Origin: a virus
Taxonomy: Duplodnaviria; Caudoviricetes
Reading direction: 5' to 3' (one strand)
DNA length: 27,018 bases
Virus record (IMG/VR): IMGVR_UViG_3300043120_000018
Location: 1-27,018 of that record
Shown piece by piece: positions 1 through 27,018 of the stretch. Numbering within the stretch: the stretch's first letter is position 1; each line of letters opens with the position of its first letter. The translations under genes were made by a program, and so were the position numbers. Under the pieces are notes generated by a model. It searched no databases. It saw only the letters and a program-made list of their open reading frames with translations, and had not been told where the DNA came from.

Positions 1-437
1 TTGGGATTTCCCTGTGCATCATATACGACAGTGTTTCTTCCACCTGAATTTTGCTCGATCGACTTTCGATAGCCATCCGTTGCGATAATGGTTAAGTCAC
101 TTACATTTTGTTGGTATTCTTGTGCTAGGTCTTCGAGAGCACCATCGTAGTTTACCAACAAAGCTGCTGCCTCTTCCGCAGAATTCTGTGCATTTGTAGC
201 AGATTGGATAGCTTGTTGAGAACTTGCCAGTGCCTCTGTTGCAGAGTTCTGTGCATCAATAGCGGATTGAGCAGATTGCTGCGAGCTTGCCAAAGATTGC
301 GCAGCGGCAGCGTTACTTTCATCATTAAGCCTCTGCAGCTCTGCTGCAGATATAGAGCCAACATTAGAGTTTATTTTTATAACCTGACCTAACCTATCTT
401 CTAGGCCACGAGATTTACTAAATGTGATTTTAAGCAT
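1..437 (-). CDS. Side (L-shaped) tail fibre, N-terminal part; runs off the window
   Basis: Not in the ORF track; translated by hand from ATG at 437, which overlaps the collar gene stop: MLKITFSKSRGLEDRLGQVIKINSNVGSISAAELQRLNDESNAAAAQSLASSQQSAQSAIDAQNSATEALASSQQAIQSATNAQNSAEEAAALL...TDGYRKSIEQNSGGRNTVVYDAQGNP. Frame open to the edge. Ala/Ser/Gln coiled-coil is typical of fibre N-termini; position after the collar gene matches T5 ltf/pb1. Confidence 0.8.
   Translation of the reverse strand, partial: MLKITFSKSRGLEDRLGQVIKINSNVGSISAAELQRLNDESNAAAAQSLASSQQSAQSAIDAQNSATEALASSQQAIQSATNAQNSAEEAAALLVNYDGALEDLAQEYQQNVSDLTIIATDGYRKSIEQNSGGRNTVVYDAQGNP
178..303 (-). repeat. Two degenerate 63-bp (21-aa) tandem repeats in the fibre coiled-coil
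   Basis: QSLASSQQSAQSAIDAQNSA / EALASSQQAIQSATNAQNSA; gcaga(a/g)ttctgtgcat occurs at 178 and 241. Confidence 0.8.
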
Positions 438-813
438 AAGAAGTCACCGTATTATTTATATATACCTTACCACCAACAATCTTAGATACCCTACTATTAT
501 TGTTTATAAGTATATCATAATAGCCTAGCAAACTAGAGCCAGACTTTGAGTTAGATATTAGAGACGAGGTTTGTTCTTTTGTCAAGTATATCGCAAATTC
601 CCCTTTAGAAGGGTTTGTTATGTTTACCTGAAACTGGGCTAATAATTCAGAAGAAAAATCAGCCTCTTTTTTGATTTGTGCTTTTATCCATAAACTAGTA
701 CTTAAATCTTCATAAGTAGAATTACCTTGAGCATCAATATGCTCAAGGGTAATATACGTTTGAAAATCGGTATTTTGGTCTATAAATAAATCAAAGGTTG
801 GATTGTTGTTCAT
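430..813 (-). CDS. Tail collar / side-fibre anchoring protein (T5 p132-like)
   Basis: 127-aa beta-rich ORF (FDLFIDQNTDF...GYYDILI...IVGGKVYI) between pb4 and the side fibre, as in T5. Confidence 0.75.
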   Translation of the reverse strand: MNNNPTFDLFIDQNTDFQTYITLEHIDAQGNSTYEDLSTSLWIKAQIKKEADFSSELLAQFQVNITNPSKGEFAIYLTKEQTSSLISNSKSGSSLLGYYDILINNNSRVSKIVGGKVYINNTVTSYA

Positions 814-821
814 AAAATTCC

Positions 822-3800
822 TTAATTAACTATGATACCTATCTTATCTTCAAAAGATTTAAATAATAAATTTACACTTGTTTGTGAGTTTATTGGGTAA
901 CCATTTGTGCCTGTAAAATTTGGTGATATTCTATAAGAAGCGGTAGCTTTATATAGATATGCTCGATCTATTCCAGGATTAATATTATCATTAAATACTA
1001 TGGTTCCCCTACCATAATACCTAGCACTTGGTGGGAAATCCCAATTACCGGGAATACCTTCGCCTTGTTCTTTAGACCAATTAGTTATCGAAACAGCCCC
1101 ACTAGCAATAGATACATTATCACGGTATATACGTACAGAACTAGTATAGGCGGCGAATGGGTCTAAAGTTTCAGGAAGTCTTGAAGATAATTCAAAGTTG
1201 TCTTCAGGAAAGTAGTCATATATTAGGTCTACTATAGCAGTTAGTTCTCTAACTCTACCACCTGAATTATGTGTAAATTCTACAACTCTAGGATTACCAG
1301 TAGTTGAAGTGCCTTGATGTGATTCTACTATACTACCTTGGAAGAACGTATTTTTAATAAATCCTATACCATTTTTCTTTATCCAAAAGATACCATTAGT
1401 ATCATTTTGAGTACCTGAGCCCGCCCATATAGAATAATCACCCGGCCCACCTACTATTGTCCTAAACCCGGTGCCGGTATCTGTTATAAGTTGGCCCCCC
1501 ATAATTAAAGGAGCAGTTATAGAGGTACCAGCAACAAACCTATCTCCTGATATAGTTCCCGTAGCTATCATATCTCCATGTACTACAAACCCTGGAGATA
1601 CCCAGGCGCTACCATTATATCTTCTAGTATTTGATACTTTAGTATCGGTTGATTTAAAGATAGTAACCACATCATCTTTTACTGGAACACCACCTGGTGT
1701 GGCAGAATTAGCTATAGAATCTGACCAAGCCCCAGTAGAACTAGATATTACATAAAATCCGGCACCTCGAGTACCATCAGATCCATCATCACCTTTAGGG
1801 CCAGTCTCCCCCTTAACTTTGAACACTGACCAAGCAGTCCAAATACCATTATATTGCTCTCTCTGGGCCATCCAAATAGTAGAGGTAGAACTAGTAGAAG
1901 ACCAGTTAGCAGCGTTATTAGTAGGATCTCCAGGCGAACTAATAACAGAAGAATACTTAATTTCAAGACTAGAAGTGTCAGTCATTTGTCTAGGAGTTGT
2001 CCACGAGCTTGTCTGTGGAGGCTCACCATTAGAAGTAAAGATACGAGTACTCGACCATAAAATAGTTTTGCCAGAAGGTATACCATCACTCCAACCAGAA
2101 GGTACAGGACTACTAAAAGTACCACCAGTAGGTGTCGAAGGTGTAGAGTTAGACCTTAAGAATACTATAGATTTAAAGGCTGAGTATCCACTTGCACCAT
2201 CAACACCATTCTGTGCCAGCACTTTCACTGCCGCCCATTCACCTGCCGAAATGGTATCGGTCTCACTCGCAGAGACAGCGGTAGCTGTGGTTACATAGAG
2301 AGGATTACTCCCAGCAGGTACAGTTTGTGTCCAACCGTTGTTAACCCCGGACAATACACCACTACTAAAGGTATATGTTGTGGTTTCACTTGGTAGCGCA
2401 GGTGTGGTAGTACTTCTTCGGTACAAGAATACTGTTGCACTGTTGAGCCCATCAGACCCATTTGTTCCGTTTTGAGCTAAAACAGTAGCCCCGGCCCATT
2501 CATTGCTTGCAATGGTATCCTTGTCGCCTACTGAACTCGCTGTAGCTGCTGTTACATATATAGGGGCTGTCCCCGCTGGAATTGCTTGCGTCCAACCATT
2601 GTTAGCACCAGTAAGTGTCTTGGTGGAAAAAGTATAAGTGGTAGTGACCGAGGGGAGAGGAGGTGTACTTGTACTTCTTCGATACAAGAACACAGTGGCG
2701 TTGTTTAAACCGCTTGCACCATCAACACCTCGCGATCCAGTAAATTGGATGGGTGTTTGCCAGACAGTACCGTCTTCCAATTTACCTGATATTTCGTTTA
2801 GTTCGCCCTGAGAAGCCCACACAACATTACTCGGGTCTGATATAGCTACTGGTACCTTAGACCAACCAGAAGGTGGATATAAATTACCTGTAGGAGTAGC
2901 AGGACGTACTGAAGCCTCTTTATATACCCAAACAATACGTTTAGCTACTAAATCATCTAAATCTATACTCCCTAAAGACGTTCCTATCTGAACCTCTCCA
3001 GATATTGTCATTCTAGTTCCGTCCCATCTAATATAACTGGAAGAGTTTCCTATGTCTAACTTATACTTACCAGAGGTATTATCCATGCCCATCCACAGGC
3101 CTGCCACAGAACTACCGTATACTTTCCCTTCGGAATATAAGGCGGGATTATCCTTACCTGTAAAGTTTGTTAAGACAAAATCAGCAGCATTAATTTTCTT
3201 AGTAATTATACCACCATCTACAGATAATGTACCAGTACTACCATTTAGTTGAATAGGGAAGGTACCATCAGGATTTTGTTGACCTAGGCCGAAGTTACCA
3301 CTTACAGCATCTAAAAGGAATGTTGGTTTACGTATACTACCTTCCAATCTATAACCTTTTATACCTGCATATGTTGTCTCTACTAGACTATTTCTGGTAA
3401 ATGAGGATTCAAGATTAGTACTCTCATTTATAAGTATATCTAGGACATTAGAATCAGCTACGTTGTTAGGGGCTTCCCCAAAGGAATAAGCTCGTACCAT
3501 AAGTTTATACGGAACTTTATATGGAAAGCCAGTTAATATAGCATCTGTAGAGTTTCCAACAGATAACTTTTTAGCTGTAGCCCACCTGTCAGAAACATTA
3601 AGATCAAATTCCTCTTTAGTAACGTACCATATAACAAAAGATTTTATCCCAGCCTTTCCATTTTTATCCCAATTCCAAGATACTTTAACATCATATCTTT
3701 CAATCCCATCATTAACTTTTGCATATTTTAATGTAACGTTAGACGGTGCTGAAGGGTTATTTAGGTTCGGAGTAACATCTATTACTTGAGGGTACTCAAA

Positions 3801-4385
3801 ATAAGGGGATACTTCACTAATCTTACCTTCAGTAGTATACATTATCCCACGTACTCTTACTCTAAATTTACCAGAATAAGGGGGGCTAAGAACAACCTCT
3901 GTTGACATCTGTCCCGAATAGAAATTCTTCCAAGTACTAGTACCTTCTTGTAAATACTCAAACTCTACAGTTTCTGAAGCCCCATCTAGTTGAACTACTA
4001 AATTAGGTATAGATACTCCAATATCTACGTCAAGTTTATCGTAGGAAATATTTAAAATAACAGGGCCGGAGTTTGTTTCCACAGTTACGGGGTCTGAGGG
4101 TTCTATACCAAACATAGCAGATAGTATATCATCGTCCTGCATAGTATCATAAAAGGCCCCTCGAATTTCGTACTTAGTAGCTGGCATAAGATTATGTAAG
4201 ATTGCCGCTGTGGTTTCAGCATCTACTTTAACCAAAGTAGGGGAGGCATTTGAACCTACTTCCTTAATCCAAAAAGCTCTCCCCAATATATCAGCATCAG
4301 TAGGTGTATTATTCCTAATGTATACCTTATTATACCCACCTTTAGCTTCCATAATAACCATTTTTCTTGGTTGAATGTTTTTCAT
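822..4385 (-). CDS. Central straight tail fibre protein (T5 pb4-like), enlarged to about 1187 aa
   Basis: Motifs recalled from T5 pb4: GRAFWIKE, GAFYD, DGIERYD, INAADFVLTNFTGKDNPALY, LDIGNSSSYIRWDG, YPPSGWSK, VHGDMI. ATG at 4385 overlaps the pb3 stop (ATGA) and is preferred over the TTG at 4400. Confidence 0.9.
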   Translation of the reverse strand: MKNIQPRKMVIMEAKGGYNKVYIRNNTPTDADILGRAFWIKEVGSNASPTLVKVDAETTAAILHNLMPATKYEIRGAFYDTMQDDDILSAMFGIEPSDPVTVETNSGPVILNISYDKLDVDIGVSIPNLVVQLDGASETVEFEYLQEGTSTWKNFYSGQMSTEVVLSPPYSGKFRVRVRGIMYTTEGKISEVSPYFEYPQVIDVTPNLNNPSAPSNVTLKYAKVNDGIERYDVKVSWNWDKNGKAGIKSFVIWYVTKEEFDLNVSDRWATAKKLSVGNSTDAILTGFPYKVPYKLMVRAYSFGEAPNNVADSNVLDILINESTNLESSFTRNSLVETTYAGIKGYRLEGSIRKPTFLLDAVSGNFGLGQQNPDGTFPIQLNGSTGTLSVDGGIITKKINAADFVLTNFTGKDNPALYSEGKVYGSSVAGLWMGMDNTSGKYKLDIGNSSSYIRWDGTRMTISGEVQIGTSLGSIDLDDLVAKRIVWVYKEASVRPATPTGNLYPPSGWSKVPVAISDPSNVVWASQGELNEISGKLEDGTVWQTPIQFTGSRGVDGASGLNNATVFLYRRSTSTPPLPSVTTTYTFSTKTLTGANNGWTQAIPAGTAPIYVTAATASSVGDKDTIASNEWAGATVLAQNGTNGSDGLNSATVFLYRRSTTTPALPSETTTYTFSSGVLSGVNNGWTQTVPAGSNPLYVTTATAVSASETDTISAGEWAAVKVLAQNGVDGASGYSAFKSIVFLRSNSTPSTPTGGTFSSPVPSGWSDGIPSGKTILWSSTRIFTSNGEPPQTSSWTTPRQMTDTSSLEIKYSSVISSPGDPTNNAANWSSTSSTSTIWMAQREQYNGIWTAWSVFKVKGETGPKGDDGSDGTRGAGFYVISSSTGAWSDSIANSATPGGVPVKDDVVTIFKSTDTKVSNTRRYNGSAWVSPGFVVHGDMIATGTISGDRFVAGTSITAPLIMGGQLITDTGTGFRTIVGGPGDYSIWAGSGTQNDTNGIFWIKKNGIGFIKNTFFQGSIVESHQGTSTTGNPRVVEFTHNSGGRVRELTAIVDLIYDYFPEDNFELSSRLPETLDPFAAYTSSVRIYRDNVSIASGAVSITNWSKEQGEGIPGNWDFPPSARYYGRGTIVFNDNINPGIDRAYLYKATASYRISPNFTGTNGYPINSQTSVNLLFKSFEDKIGIIVN
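2191..2729 (-). repeat. Two tandem 87-aa (261-bp) repeats in pb4, bounded by identical 17-bp direct repeats
   Basis: LNNATVFLYRRSTSTPPLPS...VLAQNGTNGSDG / LNSATVFLYRRSTTTPALPS...VLAQNGVDGASG; cttgcaccatcaacacc at 2191-2207 and 2713-2729, 522 bp apart. Confidence 0.9.
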
Positions 4386-7216
4386 AGTATTTTGCTCCAA
4401 TTAGCTGAAACAGAGTTACCAGCACCTTCTGCTCGTATATTAAAGCGTAGCTCTCTGAATATACCTACAGAATTATTCTTATTTAAATAATCAGCTTTAT
4501 TATTTATAAAAGTATAAATATAAGAGTCGGCTGGTGTATTTATAAGTTCTTCTCTTATAATATTATCAAAAGTATCTAATATTTGCAACCTATATTTTAA
4601 GTCAGTTACAGTAGTATCAATAGGATCCCAGGCAAGTTGCACAAAATTATTTATAAACCTATCAGTATATCCTGGTTCTAGATTAACTACCCTAAAATTA
4701 GGTACACCAGGAAGATAACTTGAGGGGTCCACATCTATAGTAATATAACGAGGAGCGCTAAAAGATCCTCTAGTAGAAACCGCTCGTATACCGAAAGTAT
4801 AAGTACCTATGGGTAAATTAACTATATTATAGTTCACTCTACCCTCAGTACTTGGCTTAGGAATCCTATCAGCACCTTCACTACCTTCCCAAAATATTAA
4901 ATAATAATCTACATCTTGTGATAGGCTAGGTAACCAACTAAGCTGCCCATTTACATTCTCCCCTGGTTCCTCTAATAAACTAGAAGGGGTGTATTGTATA
5001 TCTCTTACGGGTAACACAGCAGGTTCAATATTAGTATCCTGTTCGTTACTTATATCAGCCTGACCACTATTAATAAATACATCTTTAGGGTATTCTCTAA
5101 ACGTGGCCCTAATATTTCCGCTAGAATCAATTTCTATAGAATTTACTAAAAACTCTTTATTTACCCAAGAATATCTACTATAACTTAACGTTACATTATT
5201 ATTAGGTAATATTGCCCCAATATAGTAGTGCGGTAAAGTAACAGAGACATTTTTAGCAGACCTAGACTTTCTAAGCTCTCGCTCAGTTAAACTACGAGCA
5301 GTATAGTAATTAGTTATATAAGGAAATGAAAGATTTAATTTCTTCTCTACACCCCTATCCTCTTCTTTAAACTTAGAATTATAGAATGTTATAGATGTAG
5401 TTTGCCAAGATTTACCAGGATCCGCAATACTAGCATTTACTGTATTATACTTAGAATTTCCTGTTATATCATCCACCTTTACTGTGCTTTTTGCTTCCTT
5501 ATCCAAATCTATATGGTAAATAGGTTCATCATCACTTTCTACTTGTAAAATATATTTCCCACTATATTTTATTAGTGATCCTAATACCTGCCCTAACATG
5601 GAGCCAATATTTTTATGCACAGTCTGTTCTGTAGGAATAATACAGTTGGTTTGCATTATATGTCGATTCTCATTACCAGATATTCTTGGGTCTTTCCACC
5701 CTATATACCTCCAGAAAGGTACCCAATCCTGCTCATAACTAGTATCTAATAGATCGAATTTGGTAGCAACATCCTCCAAACTACTTAGAGAAAAATCGTT
5801 AGCCCCCAAAGACATACCATATCTAAAAGACCTTAGATAATCAAAAATCTGCCAAGCCATATTCGTGGAGGTGCTTACTCCTGGTATTATATTTCCATTT
5901 TTAACAGTATCTACTATTTTACCACAAACCTCGGCCTCTAGACTAGGTATAGCAGTGCGACCACCTTCTAAATCACTTAGTTTATAGTTAAAGATAACAT
6001 AAGCGGTATCTAATAATTTAAAACTAGAGTCCCAATATTCAGGCCCAATGTTATTTAAACTTTGTAGATAAAACTCACCTGCTGCAGCCTTATCAACTAG
6101 TACTTGAGCTGCAGATTGATTAGATTTTCCATGATAAGTCCAAAAACGAATTTCTCCCTGCCCATCATCTAGTATATACTCTCTACCGTGTTCCGAAGGA
6201 GCATCTCTATTAGCCCCTCCAGGCACTACCGAATTATTTATAGTATCACCGCGCACTTTCTTTCTACCAAAACAAACTCTTTGCTCATCATCAGTATCAT
6301 TTGTGCATATAATTGGGGCATCATCTAGATAGAAGTCATAAAATCCCTCTATCTCCCCCTCACAGATAGCATAAACAATCCAGACAGAGCTGGGATCATT
6401 TTTTTCGGTATCCGCAAAGATAGGAATTGCAGGTACTTTTTGTACCCCATAAACTACTGGAATAAACTTAGCTGATAGATCAAATCTAATATCTACTTCT
6501 TTGGTAACTATTTCAGTATATTCCTGCATTGAATAAGATTTCTTTAAACCAAACCACGAAGATTTTTTATTAAGTTTATATTTAGTTTCCTCTGTTTGGT
6601 ATTGTGCTAATATATTAGTTGTTTTATTAGCGTGGAAAAACCCTTTATCAGCAGCATACTCTGGCCTCTTGGTTGCTGCCGAAGGCATCCAAGTACCGTT
6701 TTCCACTGTTAAACCTCTATGAGCTGCATCATCTGTTATTCGTCCAACAACCTGTTGGAAGTCCTGAAAATGGTTAGCGCATTCCCATTCTACCACAGAG
6801 CTGTTTTTCAAACCAGTAGAGTTATCTGATATAGAAGAACCTGTAATTATGCCCTCAAATAATACAATCTCTTCTCCTATAACCTCCTCAGTGCTAGGAT
6901 CCATATATATTATAGAGATTTTTAATGTTTTATTTAGGAAAGATGAACCTCCCTCATCTAACGCAAGGTCAAGTTGTTCTTCATCCAGGCCACTCATGGA
7001 TACTTTGACCTTATGTGCGGTGAGATCTTTTGTGAATTTTATATTTTTCACCGAGTTGACCACATTAGTTTTATATTCTATCCCATTGTGGGTAATATCT
7101 CTGGAAAAATCCGTATAATACAAATATACTGGATTTCCAACTGTACTGGTAGGCCTCTCCAATCGTATAAGATATGCTTTCAGCACTTTACTATAGTTTT
7201 TTAAAATATTAATCAT
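4382..7216 (-). CDS. Baseplate hub protein (T5 pb3-like, with FNIII domains)
   Basis: 944 aa; motifs GRITDDAAHRGL, DKGFFHAN, IPVVYGVQKV, YAICEGEIEGF; C-terminal FNIII-like segments; lies between Dit and pb4. Confidence 0.92.
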   Translation of the reverse strand: MINILKNYSKVLKAYLIRLERPTSTVGNPVYLYYTDFSRDITHNGIEYKTNVVNSVKNIKFTKDLTAHKVKVSMSGLDEEQLDLALDEGGSSFLNKTLKISIIYMDPSTEEVIGEEIVLFEGIITGSSISDNSTGLKNSSVVEWECANHFQDFQQVVGRITDDAAHRGLTVENGTWMPSAATKRPEYAADKGFFHANKTTNILAQYQTEETKYKLNKKSSWFGLKKSYSMQEYTEIVTKEVDIRFDLSAKFIPVVYGVQKVPAIPIFADTEKNDPSSVWIVYAICEGEIEGFYDFYLDDAPIICTNDTDDEQRVCFGRKKVRGDTINNSVVPGGANRDAPSEHGREYILDDGQGEIRFWTYHGKSNQSAAQVLVDKAAAGEFYLQSLNNIGPEYWDSSFKLLDTAYVIFNYKLSDLEGGRTAIPSLEAEVCGKIVDTVKNGNIIPGVSTSTNMAWQIFDYLRSFRYGMSLGANDFSLSSLEDVATKFDLLDTSYEQDWVPFWRYIGWKDPRISGNENRHIMQTNCIIPTEQTVHKNIGSMLGQVLGSLIKYSGKYILQVESDDEPIYHIDLDKEAKSTVKVDDITGNSKYNTVNASIADPGKSWQTTSITFYNSKFKEEDRGVEKKLNLSFPYITNYYTARSLTERELRKSRSAKNVSVTLPHYYIGAILPNNNVTLSYSRYSWVNKEFLVNSIEIDSSGNIRATFREYPKDVFINSGQADISNEQDTNIEPAVLPVRDIQYTPSSLLEEPGENVNGQLSWLPSLSQDVDYYLIFWEGSEGADRIPKPSTEGRVNYNIVNLPIGTYTFGIRAVSTRGSFSAPRYITIDVDPSSYLPGVPNFRVVNLEPGYTDRFINNFVQLAWDPIDTTVTDLKYRLQILDTFDNIIREELINTPADSYIYTFINNKADYLNKNNSVGIFRELRFNIRAEGAGNSVSANWSKIL

Positions 7217-7829
7217 TTATTATTTCCTCAGAAAATTCTAATTCGAAGGAGGAGTAATAGTTATCCACCGTAAATGTGTCTGAAAACTCTTCTGGCCTCT
7301 CTGGTACCAAAGTAAATAATACTCCGTTAAACTGTACCTTCTCTGTACCAACTGTTTCTCTAACTAGATTTGGGAAAATAGTTAACTTAAGAGTAGTGTT
7401 AACCTTCTCTACACGCAGTATCTTATATACTTTAGTAGAATTACTTAATTTAAATACATCCCCTATAGTAGGTAACTGATTACTAGTATAATTAGTTATA
7501 TTAAGGGTATCCCCCTTCTGTCCCGCGGGGATTATCATACCGGTAGTATCAGAAGGTGCAGTATAAGATTGTAGATGAGGTATAAATACTTGAAAACGTT
7601 CGCCCCTATTTATACCTAAAAGATATTCTGAAATCAAAATATTATACTGTTCTTTGGTAAGGTCTTCATAGGACAAGGTTACGCCCCAATACTGTGCGGA
7701 TCCTTTCACAGTATATACCTTACCTCCAGGTAATCTTTCTCTATATTGCGGATCATTATTTTTTATTGGAGCTCTTACGAACCCAGGAGCTTTTGGATTA
7801 GTAAGAGGGTCAGGTAATCTTATTGCCAT
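7209..7829 (-). CDS. Distal tail protein Dit (T5 pb9-like)
   Basis: RLPDPLTNP...SAQYWG...IPAGQKG...GDVFKLS...KVYKI resembles T5 pb9; lies downstream of the tape measure gene. Confidence 0.92.
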   Translation of the reverse strand: MAIRLPDPLTNPKAPGFVRAPIKNNDPQYRERLPGGKVYTVKGSAQYWGVTLSYEDLTKEQYNILISEYLLGINRGERFQVFIPHLQSYTAPSDTTGMIIPAGQKGDTLNITNYTSNQLPTIGDVFKLSNSTKVYKILRVEKVNTTLKLTIFPNLVRETVGTEKVQFNGVLFTLVPERPEEFSDTFTVDNYYSSFELEFSEEIIND

Positions 7830-7869
7830 TTCTTGTCCTCATAAGTGTTAGATACATTGAATATCTTAT

Positions 7870-7898
7870 ATTATATCTTGCAATATATCATACGTCAA
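7870..7898 (-). promoter_or_regulatory. Sigma70-type promoter for the tail-tip operon
   Basis: Minus strand TTGACG-17 bp-TATAAT with AT-rich upstream sequence, upstream of Dit. Confidence 0.85.
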
Positions 7899-7906
7899 TA
7901 ATTTTT

Positions 7907-7942
7907 ATAAAAATACCCAGACTACGTAAATAGTCCGGGTAT
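7907..7942 (-). terminator. Rho-independent terminator after the tape measure gene
   Basis: Minus strand ATACCCGGACTA-tttacg-TAGTCTGGGTAT followed by a T run. Confidence 0.8.
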
Positions 7943-7945
7943 ATA

Positions 7946-10900
7946 CTATAGCTGTTCAAGCCTAGATAGAGTGTATCCTCTAGCATTTGCCTCAGCTTCT
8001 ACCGCTGCATAGATGTCGCCTGCTCTATCAATAACAGACTGACTATCAATAGCAGATATATTGAATTGAAGTGTTGGGCTAGAACCAAAACCTGATTTAA
8101 CAGTTTTCGCATCTTCGTTCTTAGTAACACTCATTCCCTGTATACTAGTACTAACTGGCTCAGCACCATGTTCACCGGTAATATACTTAACGTTAGGTGT
8201 TAGGGAGCTACCACGAGCACGAGGAATAAAGTCTTGTATTCCTCCTACACCTTGGCTACCTCTTAGATAACTGAGCTCACCCATAGTAGACCCACGACTA
8301 ACATCTACTTTGTTGTCTCTACTACCTAACTCTAATTTAGTAGGGTCTCCACTAACCGCAGCCGATGGTATAGAACCTGAATCAAGAGAGCTTAACTGCA
8401 TAGCACCCATAGCTGCTACAACTGCTGCAAGTGCAAGACCTGCATAGATGTTACCAGCAGTAGAGATAGCCGACATAATACCAGTAGCTGTGTTAGCTAT
8501 GATAGATTGCCTTTGCATTTTCATATTCTCTTTTTGCTTTTTAGCTTCAAGTTGTGCAATCTTCTTACGAGAAGCCTCAGACTTACCGTCCTTCTTCTTC
8601 TCCGCTGCTATTTGGGCATCAATATCTTTTATTGTCTGGCTAGACGCAAAAGACGCTATACTAGCTGCAGCTTGTATACCCATTGATACAGAATTCCAGG
8701 CACTCTCACTAGATTTACCTACCTGGTCAAGCCCCACCACAAACTGCTGTAAGCTATCAAACATAGAACCCATAGCAGCATCATTTTCAGCCAAAGCATT
8801 ACGAGAAGACTCATAAATAGACGCCCCTACTTGTTGGTTATAGGCTAAAAGCTCCTGTTCGTTCATAGATACTATAGACTGTTGATTTGTTCTAGCTAAA
8901 AATAGCTCATTTAGTGATGCTTCTTGGTCTAATCTTTTTTGTATAAGATCGCCCTTCATTAAGGAGATCTCTTGCTCCTTAGCTTGAGAATCTTCCATGT
9001 CGATAAGTCCTTTTTTACGTAAAGTATTTAGCTCCTCTTGTCTAATACTTATCTCTTGAGTAAGAGCTGCAATATCTCCACCACCGCCAGCATTCATCTC
9101 CTTACTACGCATACTACTTATGGTTGAATCAGTAATTCTACCAATCTCCGCAGCTTCTATAGCCGCACGTTCCCGCTTAGTCTTATTGATTTCCATCTCA
9201 AGACGTAAACGTTCATCTGTAGCAGCATTTCCTGCAGGAAGAAGAGCTAATTCTTTTTGCAGATTATCCAACTGCAACTTATTTAATGAGACGGCCAAAT
9301 CATAAGAAGAAATAGTTGAAGAATACCCAGAACTAAATTGTCTTTGCTGCAATTCTAATTCTTTAGCAAGACTAGCTTGTTCTAGCAGTTCTTGGGAGAT
9401 TTGTCTCCTAATTTCTTCTTCTTTTAAAAGATTAACATTGATCGCAGATTGCGTTGCCATCATCTGAGCACTTGAAGCCCCTGCAACTTGCTGTCTACGT
9501 AATGTAACCTTTAAAGCTTCTGTTTCGAGTTTCAAAGTATCCATCTCTATCTGAGAGCGTGTGGCACCAGCTTTAATTCCATTTTCTGTCACACTTAATT
9601 GTCTCTCAGCTAGGGTAGTATTGGCTATATAATCTGCTCGCATAATTGCTGCAAGGCTAGATACGCTTCCAATTGCTTCCTTAGAGAACCCTGATAACTC
9701 CTGAAATGAAGTACCTGGAGCATTTTCCTGTAATTGAAGAGCTGCTTTATCAAGCTCCACCAGTCCTTGAGTTAATTGTTCAAAGGGTAATGTGCCCCCC
9801 TTGGCAGCCGCAGAGATACTATCAACAGTCTCTTTGAAGTTCTTTTGAGATTTAGCATTCCGTACTGCAGCAGCACCAGCCATAGCCTGCTCTTCAGTAT
9901 ACGCACCAGTAGCTTCTCTAGCTTTCTGTAGGATATTATAAAACTGAGAGAAACTATCCTTAGCTTCTTTAGCCGCCTTATCGCTCAACCCCATAGACCT
10001 ATCTATAGCGTTAAATATATCTTCTGCCAGCATAGCACCAAAAGGGTTTGTATAAGACATAAAATCTAATGCTTCATCTAAAGGTTTTTTAAAGTCTCGT
10101 CTAGCCTGACTACCTATATTTTTTCCTAACTTCTCTAAACCTCTAGAGGAGGCCTGTTCCATTGCTAAATAGGCATTAGCTATTGCACTTGGGCCTCCTT
10201 CCTTTAGACCGGTTTCTATAGTCTTAGAGTAATCCTGTAACTCTTTAACCGTATTAGAAGTTCCTCCCCCAAGCATATTAGATAGTTTAGTAGCCAGGGG
10301 GTCTAAGAAGTTCGCTAAATATTGCACCCCAGAGCTTGCAGTACTACGTATTGCGGCATCTAATAGCTCCCAGCCATTAGCCTGTAAGTAGGGGTCTACT
10401 TTACCCTGCCTTATCTCAGATTCTCTAAGTACAGCGTTTAAGTAGGCCTGCTGCTTTTGGTAGCTTGTTAGAGCCGTAGCACTAACTCCAATGCTTTCTG
10501 CATATTTATCATAAGCTTCTGTCAGACGAACAGTAATACCTAATTCATCTAGTAGTTCAATTTCCAGCTTGGACACACCACGAATAATACGGTTCAGTGC
10601 GTCATTCATATCAACACCTAAAGCAACTGATGCTCTACGAGCAGCCACAGTCATTTGACTGATCTGTTCTGCTGTAAATCCAAAGGTAGATGCCGATGCC
10701 GCCTGTCTTAAAGCATTTTCGTAGCTTACCGCGAAACCTGTAGCCTCCTGCAGATCTCTGGCGATACTCTGGATGGGTGCACCAACTGAAGCCCCCATAA
10801 CTGAACCTATCTGTTCTAACCTATTTAACTGAGCACCGTCAGATAGTACACGCATAGCCTCACTAGCAGCAAAAACGTTGGCAGCTATAATAGCATAAAT

Positions 10901-11464
10901 ACCAGGAATTGGGCCAGCGAATTTAGCTATATCACTAAAAGATCTAGACATATTATTACCCTGTCTGGTCATGTTAGCTAAACGCCTATTTCCTTTCTCC
11001 GATGCAGTGCCTACTCCAGTAATACCTTTGGATGCTTTACGACTACTACGCTCCACACCCTCCATAGATTGTTCTAGCCTTTCTAATGAGTTTACTAATA
11101 CATTAGTATTATCATCCGCTCTGCTCATGGATCTCGAGAAGTTGGTATTTAGATCATCTTGTAAGGCTGCTATATTACCTATAAGATCTGTAATAGAATC
11201 TTCTAGGTCATTGAAACTATTCTCTATAGAAGTTAAACCCGGAGCACGTATGTTAGACATCTCTGCGTCTAGTCGTTTAGCTTCTGCAACTATTTCTTTA
11301 ATAGAATCTGGAATAAGCTCCAAACGCTCCCTTAGAAGGTCAGCGCCTGCGGCACTATTTTCTAGATTGTTCTGCATTTTTTCTAGTTGGTTACCAGTAG
11401 CAGTAAGACCTTTCTCCTTTACGTTGATAATCAACTCTTTAATTAACTTGTCATTTCCAGCCAT
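7946..11464 (-). CDS. Tail tape measure protein (T5 pb2-like)
   Basis: 1172 aa, helical and Ala-rich, with hydrophobic segments; DKLIKELIINVKEKG and NRIIRGVSKLEIELLDELG resemble T5 pb2. Confidence 0.93.
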   Translation of the reverse strand: MAGNDKLIKELIINVKEKGLTATGNQLEKMQNNLENSAAGADLLRERLELIPDSIKEIVAEAKRLDAEMSNIRAPGLTSIENSFNDLEDSITDLIGNIAALQDDLNTNFSRSMSRADDNTNVLVNSLERLEQSMEGVERSSRKASKGITGVGTASEKGNRRLANMTRQGNNMSRSFSDIAKFAGPIPGIYAIIAANVFAASEAMRVLSDGAQLNRLEQIGSVMGASVGAPIQSIARDLQEATGFAVSYENALRQAASASTFGFTAEQISQMTVAARRASVALGVDMNDALNRIIRGVSKLEIELLDELGITVRLTEAYDKYAESIGVSATALTSYQKQQAYLNAVLRESEIRQGKVDPYLQANGWELLDAAIRSTASSGVQYLANFLDPLATKLSNMLGGGTSNTVKELQDYSKTIETGLKEGGPSAIANAYLAMEQASSRGLEKLGKNIGSQARRDFKKPLDEALDFMSYTNPFGAMLAEDIFNAIDRSMGLSDKAAKEAKDSFSQFYNILQKAREATGAYTEEQAMAGAAAVRNAKSQKNFKETVDSISAAAKGGTLPFEQLTQGLVELDKAALQLQENAPGTSFQELSGFSKEAIGSVSSLAAIMRADYIANTTLAERQLSVTENGIKAGATRSQIEMDTLKLETEALKVTLRRQQVAGASSAQMMATQSAINVNLLKEEEIRRQISQELLEQASLAKELELQQRQFSSGYSSTISSYDLAVSLNKLQLDNLQKELALLPAGNAATDERLRLEMEINKTKRERAAIEAAEIGRITDSTISSMRSKEMNAGGGGDIAALTQEISIRQEELNTLRKKGLIDMEDSQAKEQEISLMKGDLIQKRLDQEASLNELFLARTNQQSIVSMNEQELLAYNQQVGASIYESSRNALAENDAAMGSMFDSLQQFVVGLDQVGKSSESAWNSVSMGIQAAASIASFASSQTIKDIDAQIAAEKKKDGKSEASRKKIAQLEAKKQKENMKMQRQSIIANTATGIMSAISTAGNIYAGLALAAVVAAMGAMQLSSLDSGSIPSAAVSGDPTKLELGSRDNKVDVSRGSTMGELSYLRGSQGVGGIQDFIPRARGSSLTPNVKYITGEHGAEPVSTSIQGMSVTKNEDAKTVKSGFGSSPTLQFNISAIDSQSVIDRAGDIYAAVEAEANARGYTLSRLEQL

Positions 11465-11481
11465 TATATTTCCTTACAAAC

Positions 11482-11516
11482 AAAAAAGCCTTGAGCAGAA
11501 AACTTCTACCCAAGGC
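11482..11516 (-). terminator. Terminator between the tail chaperones and the tape measure gene
   Basis: Minus strand GCCTTGGGTAGAA-gtt-TTCTGCTCAAGGC-TTTTTT. Confidence 0.75.
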
Positions 11517-11552
11517 AACCTCCTTAATCGCCTTTGGAGGAAATCAGGCTCA

Positions 11553-11945
11553 TCACTTTCTGTTCAAATCTTTCCTAGCTCGCATATCTAGTATGCTAAT
11601 CAATTCTAGGATGAATTTCTTATCTGAACGATCTTTGATATAATAAATATCAAAAAGTGTTTCTATATTTGACATAATCTTTCCCTTATACCTGGAACTA
11701 CCATCAGGTGCTATAATAATATCATCCTGTAGCATACCAAATATTTCCATAGATATCTCTACTAGGGGCGGGAAATCAGTTATATCTGGAGGACATTCGC
11801 TCATATCGGGAGCAGGTGCACCCAACTCAAGCATTTGCTCTCTCATTGCAATAAATTTTTTCTTATCAATACCTAATGATGTATTGTTTAAATAATCATT
11901 AAAATATTCTTTTGTTTTTTCTCTTAGATTAGTTACGAAAAATGC
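11553..11945 (-). CDS. Second tail assembly chaperone frame (lambda gpT-like / T5 p138-like), probably expressed by frameshift
   Basis: The frame of track ORF 11553-11846 stays open upstream to 11945 with no ATG in the extension, overlapping the end of the upstream chaperone in the +1 frame. Confidence 0.75.
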   Translation of the reverse strand, partial: AFFVTNLREKTKEYFNDYLNNTSLGIDKKKFIAMREQMLELGAPAPDMSECPPDITDFPPLVEISMEIFGMLQDDIIIAPDGSSRYKGKIMSNIETLFDIYYIKDRSDKKFILELISILDMRARKDLNRK

Positions 11946-12330
11946 TTAGATTACGGACGCTCTCCGACACCCAACGCTCAAACTGCACACTTGCTCGGAA
12001 AAGAGCAACAGCATTATCATGAGAGTATTCTACATCTGCATCAGGGTCTAAGTCACCCATATCAATAAGCATTAGATTCTCTAGATTAGCTACTGTAAGC
12101 CCTTGCCAACCCCTAACGGCTGCACGAACATACTCTTCAATATATTTATCATGGTCTAGGTCACGGTATTGGATACCATTTTCATCCATTTTTCCTACTT
12201 GACAATCATTATGAAGCTTACTTAAGCGTTCTCTAGATAGGTAGGCTAATTTAAGTTTAAAACCTGGGATTGAAGGAAATTCTTTCTCAGCAATCTTAGT
12301 ATCAAGTTTAATCTTATTAAGTTCGATCAT
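11929..12330 (-). CDS. Tail assembly chaperone (lambda gpG-like / T5 p139-like)
   Basis: 133 aa, SD AGGAG; motifs PGFKLKLAYLSRE and AAVRGWQGLT; lies between the tail tube genes and the tape measure gene. Confidence 0.85.
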   Translation of the reverse strand: MIELNKIKLDTKIAEKEFPSIPGFKLKLAYLSRERLSKLHNDCQVGKMDENGIQYRDLDHDKYIEEYVRAAVRGWQGLTVANLENLMLIDMGDLDPDADVEYSHDNAVALFRASVQFERWVSESVRNLSIFRN

Positions 12331-12350
12331 TTGTACTTCTCCTTGGCGAT

Positions 12351-13241
12351 TTATTTATTTATAGATATTTTAATTGGTTCTATATTACTATGTTTTATAT
12401 CATAAGAGAGTTGAGATATCTCCCCCTCACTTATCCGTTTAGTTACTCTGGATTTAGGGATGCTTAAAGATACACTGCCATTACTAATAAATATATCTAA
12501 ATCAGATACTGTATTAATATCTATAGAATCAAATCTATTATTTAGTATAATATTAGCGGAACAATCTATGCCAGTTATAATAGGCGTATTGGGTATACCC
12601 AATTGTCCAGTATTGAATTGATTACTACCCTCAGATAACCACTCTACTTTTTTTGTGATAGTAAAACCAGCAGAACGTATATTAGGGAGACTTTTTGCTC
12701 CTAGTATACAATTTATATACTCAGGTTTTAAATATTGAGGTGTTTTTAATCCATTTATAGAAAAACTTCTATAAGGTATTTCTTCTAAAGAAGAAAAAGA
12801 AAGGGAAAAAGCCAATCTATTTAGAGATTTAGGAGCAAAACCAAAGTCTAGGCTGGTTACTATGACTCCACCTAGTTTTAAAGCTTTATTAGAGTATAAA
12901 TCATATACTACAAAATCTAATAGAGGTGTCTCCTTAATATCTGTAAGTATATTATAATTATATTCTAAATCTTTTTCTATACCAAAATGTTTAAGCAGAA
13001 TAGGCAAAGCGTCACATGACAGGTCTAAAAATACCTCTAAGGAACCAGAACCTGTATTATATCCCCTATTAACTACTATATCTGGGTATTTTAAATTAAA
13101 TTGGTTTTTTCTACTAATAGTTTTTTCTTTTAGAGTTTGAGTATAGCCAACACTAGAAGCGGAATTAAAGGGATATAATATTCCGTCATTTAATATTCCT
13201 ACTATACTCCTCTTTTTAATCAAATAATTGGCTTTTAACAT
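12351..13241 (-). CDS. Baseplate tube / minor tail protein (T5 p140-like)
   Basis: 296 aa, directly downstream of the tail tube gene; size and synteny match p140. Confidence 0.75.
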   Translation of the reverse strand: MLKANYLIKKRSIVGILNDGILYPFNSASSVGYTQTLKEKTISRKNQFNLKYPDIVVNRGYNTGSGSLEVFLDLSCDALPILLKHFGIEKDLEYNYNILTDIKETPLLDFVVYDLYSNKALKLGGVIVTSLDFGFAPKSLNRLAFSLSFSSLEEIPYRSFSINGLKTPQYLKPEYINCILGAKSLPNIRSAGFTITKKVEWLSEGSNQFNTGQLGIPNTPIITGIDCSANIILNNRFDSIDINTVSDLDIFISNGSVSLSIPKSRVTKRISEGEISQLSYDIKHSNIEPIKISINK

Positions 13242-13251
13242 AAATTTACCT

Positions 13252-13278
13252 AAAAGAGGGCGAGGTGATTCCTCGCCT
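13252..13278 (-). terminator. Terminator or attenuator after the major tail tube gene
   Basis: Minus strand GGCGAGG-aatca-CCTCGCC followed by CTCTTTT. Confidence 0.65.
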
Positions 13279-14504
13279 TATATTATTGGAGTGTAATTCA
13301 TATCACCATTTGCTATAAAATTGTCTACAAGTGTGGTATTAGCATCATTAGTATGACTAACTACGATAGCATCTGAAACTGAGAAGTCAGAAGGAATCGC
13401 CTTAAACTCTAGAGTAGTACCAATAACATCTTGAGACTCAATAGCCGGAGCAGACATATGACAAGTAGGTAGATGAATAACAGTTACTGGATTTTTCTTA
13501 CTCAATTCAGTATTTAGGTTATTAACTAATCCATCTGCTTTAGTAGAGATACCCCCAATACAAACAGCGACGTCGAAGCTATTCTTAACCTTTCTTTCTG
13601 CCTGCATTTTGTCTAACAAATCACCAACATACTTATCCGGACCTCCTGATCCTCCTACACGAAGATAAGCAGTTAGAGATCCAGTGACCTCAAATGTACC
13701 TGTGAATGAACCGATTGCTTGGTCAAGACGAGACATTGTATCTGGGGTCAGATATGTAATATTGTTGTTGATAGTAATAGAACCACCAGTAATAGGAATA
13801 GTATATTCTTGATTATCAGAGTTATCCTTCATCTTAATAACTGTCAGCTTGTTCTTCAAGTATGTAGCTTGAACGAATGTAGCATCAGAGAACTTATAGT
13901 CTGGGGATTCTGGGTCAAATGGTTGACTCGTCATTCTTCCTAGAGTTGTTCCACTACCTGACCAAGCAACTTGAGAAATGTTTGTAATATCAAATGCAAT
14001 TTCTGCTTGACCTACTTGAGCATCAGAAATTTTAAACCAAATATCCCCAGTCTTAATATATAAAGTACAAGTCTCTAGAACGTGGGCTTGGTTTTCCCCG
14101 AAACCTACTACAAAGTTCTTTGCGTTAGCTCTAACAGCATTTGATTGATTAGCGATATCAAAGGTTTTGCTACTTGCTAAACAGTGCCATAAAATAGCGT
14201 CAGCAACAACTACGCCGCCATCATCTTCTATAGCATCTCCGTTTAAATCCGGGTCCCAGAAAGCCCTGATATATGTTGAAAAGCTCCACTCTACAGGGTC
14301 TAGAGCGTCATTAAATCTATCAGAACCCCTAGCAGGTACTGGACCAGCCTCGTCAAGGTTAATATCACTAGAAGAAGTGGATTGACTAAAGCTAAGGTCA
14401 CTTTGAACTAGGATTTCTTTGGTATTTAGAGGTGTAATATCTGCCTCTACTTTTGCTGTACTTACCCAAACTCGGGCATTACGTAACAGTTGAGCATTAC
14501 TCAT
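13278..14504 (-). CDS. Major tail tube protein (T5 pb6-like), without a C-terminal Ig domain
   Basis: QLLRNARVWVST, EILVQSD, EAGPVPARGSDRFND, EWSFSTYI, ITINNNITYLTP resemble T5 pb6. Confidence 0.93.
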   Translation of the reverse strand: MSNAQLLRNARVWVSTAKVEADITPLNTKEILVQSDLSFSQSTSSSDINLDEAGPVPARGSDRFNDALDPVEWSFSTYIRAFWDPDLNGDAIEDDGGVVVADAILWHCLASSKTFDIANQSNAVRANAKNFVVGFGENQAHVLETCTLYIKTGDIWFKISDAQVGQAEIAFDITNISQVAWSGSGTTLGRMTSQPFDPESPDYKFSDATFVQATYLKNKLTVIKMKDNSDNQEYTIPITGGSITINNNITYLTPDTMSRLDQAIGSFTGTFEVTGSLTAYLRVGGSGGPDKYVGDLLDKMQAERKVKNSFDVAVCIGGISTKADGLVNNLNTELSKKNPVTVIHLPTCHMSAPAIESQDVIGTTLEFKAIPSDFSVSDAIVVSHTNDANTTLVDNFIANGDMNYTPII

Positions 14505-14507
14505 TAT

Positions 14508-14969
14508 TTATCTCCTAAGTATATGTTTGTCATAACGTATTCTTACCAAGATCTCCCCGAAAGCCATAGGGTGTAAAACCCCTTCATCAGTATTTACACT
14601 GAGTATTTCACTGTCGGTTGTAACCCCTTCGAAAACTTGACCAGAATTATTAATACTAGTATATCCTAAAGTCTGATTGTCATCAATTATATTTTCAATA
14701 TCCATAATGAGAGATTCTAAAGATCCCTGTGCATCATCATGATCATTGACAAAAAGTCTAATGTATACGTCTAAATATGCCCAGATTTGATTACTAGGTA
14801 GATACTGTCTTGTACCAACTCCTGGAGTCACTGTACAAAACGGAAAATCAGAAATCTCTTCAAACGATAAATTTTTATTTACAACATTTGAATAAAGATT
14901 GGAAAAGCCTGATCCATCTACTTTGGTTTTTATCAATTCTACTAGAGAATCTACTATACCAGACCTCAT
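14508..14969 (-). CDS. Tail terminator protein (T5 p142-like)
   Basis: 153 aa; motifs DFPFCTVTPG, RQYLPS, SVNTDEGVL; synteny. Confidence 0.85.
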   Translation of the reverse strand: MRSGIVDSLVELIKTKVDGSGFSNLYSNVVNKNLSFEEISDFPFCTVTPGVGTRQYLPSNQIWAYLDVYIRLFVNDHDDAQGSLESLIMDIENIIDDNQTLGYTSINNSGQVFEGVTTDSEILSVNTDEGVLHPMAFGEILVRIRYDKHILRR

Positions 14970-15715
14970 ATTAATTGTACCTCCAAATTATATTTAGTAG
15001 TATCAACCAATGCATCAAAAGCTCTATACATTGCCTCACCTATTATCTTTCTAGGATTTCTATGAAAAGATGCTAAGCCTCTGCTGTTAGGCCCGGCAGG
15101 GTCAAATGTAGCATAAGGATATTTCATATAAGTATATGATACTCTAATTATTTGTTTTTTAGATATAACAGACTTACCTGCAATTACACTACTAACTGAA
15201 GTACTAGAAATAAATCTACCAGTTCTATTATGTAATTGGGGGCCATTATCAGTCATATGTTTCATCATTTCAGCCCTCATCATTGTCTCTAATAGAACTG
15301 TAAAATTATTAATAGAAATAAATCTACCAGTTTTTAACCTAATAGAATTTATTCTATCAAAACCAATTTCCTCTGCATCACTCTCTTCTTCTGTATAATC
15401 GAAGGAGCCTGAGCCAGAAACTGATTTTTTATAAGGAGTATCAGTAGAAAAACCGTATTTCTTTAATACAGCACCTACTATTCCTAAACTCTCCCTATCC
15501 ATATAGTCGCTAAGTATATCCACATATTGGGGCATCTTCTCTTCTATATAAGAAGAAGGTATTGGCTTCTTAAATTTAAATATAGCAGTAGAAACAGTAG
15601 GATCTCTCCTACTATCGGATATAGTAATTTTATATTGTACTGAGTTTTTACCATCCCCACCTTTCTCAGTAAAAACTTTTTCCAATATTGATCTAGCAAA
15701 AGCAGATAGACTCAT
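14966..15715 (-). CDS. Tail completion protein (T5 p143-like)
   Basis: 249 aa; motifs LHNRTGRFISS, YTYMKYPYATFDP, RNPRKIIGEA; synteny. Confidence 0.82.
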   Translation of the reverse strand: MSLSAFARSILEKVFTEKGGDGKNSVQYKITISDSRRDPTVSTAIFKFKKPIPSSYIEEKMPQYVDILSDYMDRESLGIVGAVLKKYGFSTDTPYKKSVSGSGSFDYTEEESDAEEIGFDRINSIRLKTGRFISINNFTVLLETMMRAEMMKHMTDNGPQLHNRTGRFISSTSVSSVIAGKSVISKKQIIRVSYTYMKYPYATFDPAGPNSRGLASFHRNPRKIIGEAMYRAFDALVDTTKYNLEVQLI

Positions 15716-16275
15716 ATAGGTCTAAAAGGTGCTAGCATGGCTATAACATGGCGGGGTATGTTATTTGTGGAAGGTGTATAACTAACACTTTGGGTTCCAG
15801 ACCCTACAGAAGCTCTGTATTGGTCTTTATAATAGTGTGTAACTAAGTTATATGCAGCCATCTTTATAGCGGCCGGCGTAGCGGCCGGGTTCTGGTAAGG
15901 AGGTACTCCAGCCTTTATAACTATAAAAGGCGAGAAAGATACAGTACCTGTCTCTACAAAATCTAGTACTACATAACCTTTACCACTAGACTGAATTTCA
16001 CCCCATGTTAGTTGACGTCCATTAATACCTAGAGGTATACTATCCTGTAATCGAACATCTTTAAATATATATTCGGATTCTATTCTAAGTACTTGAGTAT
16101 CTTTATTATATGTTTCTTCGTAAGCTAAATCATCTGGATATTCTAGATATGTTCTTAACAATGAGTTGACACCATCTATAATATAAGATAACTTAACATC
16201 AGAGTTTGGTGAATTTATACCTTCCACCTGCTTATATTCATCCAAAGTTACGAATGAAATTAATTGTTCTGACAT
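15712..16275 (-). CDS. Head completion / head-tail adaptor (T5 p144-like)
   Basis: ATG at 16275 with SD GGAGA; motifs FVTLDEYK, PAAIKMAAYNLVTHYYK, IPRHV; directly after the major capsid gene. Confidence 0.85.
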   Translation of the reverse strand: MSEQLISFVTLDEYKQVEGINSPNSDVKLSYIIDGVNSLLRTYLEYPDDLAYEETYNKDTQVLRIESEYIFKDVRLQDSIPLGINGRQLTWGEIQSSGKGYVVLDFVETGTVSFSPFIVIKAGVPPYQNPAATPAAIKMAAYNLVTHYYKDQYRASVGSGTQSVSYTPSTNNIPRHVIAMLAPFRPI

Positions 16276-16288
16276 AATTTTCTCCAAT

Positions 16289-16321
16289 AAAAAAAGGGCA
16301 GAGCATAAAGCCCTGCCCTTT
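16289..16321 (-). terminator. Terminator after the major capsid gene
   Basis: Minus strand AAAGGGCAGGGC-tttat-GCTCTGCCCTTTTTTT. Confidence 0.85.
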
Positions 16322-16339
16322 CGGCAATATTAAGTAATA

Positions 16340-17740
16340 TTAAACAGCAGCGTAAGCAGCAGTTGCAACACCTTCACCATCAATCAGACGGTCAAGGTTA
16401 ACACGCTGAGTTACATAGTAAGCATCGCGTTGCTCAGAGGCACGACGTTCACGCTCTACAGTAACTGTACGCTGACGTGGGACTACGAAGTTATCCTTAT
16501 AAACTAGAGCAGCGAATTCAACATCTACAGCTTTAGCAGGGAAGTAACTAGAAACCACAACAGGCATACCATAAATACGTCCAACTTGACCAGTCAGTTT
16601 GGTAGCTTGACCACCAACTTGGCTCATATCTTGGAACTCCTGGTCTTCAATCAGATCATAATAGGCATCCATAGAAACAACCAGAACTAGCTTAGCTAAA
16701 TCTAAACCACGCTGACCTAATTTACGACGCATTTCGTGAAGCATCTTGGCAGTAACTTTAACAGTACCGTCTGCTTTAGCAGTAGTAACTACTTTACGAC
16801 CATCAGCAGCAGCCATAGGTAGCAGACCTAGAGGCTTACCGGAACCATCACCAGTCATAAATGCATTTTCAATTGCTTTTACGTGAGACTCGATTAGATG
16901 ACGACGGATGATAGGTAACAGAGGAACGATAGCGTCTTCTGGAGTTTCATCAGTCATATAAGCCTTACTTGCAAGCTTAAATGTCTTGAAGGTCTTTTCA
17001 CCCATCTTAGCTTTAACTTCATTACCAGTAGTAGCAGTAGTACCATAAGTAGATGCAGCAACCCATGTAGCAACTTGAGAATCAGGCTCAATCATCATAG
17101 TTAGGTTTGCAGAAGTCATTGGAAGCTCTTCGAACAGGTCACCAACTACTAGAAGCTTCTGAATATCACGAAGGATACGCTGGGAGAAGATAGTCTCATA
17201 GCCTTCACTAGAAACTTCAATAGAAGAACTAGCATTTACAGCTTTCTGATGTTCTGCACCATACGCTGTTTCGAACATATTCTGTTCTGTGATATAAGAT
17301 AGTAGAACTACGTTTTCTACTGCCTTTTCAAATTGTTCTTGGTCATTACCAAACATAGCTTTAGAAATAGCATTAGTTGCAAAGGTATCAGCACCAGAGC
17401 GAGCAGCCATTACTTGCTTAATTTCGTCTTGCAGACCAATAATAGTATTCTGCATTGCTTCTACTGTGTCAGCAAAAGTGGTATTACTAGTTTTCAGCGA
17501 CTCTTCCAATGTTTTAATTGTTTGATTAGCTTCTTCTAGCTTTTCTCTATTAGCACCTACAGTTTTCTCAATAAGAGTTTGAATACGTGCTTCTTCTTCG
17601 GCAGCTTTTTGCTTAGCTAGTTTGTCAGCTTCTTCTTGCTTCTGCTTATTTAGAATATCATTCAAAGTTGCAGAAAGCTGATCTACACCAAGTTCTTTAC
17701 GAACCTGAGCCATATCAATAGGTGTGTTAGTACCAGGCAT
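16340..17740 (-). CDS. Major capsid protein precursor, HK97 fold with N-terminal scaffolding (delta) domain (T5 pb8-like)
   Basis: Coiled-coil N-terminal ~165 aa, then KAVNASSSIEVSSEGYETIFSQRILRD and GQVGRIYGMPVVVS, resembling T5 pb8. Confidence 0.96.
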   Translation of the reverse strand: MPGTNTPIDMAQVRKELGVDQLSATLNDILNKQKQEEADKLAKQKAAEEEARIQTLIEKTVGANREKLEEANQTIKTLEESLKTSNTTFADTVEAMQNTIIGLQDEIKQVMAARSGADTFATNAISKAMFGNDQEQFEKAVENVVLLSYITEQNMFETAYGAEHQKAVNASSSIEVSSEGYETIFSQRILRDIQKLLVVGDLFEELPMTSANLTMMIEPDSQVATWVAASTYGTTATTGNEVKAKMGEKTFKTFKLASKAYMTDETPEDAIVPLLPIIRRHLIESHVKAIENAFMTGDGSGKPLGLLPMAAADGRKVVTTAKADGTVKVTAKMLHEMRRKLGQRGLDLAKLVLVVSMDAYYDLIEDQEFQDMSQVGGQATKLTGQVGRIYGMPVVVSSYFPAKAVDVEFAALVYKDNFVVPRQRTVTVERERRASEQRDAYYVTQRVNLDRLIDGEGVATAAYAAV

Positions 17741-17789
17741 ATTATCTCCTTTCGATAAAATATTTTACGTTTGTCTATAAGATATAGTT

Positions 17790-17818
17790 AGTATATAAAA
17801 ATATCTAATGCATGTAAA
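17790..17818 (-). promoter_or_regulatory. Sigma70-type promoter for the capsid gene
   Basis: Minus strand TTTACA-17 bp-TATACT. Confidence 0.75.
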
Positions 17819-17832
17819 TTAATTTTACAACA

Positions 17833-18408
17833 TTAATGTTGGCCATTAATGAAATACAGTAACTTCTCCAGCTCTGAATTAAATACGGGAGTAGTATTTT
17901 TTTGGGTAAATTTCTGTTTTAATTCTGCAAAATCAGCAGCGTTTAATGATTTTTCTAGACTAAAAACAGAATCTTGATTACAAGGAACAGAAACAACCGA
18001 AATTTCTAGAAGCTCTAAATCTGTTATCAGAAAGCTTCTAGTAGCTTCGTCATACTGACCATCTAAAGCACGAAAACCAATACTGAAAGTCTTTAATATA
18101 CCATCTTTAATAAGATCATAGATTTTACCAGCAGCTTTGCTAATATTAGCAACAACCTCTAGTCCTTCTGATGTTACATTAAGTTCTGATACTGTTCCGA
18201 TGGGTAACGTATGATCATGAAACGCTAGTACTATAGGGTTTTTCAGATAATTAGATAGAGCATTAGTAGTTTTCCAAGTATCTGATGGAATAATGTCCCC
18301 AACTCTATCTCTGCTAGTAGTGTTAGCAAATCCCCTAATAGTCAGAGAATCATCAGCAGTAACTGTAACCGACTTAATGGAGGAAAAGATCTCTAATGGA
18401 TTATTCAT
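17833..18408 (-). CDS. Prohead protease (HK97-type, T5 pb11-like)
   Basis: Motifs DRVGDII, NPIVLAFHDH...PIG, KTFSIGF, LLEISVVSVPCN. Confidence 0.95.
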   Translation of the reverse strand: MNNPLEIFSSIKSVTVTADDSLTIRGFANTTSRDRVGDIIPSDTWKTTNALSNYLKNPIVLAFHDHTLPIGTVSELNVTSEGLEVVANISKAAGKIYDLIKDGILKTFSIGFRALDGQYDEATRSFLITDLELLEISVVSVPCNQDSVFSLEKSLNAADFAELKQKFTQKNTTPVFNSELEKLLYFINGQH

Positions 18409-18658
18409 CTAAGTCCTCCTCAGCTATCTCAGTAGAGTTAATTCCTTTCTCTACTACAGGTACTGTTGGTTCAATTTCAACACCACCTGCTTTTATAAAC
18501 TTAAGATAAGCGTTGCTGAAACTATACCAGTTGCCAAACAATTTATTAATATATGTTAGGTTAGGAAGTCCTTGTGTTGCATAGAATACATGACTTTCAG
18601 GTAAGCTATCACCTATAATTTCATGTACCTTCTTAAAAATATCAGTTTTTTCACTCAT
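18401..18658 (-). CDS. Capsid decoration protein (T5 pb10-like capsid-binding domain only)
   Basis: ATG at 18658 with SD GGAGA; IIGDSLPESHVFYAT resembles the recalled pb10 N-terminus (IFGEKLPESHIFFAT); lies between portal and protease. Confidence 0.75.
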   Translation of the reverse strand: MSEKTDIFKKVHEIIGDSLPESHVFYATQGLPNLTYINKLFGNWYSFSNAYLKFIKAGGVEIEPTVPVVEKGINSTEIAEEDLDE

Positions 18659-19856
18659 TATTATCTCCTTCTGCGGCCGGTTTACCACCTTCTTGGCCTG
18701 ATACACCAGTAGCGGAACCTGAAATATTTTGTGGAATACGAATCTTAGTCATTTCGTCGCTACCAATAGGTTCCATACGTAAGATTGCCCTACCTTCATC
18801 CCCAGTAGCTATACCATTGTTTACTATAGAAGTAACGTATTCAGCAAGCGCTTTTCTATCTGGAGAAAGTGCCATAATTTCATCAGTCATAGGTTTAATA
18901 TCTAGACCAAAGAAAAATTCTATAGCTGATTCAAATTTCTTGATATTAGGTATAATAGACATAGAATATAGTAAATCTATATTAGGACGCAAGTTAGCGT
19001 TATTACCAGAGTCTAGTAATATTTCCGGTACACCCATGGCGGTACAAACATTCTTAGTTAAGTTCTTTTGGTCTTCAGTAGTACCTAAATCTTTGAAGCC
19101 ATTGGTAGTTATAGGCTTAGCCTTAAATCCTGCATCTAATACTAGTACATTTGTCTTACCCGTTCTAGGATTATACCTTATAGCTGTTTCTTCTTCGTAT
19201 CTTTGCTTATGTTTCTTACTTAATAGTTGGTCTGTTTCAATAACTAGACCTATAACAGCCCCGTTATCGTAAAACTTCTCTTTAAACTCCGCAAGCTTTT
19301 TAAGACGTTTAATATCATCTAAACAAGAAGATAACCTACCGAAACCACTAGCCGTGACCGATTGACCGTAGTAAGCATTATCTTTTATATAGATAATTTC
19401 ATTAGGCTTAAATTCTGTTTTACCATATTTAAAATGGTTAATATATTTTTTCTTATCTAGCACTACTTCCACATTAGCTGCAGGTATATGGTACAATGCA
19501 GAACCATCCCAGTATATAAAAGCTGAACCTTCCATAATAAAATCAAGGAATAGAAGGCGCTTAAAAGTACTTATATCCATAAAAGGATTAGGTCTATGGT
19601 TAAGTAAGGAGCGAAGTTTAGATTGCTGTACATTAGTTGCATAAGCTGTAAAACCTAACCTATCCTTGACATCATAGGTAACTTCCGCAGCAGCATCTAC
19701 CCAAAGGTTAACAATCCTATTCACTACAGCTATTTCTCTATAGGCTTGAGATAAGGTATAAGGATCTTTGGTAGTACGTCCACCACCGGGTTCCTCATTT
19801 TTTATTTGTGGTTGGGCAGGGTTTAGCTTAGTATAAATCTTTTCAAAAATTCCCAT
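18651..19856 (-). CDS. Portal protein (T5 pb7-like)
   Basis: 401 aa; motifs KLNPAQ, LLNHRPNPFMD, GVPEILLDSGNNANLRPN, IRIPQNISGSATGVSGQEGG. Confidence 0.95.
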   Translation of the reverse strand: MGIFEKIYTKLNPAQPQIKNEEPGGGRTTKDPYTLSQAYREIAVVNRIVNLWVDAAAEVTYDVKDRLGFTAYATNVQQSKLRSLLNHRPNPFMDISTFKRLLFLDFIMEGSAFIYWDGSALYHIPAANVEVVLDKKKYINHFKYGKTEFKPNEIIYIKDNAYYGQSVTASGFGRLSSCLDDIKRLKKLAEFKEKFYDNGAVIGLVIETDQLLSKKHKQRYEEETAIRYNPRTGKTNVLVLDAGFKAKPITTNGFKDLGTTEDQKNLTKNVCTAMGVPEILLDSGNNANLRPNIDLLYSMSIIPNIKKFESAIEFFFGLDIKPMTDEIMALSPDRKALAEYVTSIVNNGIATGDEGRAILRMEPIGSDEMTKIRIPQNISGSATGVSGQEGGKPAAEGDNNE

Positions 19857-19858
19857 AT

Positions 19859-20326
19859 TTACCTCGTTAAAAAGTTGGTTAATGGAACAGCATCAACACA
19901 ATATTGCGTTAGACTAGCAGGTAAGCTCTCCATATAAGTGCCTGATTTTTTAGCAAGAAACTTTTCATGTTGTTTTTCAACCCACAGTCTTTGTTTAGTT
20001 GCTGTTTCAAGTTTAGGTTCCACGCCATATATTTTATGCAGAAGTCTGTGATGGTTTTCGCATAAAGTAACTCCATCTTCTACCATTTCGTATTCATACT
20101 CTTGATAGAAAGCTTCTCGCATTTCTAAAATCTGTTCTTTAGTGTCTACTTGTACACCAGTATTTTCTATATAGTTGGTTACTAGTAGGGCTACAGTATT
20201 ATAGTGGTGGAACTCTAACTTTTCCTCAGTATTACATACAGCGCAGCAAGTATCTTTTTTATACTTACTCTTAATACCGTCTCTAACCCACTTAATAACA
20301 CTTCTTTTAGTATTATTAGTTGCCAT
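19859..20326 (-). CDS. HNH nicking endonuclease associated with the packaging genes
   Basis: CAVC...LEFHH...VTLCENHHRLLHKIYG zinc/HNH motifs; lies between TerL and portal, as in T5. Confidence 0.85.
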   Translation of the reverse strand: MATNNTKRSVIKWVRDGIKSKYKKDTCCAVCNTEEKLEFHHYNTVALLVTNYIENTGVQVDTKEQILEMREAFYQEYEYEMVEDGVTLCENHHRLLHKIYGVEPKLETATKQRLWVEKQHEKFLAKKSGTYMESLPASLTQYCVDAVPLTNFLTR

Positions 20327-20349
20327 AATTGTTCCTCTTGATAATAAAT

Positions 20350-20378
20350 ATTATGACCAAATTTAGATATAATGTAAA
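20350..20378 (-). promoter_or_regulatory. Sigma70-type promoter for the HNH/portal genes
   Basis: Minus strand TTTACA-17 bp-CATAAT. Confidence 0.7.
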
Positions 20379-20392
20379 GTCCAAATTTAGCA

Positions 20393-20426
20393 AAAGAAAA
20401 GCGCAAGGGGATAAATCCTTGCGCTT
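20393..20426 (-). terminator. Terminator after TerL
   Basis: Minus strand AAGCGCAAGG-atttatcc-CCTTGCGCTT-TTCTTTT. Confidence 0.85.
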
Positions 20427-20431
20427 CATTG

Positions 20432-21757
20432 TTACCCGTTGTGTGAATAAATACCGTACCTCACAGCATCTGCTAGGTGAGAAAAAGCATCGTGTAAAGG
20501 GGTTTCTTTAATTAGATTTGGTTTTGGATCCCAACGGTAGTTAAGGAACATACCAATAACTCCAGAACACTGATGCCATACTTTTATCCTACCAGAAGCA
20601 ACTAGCGTAGCTATATGGCCTAGACCATCTGCCACACTCTTCCTAGCAGCGGCCGAAGATATATCATAGTCAACAGCTAAGTCCGCCCTAAATTGAGCAG
20701 CGGCTGAGTCAACAAATATATAATAAGGATCATATCTTTCCTCAAATTCACGAATAACAGCAGCATGTACAGAAGTAACAGTACTAGCTTCTTCATACTC
20801 TTCCATTATATAATAGGTATCTGTATCCTCATCATACTTGATAGCAACCATAGCTGTAGGGTCACGGAAACCTACGTCAATACCTAGAATTGATTCATAT
20901 TCTTCATTATCCATCAACCTGTTGTATAACTCTAAATCATCAAAGGTATTCTTTTCTATAGTAAACTCTTCGTAGATCTGTCCTTCGAAGGTTGCAAAGT
21001 CAGCCTCATACTCTTGCCTAAAGAATGCTGAAGTATTATTTTGTCTAGCCTCTTCGATATCAGATTCTGTTGCGCGAGGGTTATCTCTATATGTTCCATG
21101 TATAGAACACCAAGCACTTTGTGAAACTTTCTCACTATACCCACGCATATAGAAGTCGTAGAACCAGTTATTACCACGAGGAGTAGAAATAAACAGAGCC
21201 TTACTATTAGGCTTATCAAGAGTAGGTCGCAACTGGATGCTGAAAGCATCCCCACCGACGGGACTGATGGCGGCCTCATCAAATATAATCAAATCATAAG
21301 AACGACCAACAGCAGAGTCAGCCTGACTAGCAGAAGCCATCTTTATTAGAGTGCCATTAGATAGCTCTATCTCATTATCTTTAGCATTTTTACGTAAAGT
21401 CTCAATACCAAAATTTCTAATAAGATCATTAATTTGAGACCAACCAATCTTAGTAAGAGAATAGTTAGGACATACAATAAGTACTTTAGAATTTGGTTCT
21501 AGAGCCTTTAGAAACCCCAGAGTATATGCTATAAAAGATTTGCCCACACGTCTGGATACACAAGCAGTAACAAAACGTATATCAGGATGGTTAAGAGCAT
21601 TTATAATACCGATCTGAGGTTCGTTAGGTACAATAGGCCCGTGTGGTGTAATATCATCCAGTTGAAGTAAGTTTTCTACAGGGAAAGAGAAGAATCTCTT
21701 CTCTAGTCCATAATCTACTATCTCTTTAGTATTAATAAAATCTCTAGAAATTTTCAT
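20432..21757 (-). CDS. terL: Terminase large subunit
   Basis: Walker A SRRVGKS, Walker B LIIFDEAA, ISTPRG, RNase H-like GIDVGFRD, HLADAVRY. Confidence 0.97.
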   Translation of the reverse strand: MKISRDFINTKEIVDYGLEKRFFSFPVENLLQLDDITPHGPIVPNEPQIGIINALNHPDIRFVTACVSRRVGKSFIAYTLGFLKALEPNSKVLIVCPNYSLTKIGWSQINDLIRNFGIETLRKNAKDNEIELSNGTLIKMASASQADSAVGRSYDLIIFDEAAISPVGGDAFSIQLRPTLDKPNSKALFISTPRGNNWFYDFYMRGYSEKVSQSAWCSIHGTYRDNPRATESDIEEARQNNTSAFFRQEYEADFATFEGQIYEEFTIEKNTFDDLELYNRLMDNEEYESILGIDVGFRDPTAMVAIKYDEDTDTYYIMEEYEEASTVTSVHAAVIREFEERYDPYYIFVDSAAAQFRADLAVDYDISSAAARKSVADGLGHIATLVASGRIKVWHQCSGVIGMFLNYRWDPKPNLIKETPLHDAFSHLADAVRYGIYSHNG

Positions 21758-22260
21758 TATACACCCTTACCATTTACTAATCTGGACATAAGCTTATGCA
21801 TATTAGCATCTCCAGGCACATTATTAATATTAATCTGAGTGTTATTCTGAGTATTTGGGGCACCTGGTCTTAATACCTCAACCTTATGTTTTTCCAAAGC
21901 CATCTCTCTCTTAGTAACCATATCTAGAATCTTTTGATATTTATCTAATAGTTCTATGATATCTAATTCAGTTCCTAACCCAGACTCTTCTATTTCTTCT
22001 AGTTTTCTGTTTACTATCTCATCTAATACAGAGAATAGTCTATGTTTATTTCTAAAACCAGACTCCCTAAATACTTCTCTAGTATATTCTAGGACTTGTG
22101 GGGTATTCAATATTCTACGTACTTCTTGCTCGTCTATTTCTAGAGCAATGGCAGTCTTTTTAGGATCCATACCGTTAGTCAGATAGACTTCGGCAATCCT
22201 AAGCTGTTCCGGTGCAATTAATTCCGGCAACAGGGCATCATCAGGTACTAATTCATTCAT
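21757..22260 (-). CDS. terS: Terminase small subunit
   Basis: ATG at 22260 with SD GGAGGA; N-terminal HTH-like region, ESGFRNK motif, NTQININ tail; stop overlaps the TerL start. Confidence 0.85.
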   Translation of the reverse strand: MNELVPDDALLPELIAPEQLRIAEVYLTNGMDPKKTAIALEIDEQEVRRILNTPQVLEYTREVFRESGFRNKHRLFSVLDEIVNRKLEEIEESGLGTELDIIELLDKYQKILDMVTKREMALEKHKVEVLRPGAPNTQNNTQININNVPGDANMHKLMSRLVNGKGV

Positions 22261-22289
22261 AACATCCTCCAAAAGTTGTTTTATACCTA

Positions 22290-22319
22290 ATTATATAACT
22301 TATATTGATGATTTTGCAA
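22290..22319 (-). promoter_or_regulatory. Possible promoter for the terminase genes
   Basis: Minus strand TTGCAA-18 bp-TATAAT. Confidence 0.5.
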
Positions 22320-22455
22320 ACAATAATTAAAACACAATATCTAATATAAATGAAGAACTGTACTACATCTATATTAAAAAATTACTAGGCAAGGTGCATT
22401 ACTTATGATATTATTATTTAAAATATTATTTAATATAAAAACTATAAGGGGTTTT

Positions 22456-23603
22456 ATGAAATTAGATAAAAACGTAAGAGATGAATATGTATTAAATAAC
22501 TATCAAAAGTTAACAAACAAGCAACTAGCGGAAGATACTGGGTGGTCTGAAACCACAATAAAAGCAATTAAGCGAAGACTAGGGCTTGTTAAAAGTAAAG
22601 CTAATATAGAATTGAGAGAATTTATACTTAGTAATAAAGATACAGAACCTAGAGACATAGCCTTGACTCTTGGCATCAAAATAGATACTGTTATTGATAC
22701 ACTTAAATATCTAGGGTTGTACATACATCCCACGATAAAACGTATAAAGAAAGAACTAGAGGATAAATATATAGTAGAAGAAAGCAATATAGTAAATAAT
22801 AGAGATAAAGTAACATATACCTGCAAGAAATGTGGAGATACAAAATCTAGGGCAGCAAGATTTATTCTTCAAGATATTACACAAGGCAAGGGGGTTTTAT
22901 GTCAGTGTGAATCTGAATTAGAAGACTTTATTAAAGAAGAACTAGAACGTAAGAGAAAATATATTATTAAACAATATAATATGAGATTAAAAAATCCACA
23001 ATTCCTGGGGTTGTTAGATGATAATAAGTGTTTGGTTAGGTGTTTAAAGTGTGGAAATATTCATGAGATTAAATGCACTTCTTTTAAATCTAGAAAATCT
23101 CCGTCTTGTTCTAAGTGCCATTACGAGGATTTTAATAAGAAAGAATATTATATAAATGAAATAATATCTAGAGGGTAGACTCTCCATATATAAATTCAAA
23201 CACAACTATCAGAGTAAGGTGCAAGAATGGACATATCAGAGAGACAACACCATACAATATAGTAAAACATAAATGTAAATTTTGTGATAAAGAATTTCCA
23301 GAGTTTTCGTTTGTATACCTAATGGGTGTCGAATGTGGGCTTACAAAGATTGGAGTATCTACATCAGTGGGGCGCAGAGCACGAGAATTAGAATTGGAAA
23401 GTAGTTTAGGCATTCATACTATAATTATGGAGTCTCAGATGAAAACACGGGAAGCCTACAAATTAGAGAAAATATTACATACTAAATATAAAAAGTATAA
23501 TGAAAAACTGACAGATAAATTCGGAGGATATACGGAATATTTTAAATTGTCAGATACTGATATACAGGAAATTGTACATATTATGTCTAAAAACACTCCT
23601 TAG
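22456..23603 (+). pseudogene. Free-standing homing-type endonuclease (HTH + CxxC zinc-ribbon repeats + C-terminal T5orf172/GIY-YIG-like domain) split by a frameshift near 23172-23178
   Basis: ATG at 22456 (SD AAGGGG); first frame stops at TAG 23176-23178. The -1 frame from 23172 reads RVDSPYINSNTTIRVRCKNGH...CKFCD...FVYLMG...TKIGVS...LEKILH...GGYTEYF to 23603. Very AT-rich and on the opposite strand to its neighbours. Confidence 0.8.
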
Positions 23604-23677
23604 TTCGGATAATTTTCTTGTATAGACCGTCTGCGGTGGAGTTCCGCTTCGTTACAGAAATGTTAAGTCTTGTAACC

Positions 23678-23719
23678 GCCCTGTTAACAAAAAGTAAAAC
23701 AAATGTTAACAGGGCTTTT
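23678..23719. terminator. 12-bp perfect inverted repeat between convergent genes
   Basis: GCCCTGTTAACA (23678-23689) and TGTTAACAGGGC (23704-23715), followed by TTTT. Confidence 0.6.
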
Positions 23720-23757
23720 GTTACAAAAACTTTATAAGAATGTAAGCATAATTAACC

Positions 23758-24384
23758 TCATGCCGCCACCTCTAGATCACTTTCGAAAGCTTCGATCTGG
23801 TTTAATAGTCCCATCGCTTTAAACACGTCCCTATAATCCAGCGCATCTTCGATCCCTTCATTATAGCCCATATCATAAACGACCCGCAACAACTCATTAG
23901 TCTGGATAGCATCGTGACAAATAAAGCCCATTTCACGAGCAACTGCCAGTACTCCCCCATGGTCATCATATACCGAAAATTGAGCCATAACACCATAACG
24001 ATCTTGCAACCATTTGAACCAGTGCCTCTTATAGTCGGCATCCCCTAGGGAATAAATGCGCCTAGCCTCATCCGCATGGAAACGCTTAAATAATTGATCC
24101 CGACTACAAGTAAGGGCGGCTTTTAACCCATTTTGGCGCAAATAAATATAATCGCTTTTAGTCATTCTGCGGGCAGTTACAATCACCACTGGCGCGCCTG
24201 ATTTGATCAATGTTTGCATGACTGAGGCTAGCGGCAGCAGTTGATCTTGCATGATGTTTTCATGCGTTTGCTTGGCGCGATAGCTGCTCAAACATAGATC
24301 GCCATTCTCTTTGTATGGTGTCCTATGGTCGCTATCTATAACAGTTTTATCTAGATCAAAAATGCTTATATGTGTCTGTTTCAT
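23758..24384 (-). CDS. dmp: Deoxynucleoside-5'-monophosphatase (HAD family), T5 pre-early Dmp
   Basis: HAD motif FDLDKT; HENIMQDQLLPL, IVTAR, YDD; resembles T5 Dmp and lies next to A1. Confidence 0.9.
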   Translation of the reverse strand: MKQTHISIFDLDKTVIDSDHRTPYKENGDLCLSSYRAKQTHENIMQDQLLPLASVMQTLIKSGAPVVIVTARRMTKSDYIYLRQNGLKAALTCSRDQLFKRFHADEARRIYSLGDADYKRHWFKWLQDRYGVMAQFSVYDDHGGVLAVAREMGFICHDAIQTNELLRVVYDMGYNEGIEDALDYRDVFKAMGLLNQIEAFESDLEVAA

Positions 24385-24409
24385 TGTTTAAACTCCTTCA
24401 ATAAGGGAA

Positions 24410-24425
24410 TGTTTCACGTGGAACA
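24410..24425. promoter_or_regulatory. parS: parS (ParB/Spo0J binding) consensus site
   Basis: TGTTTCACGTGGAACA; the reverse complement TGTTCCACGTGAAACA fits the conserved chromosomal parS consensus TGTTNCACGTGAAACA. Intergenic. Confidence 0.8.
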
Positions 24426-24427
24426 AA

Positions 24428-24449
24428 CCGAGCCAGCGAACCAGCTCGG
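24428..24449. other. Short hairpin between A1 and parS
   Basis: CCGAGC-cagcgaacca-GCTCGG. Confidence 0.45.
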
Positions 24450-24464
24450 AATGTTAAAGTTTTG

Positions 24465-26135
24465 TTAAGCGGGGAACTCCTCCTTAAATAGCAATTGCTG
24501 AGCACCATTTGAAAAAATAATAGCATCTGCCTGTGCCCAGCTCGACGCGCCCAGCCTGTTATAGCCTTGATCCTTTCGTGCAGTTACTCCAGCGGTCACT
24601 ACGCGACCAATTAACGCCGGACTGTGGGTGTGACCAGTAGCCAGCACAGTACCCCACTTCGAAAAAAGTTTAGGACTACCAAAAGAGCCATTCTGACCCT
24701 TATGACCATGCTGTGACATCTCGCAGCCGTTTTGCACCTCTGACAAGTGACCCCGACCAAAGCGAATATTTTCGGCCAAAGGTTCAAGGCCGCTGAGTTG
24801 GCTTTCAAGCTGGATCGCCAGTTCAAGAGCGACGGCAGAATCCTGATCGCTGTCGATAGCTTCACACACTGCCCAGTTAATCAAATAGTAAAGTTTGGCG
24901 TTAACGGGATCCGTTTTAGGGCTGTAGGTCTTATCATCTAGCCAAACATCAAGCGCGGAATTATGGTTGGATTCGGTCACATAAACATCCGGCACGATTT
25001 GTGCCAGTTGGTTTAGTTGGCGGATAACCTGATTCAATTCATACAATACCGTTTGACCCTGCGCACTGTAAAGGTGCTTACCGCTGTGGCGGTTATGGTG
25101 TGAACGGCTCGAGAAATGCAAAACATCTTCGACCGCTACAAAATCAGGCCGGATCTGGCGCAGTAGTTGGATCGTGGTTTCCCAGCAATTGTGGTCAAAC
25201 ATCTCACAATGCAGATCCCCTAATTTCATGACACTAGGGCCATATGTATCGTGATAGATATCTCCTTGCGAGTCGGTCGGGATCACATATTCGATCCGGC
25301 CTTCGCGGTACTGTAAGTTAACAAATTGAGTCCCGCTGGCCGTCTTATAGACCACCAGACCACCAAAAGTGTGATCTGTTTCAGCCTCTGAGCCTGCGCG
25401 GCCTCTTATGTAGTTGTAGTCAGTACAAACACCAGTTGAAACACCCGCGCGGATCCCAGTATCGGGTAGCATTGGCATCATTTCCACTTGTTGTTTCGGG
25501 CTGGCTACAATGGTAAGGCCTTCACCGGAGTTGAGTTGTTTGGCAGCGTTAACAGGTAGCTTGGCGGTCGGCAAGATGGCAGCGTCAGCGGCTAGCTTGG
25601 CGGCGGTATTACTGAATAAGAAAGTATCTTGTAACAACAAATAATCTGCCAAAGCATCATCAAATCGCTCTGCTTCTGACTTTTTGACGGCGCTGAATGC
25701 GTTTTTATTGTAGTACACTGGCAGCACAACTAATCGAGCGCCAATGTTTTCAGCTACGCCTTTGAGGGCTTCCAAACATCCGGCATTAACTGTCGTATTG
25801 TTTTGCGCGGCAGTTATAACGAAAGCCTGACCATCTAAGATCGGCAGATCATCAAGGCGCGACTGTTGCTGTCCGATCATGGTATCGGCAGAAGGTTTTT
25901 TGATAGCTTGGCGGGTAGCAGTCTGTTTAACTGGCTTGTTATCTTGCAACCAGCTAACAAGATCGGCGGCCTCAAATTCACCAGTGAGGCCATGATCTTT
26001 CACCAACTCTGCCAGAATATCTTCAGCACATTCAAGGCGGGTATCGCGTTTGCGCTTGCTGTAGAAATTAAGATCGCTAGCAATAGCAATGGCGGCAGTA
26101 TGAAAAGCGGCGGCAGCGTTTGAGAATTTTCGCAT
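24465..26135 (-). CDS. A1: Pre-early protein A1 (metallophosphoesterase-fold nuclease; host DNA degradation and second-step transfer)
   Basis: 556 aa; motifs ITAAQNNT, GDLH, SRSHHN, ESNHN, HGH, GHTHSP; T5-like dmp-A1-A2 synteny. Confidence 0.92.
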   Translation of the reverse strand: MRKFSNAAAAFHTAAIAIASDLNFYSKRKRDTRLECAEDILAELVKDHGLTGEFEAADLVSWLQDNKPVKQTATRQAIKKPSADTMIGQQQSRLDDLPILDGQAFVITAAQNNTTVNAGCLEALKGVAENIGARLVVLPVYYNKNAFSAVKKSEAERFDDALADYLLLQDTFLFSNTAAKLAADAAILPTAKLPVNAAKQLNSGEGLTIVASPKQQVEMMPMLPDTGIRAGVSTGVCTDYNYIRGRAGSEAETDHTFGGLVVYKTASGTQFVNLQYREGRIEYVIPTDSQGDIYHDTYGPSVMKLGDLHCEMFDHNCWETTIQLLRQIRPDFVAVEDVLHFSSRSHHNRHSGKHLYSAQGQTVLYELNQVIRQLNQLAQIVPDVYVTESNHNSALDVWLDDKTYSPKTDPVNAKLYYLINWAVCEAIDSDQDSAVALELAIQLESQLSGLEPLAENIRFGRGHLSEVQNGCEMSQHGHKGQNGSFGSPKLFSKWGTVLATGHTHSPALIGRVVTAGVTARKDQGYNRLGASSWAQADAIIFSNGAQQLLFKEEFPA

Positions 26136-26162
26136 GTTTTAAACTCCTTATTTAAGGGATAA

Positions 26163-26207
26163 TGATATTCGCAAAAGGCACTCAATAGAATGCCTTTTAA
26201 GATATCA
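26163..26207 (-). other. Intergenic RNA stem-loop (RNase III-site-like or terminator)
   Basis: RNA: UGAUAUC-uu-AAAAGGCAUUC-uauu-GAGUGCCUUUU-gc-GAAUAUCA. Confidence 0.6.
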
Positions 26208-26208
26208 C

Positions 26209-26634
26209 TTAGCTTGCGGATACTTCGATCAAGGGCTGATCATCTTCAGTAGCATCCGAAAACTTGGCGTTGATAGCGTCCACCAACGACTCAAGGCCGG
26301 AAATATTGGCCTTATCGAGTGAATCGATCGCGTCAACCTCGATCCCCAATCCGGCAGCAATAGCGCGAACAAACTGAATTTTTGTTGGCCTGCTGCGAGT
26401 AGTAGCGGCTGGCTTTGGCTCCAGCGTGACGTAAATGCCATCGCGATTTAGCTTGCCTCGTATAGACTTACCGGAAACGGCGCCGATTTCGGTGGCAACC
26501 TCGTTTAAAAACGTGTCAGCGTTGGCGGCCTCGTTTCCGTCTGCTTCCAGCTTGGCAAGGTACAATTCAGCAGCTTTGGCAGCCAATTCAGCGTTCCACT
26601 TGAATTTTTTTGGGGTAGTGTTTTGCTTTTCCAT
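26209..26634 (-). CDS. A2: Pre-early DNA-binding protein A2
   Basis: KFKWNAE...ELY...AN...GAVSGKSIRGKL...KIQFVRAIA resembles recalled T5 A2; 141 aa. Confidence 0.88.
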   Translation of the reverse strand: MEKQNTTPKKFKWNAELAAKAAELYLAKLEADGNEAANADTFLNEVATEIGAVSGKSIRGKLNRDGIYVTLEPKPAATTRSRPTKIQFVRAIAAGLGIEVDAIDSLDKANISGLESLVDAINAKFSDATEDDQPLIEVSAS

Positions 26635-26679
26635 GATTCGGATCCTTTTAAAAAGTTAAATTAACTAGGGGCTAAGGAT

Positions 26680-26724
26680 TTAACCCGCAAAGGGCACTTT
26701 ATTCAAATGCCCTTAAAGAGTCAA
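26680..26724 (-). other. Second, related intergenic RNA stem-loop
   Basis: RNA: UUGACUC-uuu-AAGGGCAUUU-gaaua-AAGUGCCCUU-ugc-GGGUUAA. Confidence 0.6.
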
Positions 26725-26728
26725 CCGA

Positions 26729-27016
26729 TTAGCTTAGGTTCAGCTTGGCTTCCCGGACACTTAGAGCTATACAATACATTCCAGAATTTTTAATAAATTC
26801 CAGAATGGCTTTTGTAGCAGCATTCGGGTGTTTCCAATTAGCACCATTAAGCACCAGCAGATCAAATATGGTGCGCGGCTTCGGTGGCTGTTGCTTGTTG
26901 ACCTTCGCCATTTCTCGCCGCACAGCGGCGCGGTACTGGCGTAAATTTTCTTGGTCTTTCAAGCGATCACCTGTCAGGGCTGGCGGAAAGTTTTTCTTCC
27001 CAATCTTGAGATCGCG
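26729..27016 (-). CDS. Hypothetical basic pre-early protein, possibly 5'-truncated by the window edge
   Basis: The track starts at TTG 26962, but the frame stays open to the edge (RDLKIGKKNFPPALTGDRLKDQENLRQY...). Confidence 0.6.
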   Translation of the reverse strand, partial: RDLKIGKKNFPPALTGDRLKDQENLRQYRAAVRREMAKVNKQQPPKPRTIFDLLVLNGANWKHPNAATKAILEFIKNSGMYCIALSVREAKLNLS

Positions 27017-27018
27017 AT

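Follow-up and report, generated by a model that had tools for sequence, protein, structure and literature searches.

T5-like phages likely borrow ParB, a protein of the host's centromere machinery, as their DNA enters the cell. The case set out here comes from sequence comparisons centred on a stretch of 27,018 nucleotides of one such phage (IMG/VR record IMGVR_UViG_3300043120_000018; hereafter the window), in which a perfect parS site of the host type lies among the pre-early genes. We hold it rather probable that the start of the terminal repeat serves as a landing pad for host ParB, which would load there and spread over these genes. At stake is a long-standing question: how the first 8% of a T5-like genome is moved, protected and paused with no help from a phage protein.

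The first-step-transfer repeat

The right-hand part of the window holds the following features.

21757..22272, minus strand: terminase small subunit, the last late gene ahead of the repeat (phrog_3802, E 1.8e-44)
22405..23603, plus strand: homing-endonuclease-like gene, AT-rich, in two ORFs, with a T5orf172 domain in the second
23627..27018, no strand: start of the terminal repeat (first-step-transfer DNA), placed from contig depth and end motif; the repeat continues beyond the window end
23666..23680, minus strand: GGCGGTTACAAGACT, the end motif conserved in the T5 family, lying close to the genome end in relatives
23758..24384, minus strand: dmp, deoxynucleoside-5'-monophosphatase, pre-early (phrog_415, E 7.5e-23; 36-48% identity to annotated dmp genes)
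24465..26135, minus strand: A1, DNA transfer protein (phrog_1745, E 2.7e-136; T5 annotation)
26209..26634, minus strand: A2, DNA-binding protein, pre-early (phrog_1725, E 1.1e-21)
26729..27016, minus strand: pre-early ORF truncated by the window end, without family match

The dmp, A1 and A2 cluster beside the terminase genes is that of a T5-like (Demerecviridae) repeat, and a long direct terminal repeat is what contig depth, the measure of depth used here, indicates. It rises across the junction from 19.4 to 38.2-42.9 in run X1, possibly the sample of origin, and from 18 to about 44 in run X6, which belongs to another study; the increase is about twofold in X1, X3 and X6 and less clear in X2, X4 and X5, and X12 reaches too little into the unique side to tell. 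The left boundary, at about 23,627-23,642, is given by the end motif, likely a packaging or end signal. T5, phi 3, Cilsick, VspSw_1 and most T5-type loci have this motif close to the end of the genome, and in relatives 24-39 nt separate it from the record end. From dmp to the record end there are 124 nt in T5 and 133 nt in phi 3. A preliminary description of this DNA, made from its letters alone, had taken the segment for T5-like first-step-transfer DNA and proposed that the repeat be defined from coverage; gene content, doubled depth and the end motif at the boundary all bear it out. Its boundary of 23,620-23,650, derived from a step in composition, was a good estimate, but composition does not mark the boundary: the best change-point lies at 23,755, the end of dmp, and non-coding GC is flat, which rules out the GC step as the edge of the repeat.

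A chimeric contig or host DNA is likewise ruled out, by the phage genes and by contigs of X2, X6 and X12 that span the junction. The sequencing runs come from shale gas, subsurface and sludge habitats. Looking for a clue to the host, searches with capsid, terminase and tail proteins matched named phages only distantly, and a search with the tail-tip protein returned four proteins without a name. Beyond the window end, a relative whose A1 is 96% identical to the window's (L260) provides about 2.7 kb of further sequence, with four DnaA matches as expected of a DnaA-box injection stop. In T5, A1 serves host DNA degradation and second-step transfer, as annotated. By analogy with T5, the reference for two-step injection depending on A1 and A2 (10.1101/866236), the window's phage would inject its DNA in the same manner. 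The T5 repeat resembles the window in its dmp/A1/A2 set next to terS, its end motif and its doubled depth; it lacks parS and any GATC excess, whereas the window has both.

A host-type parS between A1 and dmp

24410..24425, no strand: perfect host-type parS1, TGTTCCACGTGAAACA, in the A1-dmp spacer; sole exact match in the window
24428..24449, minus strand: hairpin resembling a terminator, following A1 and immediately ahead of parS (a predicted fold; z -1.9 for the whole spacer)

The 16-bp palindrome that defines chromosomal parS, TGTTNCACGTGAAACA, is matched exactly at 24,410-24,425, where an order-2 Markov model expects 1.4e-5 matches by chance. The site had been claimed in the preliminary description and is perfect; as was also claimed, the 23.6-kb late region has no exact parS, and it has no exact TGTTAA pair either. 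The window's variant is found in chromosomes of the GTDB order of Vibrio, and the pattern occurs in 38 of 71 genomes. L260 keeps the site exactly at 88% nucleotide identity, though the adjoining hairpin is rewritten, and of 236 strain differences none of the 40 listed falls inside it. Its place shifts with lineage, from upstream of A1 to the A1-dmp spacer to just after dmp. The last position is that of G003, where the site is the only parS1 in 86 kb, and of G004; phi 3 has one copy before dmp and one before A1, that is two per repeat and none elsewhere in 116 kb, and in L278 the site lies 1.7 kb upstream of A1, near DnaA boxes. No parS was found in T5, other Enterobacterales phages, Aeromonas phages, G001, G002 or L150; judging from these genomes, parS is dispensable in many relatives.

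Host ParB could bind these sites for a transcriptional purpose, its spreading damping or shutting off A1 and dmp after a first burst of expression. All parS1 and parS2 sites of the named T5-like genomes do lie in spacers around A1 and dmp, and ParB2, according to the available text of PMC3688505, spreads from a single parS2 and silences promoters within a distance of about 1 kb. Such a role is nevertheless quite unlikely: the position relative to A1 and dmp varies by lineage, a promoter scan gave no sigma-70-like site at 24,410, and the distance in L278 is the 1.7 kb just mentioned.

In relatives, the type of parS follows the host lineage

Vibrio chromosomes carry a second kind of centromere site, parS2, on chromosome II, and this is the site that stands beside A1 in all eight named Vibrio T5-like genomes. 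Each has one to four copies, and every match falls in the A2-A1-dmp spacers. The eight Enterobacterales T5-like phages have none, nor do the three Aeromonas phages. The eight Enterobacterales-type entries form one clade on a quick A1 tree, so that their lack of parS is close to a single observation; on the same tree three clades have parS2, and parS1 turns up at four points. The Vibrionaceae chromosomes provide the counterpart, with clusters of 8-11 copies of the parS2 motif in three of three genomes, one of the copies some 100 nt ahead of a parA-parB pair; the half-site TGTAAA agrees with the one in the available text of PMC3688505. Phage JSF10 has two CATG sites which are natural parS1 variants, found near parB in Vibrionaceae genomes. 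The matching of parS type to host is drawn from relatives, not from the window's phage.

The sites are also confined to the repeat. Exact sites in 12 T5-like genomes, first 8 kb against the rest, number 3 against 0 for parS1 and 14 against 0 for parS2; letter-permuted palindromes reach at most 2 for parS1 (0 of 200 attaining the real count) and 1 for parS2 (0 of 59) in the same first 8 kb. Thus the expectation that host-type sites sit in the repeat and follow the host repertoire holds for parS2 (8/8 Vibrio against 0/11 Enterobacterales and Aeromonas). What had been named in advance as speaking against it, an even spread over the genome, no relation to the host repertoire, or a repeat that leaves the region out, is not what parS displays. 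We found no earlier account of parS2 host-matching in T5-like phages in the literature searched.

Palindromes and phased repeats might instead be bound by phage proteins such as A2 or terminase, or act as RNA hairpins, their likeness to host sites being incidental. A2 is indeed a DNA-binding protein, and T5 repeats are described as palindrome-rich (10.1101/866236, available text). Yet two unrelated host centromere motifs, with their natural variants, track host lineage, and permuted palindromes fall short of the real counts, so that this explanation is very unlikely for parS and, taken over all the sites together, extremely improbable.

A borrowed ParB

As is established for ParB, the host protein needs nothing more than a parS site to bind DNA and spread along it. 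The scanned ORFs of the window, 27 kb of genome, include no member of the ParB family, and ParB_N and ParB2-type proteins found no match in five phage genomes each, in searches that took in G003 (76% complete), G001, phi 3, Cilsick, pVp-1 and VspSw_1. A self-contained ParABS cassette, with parA and parB on the same element, is thus not what these searches, made for ParB, reveal. P1, N15 and actinobacteriophage parABS systems have genes for a ParA and a ParB of their own, and the parS sequences that go with them are private. Plasmid and prophage cassettes of this sort likewise have parS on a mobile element, where a ParB clamp would bind it; they bring their own proteins, whereas T5-like phages have the host's site and the proteins would be borrowed. 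With chromosomal ParABS centromeres, the universal parS1 and the parS2 of Vibrionaceae, the window's site shares an exact consensus match. It differs in that chromosomal sites ring an origin and go with both parA and parB, while the phage genome, lytic in type and with no parA or parB found, has an orphan site, and T5-like phages that carry such sites have one to five of them inside the pre-early gene cluster.

Binding and CTP-dependent spreading of ParB are predicted at the window's parS. Spreading from the site, host ParB would form a tether for the entering DNA and a coat over it: laid on the first 1-3 kb, it would link this stretch with both the nucleoid and host ParA, the tether may bring the A1 and dmp genes to RNA polymerase and host DNA, and the coat may shield these genes while the remaining genome is still in the capsid.

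Since replicating genomes carry the repeat too, the sites could act later, in the partition or positioning of replicating or dormant genomes or in titration of ParB, with a dose doubled by the repeat that every genome copy carries. An excess of about 20 parS2 copies upsets chromosome-II-type replication (PMC3141006, available text), and other phages have parS away from their ends: at least about 7,900 viral stretches contain the parS1 pattern, and Arthrobacter phage Bennie has three sites along its genome, none at the end. We consider a later role unlikely, nonetheless. An excess of ten parS2 copies was without effect (PMC3141006), which also makes titration at entry unlikely, and the 12 genomes have no exact parS outside their first 8 kb, a restriction that a late function does not require.

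Composition, GATC and other host motifs

23775..27013, no strand: GATC-dense segment without CCWGG; 34 GATC, 33 of them in coding DNA

The preliminary description saw in the GC rise, GATC, parS and phased boxes a single cis-encoded system loading host factors onto a mimic of the host chromosome. Host-type sites in the repeat, with a parS that follows the host, remain from this proposal; the evidence does not fit one chromosome-mimicking system, and such full mimicry, resembling an origin above all, is highly unlikely. In its favour, the window, L260 and G003 combine parS with a GATC excess and with the ArcA-like array described below, DnaA boxes lie deeper in the repeat of L260 and G003, and CCWGG is avoided (0 in the segment against 28 in the window; 0.31-fold in pooled genomes). 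The rise announced near 23,620 is real, GC passing from 0.369 to 0.467 into the repeat, and a homing-endonuclease-like gene at 30% GC sharpens the apparent step. But it is confined to codon positions. Repeat and late region differ in GC3 (0.479 against 0.264) and hardly in GC2 (0.393 against 0.417), and the non-coding DNA of the repeat, at 0.371, is without rise; because GC3 rises while non-coding GC is unchanged, the GC rise is an effect of codon usage. It would be a separate matter: genes that are read ahead of the phage's own tRNA synthesis would use host-like codons.

The density of GATC is as had been described: 34 sites in 23,620-27,018 (10.0/kb) against 48 in 1-23,619 (2.0/kb; binomial p 5.8e-11), with at most 11 in any late stretch of equal length. 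Within A1, 17 GATC compare with 10.5 +/- 1.9 on synonymous-codon shuffling, a count that none of 1000 shuffles reaches, and the excess is weak in dmp (p 0.043) and A2 (p 0.066). Among 12 relatives GATC is enriched in four, nearly absent in four and neutral in four, and Cilsick, pVp-1 and VspSw_1 have none in their first 4 kb. The excess is real but lineage-specific, and a family-wide trait is ruled out. It varies independently of parS, since Cilsick and pVp-1 have parS2 without GATC, and AhSzw-1 and G001 have GATC without parS. A phage Dam as its cause was rejected, there being no PF02086 match in any of 16 genomes or fragments (the control matched in 6 of 14). Virion DNA of T5 and BF23 is unmethylated (PMC10644984, available text); with no Dam gene and such DNA, GATC would enter in a state unlike that of host DNA. 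This lineage-specific extra would most likely be a target for host Dam and SeqA.

The other motifs of chromosome maintenance are missing or unremarkable. No match to matS, DnaA, Chi, KOPS, IHF or CRP was found in 23,620-27,018, against two DnaA, three KOPS and four IHF matches in the late region; SlmA, Ter and dif gave no match in the window's repeat. With no DnaA or IHF match there and one GATC in 377 nt of non-coding DNA, an oriC-like origin is not apparent, and the kilobase of L260 that holds its DnaA boxes has no GATC. Host-like GC outside codons, which with matS, KOPS and Chi would characterize a general chromosome mimic, is absent too. Extending the survey to other T5-like repeats, as had been advised, revealed confined and host-matched parS1 and parS2, but little or nothing for matS, IHF, KOPS and Chi: the matS control failed (5 observed, reached by 14 of 59 permutations), IHF is flat at 1.2-fold, and pooled KOPS (9 inside, 53 outside) and Chi (11 inside, 58 outside) are up about twofold, the 11 Chi exceeding a maximum of 10 across 167 permutations so narrowly that they were not counted as support. 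Several of the strongest repeat-confined motifs are sites of transcription regulators (Fur, LexA, CRP and sigma-54) and do not belong to nucleoid or segregation proteins. In the first 8 kb of the 12 genomes, LexA has 13 matches against a permuted maximum of 2, and DnaA 38 against 9; the Fur pattern was derived after inspecting phage ends, which makes the Fur enrichment partly circular. DnaA, LexA and Fur boxes further in may form part of the injection-stop region.

The DNA end

23650..23724, plus strand: phased TGTTAA-like array in ArcA-type direct-repeat layout, 10-11 bp spacing
24452..24468, plus strand: exact TGTTAA pair, 11 bp apart, over the A1 stop codon, weakly conserved

Phased boxes resembling response-regulator sites had been pointed out, and both a six-element array and an exact pair are present. 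The elements of the array start at 23,650, 23,661, 23,671, 23,682, 23,693 and 23,704 (spacing 11, 10, 11, 11, 11), and no four-repeat ArcA-type score in the window is higher than its 28.6, while the best of eight shuffles is 25.6; Cilsick reaches 27.4 outside its terminal repeat. The array is kept in L260, G003 and L155 and limited to the window's lineage. A pair similar to that at 24,452 occurs in loose contig ends of X4, X5 and X6 and is lost in L260. ArcA sites are composed of TGTTA-cored elements, 11 bp from centre to centre and up to six in a row (PMC4173790, available text). The array has such cores and spacing, more than the two repeats that define a multi-repeat site; it differs from ArcA sites in lying at a phage DNA end, over a packaging-type motif and a hairpin, with no regulated promoter identified (one weak, 9-of-12 promoter-like match overlies it). 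It is a candidate site for phosphorylated ArcA. Here phage proteins or a hairpin have a stronger claim than at parS, doubtful but to be taken seriously: the array overlaps the conserved end motif, and its core is a 12-bp inverted repeat after dmp that folds as a strong hairpin (z -4.4). An ArcA-type regulator would bind the array; in other lineages Fur-like boxes occupy its place.

Put together, host centromere machinery would be hijacked at entry: ParB clamps, loaded from a host-matched parS in the first kilobases, would serve as ratchet and shield and enable ParA to draw the DNA in to the nucleoid, ArcA or Fur would be a cap that keeps RecBCD from the free end, and transfer would be halted at DnaA, LexA and Fur boxes. 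We offer this fuller scheme tentatively. If true, first-step transfer is a programme written in DNA alone and executed by host proteins.

Relation to earlier work

Davison's model, in which host DnaA acts at the T5 injection stop signal, shares the idea of a host protein binding the first-injected DNA; the window's sites are at the entering end and the pre-early genes, and Davison's at the stop signal (10.1101/866236). The available text of that work calls the host factor for the injection stop unsolved and is silent on parS, GATC, SeqA, ParB, ArcA, Fur and LexA. Self-protection is still called unclear in the BF23 paper (PMC10644984, available text). Named host candidates with exact sites are now on offer for first-step transfer, and through parS2 the question can be put to the test in phages and hosts that are in culture. 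The presence of parS1, parS2 or neither is suggested as a host-prediction signal for uncultured T5-like phages. Among 134 viral-contig loci listed, none has A1, A2 or dmp beside parS, and a second scan of viral contigs gave almost no new loci; parS near the ends of unrelated phages hints that ParB borrowing extends beyond the T5-like family.

Genome fragment and habitat

What we consider new here is an orphan, host-matched centromere carried by the DNA that T5-like phages are predicted to inject first, inside a broader putative landing pad for host proteins. The window is a 27-kb piece of the genome of an uncultured T5-like phage, with the following features:

1-22,272, minus strand: tail, head and terminase genes
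22,405-23,603: AT-rich endonuclease-like gene
23,758-24,384: dmp
24,465-26,135: A1
26,209-26,634: A2
right of A2: ORF cut by the window end

The endonuclease-like gene, of the homing type, sits between terS and the repeat as two ORFs in different frames, split near 23,178. No receptor-binding gene was found in the window where T5 carries one. Cultured phages are distant, with at most 47% identity for A1 and 61% for the capsid protein, and the DNA of the window is present in metagenomes from shale gas, subsurface and sludge. Two of the sequencing runs, X1 and X2, also hold a second, more abundant T5-like phage, the end array of which is of the type found in the related loci L149 and L154 (loose end, window 23689).

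Boundary and composition of the terminal repeat

Contig depth steps up at the left boundary of the repeat: in X1, possibly the source sample, from 19.4 (up to 23,683) to 38.2-42.9 (from 23,654 on), in X3 from 168-250 to about 430-710, and in X6, from a separate study, from 18 to about 44. X2 gives a single contig spanning the junction at intermediate depth (56.7), and the step is less clear in X4 and X5. Depth read from contigs by itself fixes the step only to about 23,600-23,720. T5-like phages share a conserved end motif, which the window has at 23,666-23,680; where the record of a relative stops at this end, the motif is 24-39 nt away from it, placing the boundary at 23,627-23,642, in agreement with the dmp-to-end distance of T5 (124 nt) and phi 3 (133 nt). 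The start near 23,620-23,650 proposed in the preliminary description is thus borne out, as is the dense GATC announced to the right of 23,620. The abrupt GC rise placed at that same position exists (0.467 to the right versus 0.369 to the left), but its best change-point is 23,755 and it is restricted to codon positions, the third and the first (GC3 0.479 versus 0.264; GC2 0.393 versus 0.417), the non-coding DNA of the repeat (377 bases) having a GC of 0.371. We infer that the rise reflects a host-like choice of codons in genes that are translated before any phage tRNAs are available; tRNA genes lie outside the repeat in the related genomes G003 (11) and G001 (22). Alternatively, avoidance of H-NS-type silencing might account for it.

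GATC occurs 34 times in the repeat part and 48 times in the sevenfold longer remainder (p 5.8e-11), and the excess survives synonymous shuffling in A1 (17 sites versus 10.5 +/- 1.9). Among 17 other A1 genes tested, six show an excess (L149, L003, L004, phi 3, L202, L155) and five a deficit at p < 0.05. Across 12 genomes, the first 3 kb are rich in GATC in G003, G001, phi 3 and AhSzw-1 and almost devoid of it in Cilsick, pVp-1, VspSw_1 and My1, whereas T5, 70E34-6, phiKp_27 and PR1 are neutral. Pre-early density is bimodal, from zero in the first 4 kb of Cilsick, pVp-1 and VspSw_1 to 6-23 per kb in the four rich genomes; VspSw_1 has 6 GATC in its whole 114 kb. Because 16 genomes or fragments gave no match to a Dam gene, and passages of PMC10644984 describe T5 and BF23 virion DNA as free of Dam marks, GATC sites would enter unmethylated; host Dam would then mark them, and SeqA could be recruited. 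CCWGG is absent from the repeat of the window (23628-27018), with 28 sites in the remainder, and is 0.31-fold when pooled over 12 relatives, G003 and AhSzw-1 being exceptions. Restriction-site avoidance is a known trait of first-step DNA, and the lack of CCWGG fits it.

Host centromere sites

The parS site and the phased response-regulator-like boxes, both expected in this segment, are present. An exact match to parS1, the universal chromosomal ParB site, spans 24,410-24,425 (chance expectation 1.4e-5). It is kept letter for letter in the related locus L260 (A1 96% identical, DNA 88%), where the neighbouring hairpin is rewritten, and in G003 and G004 (terminase 70% identical) parS1 is placed after dmp, as the sole site in 86 and 47 kb. 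In Vibrio phage phi 3 each repeat has two, one of them directly before dmp as in the window, and there are none elsewhere; JSF10 has sites at the same two positions with CATG cores, a form matched only there among 19 records searched. In three Vibrionaceae genomes this form occurs as a natural variant of parS1 close to parB. Two further loci, L153 and L278, carry one site each, and the other 18 named T5-like genomes gave no exact parS1. On the bacterial side, 38 of 71 genomes sampled from the GTDB order of Vibrio contain the pattern.

The spacers of phi 3 contain a second palindrome, TTTACA-N-TGTAAA, which we take to be parS2, the centromere of Vibrio chromosome II. Passages of PMC3688505 describe parS2 as a 15-bp inverted repeat with invariant half-site TGTAAA, and those of PMC3141006 confine it to vibrios and photobacteria. 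In a bacterial genome scan all seven multi-match parS2 loci belong to Vibrionaceae (among the 80 loci listed of 124); three such genomes have 8-11 copies each, nearly all on one contig, and one copy lies just upstream of a parA-parB pair. Surveyed against host repertoire, parS2 tracks Vibrio hosts: it is present in eight of eight named Vibrio T5-like genomes, at 1-4 per repeat and always in the A2-A1-dmp spacers, versus none of eight Enterobacterales, three Aeromonas, one Pseudoalteromonas and 12 further phage records. About 48 T5-type loci, which may overlap the named records, have neither exact parS1 nor parS2. E. coli and its relatives are not known to carry a chromosomal ParABS. Of the 413 records that BLAST matched with a phi 3 spacer (raw matches), 348 are Vibrio phages, and Escherichia, Salmonella and Klebsiella are absent from the ten commonest names. 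A quick A1 tree places parS2 in three clades and parS1 at four positions, with Enterobacterales-type phages forming a single clade. The sites are confined to the repeat and turned over between spacers, and in the relatives they are matched to host lineage.

Three unrelated phages were chosen for matching parS and yield no rate: Pseudomonas phage phiPsa374 has an exact site only inside its 526-bp terminal repeat (L499:390-403), Roseobacter phage DSS3P8 three near the record ends (842, 141134, 143178), and Arthrobacter phage Bennie three spread along the genome (23616, 34758, 41830).

Possible action during entry

Host ParB very probably binds the predicted parS sites. Binding by phage proteins is a rival. 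The phage genomes searched for ParB gave no match. The end array would enter first (20-100 nt in), followed by dmp, parS (about 780 nt in), A1 and A2, and then, judging from L260, by a DnaA/Fur/LexA cluster 5.4-6 kb in. According to passages of PMC3688505, one parS site is enough for ParB loading and spreading. ParB would coat the pre-early genes and tether the incoming DNA to ParA and to the nucleoid; a rival explanation is that ParB at parS silences the pre-early genes. Another has parS acting later, in genome positioning or ParB titration; ten extra parS2 copies were without effect and about twenty had one, in passages of PMC3141006. Action of parS and ParB at DNA entry is, on balance, likely. 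No description of host parS in T5-like repeats was found in the open literature; subscription papers may mention some of the motifs.

The phased array at the genome end

Between 23,650 and 23,709 lie six TGTTAA-like elements spaced 10-11 bp apart, a layout of phased repeats shared by ArcA sites (passages of PMC4173790). With a custom weighted four-repeat score, the array (28.6) is the peak of the window, the next site reaching 24.0 and eight shuffles at most 25.6. The end of G003 scores 33.0 and 30.1, and the phase is preserved in L155 and L260. T5, phi 3, Cilsick, AhSzw-1, PR1 and the end of G001 lack the array, and outside its repeat Cilsick scores 27.4. L260 has lost the TGTTAA pair found at 24,452 in the window. 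In the window the array also forms a strong hairpin after dmp and overlaps the end motif, so that a role as terminator or packaging signal is a live rival to regulator binding. A Fur-like box sits across the end motif or just inside it in phi 3, Cilsick, VspSw_1, L165 and many T5-type loci; in L158 and L150 it lies apart, suggesting turnover, and in the window lineage the array occupies its place.

Other host motifs across the repeat

Motifs were counted in the first 8 kb, shorter than some repeats and hence conservative, and in the rest of 12 genomes. The labels LexA, Fur, CRP, sigma-54, matS, KOPS, Chi and IHF name putative motifs; those for DnaA, ArcA and the parS2 half-site follow the literature.

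Host motifs in 12 T5-like genomes: first 8 kb, rest, and outcome against letter-permuted controls (the Fur pattern was tuned on phage ends already viewed; the sigma-54 motif was added post hoc)
parS1: 3, 0, above
parS2: 14, 0, above
DnaA box (strict): 38, 20, above
LexA: 13, 5, above
Fur-like: 45, 28, above
CRP-like: 16, 28, above
TGTTAA pair (exact): 8, 0, above
Chi: 11, 58, narrowly above
matS (one mismatch): 3, 4, fails
sigma-54-like: 22, 4, left out of permutation
KOPS: 9, 53, left out of permutation
IHF: 9, 95, left out of permutation

Full chromosome mimicry, in which GC content, GATC, parS and the phased boxes would form one system, is a further rival; against it, matS fails its control. 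The preliminary description, which had read the co-occurring signals as a mimic of the host chromosome, is partly confirmed as observation and partly supported as interpretation. Davison's preprint (10.1101/866236) already describes DnaA boxes in the stop region of T5 together with a model of host binding; the word LexA does not appear in it. Permuted palindromes yield at most 2 matches in the first 8 kb, versus 13 for LexA. Beyond the extent of the window, the repeat in the locus L260 has boxes of the DnaA, LexA and Fur-like types. A near-consensus LexA (SOS) box stands beside DnaA boxes in most T5-like repeats (T5 st0 6213 and 9411; phi 3 7229; Cilsick 282; L260:809-824; also 70E34-6, G001 and G003). 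A marine clade of six loci (L261, L264, L267, L269, L275, L279) has the gene order dmp-A1-A2 toward the end and no parS; Fur-like boxes are numerous in its repeats, where sigma-54-like motifs number up to about ten, and its genes are GATC-rich.
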